Origin: Thalia democratica
Taxonomy: Eukaryota
NCBI GenBank assembly: GCA_965202585.1
Contig: OZ241834.1
Coordinates: forward strand, 31,868,001-31,932,000
Length of the DNA stretch: 64,000 nucleotides
Reading direction: 5' to 3'
Part shown: positions 1 through 64,000 of the stretch, piece after piece
Numbering within the stretch: the stretch's first letter is position 1
Layout of the letters: the number at the start of each line of letters is the position of its first letter
Notes under the pieces: model-generated
Told to the model about the DNA's origin: nothing
Database searches by the model: none
The model's input: the letters and a program-made list of their open reading frames with translations, nothing else
Translations under genes and position numbers: made by a program

Positions 1-125
1 AAATTAGCCAAGATAGGACCTAAAGGTGAACCCATTGCAACCCCATCTATCTGTTTATACATTTTACCATCAAAACTAAACTCAACACCTGAAACAGCCT
101 TGTGTAACATTTCTTTGCGCACGAA
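1..125 (-). mobile_element. Penelope-like retroelement, reverse transcriptase fragment (runs off window start)
   Basis: Minus-strand translation FVRKEMLHKAVSGVEFSFDGKMYKQIDGVAMGSPLGPILAN contains the PLE RT motif YKQxDGVAMGSPLGPxLAN. Confidence 0.9.
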
Positions 126-129
126 TTGT

Positions 130-750
130 GTTAGTTTATGTGATAGTTAATACGTGGGATAAACATCTCAAAGGATTCATTTAAGAATCGATCAGCATGT
201 TCCAAAGTCTTGAAAAGCTGGTTTGATGGCCGTTCTGAGAAACCAACGAAAAAATACTTCTCGGCGATTGGGCAACATTTGTTGGACAATACTGAGTGTG
301 TTAAAAATTAAAAAAATAACAATTTTTCAGTCCTAGTGAGAGCGGAGAACTCTTTTCAATTGCATATTCTGGAAGCCTTATGTATTCAATCTTTAAGGCC
401 CAGTTTATGTAAGCAGAAAAAGTTCGTATACCAAGCTAGACTTTTTAAATCCTTTTATTAGTAATTTTAAAGTAATTAGTTTCTTGTTAAATTTTATTTT
501 TAAGTATAGTTTTAATTTTTATCGCTTGTTTATTTAGATTGTTTTAATACTAACGAGTTTTATTAGTATACCAAATGTATTTAGCATAAGCACTTATTTA
601 GTTTTTAACATTTGCTTATTACGTTATTTTATATGTAAAAAATTTAAACTTCAGTATAACTTTATTTCAATTTGTATTCATTCAAGTTTAGTAAGAAACT
701 ATTTCTGATGAGCCTTGCTACGAAAGTACTAAAATACATTTATAGAAAAT
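130..750 (+). mobile_element. Penelope-like retroelement, decayed GIY-YIG endonuclease plus 3' UTR/pLTR
   Basis: Plus-strand CDS*YVG*TSQRIHLRIDQHVPK and SAIGQHLLDNTEC...FSVLVRAENSFQLHILEALCIQSLRPSLCKQKKFVY, with in-frame stops. CTGATGA...GAAA lies at 705-725 in the tail. Confidence 0.85.
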
Positions 751-949
751 GATATGTATTCTGTTATATTTTTTAAATAAGTTATGCACTGGAAAAAAGC
801 TGTTCAGAGGTTTTTATATTTTGCAACCTTTGAATTTTCAGCTGAAAACCGTTTTAAATTTAGGAAATATCACGAAAACACTTGGTGAAAAGTTTGAGAT
901 GATTTTAAAAACGGATGAAACAGCTAAATAAATTTTTCTTAAAAAACCC

Positions 950-1325
950 CTACAAATCACATGGGACCTTAAAAATTCTGCCTTTTAGTTTTTGATCGAA
1001 AATGTTTCCAGATTTAGCAATTATCACAAAAACACATTCTACGCATTTTACATTTCAAGACGATTTGAAGAAAGTTTTCATAAATGCTTTTTTTTACTTC
1101 CTCTACTTTTTTGTCATTTTCCGTTAATTTCATTTTTTTTTGTAAAATCAAGAAGCGCCTCCTAGAAACTTTCTTTAAACCGTTTTAAAACGCGTAGCAT
1201 GTTTTTTTGTGATAATTGACACATATAGAAAAATTTTCAGCCAAAAACGTGTAGGTCGATTTTTTATGGTCTTACAAAATTTGCAATTGGGTTGTATCAG
1301 AGAAATTGATTTAGTACCCATGTCC
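950..1325. mobile_element. Degenerate foldback MITE-like element
   Basis: Imperfect inverted repeat: gcaattatcacaaaaacacattctacgc...gaagaaagttt (~1016-1077) versus aaactttc...gcgtagcatgtttttttgtgataattgac (~1166-1218); acatggg/cccatgt further out. Confidence 0.5.
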
Positions 1326-3017
1326 GCTTGTGATAACCATCTTAACTGTTTCTCAGGAGTGTTTTTAATACATTTATTTTAAAATGTGAACTTATTTCCA
1401 GTTAAAAATTCAAAGGTTACTTTTTTTATATAAGCTCCCTAATGAATACGTGCAAGTATAAAAGTAAACCTCGAACTTAACAAAAACAACATATAAATGA
1501 ATATCATTTGTTTACTAAAATTAAACCAAAATTTTTATATAGTTTTTGTTTGTTTATATGTATAACAAATAGTATTTATAAACATCAATGTCTATTGAAA
1601 ACTTTTGCTAATTAAAAACAATTACTAAACCATCAAACTTACTCATTATAAAGAAAGATATATTTAAAAAAAACTAAAAACTTTGCAAAGAAAACTAATT
1701 TTCAAACACATTTTGTTAAATACTTATGTCTATTTTTTCTTAAATTAATTAAGTATAAACTACTTTGATGCTGCAAACTTTTTTAAACAAAAACTAATTT
1801 TACAACTTATTATAGCGTTTCACTGCTTCAAAACCGTAACTAACTTATTATAATAAATAAAATATATTAAGTCACTGTGACAATGATAAACTTTACCAAA
1901 ACAGTTAATACAAATTAAAAAACAGCATTTAATACTATTACAATTGTTTTTTACATAAGGCTTGTCTTAATTTACTTTGATATTTGTCACGTTAACTAAA
2001 CTTATGTTCAAATTTTTTTAATTTCAATAAACTATTTAGTTCTAACATTTTTTGAAAAGCTTAAAATGTAGTATTTGAACAAACTTGTTTTTTTTATTAA
2101 ACGTACTTAAATATATATATATACGTATATACTAATTTACAGTTTTAAACATTTGTTACTAAATGATGAAGCATAAAACTGTTGTTATTTATTTGTATTA
2201 GAAAATTTAGAACTTTGATTTTTCAAAAATATTTTAAAAATTTAACAACAAAAAAAATTGTGCATTTAAAAGCCAATAAAAATTGCAAATCCGTCCCGTT
2301 TGACAATTAGTAAACTCTTAAAAGCCCTAAGGACTTTTGTATATATATAAACATGCATTTTATAAAAAAACTATTGTAGTTCAATTCTCCTACTGCGCTT
2401 ATACGTTTGTAGTTTATCCTTGTTTGTGAACATTGCTATTTTATGCAACTTGTTGTAATAATGATCACTTTATAATAATCAGCACCAGTAAGCACTATGC
2501 AAACCAAGTCAGCATAACGCCAACACCAGCTCTGACCACAAACTAAGCTTTTCAAATATGATAGTTGTTAACGTTATGAGTTCTTAAACTTACATCGTCA
2601 TTAATGTGGTAGTAGTTTATATGAAAAAAAATCTTGTTTTAGAATTGCAAGATTCGCATAACTATTTTGTTTTTAAACAAAATTTTTCAAATAGACTGTT
2701 GAAAAACTCAAAAAAAGTTAATAAGTCTCAATGTAAAGTAGTTTAAATCAACCGTTAAATACATACATATGTATAATTAGATATGGTTGATGAAACTAAA
2801 CAACTATTTAAGCGCATATTACTGACCAAAAGGTTATAAGATTTAACTAACAATACGTAAAACAATTTATAATATTGAATTTCAGTATATGTATAAGCTT
2901 ATAAACTCTATATTTGTATGTAGTATTTTAATGAGAAATAGAATGCCATCAAGTGTCAAAATATTTTAAAAGTTGCAATAATTGTTTTTATTAATTCTAA
3001 AGCTAAATTTTTGTTAA

Positions 3018-3370
3018 CGCTTGATGGTGTCCTATTCTCATTAAGATACTAATAATAAACCTATGTTTTATAAGCTTTTAGCTTTATTCTTTTTTTTTAT
3101 TCTTAAAACCTATTGGTCAATGGTTTGGTCTCAAAATTTCAGACATTAGAATACGTATATATAGTTGTAATATAGTTATTAAGACTAAAAAAGCAATTTT
3201 AAGACAAAAACAATGACCGAAAGGTTTTAAGAAAAAATAAAAAGAAGTAAAACGGCATGTATTACACAGTTTCAGTTTATATAAAAGCTTTTAAAACGTA
3301 GAATTATAATTATGTGTAAATTAAATATATATAAATGATATTTTATTGAGAAGTGGTACACCATCAAGCG
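3018..3370. mobile_element. piggyBac-like MITE (TTAA-flanked); an extra half copy lies at ~2790-2960
   Basis: TTAA|CGCTTGATGGTGT at 3014 and ACACCATCAAGCG|TTAA at 3374; internal arms are also inverted; a degenerate terminal copy (gccatcaagtgtcaa) sits at ~2945. Confidence 0.6.
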
Positions 3371-3461
3371 TTAAAAAAAATTATTGCCGAGTAGACTTGC
3401 AAGTATTTTTCATCACAATCTTTTGAATATTTTGAAGTGAAGCTAAATCTCATAACTTTAG

Positions 3462-3765
3462 CAGGGGTAGGAAAACTGTGGCCCGCGGGCCAAATGCGGC
3501 CCTCAAAATCAAAATACGCGGCCGGGAACTACTTATCAGCTAACAACATACTTTTTTAAAACCTTAAAAATTGAAGATTTTGTAATAAAAACTTAAATTT
3601 AGGCTCTTAATGCCATAAGTACTCTTGATTCGTGATCTATTGTTGCTTATTTTATCATACTTTTAGACTAAATTAGCACTTTTTATACTGATTATTACTA
3701 TTTTTAAATCACTATAAATCCCTATTTTTTGTGAAACTTTATTAAAAAACAAGTTGCCTAGTTTG
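3462..3765. mobile_element. hAT (Charlie-like) MITE, right end degraded
   Basis: Left end CAGGGGTAGGAAAACTGTGGCCCGCGGGCCAAATGCGGCCC is typical of Charlie MITEs; partial right TIR aagttgccta at ~3751; no clean TSD. Confidence 0.6.
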
Positions 3766-6752
3766 AAGACGAACAACCTTTTCATTCTGTATAAAGATTA
3801 AACACTTGCATGCTTTCTAAATATGTACATCCTATTCTGCGGTTCTGACAAAAGTTATCTGTTGTTTCAAAGTAAACTACTAGTTATGTTTTTGCTCAAC
3901 TCAACATCATATTTGACATTTTACACTTGTTGCTTGAAAATTTGATTTTTTATTTCAAAAACCGTCGTCACGCTTGATTAGTTTTACAAGCTCGCTGAGC
4001 TGAAAAATGAAAAACTCTATTCAGCATAACGAAGAAATTATCTAAACAAGATAGCTTTTGACAACTACCTAACAACTCAAATTCGAATATCTCAAATGCT
4101 GACAATTAAAATTGTAATAAAAACTTTTTAGGGACCACATAGAATAGCAATTAGTATATGAAACATAAACTCATGTGGGTTTAATTTTTAGAATTATAAT
4201 GGTTAAAAAATTAAGACAAAAATCGATGTTCTTAAAAATATATTTTACTTTAGTAAGTATGATATTTTTACGCATATTAAAAAAAAAAAGTGTTTATGTA
4301 TTTTTAACTAATAAAACTTTGATGGTAAATTTTTTTATTTTTGTATGTTATTATAAATAGAAAAATCAGATTTATTTGAATTTTACTTGTCAAAATTCTT
4401 CACAAAAAAGTATCTACGATAAAAATAAAACTGAAGTACGTTTTAAAACTCTTTAAGCTGTATGAAACAAAATCAGCAACTTAAAAGCTTTACGTGAAAA
4501 AAAAAAAATAATAATTAAAGAAAAATATAAAACACGTTCAGCTGAGCGTCATGCATATATCTTGATTAAGCATCCAACTAGTTTACCAATATACCTATCA
4601 CTACAAAAATATACTACTTGACAGTTTCAAAAAACAAATTGTAGAACAGTTACTTAATAAATATACGTGATTTAACTATTTTTGATGTTTCTTCATACGC
4701 AATGCTGGTGAAAGCATGTTTTTTATTCACTAATTGCAAAGAAAATATTTTAAAACATATTAAGATTGCAATTACCTTTTATGTAAACAAACAGCAATGC
4801 ACTTTGATTTTATTTAATATAAACTAGAAATAAAAAGCACTTACTTTTTTATATACCACTGATAGTGAAATTTTTTTATTTTTCTTAGTGAGCTGTTATA
4901 AATTTTGCAACTGCTTGTGTTTAATAAGGAGCTTATATCCAATAAGTTTCAAGTGATTTTATCCTTTTACATTAATGTAAAGTTTTACTAGTTTAACTAG
5001 TATACACTGACAACTTTCAAATTTCATACTATTTTTGTACGCAATAATCTATTTATAGATTGGTAATAACTCTTCGCGAGTAGTTACTTTTTTCAATCAC
5101 TACAAAAACTCTTCTACTAAATTTAAGCTAGCATTTATCACTTTTTGTTTGATTAATATACGTCAATTAAACAAAAAAAAGACTGCTGACTTATTTGAAT
5201 CCAAAAACAGTAGCAGTGAACAGTTATAGTCTTAAAATAACATGTAAAAAACAACTAACGTACTTTAGTATGTAAAACTAGAAAATAATAATATCTTAAA
5301 CATGTCTATGAAACAAAAACAATATGCCATTGCAAAAGTTAACAATATAAGCATGTGGATTAATAATTTGTCTATTATGAAAATAATAACTGAGTAAGCG
5401 TTTTGAAGTGCTTATATTCAATTACAATAATTGTTTTAAATGTGAAGTCACGCATCAGTGAGTTTGTAAAAGTGTGAATTGGCGGGATATGTATTGGTGA
5501 CAGGTGGCTTTCTTTTGTCATGTGTACTTAACCATTTTTAATTAAATTAAATTTATTTATTTTAAAACTGTTTTTACTAAACACAACACATTGTTCAGCA
5601 CAGTTTCGGACGGCAAGCTATATGTTGATAATAATTCTAGAAATTTAATAAAATATCTTTACTTCACATGTTACGTCGTTGTCTTAACAACTTTCAGAAA
5701 TTTTTACACCTTTAACTGAAAATAAAAAAGGTTCAGTGAGCTATGATTTTTTAAATATAAGCTTATGGTTGTGATAGTCAAGTAGAGAGAAATGATATTT
5801 AAATCATTTTGCTCTGACGTGCTTTTTAATGAATGATTTTTTGCGAAAGTAAAAATTTACTTGTTTTATGTAACTTTAATGAAAAAAATTGTATAATTTC
5901 ACGCTAACTCGAATACTAAAATACATAATTCAAAAAGTAAGAGTCTTTTCTCTGAGTGTTATAAAACACTACTTATAATGAATTCCTCAATCTTTGCTTA
6001 TTTATAGTTTAGCCAATGAAAAAAATAATAGCTAATCTTATTAAATTATATGTCTGTTTGATTTGTTTTATAGAGTACTCTTAAAGTAATACAATTATTT
6101 AGTCCTACATATTTATGTTTTCTTTTAACTTTTTTGGAGTTTATTGTCAACATTATCTAGTTATGTATTAAATGTATTTAAATAAAAATCTTAAGATAAA
6201 CAGTCTTACTTCTATCTTTTAGTTTTGTTTACTTTTAATAATCCAGCACTAAGATAAACCTTTTGATTTAACTTTGTTAAAAAATGTGAATTTTGTAGTT
6301 TAATCGTGTTGGTAAAAGTTAAGTTACATATATAAAAAAATCCAAATACGTTTAAACAAAATTTAAATTAAGTTTTTATGATTTTGTACTTAATCATCAA
6401 GTTTTATTTAATAAAGAGTAAATGATCAATTTAGTTGGTAGTTGATTGAAAAATTGTTTTAGTTTTTACATTAATGATGATATTTCTTTTGTAGCTCATG
6501 CACTTGGTCAATATTAAATTTTTAAGATAATGTTTACTTCAATTTTATATTTAATGATTCTATGTATTCGGTGTTTAAATTTTAACCTATACTACTTACT
6601 AACTTTATAACATCAAATAAAAGATCTGTAATTTTCTCAAAAAATTAAGCATGTACAAAATCAGGAACACTAATTTTTAAAATGTTACATAGAATAAACT
6701 TTCTCCGTATTTCCAGTTGTCTTTACTTTCTTTAAGTCAATGTTATCTAGCT

Positions 6753-6909
6753 CAGTGCTTCTGAACCTTTTATTAGTGGCGGAACCCTTTTCCAAAGTTC
6801 AACTTTTCCGCGGAACCCCTAATTTTAATTTTACATAAATTGTTAAATTTAATAAAAGTTATTTTTTAAATTTTAAAAGGCTTCGCGGAACCCCATTTCA
6901 GAAGCACTG
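6753..6909. mobile_element. hAT (Charlie-like) MITE, 157 bp
   Basis: 13-bp TIRs CAGTGCTTCTGAA / TTCAGAAGCACTG; 8-bp TSD atctagct/atctatct; internal gcggaaccc motifs. Confidence 0.85.
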
Positions 6910-8134
6910 ATCTATCTGGTTTAAAAGAAAGGGTCTTTAAAGTATGTTACATCTCTTCGTTTGTAGTTGTATTCGTCGAGATTTTCAGTGAAGATCGTAC
7001 TCATGGTTGTATTCAAACAGGTTCCTAGTTGTATCACAATACAGTCACCTCTCGCAGATCTGCGCACGTTGTTTTAAAAATGCGTAATTAAACGAGAAGT
7101 AGCAAAGTTGTAAAACCTGGAATTAATAAAAAAGAAAAAAAAAGAAAATTTTAACATGCTTAAAATAAGGTTTATATATAGATTATTAAGTATGTTGTTA
7201 GTTCAATAAATTTACGGTATTTTACAATTTTCATCTTTATTTTATTATTTTTGAAGAATTTCAAAATGCGTATCTAAACGAGAGTGTGTAACAAAGCGAG
7301 CGCGTAGATTCGTGAGAATTGACTCTATTTGTTTTATTTTAACACTTTTTGAATTATTATATCAGCAATGCATGTACATGCTTATTTATAACAAACTTTT
7401 TAACTTCTACAATTGTGACTGCGATTTTGCAAGTAAGTCGTTAATAAGTTTAGTAGTTATGAAAATTAAACTTACAAAATTATATAAATCTGGTAGAAAT
7501 AGTGAAACACACATATATATAGTTTAAAAACAATTATCTCTAATAAGGTAAATATTCACTCTGTAGTTTATTTCTATTGTTTTATGATGTTTTTTTTGTT
7601 AAAGATTCAGAATATTAACTTATAAAGTTATCATCAAATTATAGACTGTAATAAGTTTTGATTATATAAAATTTCCGAAATAAATGGTGTAAATTTTATT
7701 TTCGTACTTACTGAAGAAAGTTTTAATAATACTATTCTTTTATTTTATAACTATAGTTATGTTTTGTTTAATTTCTAGATTTAAAAGACTCAAAATACAA
7801 CCAAGTTCTGGTAAAAATATTAAATAAAATGAGAATTAAACTTTTACACAAAACACTGATAATAATAACGTAAAAATAGTTCATCGTACAACATTTTTAC
7901 TTTCTTTAAAGAGGTTTTATCCCGTTACAGGGATGTTAAAGGGAGGTAGTAGGGATTAGTATAGTAGATTAGTACAACAATCAAAACAAAACTTATATTT
8001 TATTTACATTAACTAAACAAAAAAAAGATACAATTACATCACTCTATACGAGAACTAAAGTTAAACACACATGAAAACATTAGTTCTTAAATCTAACGTG
8101 TTTAAAATGCATATTAACTTAAAAGCACACTAAT

Positions 8135-8345
8135 AACTGCTGAATGCTCTGCCGAAACTGCTACTGCCGAAACTGCGAGTAAATGCAAGTCAAATTCCGT
8201 TTTATAAGCACTAAAACAAATGTAACTTCTAACAATAAAAATGTTTTTTGTTTTTTCAATACTGGAAGCATGTCACGAAATCTGCGTAAAACAGTTTACA
8301 ACATCCGCTTTAAAATAAGAAAATGAAATGTTAATATCATTACAT
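8135..8345. repeat. Dispersed repeat, copy 1 (copy 2 at 10777-11055; related stub at ~29320-29370)
   Basis: ctgctactgccgaaactgcgagtaaatgcaagtcaaattccg...atccgcttt is nearly identical in both copies. Confidence 0.8.
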
Positions 8346-8571
8346 TATTTCTTTTTTAATTTTGAATTTAGTGTTTAAAGCCTGGTTTTAAATAAATTAA
8401 ATCATTAAAATCCTACTTAACTTTAAACTTTATTTAAGAGTTAAAAGCGCGGGTGAAAAAAAAAATAAGAAAAAGAAACTGAATAACTTATTATCTCAAA
8501 AATTTCATAATTTACAAAAACTAAGATAAAACACAACATAAGGACAAAGTAACAATGATAGTCATTTAGTT

Positions 8572-8670
8572 GGCTTAAGGCTTGTTGTCCTCAGGTTTCT
8601 TTTCCTCGGGGTTCTTGTCCTCGGGCTTGTTGTCCTCAGGCTTGATATCCTCGGGCTTCTTCCTCTCTGG
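8572..8670 (-). repeat. 15-nt tandem repeat (about 6 units) reading K-P-E-D-x on the minus strand; decayed coding remnant
   Basis: PPERKKPEDIKPEDNKPEDKNPEEKKPEDNKP*; unit differences are largely synonymous in this frame, but it is closed by an upstream stop. Confidence 0.6.
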
Positions 8671-9436
8671 TGGTTAATAGAGGCATATGAAACATCAATT
8701 GGATCATTGACAACGTCTTGTTTCTTTTAGGAAACATTTGACTTTGTGTTATCTAGCTGGTTTGTTGAATCAGCAAAACACCACATCGATTGGCTTTGGA
8801 AATAATGACAGCAGGAATTTTAGATTGTGACGTCATAAAATAAACTCAAAATCTTCATTCTTTCTTTTGTCTTTTTGTCGTACTTAAAAACAAAAAAAAA
8901 ACTTTTAAAGTTTTATGCAGTAGTAAGGTATGCTTAAAAGCTGTGGTTATCAAACGACAAACAATTATTTGCTTCAAACAACGTTCAAAAAGATACAAAC
9001 GCAACAATTTATTTAACAAGCGACGACTGCTAAATTTAAGGGGAGTTTATTTTTAATTTCTTTCAAAGGAAAAATTTTAACACAACTTATTACTTGAACT
9101 TGAAACGAGTAATAAAATAAGGCAAATGGCTTATCTTTTTACGACTAAGAAAGATGAAAACTCATTCAAACATACTTTTAAACTTCATTAACATTGTGAT
9201 TTAAAACAAATACAATCTATACTTTAAAACAATCAATCAGCAGGTCAAAACAATAAACTAGTAGTATTAAACAAATAGGAAAATTTGTTTTATTAGCTAA
9301 AACTCAGACGTTATTGAGAATAACTATTCTGTTATCGTAATTCTAAATTTTAATGCGGTTCTTGATTTACATTTCTATGTTTAGAAAAATATTTATATTG
9401 CGCTCTCTTGGCAACTTATAAAATGCAATTTTGCAC

Positions 9437-10075
9437 GAAAATACTGCGTCCCCTGACGACTTATGTAAATTGCAACATCTTCAAAAGAACATTGTGCACT
9501 TGAGTAAAAAGACTGTGCTTTTTATAATCGAAATACTGTGCCCCCATGCGACTTATGTTAGTTTCAACTTACATTATGCACTTAACTAAAAAGATTAAGC
9601 TTTTAAGGATCGAAATACTGCACCCCCATGCGACTTATATTAGTTGCAACTTATATTGTGCTCTACCTAAAAAGATTAAGCTTTTTAGGATCGAAATACT
9701 GCGCCCTCATGCAACTTATGTTAGTTGCAACATATATTGTGCACTTAACTAAAAAGATTTGTCTTTTTAGGATCGAAATACTGTGCCCCCATGCGACTTA
9801 TGTTAGTTTCAACTTACATTATGCACTTAACTAAAAAGATTAAGCTTTTAAGGATCGAAATACTGCACCCCCATGCGACTTATATTAGTTGCAACTTATA
9901 TTGTGCTCTACCTAAAAAGATTAAGCTTTTTAGGATCGAAATACTGCGCCCTCATGCAACTTATGTTAGTTGCAACATATATTGTGCACTTAACTAAAAA
10001 GATTTGTCTTTTTAGGATCGAAATACTGCGCCCCCCATGCGACTTATGTTAGTAGCAACATATATTTTGCACTTA
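9437..10075. repeat. ~82-bp tandem satellite with a 245-bp (3-mer) higher-order duplication
   Basis: gatcgaaatactg recurs every ~82 bp; ORF-track entries 9546..9752 and 9791..9997 give identical translations (offset 245). Confidence 0.95.
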
Positions 10076-10776
10076 GAAGAAGAAATATTATGCTCGTTAG
10101 CAAATAAACTGTGCATTTAAGCACTAAAAAAGCATATATAAAAGTATAAGTAAAAATAACCGCAAAAATTATATAGTATTTTTAACAAATCATCCCGGAC
10201 ATCAAGCTTCTCTTTTAACAAAACTCAATAAACCACTACTACACACTTGTATTATAATTGTAGACTTGCTGTTTCAAAGTACAAAGTTTTTCACACAATT
10301 TTTCTTACTATAATCATAGTAAAATGACGCAAAGTAAAGTATTATCGCAAAATATACTGTCAAAATCTTAAACTCATTAAAAAGTTGTTTAGTAATAAAC
10401 TAAAGTTATTTTTCCCGCTGCGTTTTTTAATTGATAAGGCACCTGATTCTTTATAGAAGATTCCTAAAATTCAGGCCACACATGGTCTCCAATGTCTCGT
10501 TAAGAGTACCCGACGTTGTGTCTAATGTAACCAATCTATGCTAGGGGTAATTAAATGGGGATAGATATTTTTATATAAGATAAATACATCTAAGATACTT
10601 AAAAGTCAACAAAAGTTTATTTACAAATATAAAATAGTCACACGACACACTAACTAAAACTACAGTTGAACACAAGTAACAAGAAGTATCTTAAACTAAA
10701 GAAAACAAAGTATTTCAGACTTAAACTTAAACATTTTATAATACAACATTTCGAGCTTTAGCAAACACCAATGATA

Positions 10777-11055
10777 CTGCTACTGCCGAAACTGCGAGTA
10801 AATGCAAGTCAAATTCCGTTTTATAAGCACTAAACCAAATGTAACTCCTAACAATTAAAATGTTTTTGTTTTTTCAATACTGGAAGCACGTCACGAAATC
10901 TGCGTAAAAGAGTTTGCAAAATCCGCTTTTGAATAAATTTGGAAAAGCTTGTTTTGAGAATAATGAAAAATTTTTTGGAAAAGCTTTTATTGTTACAAAA
11001 AATTACATATTTATTCACGAGCTTTAAAATAAGAAAATGAAATGTTAGTATCATT
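10777..11055. repeat. Dispersed repeat, copy 2, carrying a ~90-bp insertion
   Basis: Matches 8160-8345; extra segment 10930-11020 is bounded by tgaataaat/atttattca inverted ends. Confidence 0.75.
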
Positions 11056-11323
11056 ACAATTGTTAACCTACCATTTAAGTATTCACATGTTTGCTATTAG
11101 TATTGTTTATCTTCTTTTACAAGTTGATTTAAAGTTTTATACATTTTTTAGTTCTTATGTTACTAAACAAGTTTATAAATACATTTTTAAATACAAAATT
11201 CAGTTAATTTTTTTTTTTTTTCTTTTCTTTCATTTTTTAGTTGATTGTTTTATTACTAAAGATTTAAGTATTTATTTGATAAAAAAATTATGTGTAATAG
11301 CTCGTAAGAAACTTTATAAGCAT

Positions 11324-11407
11324 GTGGTGTACGACTCGATAACTAAATGGTTCCTTTGTACACACCAAACTTTTTGAGCGCTTTTTTTATCGTTCAATAA
11401 CCAAAAT
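11324..11407 (+). mobile_element. SINE-like dispersed repeat fragment (copies at 35592-35662 and 51034-51163 on minus)
   Basis: gtggtgtacgactcgataac...ggtt...accaaa...gcgctttttt...ttcaataa aligns with the reverse complement of 51034-51128. Confidence 0.55.
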
Positions 11408-12896
11408 AGCCATTTTTTAAAGTTATTTTTTGATTTTAATTTTTGTTAAACAATATAACCGATCGGTAATCGTTATTTTTCACATTTTTTTTAATCAACA
11501 TTTTTAATTAATCTCTTTGATTACGATATTACACTTAGCATAAATAAACTTAGTTTATTAAAAAAAACTACTACACAAACGGTTTTTAGTAAAAAGCTAT
11601 TATTTAAAGCTGCTTTGTGCAAAATTAAAGTTAAATACATATCTTCTTTATCTTTGTTTTCGATATCTTGGCTGAAAAATAGCTTGTTATGGTATGCATT
11701 TGCTCGTATAGTTTTATAGCAGTTTTGGTTTTTGTCTTGAAGTTATTAAATTTTAAAGTTTGACTGTAAAAAGTATTCAAAACGTGTTTTTTACTGCAAC
11801 TGGTATGTTTTTTAATACATGCTGTGCTGTGGATTGCTTAACTTTTTTTGTTTAAAAATTGCTAATTTGTATTTAGCTATGTTATATTAAATAATTTCGT
11901 AAACAAAATTATTTCTTAATATAGGTAATATAATTAAATAAAAAAATCATTCAGATTAATTTATATGCATAGTTAAGTAAACGCTTTATCGTTTAATTTA
12001 ACGAAGAAAAGTTGTATAAGATCGTAAAAATTTGATACTTTTTTTTCTACAAAATATTTTATTTTTGCAGATGTTTGCGAAAATTGACATAAAATCTAAA
12101 CAAAAAGTTTATAATATTATAACGGTACAGCTTTAAAAATAAAGATTGAAACTATGATAGACACTTACTTTAACAGTTTTTAAATTATTGTTAAAACTAG
12201 TTTAACCTTTGAAAAACTAACAAAAGTATTAATTTTAGGAAAACTTTAATGTTTAAAACACGAGAAAAAATAACAAACACAGCGAACATGTATAATATTT
12301 CCGATTATAAAGCAATAAAAAAAAAAGCTTGTTTCTTAAACATTTTTTGATTTTTTTACCATTGTTATTGAAATTTTTTTAAATGTTTAAGATATTTTTT
12401 TTCTATCAAGTTATCAGCTAAAAGAAAATTTGAAAATTATATAGTCTTATTTGTCGTATAAAAAACACTATGTTTTTGCTTAAAAGTATTTAAACATGTG
12501 ATAAAAAATACTATAAAGTGTTTCTTAAAAAAGAAATTTTATTAAAAAACTTTCAAGTTATATAATAACAATAAAATTTATAACAGTATTACTTGAAAGT
12601 TAAAAAAAAACTTTACGGTTTTTTTATTGTTTTGCTTTTGTAGTATACAAATTTTAAACACCCTTGATTAAACTTTATAAAATAACAAAGTAGGGGATTG
12701 TCAATCATTGCAAAAATGTTTTTAACCAAATCTAAGAAATTTACTAACTAACATAATAATTAGCCTGTGTGTAAAGTAAAAATTTAGTACATCTCAATAA
12801 AGGCCCATTAAATACTGAATATTTATAAAGTTTGAGTATATGATTATCAAAGCTTCACTCTATGGTTTAAAGACATACTTTTGATTATTTGTTGCA

Positions 12897-13682
12897 ATGG
12901 ATTCCAGTTCTAAGGAAAATCTACTTCCAATTAATGGTGACAAACCAAGTTTTGAACAACCTAACACAATAATAGAGTCAACTTCACCTGCCATTGACAA
13001 CTTTGAGTATGAGGAGTTTACTGGTGGTAGAAACGGAAGAACGTGCCCCACCTGTCACGGAAGCGGCAGAATATCAAAGGACCATGAGTCAAACGCAGTG
13101 GCAGTGATACCTTACACAGATGACCGGTTAAATCCTTCAAAAACAAAACAGTACGTACTTTTGGCAGTGGTTGTGTGCCTCATTTTGTCAGGATTAAGTC
13201 TGTTTTTTGTTCTTCCACGCTCAACCTCTCTCAGTGACACGCACATAACCAATACTTCCATACTCATACCAGATGAAGAAAATACAGCATATATAAATGT
13301 CACGCACAAGTTCAAAGTTACCAATTACAACTACTTCAGTGTGAAGTTAGTCAACATATCTGTTGAAGCCACGTTTGACTACAAGAAAATATTAGTCGGC
13401 AAGGGTTACTTGCAGTCTCAAGTAAACATTTCCCCACTGAGCAGCCAAATAGTTTCAGTAATGGTTCCAACTATTATGTCCATGGAGAACAACCTTGGGT
13501 TTGTAGCCTTTTATTGTAAGGAATTCGGCTACAGGTTTGCATTGCTCTTAGATGTTCTAATGGAATCTACTTATTTGAATCACAAAGAGGAGAATTCATT
13601 GGAGTCCTACGTCTCCATTGATTGTGGAACTAGGTATTTTGTGCAAAATAAGGGTCAAAACGCTACATATCTTGTAGATTAA
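12897..13682 (+). CDS. TMEM106B: TMEM106 family (TMEM106B-like) type II lysosomal membrane protein, 261 aa, intronless
   Basis: Single ORF: YEEFTG...TCPTCHGSGRI motif, AVIPYTDDRLNPSKTKQYV, TM helix, LEA-2-like luminal domain with NxS/T sites. Confidence 0.93.
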   Translation: MDSSSKENLLPINGDKPSFEQPNTIIESTSPAIDNFEYEEFTGGRNGRTCPTCHGSGRISKDHESNAVAVIPYTDDRLNPSKTKQYVLLAVVVCLILSGLSLFFVLPRSTSLSDTHITNTSILIPDEENTAYINVTHKFKVTNYNYFSVKLVNISVEATFDYKKILVGKGYLQSQVNISPLSSQIVSVMVPTIMSMENNLGFVAFYCKEFGYRFALLLDVLMESTYLNHKEENSLESYVSIDCGTRYFVQNKGQNATYLVD

Positions 13683-15021
13683 GTTGTCATATTTGTTAAC
13701 TTGAATTCTCTGAAGTTGTACTATTAAAATTACTGTATCTAAAAACCTAGTTTGCAAATGGTTTTTAAGTCTAAATTTTCCCCTGTTTTATTATTTTAAA
13801 TTTATTATAAATATCCAAAGTTTACATCTAATTATTTGCAATAATATTTAATACTACTAACAAAATATATTTGGTGTTTTTTCTATTTCTTTGCTATTTC
13901 CTACAACATAATTGCAATCATTTTAGTGTGTGTCTGTTGAAAAATATAACAAATTCAAGCTTAGTTTTTTTAAAATAAGTTAACTATTGCATATTCAAAA
14001 CAGATTTTATTCTTTTTTAATTTACTAGAATTATGACTAAGCTATTATATTATACTTGAAAAATATGGACAAGTAATTTTGAATAAAAATTTTAGTTTTT
14101 GTTTGCAAATATGTTAAAATTTTAAAATTATTATTTTTTAAACAATTAATGTTTGAAATTTTGTTACTCGGGTATTTTGTACAGTACTCAAAAACATGTT
14201 TGTAAGAAAGTTCAGTTTTTTTAAGTATGTATTTCACTCAGAACTTATATAATTCAAAGACCTTTACAGTTCTCTATTTATTCAAATTTATAAATTTAGC
14301 TTTGTTTATGAAGCATTATTTATACAATTTAAGGCAATAAACGTATAGTTTTTACTCTGATTTTAAGTTTTGAGTTTAGTTTTGATTAATTAATCTAAAA
14401 GAGGCTTTCAATATTGATTATTATTTAAAAAAAGTTTATACTGTTTTAAATCAAATTACTATATTATTTTACTCAATGTTTGAAGAGTGTTAGATTCTAA
14501 AGTGCTTTCATTTAAAACATGATTCTTTAAAATAAAATAAGTTTTGTTATTTTAATAAAGTTTTCACTGATGTAACAGATAATGTTAAGATATAATATAA
14601 TGTGTTAATTTCATTAACTTTTACTGTGAGGAATTTTCATTGAAGTATTCACTTTTTTTCAGGTTTTTATCAATAAAAAAATCTCTAGTTAAATTTGGTC
14701 AGTTGGTTTTGATGTTTACATATCATTTCAACTTGTCATTCTGACTAATAAGGTTACAGAAAATCTTACTAGTATTAAAAAAGTTAGTTTCACATTGTGA
14801 ATGTGGTAATTACCTAGAATGGTGTTGCATCGATATCAAGCTGAAATTATACAATGTTTGATGTATTTTAAACATAATTTTAGATTGAAAATACAATGAA
14901 TTTTTTATATGTAATATGATATTATAAAATTTATTATCTGAAAGTTTATCTTTAATTTGACTTTAAAATAATTTCAGAAGTATCTAGTAAAACTTTGTAG
15001 TTTTGCTTATAAACATATAAT

Positions 15022-16241
15022 CAGGGTTCGTGCGCGTCAGGCTAAGTCAGGCTAAATCAGTTTTTTTTTTAAATAGTTAAAAAACGTCAGGCTAAATCAG
15101 TTTTTTATTTAAAAATTTGAGAATCTCAGTTTTTATCAGTTCAAATGCTTGAATATTTTTGATTAAAAAAATTGAGAAAGATCAAATTGAAATGTAAATT
15201 TATTTCTAAATAAAGATTTACTTATTAAAGACAAAATCAGTCAGTATTTGTAAAAGTAAATGCTTAAAACCTTTTGTTGAATCTCTAAAAAAAATTTAAG
15301 AATCTTCATTAATATGTTTTGAGTAGATTATATACGTCATGGTTATGACAAATCATATAAAAAATACAGTTTAAATATTACAGTTTAGTTCTACAACTTG
15401 GCTGTTTGTTCGAATTTGTTTACATCAGCTATGTTTTTCAGAGCTTAGTTGGTTGAACTGTTTTAATTTCTAATTTAAAGGCTTTATACCAAATACTTTT
15501 TAGATTAAAACTGTTAGCAGTTATTCATATATTTTACTGATTGTTTAAAGTTATTAGAGATATTCTCAACACTAAAACTTAGCTTTAAGATATAAGTACT
15601 AAATTTTGTGGGAGTATAAATTTTAGGTACAATCCATTTTTCTTTACAAGAACAAAATATTAAGGGTTTTTTTTAATTTAAGTGTCAGCTTTTTAAATCT
15701 GATACAACGTCAACAATCACTGTATTTATTTAGAGTTTAGGATTTATAATTATGTATCAATTTTAATACTCGTGTTATTTTAGCGTTTCATTTTAAATTT
15801 TAATAAAACACGACAATGCTCATCTTTTTTTTAAATCTTCTGGTTATAATGTTTTTACTTAGTGTAATTAAAATGAACAATTGTGTTTAGTAATATATTT
15901 TAAATTGTTAAACTAGAACTTTATTAGATATAACACTTATTTTAAAACTTATCAATTGAATTTGTTATGTTAAGGGTATAGGAGGGGGGTCAATCACCTT
16001 TTTACAATTTAGTCTTATTTTAATGAGTTGTAACTAAGCTATGACTTGCTTTTTTCAGATTTTTAAAGCTCAAAATATTTTTGAGATAAAGCTGGTTGAA
16101 GTCGAATACTACAATAGTACTAATCAAGACCCACCAATACCTAAAATGACTTTTAAAGGGGATTTTTCTCATTTTGAAAAAAATGTCAGGCTAAATTGGT
16201 CTCAGTCAGGCTAAATAAAAAATTTTAACGCATTAACCCTG
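15022..16241. mobile_element. Non-autonomous DNA transposon, CAGGGTT termini, apparent 6-bp TSD
   Basis: TIR cagggttcgtgcg / cgcattaaccctg; subterminal gtcaggctaa repeats at both ends; flanks tataat|...|tataat. Confidence 0.75.
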
Positions 16242-17147
16242 TATAATATATAATTACTTTATCTTACTTAAAAGTAAATTTATTTATGTGATTATATAGC
16301 TTGATTAAAACAAAAAATCATCTCAGACTAACATACTATGCTAAAAACATAGAATTTAACCTAAAATTATTGTTAAAAAGACATCAAGTATAACATAATT
16401 TTAGCTTGATATTGGTGGGACATCATTCTAGGTAATTACTGTGAATTTTTGTAACAGCTACTAGGAACTTTTCACAGTTTAATATCAATTACAAAGTAGC
16501 TTAAAAAATTAATTGGTTTGATTTTTTTGTCTTTTTAAAAGTTAAAACTAAAGGGATATATAAGAAATATCTAAGTTTTATTAAAGTTTTGGGTAATCAT
16601 TTTTAGTTTTTGACTGTTTAGTTTCTAAACTATTCAAGTCTAGTAAATTTTTCTTTTTATTTATTCAAGTTATATAAGAAATACTTACTTTTTATTTAAG
16701 TTCTTAGTTAAAAAATACTTGTAAACTTATAAGCTGAATAGATTTTTACAATACAAAAATTGCTCTATATGCACTTTTACAAAAAAGTTATAAGTTACCC
16801 ACTTGAAAATTCCAACCTGTTATTTATTTTAAATTATTTCAGAAAAATTTCTGTAAATTTTGAGGTTTCTAAAAATTTAAATGGTTAATATTCAAAATGA
16901 ATTTTCAGTAAAGTAAATTATGAAATATTTATGGTCATTTGTGTTAGAAAATTTTTACTAAAATGAATTAAATCTTAAAAGCTAATTTATTAACCAATTT
17001 TTGTTATTGTTAATAAATGTACCTACTCCCATTAATAATTTATAAAAAGACAGGAAAACAAAAGTTTTACCTATTTTTGTTCAGTAATAAAACTTTGCTT
17101 GATATTAAATGTACTAGTAAAATGTTGTCACTTTTTGTTTCTAAAGT

Positions 17148-18100
17148 ACGGGTTGGCCACTTAAAGTGGAATCCTCAAAACCTGAAATTTGGCAATTTAG
17201 GCTAAAAAACCTGGAATGTCAAATAATTTTTATATGTTAAGTAGTAAAATTTTGATTTGAATCAAAAAATTTATGGTATAGATAAAAATTACTTTTTAAA
17301 AAAACACATTTAAAATAGTTTCACAGTATCTTTTTAGTAAATGTTGTTTTACTATTTAACACATTTTTTTACTTAAAGCTTAATTTTAACTAAAAATAGA
17401 CCCACAAACATGTACTTTAAAAAACTTAGAAGAAATTTTTAAAAAACTAGTGGACACTAGGGTGCATCTGTTGCCCCTCAAAAATGAAAATTTTGGAATT
17501 TTGCTTGTTAAAACTTTATGATGTTGGAAAGTTTCAGAAATAGTCAGCACAAAAAAATAGCTTCCTAGCTTTAAGCATGTTTGAGTAAATTATTTTAAAA
17601 ATTTTTGCTCTATTCGGGTATATTTAAAAGGGGGAAAAATGACTATTTCACTAAAAATTTATTTTCTCCTATGTTTTTGAGATAATTACCCGGATAGGAA
17701 ATGTTTCTTGCCATATTTAGAAAATTCTTTATTAACAAAGTTAAAATAAAATTATGCAAAAATAACAAAAAAAATTGGTTATTATTTTTTTTTATTAATT
17801 TATTTTTTAAACTTTGTTTTCAGAATTTTATAATTATGGCATGGAACATTTTCTAACCGTTTCAAGTAATTATCTCAAAAAGCGTAGGATAGAAAAGTTT
17901 TTAGTGAAATAGTCTAGTTTATACTTTTTAAATATGCTTATATAAATCAAAGTTTTCAAAAATAATTTGCTTCAACAGGCTTAAAGCTAGGAAGCTAAAT
18001 ATTTTTGTTCTGTCTCTTTATGTGATTCCTGAACGTCAATAAACTTCACTAAGCAAAATTCCAAGGTTGAAGCAACAGAAGCACCCTAATGGACACCCTA
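17148..18100. mobile_element. CAGGGT(T)GCCAC-family non-autonomous element, interrupted near its right TIR by a hAT foldback
   Basis: Body aligns with 30389-30770 (aacacatttaaa, cagtatcttt, ctaaaaatagaccc); flanked by taaagt(a) on both sides. Confidence 0.7.
17458..18088. mobile_element. hAT foldback MITE (TAGGGTG termini), nested
   Basis: TIR tagggtgcatctgttgc / gcaacagaagcacccta; 8-bp TSD gtggacac/atggacac; long imperfect inverted arms (gcttcctagctttaag / cttaaagctaggaagc). Confidence 0.85.
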
Positions 18101-18837
18101 TAAAGTATTTTTTTCTTGTAAGGGTATTGGGGGGAAATATAACACTTTTTTTTGAAGTTTAGTTTTATTTTTTATATAAATAGTTAAGCTATCAGTTACT
18201 TTTGACCACTTTTTAAACTTCAAGTAAAAATTGAGATAAAAGAAATCAAAGATAGAGGATTTAATAGGTTCTTTATGGGAGGTGCAAGCTAAAAAGGTGA
18301 AATTTGACTATTTTACTAAAAATCTATCTTATCCTTCAGTTTTTAAGCAATCGTTTTAAAAATTTTCAGCATTTTTTTTAATAAGTTTTTAGCAAACATT
18401 AGGAAACAGATTTTTAAATTTTTTAAAAGTTTTATTATAAACGGCTTCCTATATATTTTTTAAGTTCAAAAAAAAACATTTACTGAAAGTTTAAACTAAG
18501 TTGATTTAATAATCAAGAAGAAGATATGCTTTTAGTGGATTTTTCAAAATTTTGAGAAAATTGTTTTTGAATTTCTTAAATTTGTCTGGTTGTATTAGAT
18601 TTTTAGAAATTTTTTTGCAAGAGATTTTTAAGTATTTAGATTACAGATTTTAATTATTTTTTGGTAATAAAAATTTTATTTTGATTATTCTAAAAAGTTT
18701 TTTATGCCTAAAATTCAAAATTGTATCACCCCTTTACCCCTTACCATGCCCCCGACTTAATACAATTGACCTTTTGAGAAATAATGATTTAAACTTACAA
18801 ATTAGCTTAAATTGATAAAAGTAACTTACCCCCTATG

Positions 18838-19566
18838 CAGGGTTGCCTCACACTCCAAATAACTTAAATATATATTTTTTTAATCTCAAAATAACTCAGG
18901 ATATTATGATTTTTGAACTCAGGCTTACTCTGGGTAGTTTTATTTTTTATAAAAAACTCGCTGAGTTGTAAGATTTAAAAAAATCTCTGGTAATAGTTGA
19001 TCCAGTTTCAATATTTTGTTATTTTGTATAATCAATTTTATTCAACAACTTGAAATTTATAGGCTTTGAAATGCTTATTTTTTTTTAGCCTTACGGCTAA
19101 CTCTTTACTACTCTTAAAAATAGTATTTTAGATTTTGTTTTAAATAATATTTATCACAATTTTATGGTAAACAGAAACAGTTAAGGGATATTAAAGTTGA
19201 ACTATGCATTATAAAGTTTTAATAAACTTTCTTAATTAAGTTTTTTTAAGTTTAATAAAATTTTATTTTATATGTGTACTTAAGTCACAGATAATCTATC
19301 AAAACTTTTAAATACTTATTTTCAACAAAGTGAAAAAGTTTAAAGTTAAACTAGTGTTGTTTTACTTTAGCTTTTGAGATTAAAGTTTTATTTGTAGATT
19401 TAAGAAAATATTTCTTATTTTATTAATATTTTTTATTTCTAGAAGAAATTTAACATGAGTTATAAGTAGTTTGTGCTAGAGGCAAAAAACTTTTTTAGAG
19501 GAATTGAAAAACCCAAGATGAATAAGGGTAGTCAAAATTTTTTATACTCTAAGAGTGGCAACTCTG
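18838..19566. mobile_element. CAGGGTTGCC-family non-autonomous element (degenerate)
   Basis: Ends cagggttgcc / gtggcaactctg; flanks cctatg/cgtatg (5/6). Confidence 0.55.
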
Positions 19567-20755
19567 CGTATGAACTCAAATTTCAGATGACATTGATTCT
19601 TAAAAGATAGTTTTTTATTTAGTCAAATAAAATAATATTATTTTCTTAAATTTTTTTATGTAATTAATCCTTAAGTTTACCTTTTTAGTAAGAAACCTTT
19701 TTATATTTTAAATTACTTAAATTTAAATTTAGTTGTTTTTTTAAAGCTTTTAGAAACAATAGAATTTAAAATCTTTCAGTTGTATTGTAAATTTTAAGTA
19801 TATAATTTTTAAAATACTTGTTTTTTTATTTTTTTGAAGTTTTATTGGACACCATAGGGGGAACCCTTTTTTCGTTTTTCTTTAGTTATTCTTTATTTTA
19901 GTTTCAGAAACTTTTTAAATTTGAAAAAATGAGATATAAGCTGTCACAGTTTCTAACTTCAATAAGTTACTTATGAAAGGCTTGATTTTGTTTCAATGTT
20001 TTTTCAACTTTGTGTTTATCCATTCCAGGGTAGCAACACACTCAGGAAATTGATAAATAAAAAGGATTAGGCCAACCCTGACTATTTAACTCAAACTTTC
20101 ACTTTAATATGCTGTAAAGCTAATAAAACTTGATAAATTAAAAGTTTGTAATAGTAATGTTTTGGTAAAATTCAATTGTACAGTAAAGTTTATGACTTTA
20201 ATTTGTTTTTTACTTTTTGTTATTTATACTAAAATACACAGTTTACTTAAATATACAGTAACAAAACAGTAAGTTTTACAAATTGAAATACTGTTTACTT
20301 GCAACATTTCAAAAATAAAAATAAATGAATTGTTGAAAGAAATAATGAGCAACGTTTTAAAATAAAACAGATTTATCAGTTTTTTGAAGTTAATATAAAT
20401 GTTCTGGTTTAAATCAATAAATTTTGTAAAAAATAATTTTAAAGGTTAAAAAATGTTAAGTTATAATAATGCTGTATTTTTTAAAGCGGTGCATATATTG
20501 AATTCGAATTAGAAATAGTTTTTAGTGTATATTGCAAAATTTTCTTAACTTTTTGATTGAAAAGAAATACTTACTAAGAATTTGTTTAAACTTGCTAAAC
20601 TTTTTAAAACCTAAACTTTTGTTGTATAATATTTATTAACTTTTATATTATCTTATAAAATTTTTTCTAGTAGTTATATTTAAAACACATATTTAAAATT
20701 GAAGATTAATTTTGATAAGTAATTTTGTATATCTCTATTTACAGATTTATATAAA

Positions 20756-20861
20756 ATGTTGAGGCTAACACCAAGGTATTTGAAAAATGCAGAATCATCA
20801 GCAAAACTTTTCAACTTATTTTCCACCACTGAGCCTGCTCAGAATTTGACTGAAGCAAAAG
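20756..20861 (+). CDS. MRPS35: MRPS35 coding exon 1 (mitochondrial presequence-like)
   Basis: MLRLTPRYLKNAESSAKLFNLFSTT...; acceptor tttacag 11 nt upstream of the ATG implies an upstream UTR exon or a trans-splice site; donor G|gtaaac. Confidence 0.8.
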
Positions 20862-23800
20862 GTAAACTAATAAATACACCTTGTAATATCTAAAATTTTC
20901 TATATACTATATATTTTTTTTGTTTTATACCTTTTTTATTTTAAAAATCTAAAAGCATATAACTGAATTTGAAAAATGTTTTTACTGACATTCAAACAGT
21001 AGAACCACACGAGGAAAACAAAAAAATACCAAAGCCGTTTTTGGACCCTGAACTGCAGGACATCCGGAAATCATCGGAACTCCGCTACATCATTGAGGAG
21101 GAACTGTTTCGTCACAATGGGATGACTGACGATGACGCCAGAAACTTTTCGGATCACTACCCTTCCCCTCAGCCCTTCGACCCCTACAAGACCCCCTTCC
21201 CTGTCAGGTGGCGATTTTAAACAAAAAGTAGTAATTTTATTTTCAGTAAATAATAAACATTATGCATTCATATGATGTCAGCTTGAGTTTTTGAGTTTAG
21301 ATTTGTGTTTAGTTTCTGTTTTAATTTTGTCTTTTTTATCAAGTTTTAACAAGACCCCCTTCCCTTTCAGATAGAATTGAAAAATATTTGTAAAATTAAA
21401 ACTAAATATTAATGATGTTATTCATACTTAGTAGTTGATGTTATGAGGTCACATGATTTCAGTTTGAAGTTTTGTATGGGTTGTAAAATTGATTTGGTGC
21501 TTAATTTCTGTTTTTTATTTTGTGTTTTTCGACAAGTTTAAGGACAAAACCATGTATTGAAAATACATTGTTTTATTAATTTTTCTTACACAAGAATTTG
21601 GATAAGCTGTTTATTTTACAGTTATTTTGGGATAAGTCTACGTTTTTTTAATGTAAAAGCCTGCCAAAATAGTTTAAAAAATATCTAAAATGCGTAAATG
21701 CAGAACTTCTTATTAATACTTTTAACAATTGAAATAAAGTTTTGAATAATTATGTTAAGCTAAAGTTAATTCAAAGTTTTATTAAAAAAAATGTTTTATA
21801 TTTATGAACAAGCCATAAGTGCAAATATATATTTGAATATCTAAACAATGTACCTCAAAACATTATAAAAGACAACAAAATATTACTTAATTATAAACTT
21901 TTCCTTAATTTATATAAAACAAGTCCTGTCCAAGCATAATATCAGTCTTAAAACCCATTTAAAATATCAGTCTGTTTTGAGGCAGATTTACTAATTTAAG
22001 CCTACTTAAGCTAATAATTTACAAATATTTATCACAGGATGGGGAAGAAGTTGAACTTGTGCGTCCAACCGGACAAGTTCGCGAGCACCGAGTTCCTGAA
22101 GGTTCAAAACTTCCTTCACGCACCACCGCCCACCGTCAAGAAACAGTGCGATGCCATTAAAGGTTTGTTTATGTAGTTTTATAAGTCACGCAGACTTGCA
22201 TAAAAAAAATTTGTTCTTTGATCATCATTTTATTTAAAAAATAAAACTCATTAGAATTTTATCCCCTCCTAGATTTATTTTGCTCGTGACCTCAAATTTT
22301 AAGAAAGCGGTCTTAAAATACATAGAAATTTATGTGATACAAGATTTTGAAATATTATCACTTATCTATCGAAAAACAGGATTCACAAAAGTTTTTTGTA
22401 AGTCAATATAAAAATTGAATTAGAAAAAACAGAAAATTAAAAGGAGATAGCTTAAAATATGTTTTTAATGTTGTGAATTATGTTGATGATTGAAATATCG
22501 AATATTAAAATATTTTTTTTAAACAGTCTACTTTCGCCTTTGTAGCTTGCACCTTCATGCAGTAGCTGTTTACCTATCAAACTATGATCCCTTAAATAGC
22601 AAAAGCTACAAAAAGCTTAGTTAAGCTGTAAGAAGTAGTATTAAAGTTATGTGAAAACCAAGATTAACCCATCTGTGGTTTTAAAATAACTATATATTTA
22701 TTGTTTTTTGAATTAACATAGCTCAAATTTTAAATATATATTTTTTGTAACTATATGATAATAATATATGTGATAGTTAGTCCTCATATAAAAATAAAAT
22801 TTGACATTTTTTTCTACACTGCTAAAACCGCATTGTGGGTTGCAACTTTTTTGTAAGTAACTTTCTAAAACTAAATTCATAACATACCAGTGGCGTCGCG
22901 TGGTATATTTTTTAGGTGGTGCAGAATTTAAAAAAAATCCCCTACTTTAAAACTTTTTTTTATCTTAAATAAAGACTTTTTTCTATAACAATTACAATAA
23001 ATTGCTATAAATTTAAAAGACTCAAAAAATGTTAACTTACTTATGAGTATTAATTTTTAAGAAGGCTTTAAAGTTTTAACTAACAGTAGAAAAAATTTAG
23101 ACAAATCAAATTTTTATTATATTGAAAAATACAGCAACTTTATTAGTTCTTTTTTTTGACTCAACTTTATTTAAAAAATATTTGATTAAACATCATACTA
23201 AGAATGGTTATGTTACTAATGTTTGATTTAACAAAATAATAAATGTCTTATTAGACTTGACAAGAAAATTAAAAAGTCTACAAACAAAACAAAAAATGTT
23301 TTGTACAAACTGCAAGTTTATTTTAAGTAAAATTTATTTTACTAAGTAGAAAATAATTGCTTATTTATTGCTAAATATTGAAAAAATAAACGAGTATTAA
23401 CTTATAACTAATTAAAACTGTTGATGTTTGAAAAAAAAAAGCTTGACTACTAAGTTGAAAACACAAAAGTAAAATAAGCAAGCTCATAAATATCAATTAT
23501 TACGAAGTCTCTAACTTACAAGTCAGAATTTAGATTAAACAGACTAATATTATAATAAGAAAATACAGCAAATGCAACAATATTTCTCTTAGCCTCAACT
23601 TTAGTTTAAAAATATTGGATTAATTAAATATCAAACTATTTATATTAGTTTTACTAATATTTAATTAAAAAAACCTATTTATACTTGGCAAGTAAATTAA
23701 AAAGTCTACAAACAAATAAAACGTTGTGTACAAATTGAATTTTTTTTAAAGAATAACTTACATTACTCAGTAAAGAAATTTTAAAGAATTTAAAAATACA

Positions 23801-26800
23801 ATTAAGATAAAAAAAAAGTTTGACTAAGTAAAAAACTCAGAAGTAAAACAAGCAAACTAAATAATATTAAGTTTTACAAAGGCTCTAAAGTTAAAACTTA
23901 AAGTAGCTTACAGTTTAGATATAACAAACTTATATTTTAATAGAAAACACAGCAAGTATAATAATATTTCATTTTAGCTTCAACTTTACTTGAAAAATAT
24001 TGGATTAAATACCAAACTAAAAATAATATTTTTACCTATTTTTAACTCAACAAAAAAGGAATGCATAATGAAGCTTGGCAATTAAATTAAAAAGTCTACA
24101 AACAAAGAAAACCTTATGTAGAAATTATAACTTTTTAAAGAAAAACTAAACTTGCTTAGTACAGAAAATGGTTACTACTGAATAAAAACCTAAAAATTAA
24201 TCTGAAGTTCTAACTTTGCAAACATAAACACTTAAACTCTTACTTTTCACCTTTGTAACTATAGTTCATTCTTCTCTCCTTTTGGTTGATAAACTTCTCC
24301 ATCACCTCTTCCTTGAAATTAGTACAGTTTTTAAGAAGTCCCTACCAATTGAAATTACACTTAAAGAATTTAACCTTGACTGACCCATGGTGTTTCTCAA
24401 AAATGTTTTGATCCTTTTCAAAGATGAAAATGTTCTTTCAGCTTCTACACTAGTCATGGGAATAGTTATCAGAATTCTAAGAAGCTTTACAGTCTAGTTA
24501 AATATTTTAGTCAGGTTATGTTCTTCAAGATATAACAATATTTTCACTAAAACATCCTGATGCGTTTCTGTACGTGAATAAAATGTTTTCAGTTCTCGTT
24601 CTAACTGTTTACATTCAACTACAGGATAACACTTCTTCACTGTTTCTATAAACTTTAAAAGAAAACAAGATTTATAAACAGTAAAGTATTTTGCCAAAAA
24701 TAACTGCGAAATTCTTAAATGGCATGAAAACTTGAACCTTTCAGTGATGTTGAAGCTGACACTATCACAGACTTCTTTTGCTGAAGAAGAAAGGCTTTTT
24801 TTTAACATTCTCTGTACTACTTGAACTGCAGCTTGAAATGTTTCCAAATGTTGTTTAACTTTTTGAACAGTTAAGTCTGTGCATTGCATGATGTTATACA
24901 AAACTTCAACTGCAGGCATAATTTCCTCTGTTAACTCTGACAATTGGCATGATTTAAGCTTAGAAACTGTCCAATTTACTTGACTAGTATTTTTCTGCAT
25001 TTTCCTAGTTATAAAATCTATAAAAATAGCATTTACCTTTTTCAACAAAAATTTGTTTTAGCTATACAGAGTAAACTAATAAACAGTTTCAATATTAAAA
25101 AAAAAGCAAGGTTGTCACTCTGAAAACAAGGTTGCCACTCTTTGAGTCAAAAAACTGTCCTGAGTGACCTTGAGTTGGGATGAAACACTTTTTTCACAAC
25201 TTGATCTTATTTTATGTAGTTTTTACCAAGCTACAAGATGTTTTTTACAGATTTAAAAAATTTAAAATATTTTTTTAGATGGTCAAAGTTGAAGGCAACA
25301 AAAGGTTCCTTATGGGAGGCACAAATTAAAAAAGGGTTAAAAATGTTTCTTTAGATGTTTCTTTTATAAAACAAAACAATTTGCTAAAATAGAAATCCAA
25401 AACACTACGAAAAAAAAAGTTATAACAAAAGTAATTTTTTTTTGTATATATAAAAATATATATTGATACTTTAAAATTTAAAACTTCTCTTCAACAAAAG
25501 TAAAAAAATTTTATAAAAAGTAGGATGAAAAAGTTTGATAAAAATTGCTTTAAAAATTATGGAGCATATAGGTTTTCAGTAAAATTGTATTTTTTTGCTG
25601 TTTTGGTTTGCTCCTTGTATAATAAATCATTGTACTCTCTGGCTTTGACCGGTTGTATCTAAAAGTTTAATTGGAAATTTCAAGTTTATTAAAGAGTAAC
25701 TATTAGCTTTCTGAAAAAGTTAAAATAAGAACAACATAAAAAAAAGAGCCTATACACCCCCCCCCCCCTTACCCCTTACTATTTTGCACAATTTTTTTTT
25801 ACATACATTAAGATTTTTATTAATCTTTTTTCTAAATTTAATATTTTTTTGTTGGAGATTAAAAATTCAATAATTCTTTAAGGGTATGTTTTCTTTATTT
25901 AAATTTAAATTGTTTTTCATTTTGATGACAGTATTTTTATCAGGAGCTCAACTTTTTTAAGTTTGGTTGGTGAGGCTGTTGACTTTTCAATAAATTTAAA
26001 GATAAATTATAAATATGTAACCATTATAGCAGTAAAAAAATGGTTAGTTAGTTTTCATGTGGCCATAGGGTAAAACACTTATTTTTTAATTTTAAATAAG
26101 CTTGTTATTTTCAGAGTAAAAAACTAAAACTGCTTTAGTCAGCCTGAATATTTTTCTAATTTGGCCTGTTTTAATTTATCTTGGGTCATCTTGAAGTTTT
26201 TTTTAATTTCTAAGTAATCCTGATTATGAGGCAAGGCAACCATGTTTCAACAATTTTATCTAAAATTTTTGCTTTGTTTATGAAAAAATTAAACCAAAAG
26301 TCATATAAAGTAGACTAAATTTTCCTAAAATGTTAAACTACTCTAAGTAATCAAAGTTTCTAAGTTAGGTCTATTTACTTTATTTAAATATGTGACTGTT
26401 TCAATAATACTAATTTTTATTTAATATAAATCTATATTATTTTTCTGTATGAGTAAACTAGAAGTTTATCATAAACTTCTTAACATTTTTTTCAGAACTC
26501 AAATTTTACATTTAAATATAATTTAATTAAACATTTTATTAACTTTATGATAACAATAATTAGTTATAGTTAAGGTTATGTATGCAGATTAAAATAAAAA
26601 ATAAAATTTTTAAGACTTTGGTGATTTAGGTTTTTTATCTATTTTTTTCAAAATATGTAATTTATGACAAGTTTTGCTCTTTTATTGTTTCGTTTTAATC
26701 GAAGTGATCTCTTAAATTTAAAATATCATGTGGGTATATAAACTTAAGTTTGCACTTTGCAGTAGCTTAGCTTTGTTTTTAATTTATGTTTACAATAGCT

Positions 26801-29800
26801 CGTAGATGATACTTAAGCAAGTTCTATTTTAGGGAATTTTCAACTTAACTTACTTACCGCAAGATATTGATTTTGCGGTAATTATTGAAGAAATTTTGCT
26901 TTTTTGAGTTCATTTGCGGCAGTCAGCTAAGAGTTTGCGGCAGTGAAGTGGGCAAAATGGTCGTTTTCAAAATTATAGTTTTAAAAGAGATTTCGTTATA
27001 AAAAATAACGAAAACGTTATAGATACTTATTTTTTTCTTACAAAATTTCAAGGTGGTGCAGTTGCGGCAGTGCAACACCCCACGCGACGCCCCTGTAACA
27101 TACTATATTTATACAAATTATTTATAATATAAAATAATAAAAAAATGAAACCCAACATTTAAAGTTTGAGTTTTAGTAACTGTATATTTTAAACAAAAAA
27201 AATGTAGGTTTGTGCACGAAATTTCCCGAGCACCTTGAAAACGAGATGGAGTTGGAAAAGGAGTTTCCAGTGGAAGTTCACACCGTGGACTACGTCGCTT
27301 CGGCTAAAAACCCCAGGGACGAACGTGCTAGGGTGGTCGAAAAGACTGTGAGTTGAATGAATTATAACAAATTCATTATATGTTTGTTTTAATTAAACAT
27401 TTATACTTAATTGAGTTATTAAGGCCATAGGGGGGTCCAACATTTTTTTTTACAAAAAATAACTTTGGCATTAATATGAAAGCTTAAAGTACAAACTACA
27501 AGCCAGTTTTTATAGAATTGAAAAATATCATTTAACTTTTTTGTAAAAATTTTCTGACACAAACGTATGGAAGGCAAATTTTTCAGGGTCAATTTTCTTG
27601 GAAATTTTAAAATTTACTGAAAATCTATCTCCTCCTTCATTTTTCAAGCAATCTTCTTCAAATTTTCAGGAAACGTTCCTTATAATAAAAGGAAAAAACG
27701 TTACTTTAGAATTTTAAGAATTTAAAAAAATTAAAATTTTATCACAAAAATTAAAAAAAAAAGTTTTTTTTTTTTAAATATATTTTTACAAATTTTTTTT
27801 TAAATTCCAAAGTAACGTTTTTTTGTTATTGTACAAAGATTAGACTGTAAAAGTTTGAAGAAGATTGCTTGGAAAATGTAGGAGGAGATAGATTTTAAAT
27901 GAAATAGTTTTTGTAGAAAAAATTCAAGATTTGTAGTGATGACAGAAGTACTAAAAATTAACTTTTATTTTAAAGAGCTTCGCTAGAAATTAAGGCTTTG
28001 TATAATTTAAGGCCTTGTATAGTAAATAACAAACCCATATTTTGTATCTCAGTCATCAAAATGAAGTTAACTTAAAAAACAAAACTAATTATCAACAATC
28101 ACACCAGATAAGGCTGTGCAACCTGGCGCTAGATGGTCACGCCAGGAGCAAGATGATGAAATTGGCCAATCAGAACGGCCGTAAGCGGTACAACCCGGCA
28201 TCCGACCAATTGACGTTGGCCAGTGACAGGTTGAACAACAAATCTTTATAGCAAATTTCTTGTATGGTTTAATTGTTATTGTTATTATTGTTATTATTAT
28301 TACTCTGTTGTTATATTATATTGTTAGTATGTTATATAACTCTACGCAGGTGCCCGTTAAAGAAGCAGAATTCAGATTTCGTTGATTACCTGTTGACTGC
28401 TCTGTACTTTGAATCATGGGTTGGTTTTTTTATAAGTTAATTTCATTACTTTGTTTATTGTTTTATGTTTTTATTGTTATTTTTATTGCTTTCTTTAGTA
28501 TTTTGTTGTTTATTTATTAAAAAATGTATAAATAGTAAACACGTAAGGTAAGTGATTAGAATTAATTAAGAAGGTAAGCTTTAGTATATACAGCAGGGTT
28601 GCCACACGGTCAGGAAAAACTAAAAAAAAATGACAAAAGTCAGGAAAAAATGGGGGTTTTTGAACAAAGTCAGGAATAGTCAGGAAATTTGACAAAATTT
28701 AAAAAAAGGTCAGATTTTGTCAGATTAATTTACAAAATCCATTATTTTCCAAAACTTTAAATAGGAAAAAAAAATTTTTAAATCCTTTTAAGTCAGACTA
28801 AACTTACAAAATTATTTAATTTCCAATGCCTTTATCTGGTATAAATGAATAAAATATCCATTCTAAAACTGCAAAGTTTTTTTATTAACATATTGAACAA
28901 CTACCCTACTTGAACAAGCAGTTTTTTTATGCTCTTTAGTATTGATGATCTGTGGCAAGAACACTTCCATAGTGAAACTGTGATATATGCATAAAAATTT
29001 TCTTGCATTTCTTTAGTTATGTGATACTCTTTTGCAGCCTTTTTTGACATTGTACTAGAGTACCCAGCCTATTGTTGTCTTTATGCATGAGAACATTTCG
29101 TGTTCGGTAATTAAATTTCTGTGCATCATTATGAAAGACGAGAGAGTTACGAACCTCAGCTTAACCAATTATTTAAGGTTGAATTAAATGATCAAGCTTC
29201 CCTAAAACCTGCCCTTGATCAAGGTTGTTGTTGATTTAAACACAAATTATAATACAATTATAATAAGTATCTTATAACTTGATCAAGAAATAATTTTAAA
29301 TTTAACATGTTTGAAATGCATCTTAACTTAAAGCACACCAATAACCGCCGAATCCTCTGCCGAAACTGCTTATATATGCATTAAAAAACGCATTAGTTCT
29401 CTCAAATAAATAATTTTATTGTGGGAAAGCTTATCAAAATGCATTATTTTTACAAAATATTCCCACGCCCTAAAGTCATAAAACATTTATTACTTATGAT
29501 TCCCGTTTTAAATAGATTATTTTTAAGAGTTCCCACATTATCGGTACACTGCAACCAATTTGCTTGCAAATTTGAGGAAAAAAAAAAGACCTAGTTGAGG
29601 AACAAAAGATCTTAAATTCAACAAAAAGTATAGATTATTTGTTATAAAAGCGGTTGAAAATATTCGGCTATTGGAAGTACAATTGTAAAAAATATGTCAT
29701 GCTTAAATCCGCATAGCCTTGAAAAAAGTAGGAGTCACAATTGTTATTAAGCGTTTTGCCAACATTGTGCACTTCTTAACATAGTAAAAAATGTGCTCCC

Positions 29801-31572
29801 ACTCTGAAGGTGATACTAGCATTGAACAATTTAGAACTTTGGTAAATTATCCAATGAATGAATTAAAGTTCAATAGCTTCAAGCAAAAGGAAGATTTTTT
29901 GGATCAGTTCTATTTTGTAACATTTAAATTTTCTGCCAAATCTTCTCTCGGAAAGTTGTTGCAACCATTATTTGTGTTGCACAATGACCAGGCTGAGGTC
30001 GAACTAGATTAAGTATTAACAAAGCTCTGCTTTAAAATAGTATGAAATAAGAAACTATTACATCCAGAAGAAGAGTTAAAGATTTTATGTAGGCATACAA
30101 ACTAGAACTGTATCAAGTTAGAAAATAAAAGAATTTTGCTGATAGAGCTGTTTATTGCAAATACATCAATCATACACAGATGGTTCAAGTGATGTAATGG
30201 AAGTTAGATGATTGAATTCATCAAAAAACTGTTGTTTTAACCTGTATAAAAATAAGATTGGAAGATTTATATAGTTTCAAGTCTATGATTATGTATTTTA
30301 GAATAAGTTTAACTTAAGAGTTTAGATTTAGAAAAGTCAGGAAAATTTTATTTAATAGCCAGGAAATTTTTCTCAGCTTGATCTGATACAGGTTTGCCAC
30401 TTTACCTGGGAACCCGAAAAAACCTGGAACTCGACAATTTAAGTAAAAATAACCTGGAAAAACCTGGAATTTTCATCAAAAAACCAGGATTTTTTAATAA
30501 TTTTAACATTTTCAGTATTAATTTCGATTTGACACAAAATATCTATAATGTAAATAAGATTTTTTTGTCATCATCAAAAAGTTTTTTATTAAAAAACACA
30601 TTTAAATTAACTTAACAGTATCTTTTCAATGCTTTTATACTATTTAACACAGTTTCATGTATAGAAATTAGCTTAAAACTAAAAATAGACCCAAAAATGT
30701 GTACTTTTAAAAACCTGGAAGTAATTTGGAAAGCCTGGAAAAAATTTTGAAAAAACGAGTGGCAACCCTGTATATATGAAAATTTTTATACTACTTCAAT
30801 GAAAGTTAAAATTTATTTTAGTTGTGTATTGTTATTTGTTATATGTTTGTTAATTTTCATAAGAATTTTCGTTTTGTAAAATATAAATGCAAGTTAAATA
30901 TATAAGTACTGAAGGGTTTTAAACAAGAATTGTTAATCCCAAAACTTAAATTTGAATTGATTTCGCAGTTGATAATTTTTGAACAACAATAACTCTGTTG
31001 ATCTTGTTTTTGATTGAAATAGTAATTAAAGCCAGTTAGTATAAAAAGGCTAGTGTGTACTTTTAGTATGTAGTATTTACAACGTTTTTTATTAGTTTGT
31101 TTCTGTTCTTGAAGATGTTTAATATTGTGTCACATTTTAAAATGCTTTTGTTTGAGGTATCTTGATAACAACTTTTTTGCTTTAACTTGAATCAAATAGT
31201 TTTATATAATAAAAACTTCTAGCAACTTAAAAAGTGTACAAAGGACACATACAATGAAAATTGGTAAATAAAACTGTATAATTATTTTTAAAACAGAAAG
31301 AAGAAAAGTGGGAGAAGTTCGAGAACGCTGCGCAGGACGGCACCGACAAGTTCTACGAGTGGGAAAGTTCCCCGTCTCGAAACAACCTGAAGAACCACAA
31401 AGTTGCGGGCGCGCAAGAGGAGGCGAGGTACCGGGAGGCGGTGACGGCGGTCAAGCTGGAGCCGGATCCGCTGGAGAAGTACAAGTTGGACGCGGACCGG
31501 AGGAGGGTCGTGGAGGATTACAAGAAGTCCGTGCTAGGCCTGCTCGGTCTGAAGAAATTGCAAGTCGCTTGA
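20756..31572 (+). CDS. MRPS35: Mitochondrial small ribosomal subunit protein mS35, 7 coding exons, 348 aa: join(20756-20861,21000-21207,22038-22162,27208-27347,28108-28229,28350-28419,31297-31572)
   Basis: All GT-AG and frame-consistent (1047 nt). Motifs FDPYKTPFPVRMG, EFLKVQNFLH, FPVEVHTVDYV, ARVV, LASDRCPLKKQN.D...YLLTALYFESW match MRPS35. Confidence 0.95.
21000..21207 (+). CDS. MRPS35: MRPS35 coding exon 2
   Basis: cag|TA GAA CCA...FDPYKTPFPV AG|gtggcg. Confidence 0.9.
22038..22162 (+). CDS. MRPS35: MRPS35 coding exon 3
   Basis: MGKKLNLCVQPDKFASTEFLKVQNFLHAPPPTVKKQCDAIK; cag|...G|gtttgt. Confidence 0.92.
23230..24170. repeat. Degenerate ~400-bp triplicated segment inside the hAT element
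   Basis: aaattaaaaagtctacaaacaaa recurs at ~23267, ~23694 and ~24085 with similar downstream sequence. Confidence 0.6.
24243..25048 (-). pseudogene. hAT transposase C-terminal (hATC dimerisation) pseudogene
   Basis: ORF 24494-25048 continues past a TAG into LRILITIPMTSVEAERTFSSLKRIKTFLRNTMGQSRLNSL, then a frameshift (EEVMEKFINQKERRM). Confidence 0.9.
27208..27347 (+). CDS. MRPS35: MRPS35 coding exon 4
   Basis: LCTKFPEHLENEMELEKEFPVEVHTVDYVASAKNPRDERARVVEKT|gtgagt. Confidence 0.92.
27421..28010. mobile_element. Foldback MITE-like element in MRPS35 intron 4 (relatives at ~18120-18760 and ~25300-25790)
   Basis: Inverted arms aaaatctatctcctccttcatttttcaagcaatcttcttcaaa (~27620) / tttgaagaagattgcttggaaaatgtaggaggagatagatttt (~27855). 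Confidence 0.65.
28108..28229 (+). CDS. MRPS35: MRPS35 coding exon 5
   Basis: IRLCNLALDGHARSKMMKLANQNGRKRYNPASDQLTLASD AG|gttgaa. Confidence 0.92.
28350..28419 (+). CDS. MRPS35: MRPS35 coding exon 6
   Basis: CPLKKQNSDFVDYLLTALYFESW|gttggt. Confidence 0.92.
28591..30770 (+). mobile_element. Composite CAGGGTTGCCAC-ended hAT-like element in MRPS35 intron 6, with a second family copy at 30389-30770
   Basis: Ends (cag)cagggttgccac / gtggcaaccctg; flanks tatata/tatata; gtcaggaaa subterminal repeats; transposase relic inside. Confidence 0.75.
29560..30240 (+). pseudogene. Decayed hAT-like transposase fragment
   Basis: IVKNMSCLNP and FLDQFYF...LFVLHNDQAEVELD*VLTK resemble the VRNxxCLDP and LSHGQAxVERGFSxN motifs; multiple stops. 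Confidence 0.55.
31297..31572 (+). CDS. MRPS35: MRPS35 terminal coding exon 7
   Basis: KEEKWEK...YEWESSPSRNNL...YREAVTAVK...VEDYKKSVLGLLGLKKLQVA*. Confidence 0.92.
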   Translation, partial: KEEKWEKFENAAQDGTDKFYEWESSPSRNNLKNHKVAGAQEEARYREAVTAVKLEPDPLEKYKLDADRRRVVEDYKKSVLGLLGLKKLQVA

Positions 31573-32373
31573 TTGAAGTGAAAGTAAAGTTTAAGAGTTT
31601 GAAAAATTCAGATTTATAAAATGCTATTTTTTGGTTTGACACTTATTTATTATTCATGCATCTTTTGTGCTGGCTTGCGTTAGGTAACTCTAGAGATAAC
31701 TTTTTTGTTTCAGTTTAAATTTTAAAAAGTTTACTTAATATAAAATTTTACAGTTAAAAGATTTATTAAGAGATAAATTTAGATGTGATTGAACTGAGAT
31801 ACTTTTATTGTATAAAAAACTGATATTAAATGGTTACATATTTATTTTAGCTTTAGAAATTGCTGGATCTCTTCGTAGGGAAATTGTTAAAAAAAAAAAA
31901 CTTCCAAAAATTTTAGTTAATTCATAGTTAGTACAATTAATACTAATTATTTTTTTAGTACTTTACTGAAGATAATAATAAAATGTTTATTTATTTCAGT
32001 TTCGACTTTGAAAATAAAATTTTATTTTTAGTAAAAGTATGGCTATAGTTTGATTTTTTTTTCAATTTACGTATAAATAAAAAAACTAAAGCTTAGTCTT
32101 TTACCGTTAAAAACTTTTTTAAGTTCTCGTCTAGAAAATTATCGTTGAAAACTGAACAAAAGTACTATTTGAAAATATTTCTTACTTCTTAAGAACCTTA
32201 AAATTTTATTGGCTGTTAAAAGAGCAAGATGTAGAAGAATTATGCAATTATGAACTTGAAGATTTAAGCAAACACTCTATAAATTTTCAAAAAAGAATTT
32301 ATGTTTTTAGCATTTGGAATTAAGCTGCAAGTCCTAACAAAAAAATAAGATATATTAAAACATAAATCTAAAG

Positions 32374-32605
32374 CGGGGTTTCCCAAACTTTTTTTCATAA
32401 GGCCCCCTTGCTCGAATAAATAAGTTATTGCCCCTTCCCACTTTTTCAAAAAACTACCATTAAATACGCTTATGAATTTTTTGTTTTTGCTCTTGATCAT
32501 CAACTCCAGAATATCTTGTGTAAATTTCAAGTTATGGCCCCCTGTGGCACCTTTGCTGCGTATGACCCCCTAAATTTCTGCAATAGCCTACTTTGGGAAA
32601 CCCTG
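32374..32605. mobile_element. hAT (Charlie-like) MITE, 232 bp
   Basis: TIR cggggtttcccaaa / tttgggaaaccctg; perfect TSD atctaaag. Confidence 0.9.
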
Positions 32606-33311
32606 ATCTAAAGCAAACTGCCGATGAGTTAAAATATGAATTTAATAATTCAACATCAAGTTTAGAAATTATTTCTAAAATATTTTTGTTACAGTGGTCT
32701 TGGTCATGAAGTAACTACTAATATAATGTTTTTGTTTATATAATAGATAAACTAATGTATAAATTATTAATATTAATAGATAAGTTTATACTACTGTTGT
32801 ATTTCATTTTTTTACAAATCACTGTAATTCGTAATTGAGAATTTAGCATTACTTACTTGTCTTGTAATTTTGAAATTAAATATTTTATTTTTGATATATT
32901 AAAAAATACTTGTACAACATACAGATGGAAAGACTAAACATTAATAAGTTTAAAGTCTTTTAGATAGACTTAAAAAGTTTCATTTATTAGTTAACATCAA
33001 AGAAACTAGATTTTGTGGAATAGACTTTAAAATTTAAAAGTTTTTAATCTAATAAGTATGTGTTTTGGCAACTTTCAATTTTTCGGCAAACATTTTTTTA
33101 GTAAAATAAAACCTTTCAAGTTTTATTTTAAAATAACGCTTTTAGTTAAATTAATTTAGTCATTTTTGACTAGTGAAGAAAGTCATGAACTAGCACATTG
33201 ATTTTTTTTAAATTTAATCAGTTAGTTCCGGCTCTAAATAATCCTGATAAGTTTTTATTATACTGTGCATAATTACTTAACATGGGAACCGCTCAGTTCC
33301 AACCCTCGATT

Positions 33312-33440
33312 AATTCCCACCCGATCAAGTTCAACCACTTACCGACCAAGGGGTAATAGTTATATTAGAAATGAATAAAAATAATAGTAATAAATAACGA
33401 AAAAAAAAAATTGGGTGGGAATGGTGCGCGGGCGGGAATT
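33312..33440. mobile_element. Small MITE-like inverted repeat
   Basis: aattcccacccg ... cgggcgggaatt, plus an extra gggtgggaa unit. Confidence 0.45.
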
Positions 33441-34278
33441 GTAAGTACATCTTTTAGTATAAATAATTTAATAATGTTTATTTAAATTATGGTTTATTGG
33501 CATTTAAGTTATGCTTATTTATAAAAATTCGACTGAGTGGAGTTAGTTTATTGAGTTTTAAAGTTATGTGTTGCTGGAGATTTTATTTTAAATAAAAAAA
33601 AGATACTAAAGTTGAAAAAAAAAACAAGAAATCAAAAGTTTTTCAGACTGCCTACTAATAAGACTGAAACTTGATGCGTTGAACATCATACAAATGCATT
33701 GTGGACAACAGTTTAAGTTCCAACGTTTCAATATTTTTAGTAGTTCTGAGTTGTTGTGGATTATCATTTTAATAAATATTTTTCTCGATTTTTTTCACCA
33801 TATTAATCTTGTTTATTAGGTTAACTATGGCTGTGAAAAAACTTAGAACTTACTAAAGTATTCATACTTTTTATAATTATATATTTTCTTTATGCATATG
33901 TTTTTTGAAACTATTTTGATAGTTTTTAGTTACACCTTCATATGAATATTTTGGTTTTCAAGCTACTTTTTGAGGTACATTATTAGTAATATATTACTAA
34001 AAGTATTAAGAAAGAATTTAAATTGTCATGTAACTGAACGCTGACCTAAAAGCGGTTACATATGTTCTAGAAATCGATAGCTTGATTAGTGAGAAGCAAA
34101 ATTTACAGATGTTGGTCATATCAAGAGTTCAAGTTTTAATTACCTGTTTTGTTCTGAAAAGTGCACAGTCTAACTTGTAGCAAAGCAAATTTTGCTTTTG
34201 TTCCTTATATTATATAATTTAATAAAGTATCTAAATTAAAATTTGTTGAATTTTTTGTAAAACAAACTTTACTTTAAG

Positions 34279-34367
34279 TAGTGAACTACCGGATCTACAA
34301 ATTACGACCTGGCTTGATCCGGATTCAAGCAAAAACATTGTCGGATCTTGGATTCGGTAGATCAATA
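34279..34367. mobile_element. Mini hAT MITE (TAGTGA termini)
   Basis: tagtgaactaccgg / tcggtagatcaata; flanks actttaag/actgcaag (6/8); internal ggatc repeats. Confidence 0.55.
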
Positions 34368-35591
34368 ACTGCAAGTAATACTAAGTTACTTTATTTAGAC
34401 AGCTAAAAATACGTGAAGTTTGTAAAAAAGTACTCCTTTTATATGAATAGCTTGTTCTATAATTATTTATCTCGTTGGTATGTATTGTCAAATCGTTACA
34501 TCAAGATAATTAAATGCCTAGCTAGAAACATTTTTACTTAAGTAATTTTTCGCGGATTGACAATTAAAACTTATTGAATTAAAAAACTCTACTTTCTAAA
34601 AAAACAAGTCGACAATGATCTTAGATTAAGTTAAATACAGATTTTGAAATAAACTTTAATAAAGAATTTAGTTCACATCAACTAATATGCAAAAGAAGAT
34701 TGTTTGTTTTTAAAGTTTCAATTGCTAAAATTTCTTCTTACCAAAATAATAAAAAAAATAATAGATCTATTTATTTTGAACTACTAAAGATTTGAGACTA
34801 ACTAAAAAGTATAAAGTTTAATTATAAACTTATATATTTGCTTAATATCACTACAAAGATCTAACGTAAAGTTTATAGATATTTGATTTAAAAGTTCAAG
34901 AATAAAGTCATTTTACAAATAGAAGAAGAAAATTTTTTTGAAACTGGAGTAAATTAACTGAAAAAAGACATAAAATATTTCTAAAGTATATCAAACAAAA
35001 AAACTGTTTACCTACTATAGATTTAATTTTTTTAGAACTAAATCTAATTTTATCATATTTTAGATGTTGTTGTACCAACAAGAAAACAATAGTTTGAACA
35101 ACTTTTAAACATTCTAAAGTAAAATTAATGAGTACTTTGTTTATTATAAAATAATTTTGTCTACAGCAGAGATTTAAAAAAAAACTATTGACATTTAAAA
35201 AATCCCTGGTGTGTATAAAGTTTTTAACATAAAATGAAACTGCATTAAAAAGTCAAAGTTCAAACTTACAATTTTATTTCGTATGTATCTTTTCAAAATA
35301 TTTTAAGCTTAGAAAAATTATGTTATTATTTACTAGCAAAAAAATGCATTGAATTAATCGAATGTTTCCTATTAAGCAGAGCGTCTTAATACATATTTAC
35401 TACAACATTTACATTAGTTTACGACCTTAGCTAAGTTTTCAATGTATATCAACGGTAGAAAGTGAAAAATGTTGGTAGTAGAAGTATTTAATGTTTTTTG
35501 TTAATAAGTAATAAATGAGTGAGATATGTTTTAAATTGTTATTTAATTGTTTTTTAGCGAGAAAAATAGAGTTATAAAAGTTTAGTCTAAG

Positions 35592-35662
35592 GGGTACGAA
35601 GAAACCTTTCGGTTATCCAGTCAGACTCCACGGATACTGTTTAATGTGTTGTCCAGAATAAG
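35592..35662 (-). mobile_element. SINE-like repeat fragment
   Basis: aaacctttcggttatccagtcagactccacggatactgtttaatgtgttgtccag aligns with 51096-51155. Confidence 0.55.
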
Positions 35663-37149
35663 CTATACGTTTCAACATTTTTATGTTATAAGATACACGT
35701 TTTCAACAAATTTATTTTTTTGTTATTGTTTTTCAAAATGTTTTCAAAAACAGCTTTTGAAAATTAAAGGGAAATCAGTATAAAAAATTTAAATTTTACA
35801 GTTTATGTCTTTAAACAGGTTTGTAAATGCATTTTTTTTCCTGTAAACTACTACTATTTGTTGTGTTATATATGGTATCTTTTGATTACTTAATTTTACT
35901 GCTTTTTTTCAAATATAAAAATTCTTAATCATTTATAGTTTCAACAGTTAAAGCAAATGAGTGATGTGTAGTTTAATAGTTGAAAGGTATTTTGTTACAC
36001 CAGGTCTTTTGACCATACTTGTTTTTAGGGTGATATTTTTTATGTTTGCAAGTATTGTTACTTCATGAATAATAAGCTATTAATATTATAAGTAATAATC
36101 GGAAAACATTATTTTTAAGAAGGTTGTTTATTAATGCTGCAATCTTTATTTTTTTGACTTTTTGCTTAAAATAAAAATAATACTTGACTTTGTACATTAC
36201 ATACTGCTCACCTATAAAAAAAAAACAGAGTTATTTAATCTGTAGAAATCTGTAGATTTAATGTTTTGAACTTAGTTGAAATTAGTTTTTATTCAACTAA
36301 ATTATTGTCTTTACTAGTAGGAAGACAAGTAGTTATTCAGGTTATTTTTAGCACAGATGAGGTATTTTTTTTGCCATCATTCATTAAGCCTACGGCTTCT
36401 CAGTTTAGTCCTAATAGAAATATTTTATTTCAAAATATATTAGTGATTGATAAAAGTTTATAAACTTTTAGTAAAATAGCATTAAAAGCACATCAAAGAA
36501 GTAAATTCGATTCATGTTATACAAAAAAATTCAAGTGTGTACATTTGAATCTAACAGTTAAACTTTATTAGTTAGTATATGAAATTTTTTGTTTGAAGTT
36601 AAAAAAACATTCAGTAACGTTTTTTGAATTAAAAAAATAATACAGATAAAAATTTATAAAATACTTTTACGTCCTAAAATTTTTAGTTTTATATCGTGCT
36701 TGAGTCGACTGCTTGGTGTTCTTAATATAGTTTTTCAACAAGCATTACTCAACAGAAATTTATTTTGTAAAAAATCTATGTAGAAAAAATAAAACTTAAC
36801 AAAAGTTAAAAATCTATGATGAAATTCAAAAGAACAGAATTAAAAGTAAACCTAAGAACTTTACTATATTTATTCTATCAAATTAAAGTAAAAATATTAA
36901 AAAAATTCAAATTAAAGCTTATTATAAAATACAAAAACTAACTAAATAAAACAAGCGTGTTGAAATGCGTTATAAAACAAATGAAGTAAGTTTATGTAAT
37001 TGCACAAATGTTAAAGAAGAAAAGTTAGATGCAGATGTATGACAAAAAGTTCAAGATTAAAAATCTAACTTGAATTATATATAAGTTCTGAAGCTCACTA
37101 TAAAATGCACTAAACAGTGTTGTATGTAATTATAAACTATGGTATATAG

Positions 37150-40100
37150 CAGGGGTCGGCAGGCAGTTGGTGGTCGCGGGCCAAATTTAGAGTTTCCAAA
37201 GTCTTCGCGGGCCGCAGTTTTAGTTTTAGTGACATTTGAATAATATTTTGGTTTTAGTTTTAGTCACACTAAAGAAAGGCTTTAATTTTATTAACCTCCT
37301 TATTTTAAATAACTTTTAGCTATACATAGAATGCCTGTTTAAATTAATACTTATTAGAATAGAATTTACATTGACTAATATACTCAAGTGTTAATAAACT
37401 ATGTACTTTCATAAGCACTTAATAAGTTAAACTTAATACTTTAGTAATTTTACTTACAACCTAACTCTGTATAAAAGCCTAACTTGAAAGACAATTTATG
37501 GGTTAATTTTATACATTTGTTAACCCTTTTTACATATTTCTAAGAATATTTACTTCAAAAAAAGTTTTTGCGTGTTAAATAATTTACACTCATTAGAAAA
37601 TTTATTAATTAGTTAACTTAATAATATTAATACCTGTTTGTATTCCAGAAAGCTAAAACAAATTCTTTAACATAATTTATATTTGAAAATTTAAAAAAAA
37701 TATCTTATTAGTAATTAGTATTTTACATGGTTGCCACTTTAAAAGCAAAAACTTCTGAGTTGTATCAAACCAGCCTAAGTTTATTAAAAGTTAAAAAAGC
37801 TAATAAATAGTTGTTAATCAAGCTTAAATACCTAGTTAAATTATCATCATTACCAAAAAGTACACAAAATGTAAGAAAACAATAAAAAATTACAACTAGT
37901 AAGCTACACTACAGTCATAAAAACTATTCTGATAATTAAAAGATTTCTTTAAAGTTTTTGTAGTAAAAGTTTCACACACACCTGAGTTTTCAAGCTCTAA
38001 AATAGCCTGTTTGTGTAGCAACCCAGTTAAAATAAAGTTCACAACATAAAGAAATAACGAAGGTTATTAACAGTAAATAAATTACATGCCAAAAAATATA
38101 AGTCAGCTGGAATGGACAATTAAAATTTTTAAACAAATTTAACAAAAGTATAAAATTCTGTTGAGTCATTAGCGAAGTAGAAAAACTTTTTAGCAATTCT
38201 TTATCTGGAAAAAGCTTTGCATTTAGAAATAGTATTTGTAAAATATAAGACGAGCTACAAGAATAAGAAAACGTTAGTTAGGAGTTATTGCGAGAAACGA
38301 TAAAAAAACAAATCACCAAAGTCAGTTCTCCAACAAAGCACATGATTATCTTTAGTAACCATAGAATGATCAGAAAAAATTGTTAAGGCAAGTTTTAAAG
38401 TAGCAAAATTTATTACTTAAAATGAGATACCGTTTAAAATTGAAAACTTTTCTAAAGAATTTATGTTGGCGGTAATGAAAGGCTTTTGTTTATTTCTTCA
38501 ATGACAACTAGATGTCGTGTTTAGGAAATGCATTGAGGTCGCATAAATCAGATTAGGACTTTAATCAATCTGTTAACATGAGAGCACTAATAAAAAAAAC
38601 TATTGCTCATCTGAGAATTTTTATTAGAGATGTTTTTACTATCGTTGACATTTTAGTAGAATTTCTTGGTTTAGTTTCAAAGCAAAGCACAAAAACTGGT
38701 GAAATTTTACAAGTAAAGGTGCAATGCACCAAAACAAAGTTTTTGGAAGTACAATTCCTTCTTTTATTTTTAGTATAAAGTTTAAAAAGTTGAAAAAAAT
38801 GTCTTAACAAACATATCAATATTAAAAAATACTGTTAAGCTACTTTGATATATTTTCTAATAGAAAACTATTTATTCGGTAAGTTTTTTGTGTCAAATCG
38901 AAATTTTATTACTTTACATGAAAAAATTGTTTGAAATTCTAAGTTTTTCAAAAATTCTCAAATTCAAGTTTTTTCCAGAAATTTTAAGCATAAATTTTCA
39001 AATTCAAAGCTTTTCCTGGATTAAAGTTTTTTGGCAACACTGATTGTTCACACTTAAATGTACACAATAATATAAATAACATTTTGAATTATATTAGCTG
39101 CAAGACTTAAAATCAAACATATGTTATAGCTCAAACTAACACTGTTGATTGAGCAAAACATACATCATAAGTTTAATTTGCCACTCTTTCAAGCAAAAAA
39201 AGCCAGCCTGAGTCAACAAAAACATTCCTGATATTTTTGTATACAAAAAGCAATTCTAGCCAAAAACTTAAAAAATGACTAAGTTGGCCTGAGATTTAAA
39301 GTCTTTTAATAGTGATAGTCTGAGTGTGTGGCAATGTTTAGTTGTTTATTTGCTTGAATTTGAACTATTTTGATTAACAATGTACAAGTTTAATAAACTT
39401 ACCATCTTTAAATCTAGTTTATATTAAATAGGTAACTCCAAAAAACAGCAACTGTGTGTATTGATATGCAAGGCATAAAAATTAAATAAGTTTGACAAAA
39501 AAACTGTTTGAATAATGAAAATGTATACCTAACAAAAACTATGTTAATTTATTTCATATATATTGTTTCAAATGTGTGTGTACAATTTAGATATTACATG
39601 TAGAAACAACAAGGTTAGAAAATTACGCATAAACTAAACTTTAACTAACTAAAGTATTAAATAAAAAGTGATTTAAAACATGAGAACCTTTTTAAGTTGG
39701 TTTGCATATAAATCAATATTAAGTGCAATAAAAACTTTTAAAAAATTAAAATGTGTCAAAACAAAAATCAAATAAACCGTATTTCTTATTACTATATTAT
39801 GTTAAATTTTTTACACTAAAATGTAACATTTACAAATAAAAAATCTATAAAGGAAACTTAGGTATAAAAAAATTTGAAAAACGATATCTAAAGCTATAAC
39901 GAAATGACACTTTAGTTAATTACTGTGCATTACTTTTGCACAAAATGGAAAACATTTGCATTTAGTTTATTTAATATATAGGTATTATATATCTAAATTA
40001 TTAAAACCAAGCACTCTTTACACTCTTTTTCAGATAATTACTTGCTGTTGTAAAAAAGAGGTTATTATAAAACTGAGAAAAGTATCCTGTTAGAATGCTA

Positions 40101-40384
40101 AAATGTCTTTTTAACATTTTTAAACTAAAGCAGTAATTTCTACTAACTATTTTTAAATATTATACAGAGACTGAAAACCTAACTACAATCAAATTAAATA
40201 AAATTACCAAAAAAATTTAACTTGAAATATATTTTTGCTCGGCGGGCCACATTTACATACTCGCGGGCCACAAAATTTTCTTTCGCGGGCCGCATTCCAT
40301 TTAAAAAAATAACGAGGTCGCGGGCCGCAGATTTACCCTTCGCGGGCCGCAATTGGCCCGCGGGCCGCAGTTTGCCGACCCCTG
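37150..40384 (+). mobile_element. 3.2-kb hAT (Buster/Charlie-type) transposon between MRPS35 and INF2, defective, with nested CAGGGTTGCC-family pieces (~37730, ~38820-39042, ~39177)
   Basis: TIR CAGGGGTCGGCA / TGCCGACCCCTG; perfect 8-bp TSD gtatatag; many cgcgggcc subterminal motifs. Confidence 0.93.
38340..38778 (+). pseudogene. Decayed Buster/SPIN/GTF2IRD2-type transposase fragment
   Basis: SFKVAKFIT*NEIPF...KEFMLAV and IAHLRIFIRDV...EFLGLVSKQSTKTGEI resemble SYxVAxxIAKxxKPF and AQLLIFIRGV...EELLxLxS...TTGEDI. Confidence 0.65.
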
Positions 40385-40577
40385 GTATATAGTCTAGGCA
40401 TAATATAAAACATGAAAAAACTTGATGTTTTGAAGTTAAGGATTGTTGAATGTTGAACTAAAGTTGAAAAAAACATACTATTAGTAGAATATGTAACCAC
40501 AAACATTTAATATCTTTGTTCGAACTAAGTTTAAAAAATACTGCAAGAGTTAGAAATAACTAAAATTAAACAATTTT

Positions 40578-41176
40578 TTAAGAAGTAGACTCGCCTGTAT
40601 TCGTTTTACCGATCTGTTTAGTGTTTTTGTTAGCATTCTGGTTCTTTCCCCTGATCCTGCTGGCTATGTTTAGAAGAGAGTACCTCAGTGGGGTCTTCCT
40701 GCGAAACGCCGGGTTCTGGGTCGCGTTTTGGGGGGTTTTCGGGTTCTGCTTGGCGTCTTGGGGCCTAGTGATCTGGACCGTCCTCTTGGGCTGGGCCAGT
40801 CGGTACAATCGGGACGAGATGGTGGATTTGGAGGAGGCTGAGGAGGAGGGTCGGGAGGTGTTTTGGGAGGAAAAATTTTGAGTTGAAGGTTTTTGGACGG
40901 AACTTTTTGGAACGGCCGTTTTTTGGGTGGAACTTTTTGGAACGGTCGTTTTTTGGGTGGAACTTTTCGGGCCAGCGGTTTGAGGTTTTGTTTTGATCGG
41001 TCTCGTCCTGGACTGACTCGTAGCGGGCCGGCTTGAACTTTTCTGGGGAGTCGGGATTGGCGTGGTTCGCGGGCTGGTTGCCGGGTTTGAGGCTTTCAGG
41101 TTTGAGGTTTTACGGGGTGGTTTGAAGGGTTTTGAGGTTGAAACTGGGTTGGGTGATCGCAGCCTACTTCGTGGTT
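40578..41176 (-). CDS. INF2: INF2 terminal exon: ~200-aa basic Ser/Pro/Lys/Thr-rich non-CAAX tail
   Basis: catctag|AA CCA CGA...; phase 1 matches the preceding donor; open for 199 codons; includes the ORF-track entry 40578..40808 and a 30-nt internal repeat ([10 protein letters not shown], ~40890-40980). Confidence 0.85.
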
Positions 41177-44100
41177 CTAGATGTTATAAAAAATAGGTTA
41201 TTTAAACCTTCTTTTTTTAGTTAGAGCTAATTTTTTAGTTAATGATAAAAATATAATTTTTTCAATCTTTGAAAGGTGTTAAGCTTTTTTACGGTTTGAT
41301 AGTAAAAAGAACAAAAATCACTTTGGTACTTAATAAAAGTAAAGTTTAAAATTGTAGGTTTTGAAAAATATTATTTAGATAACACTTTATATTAACGTAA
41401 AGTTTCAACACACAACTAAATAAACTTTTTTACTATACATGCAGCAGTAGTGTTATTAAAAAAAAAGGATTAAGCGCATGCAAAACATAAAAAGTAAAAT
41501 ATAACTTGTAGAAACATTTTTTAGTTCTTAAATTAAAGACTGTATCAACGATAAGTGATTGTTATACAATTAAGTTTATGAAATAAAACTACATCCTAAA
41601 AAACAAATTAGATTTAGTATATTTAAAAGTAATTAAAAAATAAAAAATAAAACTAAAGTTCTATTTAATGTAGTTATTTGGAAACAAAACAATGTAATAT
41701 ATACAACAATCGCATGCAAACTTTAATTATATAATTAATTATTAATATAATACTTTTAAAATTTAGTTTGTCTGCCAACTAGTCAGAACATTTTACTGTC
41801 TACTAAACTTGGAATAAACTACGTCCAACTTTCGTTGACACCCTTTTATCAGGTTCTTATAACTTTTACCATTAATAATTACCACTGGAAATAAGTTCGT
41901 TATATTTTTCAATAACTTCTGAAGTACACAAAAGTTAGTTTTTGAATTAAATAAGTGAAATATTTTCAAAAGTGAAACTTAAGTCTACACCGAAAATTAA
42001 TGACAAAATACCTTACTTTTTTGGGGAATTATTACCTAAGACGTCTTAAAATCTATTGAATAAGGCATCCTGAAATAAAATGAGCTATTTTTATATTAAG
42101 AAACAATACTAGAAATACAAAAGATAAAATAATGCAGGCTGTTCCTAAAACTATTTTCAGCCCAGTTACTAAACTAATGAAGCTTTAAAGTAAAATAGAA
42201 ATAAATAAAAAAGAATTAAAAAATCGTTTATATATAAAAATTGATCTTACAAAAAAATAGTTGAGATTTAATTGAATAACAGTAAAAATTTCAAAAGGAG
42301 AAGCATATGGTGATTTCATAGGTCAAAAGATATTATCCTTCAAGTTTATTTTTTATTTAACATAAAATATAATAAAGAAGTTTTATCAATCTTATGCAAT
42401 ACACATTTAGTTTTTGTTGAAGTGTTTTAACTATACAAAAACTTCTCAACTAAATCTATCCTATAATAGCTTTTTTTTCCCTATTTAATTGCCTAAATGT
42501 AGTTAAATATAGTTTAGTTTCAAACAACAAACAAGTTAATGTGCTTTCTCATTCTATAAAGCTCTAGTGTTTGTATTTTTACTCTTACAGGTATTTCTTA
42601 TTGAATGGTACAGTTGGAATTCTTGTTTTTTATCTTTTTTGATTTTCTTCCTTTTGCATTGCGTTTGAAAAGTTCTTTAAAAATGGTTTACTATAGATTT
42701 TGTCTATTTAATTATAAAGCTTAAAATGAAATTTAATAACGTTATACGGTTTTTAAAAATGTATATTTTTAATGTACTTAAGAAATTTAAACAAAAACTT
42801 GTGCAGCTATAAAATCAAAAAAGATGTCTATAAAAAAAACTACGAAAACTACTAATATAATGTTATAGCCAACGCGATTTTTTAATGTACTATGTAAAAT
42901 AATGCTTGCGTGTTATAAAGTAGTTATTCCTCACACTTTTTTTTTTCTATAAACATAGAGTAAGTAAATTAACGCAAGTTAGTATTATGCTTACATTAAA
43001 GTACTCATTTAACAAATGTAAAAGTTGTATATCTTGAAACTTACTTTTTATACTTAATTCTCTGAAATAGAACATACTACAGGTTTAAGTCTTATTTCTT
43101 AATCACAGTTCATTAAGTACTAATTAAGTGTTACAAAGCGAATATTTTAATGCTTGAAGCAGTTCGGTTTTATTTTCTCAATAAAATTATAGCATTACTT
43201 TGTTACTAAAAATTTTATTCAGCTGGCCACAAGTGTTAACAATTTCTTATGACTTTTATAAAATAACTTCTAATACATGTACTTATAGTAGTTTAAAAAC
43301 AGTTTTGATTGTAATCACCAAGCCTTTAAACTACCACCATACTTAAAGTTTTAAATTACAAGCTTACTACTAAATATTGTTTATTTAATTTAGTTCTTTA
43401 CATAAAGATACACTTTACAGAAATTTCAAGTAGCTTTTATTATAATATCGCATTAAGGGTATAAAAAGCTTATGTAAACTGAAATTACGATAAGCCTATA
43501 AATGCTTTCAGAAAATTATTAATTGAAAAAAATATCCAACGACTAGTCATAAATATTTAAATTAGAAGTAAGAAAAAATTGTAGATTTAACTGCTTTGTA
43601 ATTTAATGTTAAAAGTTACGTAACGATTCAATTTTCATATTACTACGAACATGTGTATTGTTAGTTTTATGGAATGATTACAAGTTTTACCACCTAAAAC
43701 TATTCATTAACACCTAACAGGAATCGATTTTTTTTTGCGTAAATAACACTTAATCAAAACACTTTGCATATACTCGAATAAGAATGTACGAACACTTTGT
43801 TCAAGCGTTAGATTTTTTTAAGATTTTTTGAGGTTAAAAATTAAGTTAGATCCTACATAAGAACAGTCAGCAGAAAATAGCATGCTGATCACAAAAAGTT
43901 GATTGTGACGTACTGTTGATTTACTTTTATGACGTATAATCGATCGCGTCGAAAAATTCTAAGTCTTCGTCTTCGCTTGAGCTCGATCCGTTCCAAGTTG
44001 GTTCTTTTTTGTCGTTATATTTATATGTTTGTGGAAATTTATCAAATTTATCAAAATTAAAAAAAAACCATATATAGTTCTATGAAAATACAAAAGTTAT

Positions 44101-47100
44101 GTATAGCTTTGTATTTTGTTTATAGCTAAAAATAAGACTAATAGTTTGAGTCACTTGAATTTGATTAATAATGAAAATTTTAGGATAATTTAATGGATTT
44201 AATTAAAAATCATTAGAAAAATTCAATTAAAGTTTTATCGATTTTTTTTCAACTAAAAACGTGGAATATGATTGCAAATTTTCGTTTTGATGTAACTTGA
44301 TGCTTAATTTTTTATTTACAGTGTTTTTGAAATCATTTGAGAAATTGAATTGATATTCAATTAATTTCGATAAAAACTAAAAAAACGATTGCATTTTTTT
44401 CATCAAGTAAAATCATATGTACTTTTATTTCAAATGTAACTTACTGCTGGTCTCCTGACTCGTTGCAGCGGTAGACGCAGGTTTTTTCGGATCCACTGAA
44501 GATGAAGCCAATTGATTTGCTTTCTTCTGCGTCAGTCCCGTTGAGTGTCTTTCCTTCGCATTCCTCTGAAAGTTAACTTTCTGCGGCCTGCCCACCGTGG
44601 ACTTCGACCTGGGATTGTTCCTGGAGAAATTGGTGTCGGGCTGTTTCAACTTGGACTCGTTGCTTTTGCTCGCCACTTTTTTCGCTTCTGTTTTCGGTTG
44701 CGCAGACTCGTTTTTAACGTTTACTTTGGGCTTTTGCGTAACTTCACTTGGTTTTTCAATATTTTTACTTTCTGAAACTTGAGCTGCTTTTGGCGTGTCA
44801 GGTCTATTTTCTTCCACTTCACCTGAATTTCCTTTAGTTGAACTTTCACCAGACTGCTCTAAACTTTCTTTGGGGTCTCTTGTTTCTTTAACATCGGAAG
44901 TTTTTTCTTCTGCTGTTTGGTCCGGTAGCACTTTTTCACTACATTTTTCTTCACTGTCTGAAGAAGCCTCTTTCGTTGGTGGAATTTTTACAGTTGAACT
45001 TAGAATTTCAGTTTCTCTTACCTTATCTTTGTTTTGAGGCGTATTAGTTTCAACTGCAGTGTTTTCAATAGCAGGCTTGCTACTTACATTATTTTCGTCT
45101 TTAAACGTGGTTTCAACCAAGCTTTCTTCAGTGTCTTTAGTTTGAGACTTGGTAGTAAAACTATTTTCAGTTTCTTTATTTCCAGCATCATCTTGCTCAT
45201 TTTCGCTCTCACTTGAGCTTGAACTCGACGAACTGCTTCGGCTTTTGTTGCTGAGCTTCTTCTGAAGTTCGTCTAAAACCTTGTTTTGGTTTGCTTGGTG
45301 GGCTTTAACGTTTGATAAAATTGATTCTGAATTCGTTTTAGTCTTAAGGTCCTCATTGCTACTTGATTTGTCGTTGCTGTCTGCTTTAGTATTTTCTACA
45401 ACCTGATCACCTTCTTTGTTTAACTTATCCCCAACAGGTTTACCAGAAGCTGGTTTAATATCATCTAAATCTTTGTTGACGTATTGAATTGCTATACCTT
45501 TAATGTTATTATTATTTTTGTTTGAATTGTTTCCTGATTTTTCATTAGTTTTTGGTTCTATAGACTCTGTTTTCTCTAATTTTTCATCAGTTGCTTCTAC
45601 TTTAGTTTCTTTAACTTCGTTTCGATCGTTATCTACTGATTTTTCGTTCTCTTTCTTATCACTTTTATCAGTTACAACATGATCGACCTTGTGTGTATCT
45701 TTGTTGTCAGCACTTGGTTCATCTTTTACTTCTAACGCGTTCGTTTTATCTTCATCTTCAGCAATCTTCACCAACTTGTTTGGGTCGTCATTATCGTTGA
45801 CTTCTTTCTCTTGTCGCCTAAAGGATCTGTTAGATGAAAAATATTCATAAACGAATTACAACAAAGGTTTAATTTTTTTTGGATTATAAAAGCAAATAAA
45901 CAGCAAATAAAGTCAACGTTACTCATACAGGCTTACATTCAGTTTTACAGAGATTATTCTAAATATTCATCTAACATTTTTGTGTAGCATGAAATGTTTT
46001 TTACGTAGTTTACAAGTTAAAAGGCTTAAAATTTTGTGTAAAATACTTTTTTATTAAAATACTAGTCAGAGTTAAAATCATGTAAAAGTCGATCTATAAT
46101 AAATTTTTTTTAGTAGAAAAACAAACTTGATAAGTCTTGGATAAACAATACCTCTTATAACAAACATTTGTAACTAAATAATTAAACAATTTTTTTGTCA
46201 AGTTTTACAAAGACAAACTTTTTAACAGATCCCAGTCTGCTGTTTTTTCTCCCAACCGGACCTGCGGTCTTCTTAAGCGTGAATCCTCTTTTAATATCAC
46301 CCAGCAATTGGTCGATGATGCAAACCTGTATGGATAACATATATACTTAAAAGATTTTGTGTTTTACACAATAAAAAAGTCAAAATACTTGTTTCTTGTG
46401 ATTAAATCGTTATTTTTTAAACAAATAAACAACAAACACAAATATGTCTAAACTTTATAAATTTAAAGTCTTTAATTTGCGTAATACAAAGCTGCTATAC
46501 AACAAAAGTAAAAAAAATACTAAGCGAGTTGTAATTGAAATAATAAAAAAACAAAGATTTTTTTTTTCGCTCACATCAGACGGCGGCGGGGCTCTTGATT
46601 TCTTCTTGAACCCTCCCGGGTTGTTCTTCTCCTTTTCACGCATGGCCGCCTCTCGCTTCCTCTTCTTCTCTTCTTGAACTTCCCGCTCTTTGTTTTCTTT
46701 CAGCGCTTTTTCAATCTGTAATTTTTTTTATTTCTTTTTAAAATTTTGTACGGAAAACATTTTACTAACACAACACGTTTTCGTTAATTTACTCATACAA
46801 ACAACTGCAGTAAATATTTTTTTTTACCTAAATAAAGGTATTGTCTGAATATGCTAAAAAAAAACAAGCAACACTAAACTGTTTAAAGCTTTTGTTTTTA
46901 TTATAGCAGTAGACTTTACAGTATCATTAATGTTTGATAGAAGGTAAAATCAAGTTTACAGAATGCTGCACTTTAAAGCCAATATAAATAAAAAAGAGAC
47001 ATTCAGTCGTTACTTTATTTAAAACTACTTAATTACCTAATAACTTAGTCAAAACTATATATAGTGAATATCCTTTATGACTTGTCAGTGTATTTGATCA

Positions 47101-50100
47101 TCGTGCAAACTTTAAACAATTTTAAAGTAATAAACTCTTTAAAAACTATTTTATTTGTCCACTCATGTTTCACACACTTGATTGCAGAAGTTGGAGATTG
47201 TAGAGAAGCAGTCCTCCAGCTTGAACTTGTTCACATCCTCCACAATGTACTTGGCGATGATCTTCCTCAGCCTCTCCACCTCTGCGAAGTCCTCCTCGAT
47301 CCGATGGAACCTGGCGGTGGCCTGGGCAAGGAACGCGCTGAACTGCTCCTTGATGTCGTCGCTCCCCTTGTTCACCTGTTTTTCATTTATTTATAAAGTT
47401 TAAAATTTTTGTTCACCTGTTAGGTTTTGAGTCGTTGTTGAGGTTTCTTGTGACATTTTTGTGGTTAAGTTTTATAAAAACTTGATAACATTCTTATAAA
47501 ACGAAATTAACTGCTAAGAAGGTTTTAGTTTTTCCTAAAATTTATAACAAACAGTTTTCAAGACAAAAACAAGAATTTTAAACAGTTCATTTCGATAATC
47601 CACTATAAAGGCGTTACAGTAAATACAAAATTTTTTTACCAGTACTTTCTAAACTACTACAAAAATCACCATTCTTTCGAGCTTCTTGATATTGGCTGAC
47701 AATTTCGTGAAGTCGTTCTTCAGCTGCTCAACCGACACCGTCCTGCACCGAACCACGTCCTTCAGGTCCTCCGGGATCTCCAGCAGCTGCTTGTGGTTCC
47801 TGCTCGCCTCCTCCATCACAACGTGGAGGAGGGTCATCCGAGGCTTGTTCGACTTCGTCTCGGCCAGCTGGTTTTAGGTTAATGATTAATTTTTAATCAA
47901 CACTGAAATTTGTATACTTGTACTAATGTTAAACTAAATACTATATTAAATAATTTGCATAAAGAAATGTTTATTCAAGTTGACTAACGTTTCAATTTGA
48001 CTACAATAACAAAATTAAATTAATTGAGTAGTTAAACAGCTATTTTCACCAAATTGTTATTTATTAGTTTAAGCACGGTATGAAGCTTTAACAAATTTTG
48101 GTAAAAACGAAGATGGTACAAAATCTTAAATCTATGACTAAAATAACGCATACTGTTAGTAAATATAATTTTTTAAAACTAAAGTGTGTATTTTTAGTTA
48201 ATGTTGAGTTTGAAACTTTATCAAACCTTAAGAAGAGACGTGAACTTGAATGCGAATGCTCCTCCCGAATGAGCTCCGTGATTCATGAAGTTGCCTGTCT
48301 TCAAGATCAGCAGGAACAAGTTTTCCAGCTTCTTGCAGTTCTTGATTGCTGGGAAACACAATGTATAGGGTTTTTTTTTTGAAGAAAAATATTTAACACG
48401 ACTAGACTCGCAATGTTATTTGAATATTAAAGACAACATTTTTTTCCTTTAAAGCTAAATTTGTAAAAAGTTAAGTAGTTATCAAAAAATTGATAAGTTA
48501 AAACAAATAAAAAGTTAATAAAAATAAAGTTAAAAACGTTGAGTTATAACTATTTTAATTGCGTTTTATAATTTTAAATTACCATTTGTCAAGACTTAAC
48601 TCGGTTGTAAAAACAAAAATTTTTTACAAACGTAAAAAAACGTAATCAAAAAGTTAATAAAAATAAAGTTAAAAACGTTGAGTTATAACTATTTTAATTG
48701 CGTTTTATAATTTTAAATTACCATTTGTCAAGACTTAACTCGGTTGTAAAAACAAAAAATTTTTAAAAACGTAAAAAAGCATAATCAAAATGAAAAACTC
48801 ACCGTTACAAGCAGAGATGCTCCTGCTCAGAGGCGGCTCGATGGACTCGATCTCCTCCTCAAACAGCTCCCTGGCGATGCACGCCTCAATCCTCAGGTTG
48901 TAGTCCTGCAGGTGGGACAGGTGCAGGAAGTACTTGTCGCAGTTGGCCAGCAACGCGGGGTCCCCCTTGTACGCCTTGATGTTTTCCAGCTCCAGTTTTT
49001 CCGGCTTGAACTTCACCATCCCTTTCAGCTTTTCTTCGGCTATATTAGGTTGACTTATGCTTTATACAGTGACAAGTAAGTACAAGTTACTAAAGTTACA
49101 CAAGTTTAAAGAAAGCAGCACCTAACTCGCTTTGGCTAAAGTAAGAAAAAATATGTTTTATATTCATGCTATAAATTACTAAAGAACATTCAACCCACTT
49201 AAAACGTCCCTATCTCCGTTCTTCAAAGCTTCAATGATCTTCTCATTCGGAAGGCGAAACTGCTTCAGAAATATGTTGATGTTCAAGCTTCTGCGGGAGT
49301 CGACAAAAGACACCTTTGATAGAATATTTTAAGTTATTAGTACTGCACTTGTTAACTGAGCTGTTAAAGCATTTCAGCTATCATAATCGACTTGATAACT
49401 TATAAGCATTTCAAAAAGTAGTATCTTATAGTTGAATTTACTGTACTTCTTTTTAACAAGTTAAAAAAAAAACTTCTGTTGGAGCAGCCTTTTTAGTTTC
49501 CTTCTTTTCTTTCTTCTGAATGATTTTTTGAGCAAACAGTTCTTCAATTTTTTCATAATTTGGGTGCAAGTCATTGCTGCTTTTTTCCATAGATTCCCAA
49601 ATACTATCGGTGCTGTACAAATAAATATAATCTAACACTTGATCTTAGTAACAAAAACTCTAATGAAAAATTGTTTTACATTAAAAGACTAAAAATTTCT
49701 TACAAAAATAACTGTAAGTATAGAAAAGAGTTATTAAATATTTAACAGGAAAGTTAGCTTGAAAATTGTTAAATATTCTAAATATTTTTTTTTGCATTAG
49801 GATTTATTAGAAGTTAGGCTCATCATAAATTAACCTACCTGACAGTATCACTTATCAACTTCTTAATAAGAAAGCTTATCTTTATCATAAAAAGACCTAC
49901 CTGACAGTGACTGATTTTTCAGGAATTTTCTGCCAGTTGAGCTTGCGTAGCTTCTTGGTCGGTTTCGGCACCGACACCGCCCTCCTCACAGGTGGCGGGG
50001 GTGCTGCCTGTCGGGCGTACGCTCTTGGCACTCCTGGTGGTAACGGTATGCCTGGAGCAGCTGGTATGCCAGGCGGTGCTGGAATTCCTGGTATTCCTGG

Positions 50101-53100
50101 AGGAGGTGGAATTCCTGGTATTCCTGGAGGAGGTGGAATTCCTGGTATTCCTGGAGGTGGTGGAATACCTGGTATTCCAGGAGGTGGTGGTATACCTGGT
50201 AAAGCAGGTGGAGGAGGTATACCTGGAATAGCAGGAGGTGGTGGTATACCTGGAATTGCTGGCGGGGGTGGTATACCTGGAATTGCTGGCGGGGGTGGTA
50301 TACCTGGTATAGCAGGAGGTGGTGGTATACCTGGAATTGCTGGCGGGGGTGGTATACCTGGTATAGCAGGAGGTGGTGGTATACCTGGAATTGCGGGAGG
50401 TGGAGGTATACCGGGAATAGGTGGAGGTGGTGGTATACCTGGAATTGCTGGCGGGGGTGGTATACCTAGAATTGCTGGCGGGGGTGGTATACCTGGTATA
50501 GCAGGAGGTGGTGGTATACCTGGAATTGAGGGAGGTGGAGGTATACCGGGAATAGGTGGAGGTGGTGGTATACCTGGAATGGCAGGAGGTGGAGGTATTC
50601 CCGGAATCGCTGGAGGTGGAGGTATACCTGGTATAGCTGGTGGAGGTGGTATACCTGGAATGGGTGATGGGGGAGGTATTGAAGCAGGAGTTGATTCCAC
50701 TTTCGTATTGATTTGTGGTGCAACCAAAACTTTTTTGCTTCCGAGTGAAACTTGAACGCTTTTATTAACCACGCTTGCCGTTTTCTTAACTTCAGTTCTG
50801 CTCTTGGGCTTCAGGAACTTTCTTGCTTCTTTCTCCGTTTCAACGGACGTTAAAGACTGGGCGACTTCGGTTACTACTTCCCACAGAACTTTCGACAATG
50901 CAGGCCCGTCTTTGCTTTCAGGCTTTTCTGCTTCTTCATCGCTGTCTGCTTCCACCTCCAAGTCAAACTGAAGCAGGCATTGAAGCAGCGTTAGAAGCTG
51001 GTTTGACTCTGGCTTGTTGTATATCTGTATATTATTGTTTATTGAATGACAAAAAAAGCGCACAAAATATTTGGTCCTAGGACCTAGTGCACGAAAAAAC
51101 CTTTCGGTTATCGAGTCATACACCACTTGGATACAGTTTAACGTCTTGTCCAGGACAAAGTATTCTATAAAAAGAATGTTATATATATATAAAGTATAAA
51201 ACTCTAAAAGTATATTAAATAATTTTATAAACAACAAGTTTTAGCAGCATTAGTTTATTGCAACTTAATTTTATTAAGTTTTAACTATCTTTGTCTTTAT
51301 TATCTTTTTTTTTTTTGGTTTTAAAACTAAAACTAACATTACTCAAGGGTAAAAAATGTATTTAATTATACCTTTTTTACAAAAATAATTTGTAAATAAA
51401 ACTCTAGTCCTGATAACTTAAAGTCTGACTAAATAGCCGTTGAGTTTCTTTTGAAAAAAAAAAACTACTTAAAGTTTCAATGTTCCAACCTTGTTGAAAA
51501 CAGCTGAAAAAAGGTCTTGATGACTGTTTATGTCGAGACCTTCCTGTCCCATCAGGTGGGAGACCTGAAGTTCATCCTCTTCTTTTCGTTCGTTGAAAAC
51601 CTCAAGCTGAATCGCCAAATCTTCAGACTCGTTTTGACTTCAATTATTTTAAAATAATTTAGCAATTTTTGTAGACTTAAAAGTTTACATTTAAAAAGTA
51701 TTTAATTAATTTTCATTAAGTTTTTTACTTAACTTAAATTTTATTAGGCAAAAAGTTTAGTTAGAGTTTATTCGAATAAGACAGCATTTTTAAGTTGCCT
51801 CTTTAAATATTTTTCCTATGATGTTCTCAAATATTTTTTCATGTACTAGAGCTAAACAAAGAGACAAAACTAAACTATTTATATCTTTTTTGAATTAAGT
51901 TTATAGAAGCTCCACAATTTTTTCATAGGCAGATCATTTTAAGCAAATATTTTTAAAGTTATTAAACTTGTGCAAAAGTTAATTTATAACTAGTCGTTGA
52001 ACAACTGTTCTTTATAGATGTAAATATTAAGTAATATCTAATGATTTGTTTGATTGTAATAAGCTTTATATTATAAAGTGGTTGAAAAATCAAGATGGAA
52101 GAAAAAAAATATTTTCATTAATCTTGTACAAATAGCCAACAATTGTTTTTTATACAATGTAATTTTTATTTTTATTCGATGTTTATAGATAACAATTTTT
52201 AAATTAATTATTAAGATTACCAGTACGATAAAGCTTTGCGTCGAAAGGAAAACAAATATTTTTAAACAAGAACCACAGTTGAGTAGAATGTGTGTTTCCA
52301 TGTGTGATAAGGTTATATAAGCTTATTAACTTTTCTTTAAGTTTATGCTTGAACTTTCACTAAATTTTAACGCAAAAAAAAATCAACTAACTTTTTTTTC
52401 CTATTTCTGATCAGTAATATATAAGCAGATATATGTAAAAAGGAAGAAATATCATCTATTATTATCTAGGTATATATGTTTAGCAAATTATCTTAGATAA
52501 AGTTTTTTTTTGTTTACAGTTTGATTAAAAATGAAAAATAGGGTTCTAAAATTTCAGAAAAAGAAACTAAAGAAAAAAGTTCTATAACACTTAAAACTGT
52601 TTTAAAGCGTTTATTTTTTTAAATTTTATGTATATAATATATAAATGAGGCGGTAATAACTAGAAGTGTGTCTGTTATAAATAACCTTCTTTATTCAAAA
52701 AAAAAGCAATCGCTATATATAAGTTTAAGTATCAAACATTTTAATTCTGTATTTTTTTAAACAAATCAGGATTTATAAAACGTAACTTAAACTGAAAAAT
52801 GTTGTTTATTAAGGTAAAATATATTTACAAAGTTTTTTTAAGCAATGCATGCAAATAGATACTTTACTAATCATGCGTTACAACAATTAAGGTTTTTTAG
52901 ATTGAATTTTTTTTAAAGAATACTAAAAAATTATTTAATTTTCTAACGCAAACTTTTCTAAAAATAGTTTTTTTCCCAAAACATTTTGTACTCCGATTAA
53001 AAACTCATTTTTTAACTACGTCTTTTAAACAAACGAAAAAGAGTTATACACAGTTATTTTATAAAGTTTGTTATCTATTTTTGACAACTTTGTAATCACA

Positions 53101-56100
53101 AGAACTTTTACATTTGATCATATGAAAAATCTAAACAACTATGATTGCATGAACGTTTTTATTTATACTTACTACAAGTTGGAGTCTGTTATATCCCTGA
53201 AGAAAGAATTTTTGAATGAAAAAAATAAAGTAAAAATAAATAAGTGTATGTGGTACTATAATAACTTGACATTTTTTACAGCATACATAAGTACTTTCAA
53301 AAGTTAGTACACTGGTAAAAGTGTTTAAAATTTAAAGCTTAGCTTAATAAAAATATCTCAGCTGTTAGACACAAAAATTTGTTAAGTTGTGAGAATTCTA
53401 ACAAAAATTATCTTAACAAAGTTTATCATACATTATAACTATGTAGAAGTATTAATCACTAGTTGTTTTAACATGAATTATAGTAAAACTATGACAAAAT
53501 ATTCTCACTATTTGTATAATTTTTAATTACTTTAACACTTATGTTTGAAACTTTCATTGCGACATCTAAATTATATTTAGTGGATTTAATCTATAAACTG
53601 TGTTCCGTATCTTTAGTCAAAAATTAATAAAGATAGGAGAAAACAACACAACTAATTAAATATTACTCACCTGAGTTTTGCATTTACATCTAGTAGCTGA
53701 AGACCTGTTAAAATTTTAATAATTAAGTTTTCAAAGTTTTAATAACTTTTTAAAAACAGCTTAGAATAGCTTTATGAATATTAAATTGTGTTTTTGTGTT
53801 TTTTTATAGTTGATTTGTCAACATTTTCGTATAATCTAAAAACGCTATAAACGTTATTAATATTCATAACTAAGTAATAAAATGCTTAAAAACTAAATAA
53901 AATTATTTTAAAAGTAAATTTTAGATGTATAAGTATGAATTGACAAGTTTGCTTAAAATACGTTTCCAAAATGATAAAAACATACCAATAAATTCATTTC
54001 TAATTTGTATGCGTTCCTGTAAAGCTTCGGTAGATAGTATAAGAGCGTTGATGAACGAAATAATAGCTACTTGGTATGGTACATTTTCCGATAGTTTCAG
54101 CTCGTTTACCACTACACTGAACCTGTACCTTTGCTGCTTTGCTCGCTGTAAAATATTATACATATGTTAATCTAAGTTAATTGTTATCATATTAAAATAA
54201 ACTGTTACGTTAAATTTGAATTTCCACTTAGATTAAACTTAACTAAACATTTAAAGTCAGTGGTTGTTTTTTAAAAGTTTTTTTTTAAGTTATCTATCAA
54301 AGTTTTAAACATTTAAATATTTTATTTTACTTACAAATTTTTGCAGAAAATTGTATTGAAAATTCTACTACAAATTATATACAAATAATCTTTAAAAAGT
54401 AAACTTAACACGTATAAATTCGATATTTCATATGAGGGTGAAAATAAAAAGTTGATAAGATCTTGTTTTACAAAAAATTAAATAACAATGAAGACAAGTT
54501 TGTTTATGGGGTTGAGTTTTTAAATGAAAAGCATGTACTGCTACCATTGTTAGAAAATTTACGTAATATAGCAAGTTATTGTTAGAAGAAATTTACACAA
54601 AATTATTTGATAAGATTTTATAATGAAGCAAGTTATACAAATAAAAAAGTTGAATATTTTAAAGCATTTTAAACAAACATAAACTATAGTAATATATGTT
54701 CAACTTATTTTTAAAGCCTTTAAGTAACTTTTTATACTAAATTCTAAGCTACTTTTTATTTAATTACAACATCTTTATAGCTATTAATATTGTATATGTT
54801 TGTTTATATTTAAAACCAAATAAAGAATAGATATGAAAAATTAGCGTTTAAAAAATAGTACTCTACATCAAACTTATATGTGAAACCAAACAACTTTCAA
54901 AGCAATTTAGTGATCACATGGGTTTATTTTCACAAGCAACAACTTATACAAAATGTTGTGGTTTATACCACTTGTTTCATTAAAGCTACTAGAATTTCAC
55001 TAAATAAGTTACTGTAGTACAAAAGTTTTTAGCAAAATTGTATTATCAAATACCACAAAACTAAGTTTTGAATTATTTAAGTAATTTTTTACACTAAGTA
55101 ATCACAAGTCAATTTTGTTTGGAATAAGATTTTTGTATAGCTTTTAAAAAACAAGCAAAGTTTTGTATGATAGTTAAGTTAAGTTAAGTTAAAAGGAAGC
55201 AAGCTATTGTATTAAAATTAAAAAAGCTATCTTTTTACTTTCGCTTGTAATCGTCAATTATTTACTAAATGTTGTTTGTTTTGATCAAAATAAATTCAAC
55301 CATCAAAAAGCAAACAACTATAACCTTTTAAGTGTATCGTTATTTCTATATAAGGTTTTACGACGTTATTAAAACGCACTTATACTGTGAAATTTTATTA
55401 ATCATTACCAGATTTGAAAATATCACTACAACATTTAGAAAATATTTAAAATATTTTCATAAATATGTCTAATAAAACTTTTATATTCGAAAAGCTCTTT
55501 ACTTAAATGATAATTTTAGAATCAAGCAAACTAATCAGTCCTTTTAAATATAAACTATAGATAAATTAAGAATGATTTACGAATAAAAATTTATATAACA
55601 TAATGTACATAACATAAATACGAAAAAAGAGTTCTATATTGTAGTTTAAAAAGCAAAATAAAATTAAATATTAATTGCCACCTTTGTACTTTTTTAAATT
55701 TCGCACAAACTATTTATTTGTGCAAGTAATACTACTAACTCACGTAAAATTATTTGCCAACTTTCAAACTAAACTGTGTTTTCAAACTGAAGTGTAGTTT
55801 TATTTGGATTTTGTTAAGAATATTTTAACGGGTCATAGTTGGTAAAAAAAAGTACATTAAGTAATATAAACTAATTAAAAAATTGAACAAAATTTTAACA
55901 CACTTGTTTCCGATATATAACTCATAATAACTGAATGATACAATAAAACATAGTAGACTGTAAAAATTTAAGCAATTAAGCTGGTTACAAGCAAGTGTTG
56001 CTTATTAATTAAAGTTTAGTTTTGTCATTTCTATAAAAGATTTCATTTAATATTAACCCTGTTTGTATTATTTCTGTTGGAAGTTTTTAAAGACCCTCTG

Positions 56101-59100
56101 TTTGTTTTGTGTTCCTTCAATTAAACAAGGAATTTGTTTAACATGCTTTTTAATTTATTTCAAAAACTTAAAAAGTATTTGTGCGAGATTATGTGCGGAA
56201 TATTTATTTTACTTTCTATTAAATACACAAAACTTGATCTTTAATTATCTTGAAAAAGAGAGCAGTAGCTTGAGAATATGCGTTGGTTTGAGTTGTTATA
56301 AAAAATCTACACAATAGGTTTAAACAGCTATTACAACTCTCATAAACAAAGACACAAAACAAAGTAAACAAATAATATCAATGTATTCAAATGTTAAAGT
56401 TGAAGAATAATGGAACTTAACAAAGTAGTTGTATTCTAGTTCCTTTTAAAAATCGAGCACAATTGACCATTAAAAATACCTTATGCTATTAAAAGAATAT
56501 TTGTGTTTGTCTTTTGGAAAAATATACTTATGTTATTAACTTCTTCTTACGTTTTATATAATCGTTTTGTGGAATCATAATGTCTATATAAATAAAAGTA
56601 AACTAAAAAAATATATATAGAGCTTAGTTTTCAGTGTACTTTTTCGGCCTAGTTTAAGTAAACTGCAAAGTGTTTTAAACTATGTTATGTTTATATGCAT
56701 AACACTTTTAAAACTTTTGACTAATGATAAATATTAGTTTACTATTTCTAAACAAAAATGAAAAGATTATTTTCTTTCGAAAGCTTAATTTTAAGAAATT
56801 ACAGTTGTATGAGCAAGTAAAAAACTAGGAAAGTTGATATGTAAAGTTAAAAATCAAAGTATATTAAAAGGTGATAAATCTCAAAAAACTTTATACATTA
56901 AAGTGGTATTAATTTGATCATAATAAGCCAGAAGGCACAATCACTTCTTATATTAATCAGAAGAAAAGAATTTAATAAATTACAACTTTTAAAAGCAAGT
57001 TGAGCCTTACTATTTTTTACAGATCAAAGCTGTTTTTTATTGTGTGTTGACTTATTTTAAAACTTTAAAAATATACTATCAATAATTAATTTATTTTTAA
57101 CTTTAAAAAAAGTGTGTTATTTATTTACATATGATTGATTGAAAAAAGTGATAGTAATTTTTATATGTAAATATTTACGTACAAATTTTACGTGTACTTA
57201 TGTAAAAAATTTTATTTTATCAGTTTGATAAGAATGGTAGTTTTAAAAATGTTATAAAACAATTGCTTTAGTAAAAGATAAAACAAAGTCAGCTAAGCAC
57301 GAAACTTACTTTGAAAAATGTCTTTATAGCTTTTGAAGTTTAAATGATAAAACACTATTGTCAAAAATTTTTTGCCTAGTTTTTACATTTTTCAAAACTA
57401 AAGTTTTACTTAAAAAAGCTAGTTTTATGTTCTCTATACGAAGTAAAAAGTTTTAACTTAAAAAGATCTGGTTTTATAATATTCTATTTGATTATCTAAA
57501 TAGCTAGATGTTTGTTTAACTGTTTAAATCTGTTATATAAGTATGTTTTGTATAAGATTTATAAAACATTTTGTTTACTTTGTTATCTAGTAGCATTTCA
57601 GCTGAAGCGGCTAATTATATGCATGAATAAATTGTAAAACAAAAAAAAAAACATAGTTCAAAGTTCGGTAATTGCACTAATAAGTGAAACAACCGAAATA
57701 CAGCTATGGAATCATTTAATAAAGCATATATTCTTAGTATACACTTCTAGCTTTATATTAATTACAGCTTTCAAATCGTAAATATATAAGTTAAAAAATC
57801 TATAATTAAAATGCAGTTATCAAACTTTTAATGAATTTAAGACGGGTTTATCCTTAGAGATAACTTTTATAAATCAATTATCTTAAACTTTCTGAAAACG
57901 CTTATTCAAAAATTTAAAACATTTAACCTTACTTATATACAAGTACTATTAGTCCTGTCCCATTAATTTAAGTATTTTTATAAAACATGTTATTTATTTT
58001 TTAGTACTTGGATACTAATATATATAAAGTTTGCCTACATAAATTCAAATACACACGTACCAAATGAACCAGCCCCTTTGAGCAAACAATAGTAAAAGTT
58101 CAAACATTTAATGTTTATCTAAGCATATAAAACTCACTCTGTAAAATTCCATCGCGTCGAACGCTCTCCCCTTGCCTTCTATTGAGTAAATGCACAATGC
58201 GGCCAACAGCTCAAACACTTGCTTTTTCACCATAACGTTCGCACTTGTTAGGGCTGTGTTAAAAAATATACAAAATTTTATTCAAATTATTATTCAAATA
58301 GCTTATTTATATGTTTAAATTTCGTTATTTAATTTTATAAAACTGTACACTTATCCCACACTTTTTTAGACTTTTTCAAATATAACATTTGCTTTTGTTA
58401 GGGCTGTGTTAAAATAAATATATAATTTTATTCAAACTATTATTCAAACAGCTTCTTTATATGTTTAAATTTCGTTATTTAATTTTCTAAAACTGTACAC
58501 TTATCCCACACTTTTTACACTTTTCCAAACATAAAATTTGCACTTGTTAGGGCTGTGTTAAGATATTTAATATAAAATTTTATTCAAATTGTTATTCAAA
58601 CAGCTTCTTTATATGTTTAAATTTCTTTAGTTTTGTACTGCAATTTTCTAAAACTGTACATTTATCCCACACTTTTTTAGACTTTTTCAAACATAACATT
58701 TGCTTTTGTTAGGGCTGTGTTAAAATAAATATATAATTTTATTCAAACTATTATTCAAACAGCTTTTTTATATGTTTAAATTTCATTATTTAACTTTCTA
58801 AAACTGTACACTTATCCCACACTTTTTTACACTTGTCCAAACATAACATTTGCGCTTGTAAAGGTTGTCTTTTAAAAAGTATGTATATTAAAATTTATAT
58901 TTGAATATGTTCTAAAACAGTTCTTTTTGTATTAAAATTTCATTAAGTTAGTATTGCTATACTTCAAAACTGAACATTTTCCCACACTTACTTTAAAGGC
59001 AATATGCTTGAAATCTATAATTACAAAATTTATCTGGAAAAGTCTCGAAGTATAAAACCTATTCAAAAAATTAAAAATATATATATCTTGGATCAGTATA

Positions 59101-61022
59101 GAGCACTAAGAAATGACCAAGTTTTATAAATCAAGCGGTGTTTCCTAGAATATCATTATAAATATTAGTTTAGACATATATTTTTACCGTTTATAATCAA
59201 AACTGTTAAAGCGTGTAATTAATGTTTATTATTTATTTTAAGAAATAAAAAGTATCATTTCTACATTTAATTTCGACAGTTTCATTATAAACTGTTTGGT
59301 ACGAAAACATTTTCTTTTGTTTTACATTACTTAATATTTAAATACAATGAATTGTTATTGGTAAGGGAATTCAAATTATTCTCAAAAGTACAATTCTCAA
59401 CCAGTATTTAAAACCACACTCTTTGTTTTCTCCCGGTACGTAACTAAAGAAGATAAAATTAACGTGGTTTCAACAAGTAGTTGCTAGATTCCATTAAAAA
59501 ATATCGATTACCTATCTAAATTTAATGACACTTTGTAAGTAATTCTCTCCTGCTTTAAATACTACAAGAATTTAGTATGGCGTGCCTTAGGGTAGCTAAA
59601 ATTTAGAACTTTACTGACTTTTTATAATATCAACGTTGTTTCAAATTTTGATGAAAATTTTAAAATTATTTTGAAAATAAGGAAAATTTGATATTTTGTA
59701 ATTAAAATTACTGTTAATAATTAATAGAGTAGTTAATCTAGTAAATATATCTATAAGTTAAAGTTAGTTAGTCATTTTTTTTTAATTATTAAGTTTAAGA
59801 AAAGCTATACCGTTTTTAAATGTACGTTTGAACTTTGCACGTTTAGCTAAGCAGCAATTTACTGCAATAAACTTGTTTTGATTTACTCAAAGAGTTGTGC
59901 AATTCAACTAAAAGCTTAATACATATAAAACCATAAAAAGAAATTCAAATAAAAACAAATAATTTTTCAAAATAAACTTTGCTCTAGTTCTACTACGTGA
60001 TGTTCTTGTTAAACGCTGATAAACACTTTTTTATTGAAATCAAATATTAATGTAAAACAAGTTATCCCAAATTTTAAATGTGTTATTTACGGTAAAAAGT
60101 CTTAAATTTAGTAACAACCTGTAGCAAGCATTCTTGTGTAATCTTCCTTTGCGATGACGTATTCTAATCCAGTGATTGAATTCATCACTGCTTTGACGCA
60201 CCTATAGGTTTTTTAGTACTTATTGGATCAAAAAATCAGTTGTCATCTAGAAATTACTTATTAAATAACTTTAAAACCTCACCCGACACACTGCAAAAGT
60301 TCCATCGAAATTATCAGACTTTCTTTTTTGCTCGGCTCATTTGAAAGTCGGTCCAGAGTGTTGAAAAGAACGTGTAGACCGTCTTGCTCCAAAAAGCCCT
60401 GTATTTATATAATTTAAGTATTTAATTTAATTTAAGTAAATTAAGTATTAAGTTTGTAAGACTTTTTTGACTTTATTTTACTTGTAAAGCCAGCAAAACA
60501 GTTTTTTGAAATATACCGTAAGCTAATTTAGCTACTTGTTTATTGTGGTAAAAATCAATACTGTTTTTAGTAAACTTAACATCAAATCTGTTAGCTTGTA
60601 CATGAGTTTAAAGTAGTTTAGTTTTATTTCAGTTAATTAAACCAATCATTTTATGGAAAGTTTAATAAAAAAGTGTGCACACTCAAATAGTTAAAAAAAA
60701 CTAATTGCAACGCAGGAATAAATGATCAAAACGAAAATATAAAGTACACTTTTTAAATGTAAATACTTAACAAAAAAAATGTATTGTGAGCTTTTTAAAG
60801 TAAAAAAAAAAACAATTTTAATCATCAAACCTGCATCCACTCCTCATCCGACGTGGAGATCTTCTTCTTCAGCCCGGAGAAGTTGTTCACGGAGGGATGG
60901 TGGAGCAGCTTGATGCAGAGCTCGGGATCGGCAGCGTCCAGGTTGGACAGCACCTCCTCCACCTCATCCTTCTCCTTCCGCTGCGCCTTCATCGCTATGT
61001 TCTTGAACTTCATCCTCTTCAT
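40578..61022 (-). CDS. INF2: Inverted formin INF2 (DID-FH1-FH2-WH2/DAD-long tail). Constitutive exons: 61022-60831, 60398-60283, 60201-60119, 58253-58138, 54145-53986, 53704-53671, 51637-51490, 51024-49901, 49612-49474, 49313-49199, 49039-48803, 48348-48227, 47867-47670, 47375-47178, 46715-46575, 46325-46219, 45826-44445; then alternative 3' exons. 1736 aa with the last exon 41176-40578.
   Basis: Frame-consistent GT-AG chain (4612 nt constitutive). [97 protein letters not shown] and [20 protein letters not shown] match vertebrate INF2. Confidence 0.95.
41883..41918 (-). CDS. INF2: Candidate INF2 36-nt symmetric (phase 1-1) microexon [12 protein letters not shown]
   Basis: Branch-like ACTAAC + ttttgtgtacttcag| acceptor; donor G|gtaatt; frame-preserving. 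Confidence 0.5.
42053..42069 (-). CDS. INF2: Candidate INF2 alternative exon giving ...TS-R-CLIQ* (CAAX, no polybasic tract); exon 42069-42036
   Basis: ctcattttatttcag|GA TGC CTT ATT CAA TAG; donor cttag|gtaata 17 nt after the stop. Confidence 0.65.
42598..42674 (-). CDS. INF2: INF2 alternative exon giving polybasic + CAAX tail [25 protein letters not shown]; exon 42674-42589
   Basis: catttttaaag|AA CTT TTC...TGT ACC ATT CAA TAA; donor cct|gtaaga 9 nt after the stop; human INF2-CAAX ends CVIQ. Confidence 0.75.
43927..44003 (-). CDS. INF2: Candidate INF2 alternative exon giving FFAT tail [25 protein letters not shown]; exon 44003-43925
   Basis: GC/CpG-richer island in an AT-rich intron; in frame from the phase-1 donor at 44445 via aaaaaag| (A-rich acceptor); donor AA|gtaaat 2 nt after the stop. 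Confidence 0.65.
44445..45826 (-). CDS. INF2: INF2 large low-complexity (E/K/S/T/N-rich) disordered-tail exon
   Basis: ORF-track 44425..45774 extended to acceptor ctaacag| at 45826 (phase 2); donor A|gtaagt at 44445 (phase 1). Confidence 0.9.
46219..46325 (-). CDS. INF2: INF2 WH2/DAD exon
   Basis: [22 protein letters not shown] versus human [22 protein letters not shown]. Confidence 0.92.
46575..49612 (-). CDS. INF2: INF2 FH2-domain exon block (7 exons)
   Basis: Exons 49612-49474, 49313-49199, 49039-48803, 48348-48227, 47867-47670, 47375-47178, 46715-46575; FH2 motifs [40 protein letters not shown]. Confidence 0.93.
48510..48790. repeat. 139-bp intronic tandem duplication (2 near-identical copies)
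   Basis: gagttataactattttaattgcg...cggttgtaaaaac at 48541 and 48680. Confidence 0.9.
49901..51024 (-). CDS. INF2: INF2 exon carrying the end of DID, FH1 and the start of FH2
   Basis: tatacag|ATA TAC AAC...[10 protein letters not shown]...(IPGIPPPPA)n...[13 protein letters not shown]|gtaggt. Confidence 0.93.
50068..50661 (-). repeat. FH1 coding tandem repeat: ~22 x 27 nt (IPGIPPPP[A/G/P/S])
   Basis: Counted from the translated ORF 49897..51237. Confidence 0.92.
51034..51163 (-). mobile_element. SINE-like repeat fragment just upstream of the FH1-exon acceptor
   Basis: Homologous to 11324-11407 and 35592-35662; TTGTCCTGGACAAGACGTTAAAC resembles the GTGTCCTTGGGCAAGACACTTAAC segment common in tRNA-derived SINE bodies. 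Confidence 0.55.
51490..61022 (-). CDS. INF2: INF2 N-terminal DID (GBD/FH3) exon block (7 exons)
   Basis: Exons 61022-60831, 60398-60283, 60201-60119, 58253-58138, 54145-53986, 53704-53671, 51637-51490; see motifs in the gene-level entry. Confidence 0.93.
58241..58990. repeat. ~150-bp tandem array (4 good units + 1 degenerate) spanning an INF2 intron/exon acceptor junction
   Basis: gc(a/t)(c/t)ttgttagggctgtgtt at 58241, 58391, 58540 and 58702; degenerate at 58852. Confidence 0.92.
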
Positions 61023-63081
61023 TGTGTTCTATTTGCTCGCTTTTAGATAAATATAAGATCTACAAAAAAGTATGTTTTTTTTTTTTATTTATTGTTTTGT
61101 GTAAATATAAATAAATTTTTGTCCTCTTCATCTTCTATTTGTTCTTCACTTTTTTATTGGTAAACATTTTTAGATTTTTGAAAAGTTTTAGATTTTTTCT
61201 ACATTTGTGTAAAAAAAGTTTGTTGTTTTTACACAAAAAGTGTTTATTACACAAGCTTGTTCTTCGTTTTTAATAGTTATTGGTAGGTCTATGAAATGTT
61301 TTACTTTATTTCAAGTTTGATTTATAAAGGAAATTAAATACGTTTAACTTTTTTCTTCAAATAATACATATAAAATCTATATATTATTTTTCATTTATCT
61401 TTTGCCTTACTGTCATGTATAAATAAATTAATATTTTTGAACGATAAAGAACTTCATTTTTGTTTGTTCTACTGTTTGCTTCCAATAACAACTGATCAGT
61501 TTACTAAAGTTTTACTTTTTTTTTTCAATATTTACTTATAAAATAAGATACAGAAGTATATTTATAACGAAAAACTAAACTGTTTATAGTTGTAAAATTT
61601 TCACTTATGGATTTTAAAAATATTCATGAAATCTTTTTAAGCTTTGTTTTGTACATAAGGCTTGTTAATAATTAAACACGCTCAGCTTAAGGTGGAGTAT
61701 AAGAAAGCGTCATATTTGTTTTTCTATGCATAAATTAAGAAAAATCAAAACATAAAGGACTTAAGAATTTATACTATTACAAAGTTTTTTGTAAAATAAA
61801 GCAAATTTTATTAAAAAATCAAAATGTAAATACATTTCATTAGTCGTGTTTAATCAATTAATGATATTTTTATAAGGTCTTTGAGTAAACTTTAAGCATT
61901 TATTGTTAAAATTTAAGTACTATTGTTCGATAACTTTTTGTAGTTTCATGTTTACTACGTTAAACAAAACTAACAACTTTAACAGACAAACATTATCATT
62001 TAAAAAAGTTTAAATCGTTTTTCAAATTTAAACTAAGCTTCGAGCAGTTTTACTACTTTTCTTTAAACACTTTAGAAAAAAATGTGATTAAAAAAAATAT
62101 CTTTTTAAACTTTTATAGTTTGTAAAAACTAAATTTAGCTTAAAAAGTTGCTTCGGATGGTATATAACAAGATGTTACTCAACAATCAGAAAGTAAAAAC
62201 TAGTTTATAAGTATTAAGTAATAATTTTTTATATATTATGCAAAACAGATTTTCAAGCTTATATAGTTTTAAACAAGTTCTAAAAATCAAAAAAACAAAC
62301 ATTAGACTTAAAACGTAAGAAATAGTTTATAAAACTCTATAATATAATCAGTATTAACTGTTTTGAAATTTGTTGATCAGTTTTAAAGTTGTTCTTACTA
62401 ATTGAACTTTGAACAACTATTAGCGATTTTTTAAGCTTTAGTTTTCAAAAGTTAAATTTGAAGCTTCAATCTTAGGTTACATGTATTATCTTTATAAAAC
62501 AAGAAGTTTTTAAAAACATGCTATTCTAGAGTAATTTACGTTAAAAAAATATAAATATAAGTTTTTTTAAACAAATTTATAAGCTTTTTACTTTTCTCTA
62601 ACATTCAATTCTTTTAGATAACAAATTAAAGCGAAATACATAACAGCACTAAAATAATACTTACATTTTCTTATTTCTAAATAATAACGTTGCATAAGAA
62701 AACAATATGTAAACAAATATTTACTATCTGAACAACCTAAACATTTATGTTTTTTACTAAGCTTAAACGTTGTTTAAAAAGTTACACTTTGCAAACAGTA
62801 AACAACACTAAAAACATAAAAATTACAATTTAACAAAATTTAGCATTTCACACATAACACTAATCTTCAAACCATCGATAAAATTAGCTTCTAAGATTGT
62901 TTATAAAGCAAAATTTTAGCAAAAAACTAGTAAAAAATAAAAAAGGTAACTTATGCAAAAACAAAATGTAAAAAGTAACATAGACAGAAAAAAAAAACTT
63001 AAATACTTCACTTATCTATCTTTAGCTTTCGATAAGATCAGCTACTAATGTGTTATTGATAAAAAATTTCACCGAGCACAC

Positions 63082-63210
63082 CTGACTGCGCTTGAAGAAG
63101 TTTGTGGTTGAATTTGTGTGTGGAAGAAGCATAAGTAATTACGAGCAAAAATCTGTATCTTTGAAGAAAGCTGAAAAGCTCTTTACTACTGCTAACGGAC
63201 AAAAAGCTAT
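63082..63210 (-). other. INF2: Probable INF2 5' UTR exon (splices to 61059)
   Basis: tttttttcag| acceptor, CAG|gtgtgc donor, GC-richer than its flanks; the first coding exon has acceptor ttttttgtag| at 61059, 37 nt before the ATG. Confidence 0.5.
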
Positions 63211-63377
63211 CTGAAAAAAACTTTAGTTATAAAGATAGAAATAAGTTTGAACAAAACATTGTCATGTTGTTCATGCTTGATAGTTAAGTAGGCTTTTTTT
63301 TTAGTTAAGTGTTTAATTTAAGATAAAACATTTGTTTTAATTAGCATTTAGCATAAATTTTTTGTAATGCTTTAAAA

Positions 63378-63664
63378 TAGCGATTCTTAAATTGGGTAAA
63401 ATTATTCTTAGGGGTAAATATTTTTATTACAAACTATATTAATTTATTAATCGCTTTTAAATAAATTAGTTAGTATCTAACTGTACTTTCTTTAAACTTA
63501 AATAAACACTTTAAGTTTTACGATTTTTTGTACTTACTAAGCTTAAAGCTCAAAAAATGTAGTTCTTTTTTTCGAAATTAAACACTATTTTGTAGATTAG
63601 GGGTAAACTTGGTAATGACCTTCCAAAAAGGGGTAAAAAATGAAAAAAAGGTTAAGAACCGCTG
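63378..63664. mobile_element. hAT (Charlie-like) MITE, 287 bp
   Basis: TIR tagcgattcttaa / ttaagaaccgctg; TSD ctttaaaa/ctttaaag; ggggtaaa internal motifs. Confidence 0.8.
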
Positions 63665-64000
63665 CTTTAAAGTATGTTAAACAGCTATTTCCAAAAAAAA
63701 AATCTGTAAAAACTTAATGTAAAACGTAAAACTTTGATTTTTTAATTTAGCTTCTTAGTAACAAGCAAATATTAGTTTATATATATAAATACTTCTTTTT
63801 TTTTTGTTCACTTAAAGTCTTTATTTTGATATCCTAAGAATATAAAGTAAAATTTAGTTTTGTTTTAAAATATTATAGTAACTTACACTTATGTGTAACA
63901 ATGAAAAATAGTGTTTAAAAATTGTTACAAACTTGTTCTACTTGTGGCACTTGTTTTTAATACTTGTCAACCAAAGTTTTAATAGTTCTTCTTTAGAAAA

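Follow-up and report, generated by a model that had tools for sequence, protein, structure and literature searches.

The 3' end of the INF2-type formin gene on the minus strand of the window (the whole 64-kb stretch of Thalia democratica DNA that was analysed) probably forms a tail-choice switch, in which one splice donor is paired with either of three short stop-carrying cassettes or a long exon encoding a basic tail. From the donor at 44445, splicing would lead to a single cassette out of the three, or else straight to the terminal exon. Inclusion of a cassette would end the protein inside that cassette and leave the terminal exon as 3'UTR, while skipping of all cassettes would make the same exon code for the basic tail. 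The resulting four proteins would have the DID-FH1-FH2-WH2/DAD actin-assembly machinery in common and would be told apart by their C-terminal address label alone, namely an FFAT motif (with VAP on the ER as its presumed partner), a polybasic tail ending in CTIQ, a bare CLIQ, or a basic Ser/Thr/Pro-rich tail of 199 aa. The destinations predicted from these motifs are ER-VAP sites, the plasma membrane, endomembranes and microtubules. The coordinates of all features are given in the table below.

Judged by its domains and protein matches, the gene is an INF2-type formin and a tunicate orthologue of INF2. Pfam FH2 (PF02181) matches were obtained on five exon pieces that together cover profile positions 25-370, and human INF2 is the best solved relative of this region. 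The DID exon matches Drf_FH3 (8.7e-13) and is far closer to human INF2 (1.1e-13) than to mDia1 (3.7e-3) or FMNL (0.09). C-terminal to FH2 lies a WH2-like DAD motif (Pfam WH2, 3.3e-4, with a score under the gathering threshold) that matches the INF2 DAD peptide 9g7t at 0.002. Searches with nine exon pieces returned as nearest proteins those of Ciona intestinalis, Styela clava and C. savignyi, which are named by their sources as INF2, INF2-like and only 'FH2 domain-containing protein', respectively. Full-length protein matches rank the tunicates first, followed by vertebrate and echinoderm INF2, and by this ranking the closest relatives of the gene are all tunicate INF2s. Rfam and tRNA scans of the 64-kb window gave no matches.

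Features of the Thalia INF2 gene, listed in the direction of transcription
Feature	Position	Strand	Basis and remarks
DID/FH3 exon	53921..54163	-	Pfam Drf_FH3
Exon with FH1 polyproline repeats (IPGIPPPPA units) and FH2 start	49897..51237	-	ORF translation
FH2 domain exons	47163..49638	-	Pfam FH2
ORF with WH2-like DAD motif	46182..46340	-	Pfam WH2, 9g7t match
Penultimate large exon, disordered Ser/Lys/Glu-rich region	44445..45774	-	3' end in phase 1; 5' limit is the ORF limit only
GTAAGT donor common to all tails	44439..44444	-	Sequence and joints from 44445
FFAT cassette exon, 79 nt	43925..44003	-	Translation and X4 joints; stop 2 nt before donor
Polybasic CAAX cassette exon, 86 nt	42589..42674	-	Translation and X4 joints; stop 9 nt before donor
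Bare CAAX cassette exon, (R)CLIQ*	42012..42069 (limit at ~42012 approximate)	-	Translation and X4 joints
Candidate symmetric microexon, 36 nt	41883..41918	-	Sequence only; unsupported
Three clustered UGCAUG hexamers in the intron between cassettes and terminal exon	41438..41718	-	Hexamer scan
Terminal exon, coding part	40578..41176	-	Translation; acceptor 41176 used in X4

Evidence for splicing comes from run X4, the single run with depth on exons only and hence RNA-like; runs X1-X3 have even coverage and behave as DNA. It should be noted that X4 consists of de Bruijn contigs (k=31) amounting to 47 million letters, so that depths are only approximate and rare forms drop out. One codon base is left over by the exon that ends at 44445 (phase 1), and an X4 contig terminates exactly at this position, which is a branch point of the assembly graph. 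Joints were found for the FFAT cassette (44445->44003 and 43925->41176, depth 14.6), the CTIQ cassette (44445->42674 and 42589->41176, on a variant allele, depth 13) and the CLIQ cassette (44445->42069 and ~42012->41176, depth 10.9). The downstream CLIQ joint was seen as 41178<->42026 plus 15 extra letters reading through ...AAAGTAAG ahead of the terminal exon. An earlier note on this DNA had proposed that 44445 splices in frame to the FFAT, CTIQ and CLIQ modules and had suggested counting the junctions; the count, made on the contigs of one RNA-like run, has each of the three cassettes joined to 44445 and to 41176, and together with the translations it confirms the proposal. The broader claim, that this donor reaches at least four modules, stands for the three cassettes and is not supported for a microexon at 41918, while no direct joint 44445->41176 is present among the X4 joints listed. 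The summed depth of the three cassettes (38.5) is close to that of the upstream exon (~37), suggesting that the basic-tail form may be rare in the X4 sample. When the final 200 aa of the penultimate exon were searched against proteins, for transcript-derived fragments running into the tails, no match was obtained.

The tail encoded by the FFAT cassette is acidic (25 aa, pI 4.1). The FFAT consensus is E-F-F-D-A-x-E with acidic residues ahead (PMC7610837); the Thalia core, EFFDAID, is identical to it at positions 1-5 and has Asp rather than Glu at position 7. The lead-in SSSSEDEDL places four acidic residues among the five directly upstream of the core, with four serines before them. This motif is near-canonical, and VAP on the ER is its predicted partner. 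A literature search found no paper tying INF2 to an FFAT motif, and an FFAT-like tail is absent from the INF2 models of vertebrates, echinoderms, amphioxus, molluscs and brachiopods, which is weak evidence as these are single- or few-isoform models. A metagenome scan for EFFDAIDY returned 24 matches, but all 24 looked unrelated to INF2, having neither the serine/acidic lead-in nor a stop directly after the motif. The recurring contexts of these matches and the GC content of most of the loci (0.41-0.67) suggest that they belong to other, probably bacterial, proteins.

The CTIQ tail is also 25 aa long and strongly basic (pI 11.3, 10 K/R), and the FFAT and CTIQ modules each have exactly 77 coding nt, as the earlier note had counted; the RCLIQ* tail has 17. 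Both CTIQ* and CLIQ* have the form of a CAAX box, with Cys at -4 and the stop immediately after. The Thr at a1 of CTIQ is not aliphatic, a1 being the most tolerant CAAX position, and both motifs share the C-x-x-Q form with CVVQ and CVLQ, the INF2 boxes of frog and catfish. On these features CTIQ and CLIQ are predicted farnesylation boxes. The CTIQ tail had no match in the PDB. In the sequence, GT occurs at +2, +9 and +17 after the FFAT, CTIQ and CLIQ stops, and all three had been taken for donors. The X4 joints use the first two, whereas the GT at +17 is not the one used: a contig continues past it to GTATTT at 42011, apparently the donor, ~41 nt past the CLIQ stop. The distances from stop to last junction are therefore 2, 9 and ~41 nt, which agrees with the expectation that they would lie within ~50 nt. 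Stops that precede the last exon junction by less than ~50-55 nt escape EJC-dependent NMD, and the three cassette mRNAs should thus escape this decay.

The terminal exon encodes 199 aa (previously given as 200), with a pI of 12 and a stop at 40578. A protein search with this tail had one match, P0001/L001, which is an unspliced, junction-free contig from a related species. Comparison of the two gives a dN/dS of 0.21-0.26, changes of 16/13/41 by codon position, most of them at the third, and three indels (15, 51 and 3 nt), all in frame. The basic tail is truly coding and under coding constraint. A metagenome scan with the start of the terminal exon had no match, L001 included, in a collection that lacks that sample.

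The symmetric microexon at 41918, which had been counted as part of the switch, is not upheld: it has no joint among the X4 joints listed, and such segments occur at chance level (2 observed vs 1.6 expected in shuffles). The same intron carries the UGCAUG cluster, drawn from 10 minus-strand sites in 64 kb (P ~0.003 after correction), and the equivalent Ciona intron has TGCATG twice and GCATG once. The cluster is a candidate Rbfox-type regulatory site through which the choice of tail may be regulated.

A very similar layout is present in the INF2 RefSeq isoforms of Ciona intestinalis (XP_026693250-65 and XP_078494216-30), which are computed models. These isoforms split after ...STSRE, in phase 1 and past the disordered region, and their genomic order is an FFAT-like cassette, a polybasic CAAX cassette, a third short cassette and a long basic terminal exon. 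The Ciona FFAT-like tail (...SSSDEFEDAQDFW) has the same 25 aa and 77 coding nt as that of Thalia; its core is EFEDAQD, with Glu at position 3 where Thalia EFFDAID has Phe, but it keeps the length, the position and the SSS-acidic-EFxDAxD-aromatic pattern. The Ciona CAAX tail reads ...KKKKSLCRVQ. Ciona has one CAAX box (CRVQ) and Thalia two, and the third cassette encodes EPWTKLKQWFKSL in Ciona whereas it encodes the second CAAX, RCLIQ, in Thalia. Alignments of Thalia and Ciona tails are not significant (shuffle p 0.12, 0.08 and 0.22) and BLASTP finds no match. Hence, homology of the cassettes at the sequence level is not claimed, and their orthology is argued from position, order, phase, exon length and motif type. 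The earlier suggestion that this lineage expanded the switch proves too narrow, since the Ciona layout, in the same order, indicates that the multi-way design is not private to the Thalia lineage and extends the mammalian two-way switch; the second, bare CAAX exon alone may be lineage-specific. The Ciona RefSeq isoforms are flagged here because the literature searched yielded neither a description of these tail isoforms nor a discussion of their meaning.

These observations can be read in several ways. The farthest-reaching of them, at roughly even odds, is that tunicate INF2 acquired a splice-selected FFAT tail that would allow a protein which nucleates and severs actin to be placed on the ER through VAP, independently of prenylation; the other tails would be two farnesylated ones, differing in charge, and a basic one, with the choice perhaps set by the conserved UGCAUG (Rbfox-type) cluster as a four-way switch. 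It is unlikely, though it deserves the most weight among the alternatives, that only the ancestral choice between CAAX and non-CAAX matters and that the FFAT-like and second CAAX exons are tolerated variants whose motifs are coincidental and without a targeting role. Motifs of the CAAX type are indeed not rare in this AT-rich DNA, with 32 CAAX-stop strings in the six frames of the window and, among intron shuffles, at least one in-frame CAAX-stop tail in 13% and at least two in 4.75%; RCLIQ has no Ciona counterpart, and the non-significant tail alignments point the same way. However, a six-frame translation of all 64 kb contains the FFAT core just once and 2000 intron shuffles yield it 0 times, the Ciona tail agrees in length and position and has the EFxDAxD pattern, and the three cassettes have near-equal depths in X4.

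That the cassettes are regulatory 'poison' exons, which lower the amount of full-length basic-tail protein or alter the 3'UTR and do not make distinct proteins, seems improbable. The three stops do convert a 600-nt coding exon into 3'UTR, and U2OS cells contain CAAX mRNA although the CAAX protein is undetectable (PMC3237625). Nevertheless, the short distances from stop to last junction, at which decay is not expected, run counter to what a poison exon requires, the peptides contain targeting motifs that can be recognised and that extend exactly to the stop, and the mammalian CAAX cassette yields a functional protein (PMC3237625). We consider it very improbable that the junctions were created as artefacts when the contigs were assembled and do not represent real mRNAs. 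Each junction is carried by one contig with anchors of 29-32 nt, and all come from one small run; but the six joints are independent and coincide exactly with GT-AG borders that the sequence alone had predicted, anchors of this length are expected where a k=31 graph truly branches, such joints are absent from the DNA runs X1-X3, and the Ciona RefSeq models have the same design.

When located at the ER, INF2 drives constriction of mitochondria and transfer of calcium, and the choice between CAAX and non-CAAX sets its site of action. If the proposed four-way switch is correct, INF2 would have gained its ER anchor in two ways, by a lipid and by VAP docking, and the tail cassettes would constitute an evolvable address module in a close chordate relative. 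The switch would then also bear on whether VAP contact sites are natural sites of formin-driven actin assembly.

Among the closest known systems is mammalian INF2, for which splice forms with and without the CAAX were reportedly described by Chhabra in 2009 and are treated by Ramabhadran in 2011 (PMC3237625). In the mammalian gene the terminal non-CAAX exon, which is retained as UTR, is preceded on its 5' side by a short CAAX cassette with its own stop (57 nt in human), INF2-CAAX carries a farnesyl group and is bound to the ER, and the isoforms differ in localisation; in the work cited there, farnesylation together with -AAX cleavage and methylation is demonstrated for mouse INF2 only (PMC3237625). 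Thalia INF2 belongs to the same family and uses the same stop-containing cassette device, as the earlier note had recognised and the six X4 joints bear out. It differs in having three cassettes and a basic tail of 199 aa, compared with one cassette and a non-CAAX end of 9 aa in mammals, and in offering an extra FFAT cassette and two flavours of CAAX. Alternative C-terminal exons also change the membrane anchor of K-Ras4A/4B and Cdc42 (polybasic plus farnesyl, or lipid plus a second signal). As would be the case for Thalia INF2, one enzyme is given alternative membrane anchors and the membrane reached changes; however, these are unrelated proteins with mutually exclusive terminal coding exons, and their choice is two-way, without an FFAT option. 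The FFAT tail itself resembles OSBP, CERT and protrudin in having an acidic/serine tract followed by E-F-F-D-A-x-(E/D) within a disordered region, but unlike in those proteins it is placed at the extreme C-terminus of a formin, in one splice form, and its VAP binding is a prediction.

Four sequencing runs (X1-X4), of which X4 is represented by de Bruijn contigs, were aligned over 40400-45900. X1-X3 cover introns and exons evenly, which is DNA-like behaviour, and X4 behaves like RNA, with depths of 10-54 in exons and 0-6 in introns. The X4 contigs contain six joints, all GT..AG on the gene strand, and these bear out the proposal of the earlier note that three stop-carrying cassettes are spliced from the donor at 44445. 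Since both junctions of a cassette lie on the same contig, one cassette is included at a time. The upstream X4 contig stops exactly at 44445, as expected of a branch point in the assembly graph, and the cassette depths sum to 38.5 against ~37 for the upstream exon. In this single sample, most transcripts seem to carry one of the three cassettes; neither a joint from 44445 to 41176 nor one at 41918 is among the X4 joints listed.

Coordinates of the features discussed, in window positions
Feature	Position	Strand	Details
Large exon end	44445	minus	GTAAGT next; one codon base left over (phase 1)
FFAT tail	acceptor 44003	minus	25 residues, 77 coding nt, joined to 44445
FFAT cassette joints (X4)	44445 to 44003; 43925 to 41176	minus	depth 14.6
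Polybasic CTIQ tail	acceptor 42674	minus	25 residues, 77 coding nt, joined to 44445
CTIQ cassette joints (X4)	44445 to 42674; 42589 to 41176	minus	depth 13
CLIQ tail	acceptor 42069	minus	RCLIQ-stop, 17 coding nt, joined to 44445
CLIQ cassette joints (X4)	44445 to 42069; ~42012 to terminal exon	minus	depth 10.9
Basic tail	acceptor 41176, stop at 40578	minus	199 aa, joined to 44445
UGCAUG hexamers (three)	41718, 41482, 41443 (span 41438-41718)	minus	intron between cassettes and terminal exon
FH1 array	49897-51237	minus	~30 IPGIPPPP[AGS] units, unusually regular, one exon (ORF translation)
GC-rich insert	40194-40392
TMEM106-type ORF	12897-13682	plus	261 aa, single exon

When the sequences are joined and translated, the four acceptors are in frame with the phase-1 donor, as had been claimed, and give exactly the tails described, with equal coding lengths for the FFAT and CTIQ modules. 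The tails differ in pI (FFAT 4.1, CTIQ 11.3, basic 12.0), and the basic tail holds 41 Lys/Arg and 86 Ser/Thr/Pro. One position had to be corrected: the CLIQ donor had been placed 17 nt after the stop, and the X4 contig runs past that GT and through ...AAAGTAAG, so the donor used is GTATTT at 42011, ~41 nt after the stop. The three letters left between the parts at each end of the CTIQ joints represent a variant allele, also present in the DNA runs at 42672/42673 and 42591. Cassette alleles differ from the reference in both RNA and DNA runs (42672-42673, 42591, 42012-42030); one makes the CTIQ tail begin NFF... instead of KLF..., another lengthens the UTR of the CLIQ exon by 3 nt. The penultimate exon carries 12 differences in 265 nt, indicating very high heterozygosity.

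Could such modules arise by chance? Translating the 64 kb in six frames gives a single match to the pattern [ED][FY][FY]D[AC]x[EDST], in the FFAT exon, and in none of 2000 shuffles of the intron did the pattern appear in a phase-1 tail. Strings reading CAAX-stop are more frequent, with 32 in the six frames, and two or more in-frame CAAX tails arise in 4.75% of intron shuffles; the CAAX exons are therefore supported more by the RNA joints than by statistics. The proposed 36-nt symmetric microexon at 41918 is best abandoned: the intron holds 26 open symmetric AG..GT segments, and those with decent splice signals number 2 against 1.6 in shuffles, no better than chance.

The sole database relative of the basic tail is a protein (P0001) on a 910-nt JGI contig (L001), which still contains the intron upstream of the acceptor and thus comes from DNA or unspliced pre-mRNA of a species related to this one. 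Identity to the window is 86% over the terminal exon and falls to 75-77% in the intron and 3'UTR on either side. None of the exon indels (15, 51 and 3 nt) shifts the frame, substitutions at codon positions 1, 2 and 3 number 16, 13 and 41, and dN/dS is 0.21-0.26, which together indicate that the frame opened by the phase-1 donor is under purifying selection. Some mRNA that skips the cassettes must therefore exist, and we infer the skipped form (44445 to 41176) from this selection rather than from RNA joints. Just downstream of the 3'UTR lies a GC-rich insert of repeated GCGGCCCGCG-type palindromic units, missing from L001 at that point, which looks like a small mobile element. Elsewhere in the window, the two Pfam domains of TMEM106 are matched by one ORF (1.7e-15 for the N-terminal region, 7.1e-16 for the C-terminal domain), apparently a member of the TMEM106 family without introns.

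Judged from sequence, the minus-strand gene is an INF2 orthologue, on the strength of domain matches, structure matches and the ranking of relatives. Exon-sized ORFs upstream of the tail region match Pfam FH2 (profile positions 25-370), Drf_FH3 and the WH2 motif. Among solved structures, the DID exon matches human INF2 (1e-13) far better than mDia1 (4e-3), INF2 is the best match of an FH2 exon, and a 21-residue motif beyond FH2 corresponds to the DAD peptide of INF2. When the DID exon was searched exhaustively and nine exon pieces were then run through BLASTP, the top ranks went to Ciona intestinalis, Ciona savignyi and Styela clava, with vertebrate, echinoderm, amphioxus and mollusc INF2 next. 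The source is most likely a tunicate, and a marine one, given that exon sequence of this gene occurs in part in marine metatranscriptome runs. The long FH1, of IPGIPPPPA type, lies within one exon.

The core of the interpretation in the earlier note stands: INF2 has several C-terminal address tails from which splicing selects. The exons, the cassette junctions, the coding constraint and the conserved design are observed. A CAAX box with X = Q directs farnesyltransferase, and both the CTIQ and CLIQ tails are predicted substrates. In the Ras paradigm, a farnesylated protein tends towards the plasma membrane when a polybasic stretch accompanies the lipid and stays on ER/Golgi membranes when none does; the polybasic CTIQ tail would accordingly go to the former and the CLIQ tail to the latter. 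Proteins with an FFAT motif are brought to the ER by VAP, and the same is predicted for the FFAT tail. Microtubule binding by the basic tail is no more than a guess based on its composition. EJC-dependent decay does not act on stops that lie within ~50-55 nt of the last junction, and the cassette mRNAs are predicted to be spared: their stops, at 2, 9 and ~41 nt, all fall inside the ~50 nt limit cited in the earlier note, which had put the CLIQ distance at 17 nt.

Tail choice may be under Rbfox-type control, for which a UGCAUG cluster is the candidate element. Its hexamers precede the terminal acceptor by 267-542 nt and follow the last cassette by 293-568 nt, and the gene strand has only 10 such sites in 64 kb (corrected P ~0.003 for the cluster). 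The equivalent intron of the C. intestinalis INF2 locus (L002, 18024-18078) has two TGCATG and one GCATG within 55 nt.

C. intestinalis INF2 has 15 RefSeq isoforms in each of two annotations, common up to ...KKSTISTSRE and then splitting into a long basic tail (...AFRRDQKRTPIATKSITNNRKISKTATSLS), GPYICA[DE]FSDEFSSSDEFEDAQDFW (with or without some additional residues before it), ...SSIDKSDKKKKSLCRVQ and EPWTKLKQWFKSL. In L002 the shared exon likewise ends G|GTAAGT in phase 1, the exons follow one another as in the window (FFAT-like first, then CAAX, then short, with the terminal basic exon last), and the minimal FFAT-like cassette has the same 77 coding nt. Both species share a register of SSS, acidic residues, E-F-(F/E)-D-A-x-D and an aromatic residue. 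Pairwise alignments of the short, biased tail peptides of window and Ciona give scores that are not significant, so the case for cassette orthology is built on position, order, phase, length and type of motif instead of alignment statistics. An expansion specific to this lineage, as first proposed, is contradicted by this shared design. No FFAT-like tail occurs in the vertebrate, echinoderm, amphioxus, mollusc and brachiopod INF2 models inspected. Among Branchiostoma floridae INF2-like models (P0194-P0202) the C-terminus takes at least three alternative forms, one ending ...AITCKQQ, a non-canonical CAAX-like box. INF2 tail switching may be older than the vertebrate-tunicate split. Full-text searches found no paper that connects an FFAT motif with INF2 or another formin and none on tunicate INF2 tails, and the formin phylogeny paper makes no mention of CAAX, prenylation or splicing. 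The FFAT consensus is E-F-F-D-A-x-E behind an acidic flank (PMC7610837). Mammalian INF2 amplicons of 477 and 420 nt give a cassette of 57 nt, the CAAX form being farnesylated and ER-bound and the other cytoplasmic (PMC3237625). Fish have the mammalian-type pair, ...KRKKTCVLQ versus ...GKPRGKR. With its tail set, the INF2 of the window goes beyond the two-way switch known from mammals; what is new in it is the FFAT tail.

Follow-up and report, generated by a model that had tools for sequence, protein, structure and literature searches.

An inverted formin-2 gene on the minus strand

The window (the whole 64-kb stretch of Thalia democratica DNA analysed) carries on one strand the domain order DID/FH3 - FH1 - FH2 - WH2/DAD (Table 1), with FH2 matches at E=4.3e-11 and 1.9e-6. 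The best full-length protein matches were the 'inverted formin-2' proteins of Ciona, C. savignyi, Styela, Patiria and Anneissia, the nearest named protein being Ciona intestinalis inverted formin-2. The N-terminal exon was 72% identical to the Ciona locus, and a search with the FH2 exon had a single match, a nearly identical fragment from a contig of 698 nt. On these sequence comparisons, the gene is identified as a tunicate INF2.

The coding region reaches its variable end in a large low-complexity exon, whose 5' coordinate (45774) is an ORF limit with the acceptor position unmapped. The exon ends ...CAGC A followed by GTAAGT at 44445 (GT at 44444-44443), which corresponds to a phase-1 donor. 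No Pfam domain was found in its 443 residues (45774-44446), and its last 200 residues gave no match in the protein search, an uninformative result since the length filter of that search left out the full ORF. RNA contigs covered the exon with 90-97% identity. The RNA data consisted of marine metatranscriptome short contigs (X1, X2) from a relative approximately 91% identical to, and other than, the sequenced animal.

Table 1. Features of the INF2 locus, in order of transcription.
Feature	Position	Strand	Evidence or remark
Drf_FH3	54163-53924	minus	E=8.7e-13
Poly-Pro FH1	about 50.7-50.0 kb	minus	
WH2	46340-46185	minus	E=3.3e-4, below Pfam cut-off
Large K/E/S-rich low-complexity C-terminal INF2 exon	44445..45774	minus	Phase-1 donor at 44445
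Acceptor AG of cassette exon	44005-44004	minus	X1 record 2 match begins exactly at 44003
Alternative cassette exon, 79 nt	44003..43925	minus	Splice signals, spliced translation and RNA contig match
Ser/acidic tract SSSSEDEDL	43986..43960	minus	Spliced translation
FFAT core E1 F2 F3 D4 A5 I6 D7 (EFFDAID)	43959..43939	minus	Spliced translation and core pattern scan
TAA stop of cassette exon	43929-43927	minus	2 nt ahead of exon donor
Donor GT of cassette exon (GTAAAT)	43924-43923	minus	X1 record 2 match stops exactly at 43925
Donor read-through of cassette	43924..43846	minus	X2 record 9 aligns 43846-43954, depth 8.8, lower than exon
CAAX cassette exon ending CTIQ	42674..42589	minus	RNA junction 44445->42674 in X1 and X2
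Second candidate CAAX exon, (R)CLIQ then stop	42069..42036	minus	Sequence only; no RNA junction seen
Start of next downstream exon, ctag then AACCACGAAG...	41176..41150	minus	CTIQ exon spliced onto it

A 79-nt cassette exon, included and skipped in RNA

For the minus-strand segment 43925-44003, the initial annotation had proposed an alternative formin C-terminus, reading EFFDAID after SSSSEDEDL in a GC-richer island of an AT-rich intron. Both the peptide and the island were recovered: spliced translation from 44445, between the AG and GTAAAT bounds, yields the proposed residues, and the exon has a GC content of 41.8%, against 20.0% and 24.8% in the intron parts upstream and downstream. At the 44445/44003 junction a split codon (A + AA) encodes K, after which the tail is read in frame; owing to this split codon, 43925-44003 translated as a single block is out of frame. 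Two untranslated bases (43926-43925) separate the stop from the donor. The 802-Mb genome has one copy of the cassette sequence.

X1 record 2 (127 nt) aligns to exactly 43925-44003, its 19-nt and 29-nt flanks being unaligned and non-collinear, and in X2 the exon is covered by a contig of depth 34.4. There are 7 differences between the relative's RNA and the cassette exon, the two visible ones being one synonymous change and one E->D replacement. The edges of the RNA match thus coincide to the base with the predicted acceptor and donor which, with the INF2 orthology, bears out the alternative formin C-terminus. The acceptor, reading ...CGACAAAAAAG just before 44003, is weak because an A-rich tract precedes its AG, and its use had been questioned; the start of the RNA match at 44003 indicates that it is in use. 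A stronger acceptor near 44080, proposed together with a T8 correction of the T-run at 44059-44067, was not borne out, since the RNA match begins at 44003; the assembly has T9 in this run. With the in-frame acceptor used in RNA, neither the 44080 acceptor nor T8 is needed.

Read-through past 43925 was also found; it represents an intron that was retained or, alternatively, a terminal-exon 3'UTR form. As this X2 record 9 aligns the downstream flank in the same organism, the RNA match breaks off at 43925 because of a junction, not because of divergence. The skipped form is present as well: X1 (depth 10.7) joins the large exon directly to the CAAX exon, and X2 supports the same junction through a loose end made of the final 19 nt of the large exon. 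The 79-nt segment is therefore a real exon, with both included and skipped forms in the relative's RNA. The junctions that join the included exon to its upstream and downstream partners are putative. Contig depth, a poor measure, was 34.4 for the cassette vs ~39 for the CAAX exon in X2, and 10.7 vs ~11.8 in X1. RNA depth was zero in introns 42100-42299, 42700-42899 and 43300-43699, and some RNA contigs fell within the intron at 44100-44257.

The CAAX exon tail and the FFAT tail are mutually exclusive alternatives. The CTIQ exon is continued by the next downstream exon, as an X1 loose end at 42595 matches from 41174 on with 1 mismatch. If the CAAX exon followed the included cassette, NMD could occur, the last mapped junction then lying 88 nt past the cassette stop.

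The FFAT motif and its counterparts in other tunicates

The FFAT core follows the pattern E-[FY]-[FY]-[DE]-[AC]-x-[EDST], with A5->C, F2->Y and E7->D as natural substitutions (PMC3261905). EFFDAID fits these seven positions, its sole departure from EFFDA-E being E7->D; in the same study EFFDAfD counts 0.5 suboptimal elements and gives strong ER targeting (PMC3261905). Flank charge was calculated over the six upstream residues with D/E=1 and S/T=0.5 (PMC3261905). The cassette flank SEDEDL (4 acidic residues and 1 Ser) reaches a value of 4.5, equal to that of the optimal Osh1 flank EDSDaD. Motif strength was judged by comparison with the entries of Table 1 in PMC3261905 and not by a position-weight score. 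The near-perfect FFAT match claimed at the outset is consistent with these core rules and with the flank value.

Six-frame translation of the window contained exactly one [ED][FY][FY]D[AC]x[EDST] core, EFFDAID. First-order Markov simulation (300 sequences of 64 kb) gave a mean of 0.017 such cores per 64 kb, none of them with an acidic flank as well. A Phospho-FFAT is defined by a Ser/Thr at core position 4 (PMC7705450); this reading was rejected, position 4 being Asp. All four Ser of SSSSEDEDL fit the minimal CK2 pattern S-x-x-[DE] (PMC9286742). The low-complexity region ahead of the tail is probably disordered. INF2 is a cytosolic protein and, given this and the K/E/S-rich, Pfam-free preceding exon, the tail would lie in a cytosolic, unstructured context. 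Concerning the putative receptor, a PF00635 match of 68.7 bits at G000:C2:51037062-51037223 encodes ...CFKVKTTAPRRYCVRPNSG..., which we take to be the VAP consensus. The Thalia democratica genome thus encodes the signature FKVKTTAPRRYCVRPNSG, which is the canonical FFAT-binding signature of VAP, in an MSP domain split over several exons.

Homologous tails were found in two other tunicate lineages. Among the matches listed, at least 7 Ciona RefSeq INF2 isoforms end ...SSSDEFEDAQDFW followed by a stop; isoforms such as XP_026693261.1 and XP_078494224.1 end ...GPYICA[DE]FSDEFSSSDEFEDAQDFW. The Ciona tail exon is in phase 1 and sits between the variable exon and the CAAX exon, as in Thalia, and the CAAX-type isoform ends ...KKKKSLCRVQ. 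The Ciona core is EFEDAQD, a weaker FFAT-like motif because of the Glu at position 3. On L009, a tunicate-like contig whose distance equals that of Ciona, a phase-1 cassette 0.6 kb after the large exon encodes DLDSSSSEDEYEDCIDFI and a stop, then a GTAAGG donor. Its tail reads ...SSSSEDEYEDCIDFI before the stop, with the core EYEDCID (Y2, E3, C5). By our own estimate, the Ciona and L009 motifs would have roughly 1-2.5 suboptimal elements in the Mikitova-Levine scheme.

When the three tails are aligned, two Ser (S8, S9), one Asp (D11; Thalia row numbering), E1, D4 and D7 are invariant, and core positions 2 (F/Y/F) and 5 (A/C/A) are conserved by class. All three tails share a Ser/acidic tract followed by E-[FY]-x-D-[AC]-x-D-[FY], a pattern in which the aromatic residue right after the core (Y/F/F) lies outside the FFAT definition. 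Conserved tail residues are encoded by different codons across lineages. The FH2 exons of these lineages are 40-63% identical, and the large neighbouring exon has no detectable similarity among Thalia, Ciona and L009. A motif-agnostic scan for acidic and aromatic C-termini found the tail exon only, in each of the 3 loci. From these alignments we conclude that the tail exon is conserved in three tunicate lineages and that the canonical FF pair is specific to the Thalia lineage. The conservation of EFFDA in the INF2 loci of relatives, to which the initial annotation had given weight, thus holds for the exon but not for the FF pair, Phe occupying core position 3 in Thalia only and Glu in Ciona and L009. 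Comparison of the three tails by eye led us to reject three further motif readings: an LC3-interaction core (F-D-A-I in Thalia only), an Arp2/3 acidic motif (its Trp occurs only in Ciona) and a class III PDZ ligand (absent in Thalia).

Other searches for the tail were negative. Neither the annotated isoforms nor the genomic loci of amphioxus and sea star contained the tail exon. A degenerate DNA pattern for the 13-residue tail stretch had 0 matches in JGI metagenome contigs, and a PDB sequence search with the tail retrieved only chance PsbW matches (E>=0.1). A fourth contig, ERZ22157276 (N-terminal exon 51% identical), had no FFAT-like or acidic/aromatic terminal exon within 11.7 kb past its last FH2 exon; it was counted neither for nor against, as no lineage was assigned to it and its FH2 is much more divergent. 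The 'INF2-like' gene of Styela clava is intronless and ends directly after WH2, and is uninformative on the tail for these reasons.

A putative VAP-docking tail and competing explanations

The cassette yields a genuine, conserved alternative C-terminus, and this tail probably binds VAP. The best explanation overall, which we consider reasonably probable, is a spliced 79-nt INF2 cassette giving an FFAT tail that likely docks on the MSP domain of VAP. Inclusion of the cassette would bring in the in-frame stop, ending INF2 with the FFAT tail and leaving out the farnesylation (CAAX) tail. The partner of the FFAT tail would most likely be the ER protein VAP, bound at its MSP domain, and docking would provide a prenylation-independent, reversible placement of the actin nucleator on the ER or on VAP-defined contact sites. 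Phosphorylation of the Ser tract, in a CK2-type context, may strengthen the binding. We infer VAP binding, ER or contact-site localisation and phospho-control. Since two distant tunicates have weaker forms of the tail in the corresponding position, VAP may be the route to the ER for some tunicate INF2. More tentatively, splicing could switch tunicate INF2 between two ER anchors, a farnesylated polybasic CAAX and a CK2-tuned VAP-binding FFAT, the latter bringing formin actin assembly to VAP-marked contacts such as those between ER and mitochondria.

The weaker motifs in Ciona and L009 also imply that the conserved function of the tail could be another acidic/aromatic interaction. The exon would then be real and the peptide selected, but for a non-VAP partner, such as another reader of acidic clusters or aromatic short motifs, or for an intramolecular contact that regulates INF2, and the perfect FFAT of Thalia would be a lineage-specific coincidence. 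We regard this as unlikely. It would account for the Glu at position 3 of EFEDAQD and EYEDCID, for the several suboptimal substitutions in L009 and for a conserved aromatic residue just past the core, outside the FFAT definition. However, the positions that are invariant or conserved by class are those that FFAT weights (E1, aromatic 2, D4, A/C 5, acidic 7 and the acidic/Ser flank). Natural FFAT motifs are also documented with the substitutions A5->C, F2->Y and E7->D, and protrudin EFKDA-E binds VAP with a non-aromatic position 3 (PMC3261905).

The preferred reading, an FFAT tail docking on VAP, gives the peptide a role, which it would lack if the cassette were mainly a 'poison' exon of unproductive splicing whose stop lowers CAAX-INF2 output, for example via NMD. 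A stop inside the cassette with more junctions downstream, the weak A-rich acceptor and the same stop-in-cassette layout in L009 are all compatible with such an exon. A stop alone would nevertheless suffice for it, whereas the tail residues are kept, through different codons, between lineages that share only 40-63% identity in their FH2 exons and in which the neighbouring exon can no longer be aligned; the RNA depth of the cassette is also similar to that of the CAAX exon, as far as contig depth, a poor measure, can tell. We consider this explanation improbable. Less credible still, and already largely refuted, is a chance intronic open frame, the RNA match being pre-mRNA or DNA of a relative with coincident ends. 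Metatranscriptome libraries can contain DNA, and RNA contigs do lie in the intron at 44100-44257. Yet at both predicted splice sites the limits of the match are exact to the nucleotide and leave out the conserved AG and GT, the relative's downstream flank aligns well in X2 record 9, and most intron bins have zero depth. Moreover, homologous annotated coding exons exist in Ciona and only 0.017 cores are expected per window.

The mammalian INF2-CAAX/nonCAAX pair belongs to the same family and has the same domain order (DID/FH3, FH1, FH2, WH2/DAD) as Thalia INF2. The mammalian non-CAAX isoform ends in a short basic peptide and is not known to be enriched at the ER. Unlike it, the Thalia non-CAAX cassette encodes an FFAT motif, so that the Thalia non-CAAX isoform would also be ER-directed, via VAP and not via a lipid. 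Alternative 3' splicing in mammals sets the farnesylatable CxIQ end and the ER residence of INF2, according to PMC5748994, which cites Ramabhadran et al. 2011; the Thalia CAAX exon, ending CTIQ, is of the same CxIQ type. Conventional FFAT clients (OSBP/ORPs, CERT, Nir/rdgB, Rab3GAP1, AKAP220, VPS13A/C, protrudin) share with Thalia an EFFDAx[EDST]-type core, an acidic/Ser flank and a low-complexity setting, and a C-terminal FFAT is known in SLC22A15 and Num1 (PMC3261905, PMC11116812). In contrast to these clients, the Thalia host is a formin actin nucleator, and the motif comes from an alternative exon competing with a prenylation signal. Phospho-regulated FFAT flanks, as in the serine tracts of Chlamydia IncV with CK2 (PMC9286742) and in ACBD5 (bioRxiv 10.1101/2021.11.11.467785), have like Thalia a serine run, of S-x-x-[DE] context, directly ahead of the core. 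Thalia differs from them in that four encoded acidic residues already separate the Ser tract from the core, so that the effect of phosphorylation would be to tune its binding and not to switch it on.

ER-bound INF2 in mammals drives an actin burst that leads to tighter ER-mitochondria contacts, mitochondrial calcium uptake and division. In cells knocked out for INF2, the calcium response is restored by over-expressing the tether VAPB or PTPIP51 (PMC5748994). If the proposed tail is functional, a VAP-docking isoform would physically link the formin to the main ER contact-site receptor, making it the first formin as a direct VAP client and a natural experiment on the need of INF2 for the ER. At the title and abstract level, no paper with both FFAT and INF2 was retrieved.

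The Ciona INF2 tail is encoded by an orthologous exon, with a Ser tract and acidic residues, the core E-F-x-D-A-x-D-F and then a stop. Its exon differs from that of Thalia in being longer, in having alternative acceptors and in coming from automated gene models; no functional description of the Ciona tail isoforms was found. The locus would be a clean example of a localisation switch produced by short stop-containing cassette exons, which are easily missed in AT-rich genomes. The exon described as 'hidden' had been unseen in this genome only; its homologous tail was already present, although only implicitly, in the Ciona RefSeq models.

The cassette exon within the INF2 gene

With the N-terminal exon as query, an exhaustive search gave as best full-length matches the 'inverted formin-2' proteins of Ciona intestinalis, C. 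savignyi and Styela clava; proteins of echinoderms, hemichordates and amphioxus ranked next. This identifies the animal as a tunicate. The INF2 features of the window are listed in the table together with those of the Ciona locus (L005).

Coordinates of INF2 features in the window and in the Ciona intestinalis locus L005
Feature	Position	Strand	Remark
INF2-type N-terminal exon	61022-60828	minus
Drf_FH3 exon		minus	3' of N-terminal exon in gene order
FH1	about 50.7-50.0 kb	minus	long IPGIPPPP repeat
FH2 exons		minus	between FH1 and WH2/DAD-like exon in gene order
WH2/DAD-like exon	46340-46185	minus
Low-complexity ORF (big exon)	3' end 44445	minus	449 codons, exon part 443 full codons; donor ...CCAGC A/GTAAGT, phase 1
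79-nt exon acceptor AG	44005-44004	minus
79-nt cassette exon	44003..43925	minus
79-nt exon donor GT	43924-43923	minus
CAAX exon	42674-42589	minus	3' of 79-nt exon; (K) and a polybasic tail ...NSNCTIQ
Possible second CAAX-type exon	42069-42036	minus	bare (R)CLIQ, from sequence
Further downstream exon start	41176	minus
L005 common exon			after WH2 exon; phase-1 donor GAA G/GTAAGT
L005 acidic/aromatic exon	22942-23019		after common exon
L005 CAAX exon	23294-23413		after acidic/aromatic exon; remaining tails follow

The initial annotation had described an FFAT-type frame in a GC-richer island of an AT-rich intron as an alternative formin C-terminus, and this observation was confirmed. The minus strand reads ...cgacaaaaaag/AACCAACTTGG...ACGTCATAAAA/gtaaat (slashes mark exon boundaries), with 41.8% GC in the exon versus 20-25% in the adjoining introns. 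Splicing 44445 to 44003 yields a translation of 25 residues, followed by TAA at 43929-43927. The exon sequence has one copy in the 802-Mb genome.

Several other features were observed. In the FH1 region (49990-50700, minus), IPGIPPPP[APG] is repeated about 28 times in tandem in near-perfect copies, and the GC content of this region, 52%, is the highest in the window. The polybasic CAAX cassette and the possible second, bare one lie in series. A GC-rich island at 40200-41200 (40% GC in 25% GC surroundings, gcggcccgcg units repeated at 40230-40400) contains on the minus strand the exon to which the CAAX exon is spliced, and on the plus strand an 86-codon ORF (40621-40881), hydrophobic and membrane-like. 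A single-exon ORF of 261 codons at 12897-13682 (plus), from an unrelated neighbour gene, has a CxxC...H motif and is predicted to include a transmembrane stretch.

Inclusion and skipping in RNA

The RNA stems from one marine sample, sequenced in two metatranscriptome runs (X1 and X2) and used as short contigs only. These match the INF2 exons of the window at about 90-97% identity, so the source of the RNA is a close relative or a divergent haplotype. The alignment of X1 record 2 (127 nt) spans its positions 20-98 and runs exactly from 43925 to 44003, with 7 differences; the flanks of the record, 19 and 29 nt long, have no continuation into the genome. X2 record 9 aligned over 43954-43846, straight across the donor of the 79-nt exon, at 92.7% identity; it shows that the downstream flank is alignable in the same organism, and the break of record 2 at 43925 is therefore a splice junction. 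The start of record 9, 29 nt before the donor, probably reflects k=31 graph behaviour at a branch point. A second X2 contig covers the exon at a depth of 34.4, contig depth being no gauge of isoform ratio. Two of the 7 exon differences are visible, GAA>GAG (synonymous) and GAA>GAC (E>D in the acidic tract). As the match begins exactly at 44003, the in-frame acceptor is used in the relative's RNA; the stronger acceptor near 44080 suggested earlier, which needs T8 for the T9 run, is ruled out by the same match and was dropped. We infer the upstream and downstream splice partners of the included exon.

The skipped form is represented by an X1 contig joining 44445 to 42674 and, in X2, by a loose end at 42671 whose sequence, once reverse-complemented, combines the final 19 nt of the big exon with the opening bases of the CAAX exon. 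The CAAX exon is further joined to 41176, and is thus borne out by the RNA junctions 44445 to 42674 and 42589 to 41176; the (R)CLIQ exon has no RNA support among the X1/X2 contigs shown. RNA depth is zero in the intron bins 42100-42299, 42700-42899 and 43300-43699, so the RNA signal is exon-specific. The tails are mutually exclusive and set by cassette-exon choice.

Low-depth RNA contigs (4.7 in X1, 19.5 in X2) also cover 44100-44257, between the big exon and the 79-nt exon; at 44257 their alignment gives way to 204 nt without a match. Intron retention, another alternative exon or a repeat could explain them. A DNA run carrying the organism label of the assembly (X3) contains, beside a contig identical to the reference, a second haplotype over 43780-44102 that differs by about 6% (18 substitutions and 3 indels over 322 nt), and heterozygosity is very high. 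Some of its variants, at 43877, 43890, 43897 and 43913, recur in the metatranscriptome RNA.

Homologous tails in other tunicates

The Ciona RefSeq isoforms share a common exon ending in ...KKSTISTSRE, after which the tails diverge into ...GPYICA[DE]FSDEFSSSDEFEDAQDFW (seven isoforms among those listed), a CAAX tail ...KKKKSLCRVQ, ...EPWTKLKQWFKSL and long non-CAAX tails. Exon order and phase in L005 equal those of the window. The alternative terminal exon at L005 23712-23750 encodes the short basic/aromatic EPWTKLKQWFKSL tail, of amphipathic look, which might add a fourth localisation signal to the same switch. In Styela clava, an 'inverted formin-2-like' gene (L006 10001-13081) is a single intronless 1026-codon ORF with its stop just past the WH2 motif, and looks like a retrocopy without any of the alternative tails.

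A third INF2 3' end was reached by walking along an unrelated 1.1-Mb ENA contig (L007-L009). With 40-63% identity between its FH2 exons and those of the window, this lineage is about as distant as Ciona. About 0.6 kb past its big exon (donor AAT G/GTACGT, phase 1) lies a 73-nt cassette with a strong polypyrimidine acceptor, encoding (D)LDSSSSEDEYEDCIDFI and a stop, with a GTAAGG donor 17 nt further on.

In the alignment of the three tails, the S, S and D of the tract and E1, D4 and D7 of the core are invariant, position 2 being F/Y/F, position 5 A/C/A and the residue after the core Y/F/F. In the homologous tail exons of Ciona and L009, position 3 is E where the window has F. Annotated isoforms of amphioxus, sea star, feather star and acorn worm lack the feature, as do the complete gene loci of amphioxus and Patiria; within the sampled species the exon is tunicate-specific.

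The tail as a candidate VAP ligand

A canonical FFAT consists of an acidic flank and E-F-F-D-A-x-E, with natural conservative substitutions E1>D, F2>Y, F3>Y, D4>E, A5>C and E7>D/S/T; detectable targeting requires no more than 2 suboptimal elements, and EFFDAfD behind a weaker flank (0.5 suboptimal elements) gave the strongest ER targeting of that study (PMC3261905). By our own estimate, made without a penalty table, the window motif would have about 0-0.5 suboptimal elements and belong to the strongest class. A Phospho-FFAT reading was rejected, position 4 being Asp (definition in PMC7705450). All 4 serines of the tail fit S-x-x-[DE]; in IncV, CK2 phosphorylates serine tracts upstream of FFAT cores and promotes VAP binding (PMC9286742). 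VAP is encoded in the genome, its MSP domain split over exons, one of which carries FKVKTTAPRRYCVRPNSG.

Inclusion of the 79-nt exon would give an INF2 that cannot be farnesylated. FFAT-tailed INF2 is predicted to dock reversibly on VAP and so to reach the ER or contact sites marked by VAP, and the Ser tract may serve as a handle for phospho-tuning. In mammals, the ER-anchored CAAX isoform exceeds the non-CAAX isoform in supporting ER-mitochondria calcium transfer, and INF2 loss is rescued by VAPB or PTPIP51 over-expression (PMC5748994).

Ciona EFEDAQD is of the type of protrudin, whose EFKDA-E binds VAP although position 3 is non-aromatic (PMC3261905), and EYEDCID of L009 is borderline; recognition of the acidic/aromatic tail by a different reader is conceivable, if rather unlikely. 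A purely regulatory exon would require no more than its stop. The adjoining big exon has no similarity between the window, Ciona and L009, and the codons of the conserved acidic residues differ between species; with the tail conserved, selection therefore acts on the peptide, and we consider a stop-exon improbable. A chance ORF is the least credible reading. Six-frame translation of the whole window contains 1 FFAT-type core, that of the 79-nt exon, against a mean of 0.017 per 64 kb in 300 composition-matched simulations, none of which produced a core with an acidic flank. A motif-agnostic scan for C-termini whose last 16 residues include 6 or more acidic and 2 or more aromatic ones retrieved the FFAT-type exon as sole match in the window (64 kb), in the Ciona locus (35 kb) and in L009 (21 kb).

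Of 20 papers in which a full-text search located both 'FFAT' and 'INF2', none has the two together in title or abstract, the top matches looking like contact-site reviews, and INF2 and formins are unmentioned in a VAP interactome review (PMC8306308) and in PMC7705450. Since the homologous Ciona tail is already in automated RefSeq models, databases did contain the exon itself before. Both the tail switch of INF2 and VAP clients are known, and within this frame the FFAT-type reading of an INF2 tail, and its canonical version in the window species, appear to be new.

Follow-up and report, generated by a model that had tools for sequence, protein, structure and literature searches.

The analysed window, a 64,000-nucleotide stretch of the Thalia democratica genome, has a G+C content of 27%. 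On its minus strand lies a gene which, judged by its best named matches and its domains, is the tunicate orthologue of INF2 (inverted formin 2). The coordinates of its features are collected in Table 1. Pfam matches were obtained for the Drf_FH3 region (DID/FH3; E 6.7e-13) and for two FH2 exons (E 4e-12 and 2.5e-13); a third FH2 segment reaches 28.7 bits and stays under the cut-off of 34.8. The FH2 part is preceded by a proline-rich FH1 region of about 25 nine-residue IPGIPPPPA units and followed by a WH2-like DAD of the LKKT type, which scores 21.8 bits against a Pfam WH2 cut-off of 23.1 and by eye resembles the motif IIDNLLxDIKKGFKLKK of Ciona. With one FH2 exon as query against 1.8 billion protein representatives, an environmental transcript fragment matched at 84% identity. 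The top named matches were the 'inverted formin-2' of Ciona intestinalis (53%) and its C. savignyi homologue (55%), and INF2 and FHDC-like formins of other animals remained below 40%. The FH1 array is strikingly regular: it aligns with itself in many registers and shares about 80% nucleotide identity with the transcript of a relative described below.

Two further features were noticed in the window. A TMEM106-family gene on the plus strand consists of a 265-aa ORF that matches the N-terminal (E 1e-15) as well as the C-terminal (E 7e-16) TMEM106 domain of Pfam, and an ORF remnant on the minus strand with a hAT-family C-terminal dimerisation domain (E 2e-9) belongs to a decayed, stop-interrupted hAT transposon.

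Table 1. Features of the window, in positions of the 64,000-nucleotide stretch.
Feature	Position	Strand	Basis
TMEM106-family gene	12885-13679	plus	ORF; Pfam domains
Decayed hAT transposon	24305-25057	minus	ORF remnant; dimerisation domain
INF2 (inverted formin 2) gene	ORF pieces between about 61000 and about 46200	minus	domain matches; nearest relatives
Drf_FH3 (DID/FH3 region)	53924-54166	minus	Pfam match
FH1 proline-rich region	about 49950-50700	minus	repeat units
Third FH2 segment	47166-47390		Pfam score under cut-off
WH2-like DAD	46224-46325		Pfam score under cut-off; motif by eye
Long constitutive C-terminal exon	44445..45826	minus	alignment to L001; X4 joints from 44445
FFAT-like cassette exon	43925..44003	minus	X4 joints 44445 to 44003 and 43925 to 41176; also in L002/L003 and L007 of the relative
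Polybasic CAAX cassette (CTIQ), 86 nt	42589..42674	minus	X4 joints; sequence; likeness to vertebrate INF2 CAAX tails
Bare CAAX cassette (CLIQ), probably 53 nt (34 nt, 42036-42069, in the original prediction)	42017..42069	minus	sequence; L001 of the relative; X4 depth
Last exon, kept in all isoforms	40578..41176	minus	X4 joints into 41176; ORF; homology to L001/L002 and Ciona

The variable part of the gene is its 3' end. The long C-terminal exon encodes an acidic, Ser-rich region that ends with ...SQETS and one base (A) of a split codon, followed by the phase 1 donor CAGCA/gtaagt (44444-44443). Between this exon and the last one lie three small cassette exons, each with its own stop less than 40 nt from the donor. 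The last exon, which is homologous to the last exons of Ciona and of the relative (AFRR...TP motif in common), codes only if every cassette is skipped, then giving a tail of about 198 aa that is basic and rich in Ser, Thr and Pro; in all other isoforms it serves as 3' UTR. Since the cassette stops lie 2, 9 and 36 nt from the last junction, all below 50 nt, the cassette isoforms would escape nonsense-mediated decay by the vertebrate rule.

Four sequencing runs (X1-X4) cover the stretch. In X1-X3 the coverage is even over introns and exons and DNA-like. The contigs of X4 lie on exons with near-zero intron depth, their joints show GT..AG ends, and at 46325 a loose end carries on into the exon next upstream. 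Run X4, whose library type is not on record, hence behaves like RNA and was read as such.

The polybasic CAAX exon begins at the acceptor tttttaaag/AAC (42674) and ends at the donor CT/gtaaga after 42589. With two bases it completes the split codon of the exon ending at 44445 in correct phase and reads AA CTT TTC AAA CGC ... TGT ACC ATT CAA TAA, the stop (42600-42598) lying 9 nt before the donor. In the resulting CTIQ end, Cys stands at position -4, a2 is Ile and X is Gln, as in a farnesylation CaaX box. The 21 residues in front of the Cys contain 10 K/R and no D/E, corresponding to a polybasic cluster of the K-Ras4B type. X4 joints were found on both sides of the exon, from 44445 to 42671 and from 42592 to 41176, each 3 nt off the predicted exon ends. 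These offsets are accounted for by haplotype differences at 42672 (G>A), 42673 (T>G) and 42591 (G>A); the three intervening letters of the second joint, AGA, equal the reference AGG with the 42591 SNP. With the SNPs allowed for, the exon therefore spans exactly 42674..42589 and has canonical GT..AG ends. The CTIQ exon is spliced as a real cassette in Thalia democratica between the long C-terminal exon and the last exon, so that a CAAX cassette lies 5' of a retained non-CAAX last exon.

A second haplotype is visible in runs X1-X3. At 42672-42673 it turns the K-L-F with which the CTIQ exon starts into N-F-F, nearer to the K-F-F of vertebrates. Apart from the UTR SNP (42591), it also has a 1-nt deletion in the T-run of the acceptor (42679), and frame and CaaX box are intact.

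The bare CAAX exon follows the strong acceptor ctcattttatttcag/GA (tttcag/GA) with its first base at 42069. Its reading GA TGC CTT ATT CAA TAG gives R-CLIQ and a stop at 42055-42053, the first two bases completing the split codon, so that the product ends with ...SQETS-R-CLIQ. Cys at -4, Ile at a2 and Gln at X again agree with a farnesylation CaaX box, and the two ends differ in a1 (Thr in CTIQ, Leu in CLIQ). The 21 residues before this Cys hold 3 K/R and 2 D/E and form no polybasic cluster. As the original prediction had it, both CAAX exons are present in the sequence with an acceptor, the correct phase and a nearby donor, and the contrast it drew between a polybasic tail of 10 K/R without acidic residues and a bare R-CLIQ end was confirmed by the residue count. 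An alignment of the flanks of the two exons revealed no recognisable duplication; the exons share only ATTCAATA.

Support for the bare exon comes from a related species. A protein found via a Ciona query (P0130), whose FH2 domain shares 56% identity with that of Ciona INF2, ends with ...QEEAS-R-CLIQ. It is encoded by L001, an intronless transcript contig of 4019 nt from a JGI sample, which aligns with the window exon by exon, with about 77-93% identity over the FH2 exons. It joins the upstream exon directly to R-CLIQ with its stop and then to the last exon, and the junction ...GCTAGC A/GA TGC CTT ATA CAG TAG lies at the position of the predicted CLIQ acceptor. Two other transcripts of the relative (L002/L003) carry the FFAT cassette in place of CLIQ and differ from L001 otherwise by scattered single bases. 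A genomic contig (L007) contains the FFAT cassette as well and ends about 330 nt past it, short of the CAAX exons; as the corresponding donor is followed there by an AT-rich intron, L001 is a spliced mRNA. Judging by these contigs, the CLIQ exon is both conserved in the related species and spliced there. Its five codons show two differences between relative and window, both synonymous, in comparison to only 55% protein identity in the adjoining exon, which points to purifying selection on the CLIQ micro-exon.

Protein searches with the exon end of the window and with the C-terminal half of P0130 recovered no polybasic-exon transcript of the relative, and no further isoforms or relatives were found among the candidates screened in this way. 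A scan of JGI metagenome contigs with peptides from the exon that precedes the cassettes yielded nothing useful. The sole match of the spliced CLIQ junction pattern in these contigs (L005) turned out to be unrelated DNA with 46% GC.

For the 3' end of the bare exon there are two candidate donors, TTAG/gtaata (42036/42035) and AAAAAA/gtaagg (42017/42016). A comparison of L001 with L002 shows that the last exon of the relative begins at GAAGCAGG, and hence the relative's CLIQ cassette has 54 nt and ends with ...GACCACAAAA. This end is homologous to position 42017 of the window, not to 42036. At 42029, beyond the 42036 donor, the X4 depth amounts to 13.9 (10.9 + 3.0) compared to 3.4 just upstream of the acceptor and less than 1 further downstream. 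Taken together, 53 nt at 13.9 and the listed intronic contig account for the bin mean of 5.08. Contig depth is a coarse measure, and the X4 depth at CLIQ was counted as weak support. Because of the homologous cassette end in L001 and the coverage at 42029, the exon most likely ends at 42017. The donor of the original prediction, 42036/42035, is probably 19 nt too early. The choice of donor alters the untranslated part only.

Within this untranslated part a 15-mer, AGACGTCTTAGGTAA (window 42032-42046, minus strand; L001 2953-2967), is identical in both species, though the surrounding UTR differs. It holds the palindrome AGACGTCT and the putative donor AG/GTAA (42036), and is a candidate for an alternative donor or for an element that controls splicing.

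We consider it quite likely that the CLIQ exon is used in Thalia democratica as well. According to another, rather improbable explanation the CTIQ exon alone has a function in Thalia democratica and CLIQ is an unused or rarely used relic. Such a relic would agree with the X4 joints, as none of the 15 listed out of 20 (lowest listed depth 13) belongs to CLIQ, and with an X4 contig (record 28, depth 3.4) that crosses the CLIQ acceptor unspliced. A relic is, however, difficult to reconcile with acceptor, frame, CaaX box and stop that are all intact, and with a protein end that is identical to that of the relative's used exon and differs from it in synonymous changes only. Further, the depth at 42029 is at exon level, whereas record 28 is at intron level, which is typical of pre-mRNA. 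That both CxIQ ends are mere chance products of AT-rich intron sequence can be practically dismissed. Such DNA is rich in stops and short ORFs, and a third CaaX-like end in this region, CIFM at 43412, is indeed due to chance, as in-frame stops precede it and a usable acceptor in phase is lacking. Over the six frames of the 64 kb, however, CxIQ followed by a stop occurs three times, and two of these occurrences lie on the strand of the gene within the 3268 nt that separate the last two constitutive exons. Here 0.004 would be expected, and none of 2000 first-order Markov simulations reached two. This count, the RNA joints of the CTIQ exon and the presence of CLIQ in the relative's spliced transcript refute the explanation by chance.

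The arrangement is similar to that of INF2 in other animals. The mammalian INF2-1/INF2-2 isoforms stem from the same gene family and show the same layout with a CAAX cassette 5' of a retained last exon (PMC3237625). The CaaX motif of human INF2 is CVIQ (10.1101/530642); both Thalia tails share its ending IQ and fit the likeness in X = Q that the original prediction had pointed out. Skipping of the cassette yields a basic non-CAAX tail in both animals, although this tail has about 198 aa in Thalia and 9 aa in mammals. Mammals have one CAAX exon, in contrast to two of very different charge here, and the Thalia gene adds the FFAT-like cassette. Apart from a KTKK stretch, the human CAAX tail has a net acidic character, unlike the CTIQ tail.

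In Ciona intestinalis INF2 (XP_026693258.1 / XP_078494222.1 and others) the exon order is the same as in the window: the locus (L004) shows the long C-terminal exon, an FFAT-like exon, a CAAX exon (19285-19410) and a last exon with a basic tail. The corresponding RefSeq isoforms end with ...DKSDKKKKSLCRVQ and a stop (KKKKSLCRVQ), with the FFAT-like tail or with the long basic tail. With 126 nt the Ciona CAAX exon is longer than the CTIQ exon and less uniformly basic. A second CaaX end with a stop is absent between the Ciona CAAX exon and the last exon of this locus. Among vertebrates, a metatranscriptome INF2 (P0052; 62% identical to caecilian INF2) ends with KFFRRNKKGSQEAKVKGNGHTRNKKGCVLQ (KFFRRNKKG...CVLQ), and its tail and the CTIQ exon have the start K-x-F-x-R-N-x-K-G in common. 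Other INF2 C-termini are CVVQ in a frog, CEIQ in a caecilian and CVIS in a jellyfish INF2-like model. On account of the equally placed Ciona exon and the likeness of the vertebrate tail to CTIQ, the CAAX switch is, by these comparisons, at least as old as the common ancestor of tunicates and vertebrates, in line with the ancient origin originally proposed. The accompanying idea that an ancient switch was split into two versions did not hold up as well. The basic exon looks like the ancestral type and the bare exon, seen so far only in Thalia democratica and its relative and absent from Ciona, like a lineage-specific addition, so that an added bare exon is probably a better fit than the splitting of one CAAX exon. 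In the literature search, no paper combining INF2, CAAX and tunicates was found; CAAX isoforms of tunicates are already visible as the database models of Ciona in RefSeq.

CaaX boxes with X = Q are substrates of farnesyltransferase, and a farnesyl group by itself confers weak binding to endomembranes. On this basis, a mechanism can be proposed in which the splicing in of the CTIQ, the CLIQ or the FFAT exon, or of none of them, sets the C-terminus of INF2. Farnesyltransferase would act on the Cys of both CaaX tails, and trimming and methylation would follow. The bare CLIQ tail might provide a default anchoring at the ER or endomembranes like that of mammalian INF2-CAAX, whereas the polybasic CTIQ tail could gain an additional electrostatic affinity for the acidic inner leaflet of the plasma membrane. 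The basic exon would be the older one and the bare exon a gain of this lineage. We favour, with moderate confidence, an INF2 gene with two alternative farnesyl-tail cassettes, one basic and ancestral, the other bare and added, that may differ in their membrane target. The specific assignment of CTIQ (+10) to the plasma membrane and of CLIQ to the ER, which is drawn by analogy, is put forward tentatively and with somewhat less than even confidence.

The closest analogy for such a choice is KRAS. In K-Ras4B a polybasic run together with the farnesyl group leads to plasma-membrane binding, and alternative exons encode the two tails of the gene (PMC9663995). The fourth exons of KRAS4A and KRAS4B likewise give two farnesylated tails, one of them polybasic for the plasma membrane (PMC9663995). 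The second signal of KRAS4A consists of palmitoylation and short basic patches, in contrast to the bare CaaX box of the Thalia gene, and KRAS, which belongs to the small GTPases and does not nucleate actin, has no homology to INF2. Alternative last exons also change lipid anchor and localisation in the canonical (CVLL) and brain (CCIF) isoforms of CDC42. There, the difference lies in the lipid (prenyl vs prenyl/palmitoyl) and not in the charge, and the protein is unrelated to INF2 as well.

Both CaaX exons could also be used and farnesylated with both products going to the ER or endomembranes, the basic stretch of CTIQ serving another purpose such as the strength or dynamics of membrane binding, the binding of microtubules, actin or calmodulin, or release under the control of phosphorylation. 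We regard this as possible and on the unlikely side. Mammalian INF2-CAAX is farnesylated, trimmed, methylated and tightly bound to the ER (PMC3237625; PMC11589041), even though KTKK precedes its Cys (PMC3237625). The CAAX exons of vertebrates and Ciona are basic, too, so that such charge is the norm in this family and no special plasma-membrane signal. Against this stands the extent of the charge, as +10 over 21 residues without any acidic one falls into the range of K-Ras4B, which binds the plasma membrane (PMC9663995). The maintenance of a second, uncharged CaaX exon under selection also suggests a functional difference between the tails.

The tentative reading of two tails with different membrane targets can be taken further, to a KRAS4A/4B-like choice of farnesylated tails that steers one actin nucleator to two membranes, with CLIQ as a recent and ER-only tail and the ancestral CTIQ at the plasma membrane. 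This extended version is speculative and we would rate it as rather doubtful. The plasma-membrane binding of CTIQ might then even be reversible by phosphorylation of the Ser in GRKSKK, similar to a farnesyl-electrostatic switch. If it is true, the FFAT, the long basic and the two CaaX tails would form a four-way address system encoded by splicing, and ancestral chordate INF2-CAAX would not have been confined to the ER.

On the mammalian ER, INF2-CAAX drives actin-dependent mitochondrial fission and calcium transfer, and mutations of INF2 cause kidney and nerve disease. With the Thalia locus, a switch between CAAX and non-CAAX ends that is older than vertebrates is seen in a tunicate in a form widened to two chemically different CaaX tails and an FFAT tail. 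It represents a natural experiment on how the site of actin assembly by a formin is set by the tail sequence in addition to the farnesyl group.

Some observations on other INF2-like genes were made along the way. The Styela clava 'inverted formin-2-like' gene (L006 10001-13081) was considered for the comparison of tail exons and proved uninformative, as it encodes 1026 aa in one intronless ORF of 3081 nt with the stop just past the DAD/WH2. It looks, from its ORF, like an intronless, tail-less INF2 that was possibly retrocopied. Many INF2-like models (P0154, P0184, P0204, P0213, P0176, P0036, P0042, P0055 and P0068) have as a recurring C-terminal feature a lone terminal Cys, as in ...SKC, ...TTC or ...SVC, which is not a CaaX box; the named ones among them are lophotrochozoans (Lingula, Physella, Littorina, Mactra). 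In the Ciona locus, an ORF end CVLL with a stop, a CaaX box of the geranylgeranyl type, is found at 19229, 55 nt upstream of the CAAX exon, and is probably due to chance.
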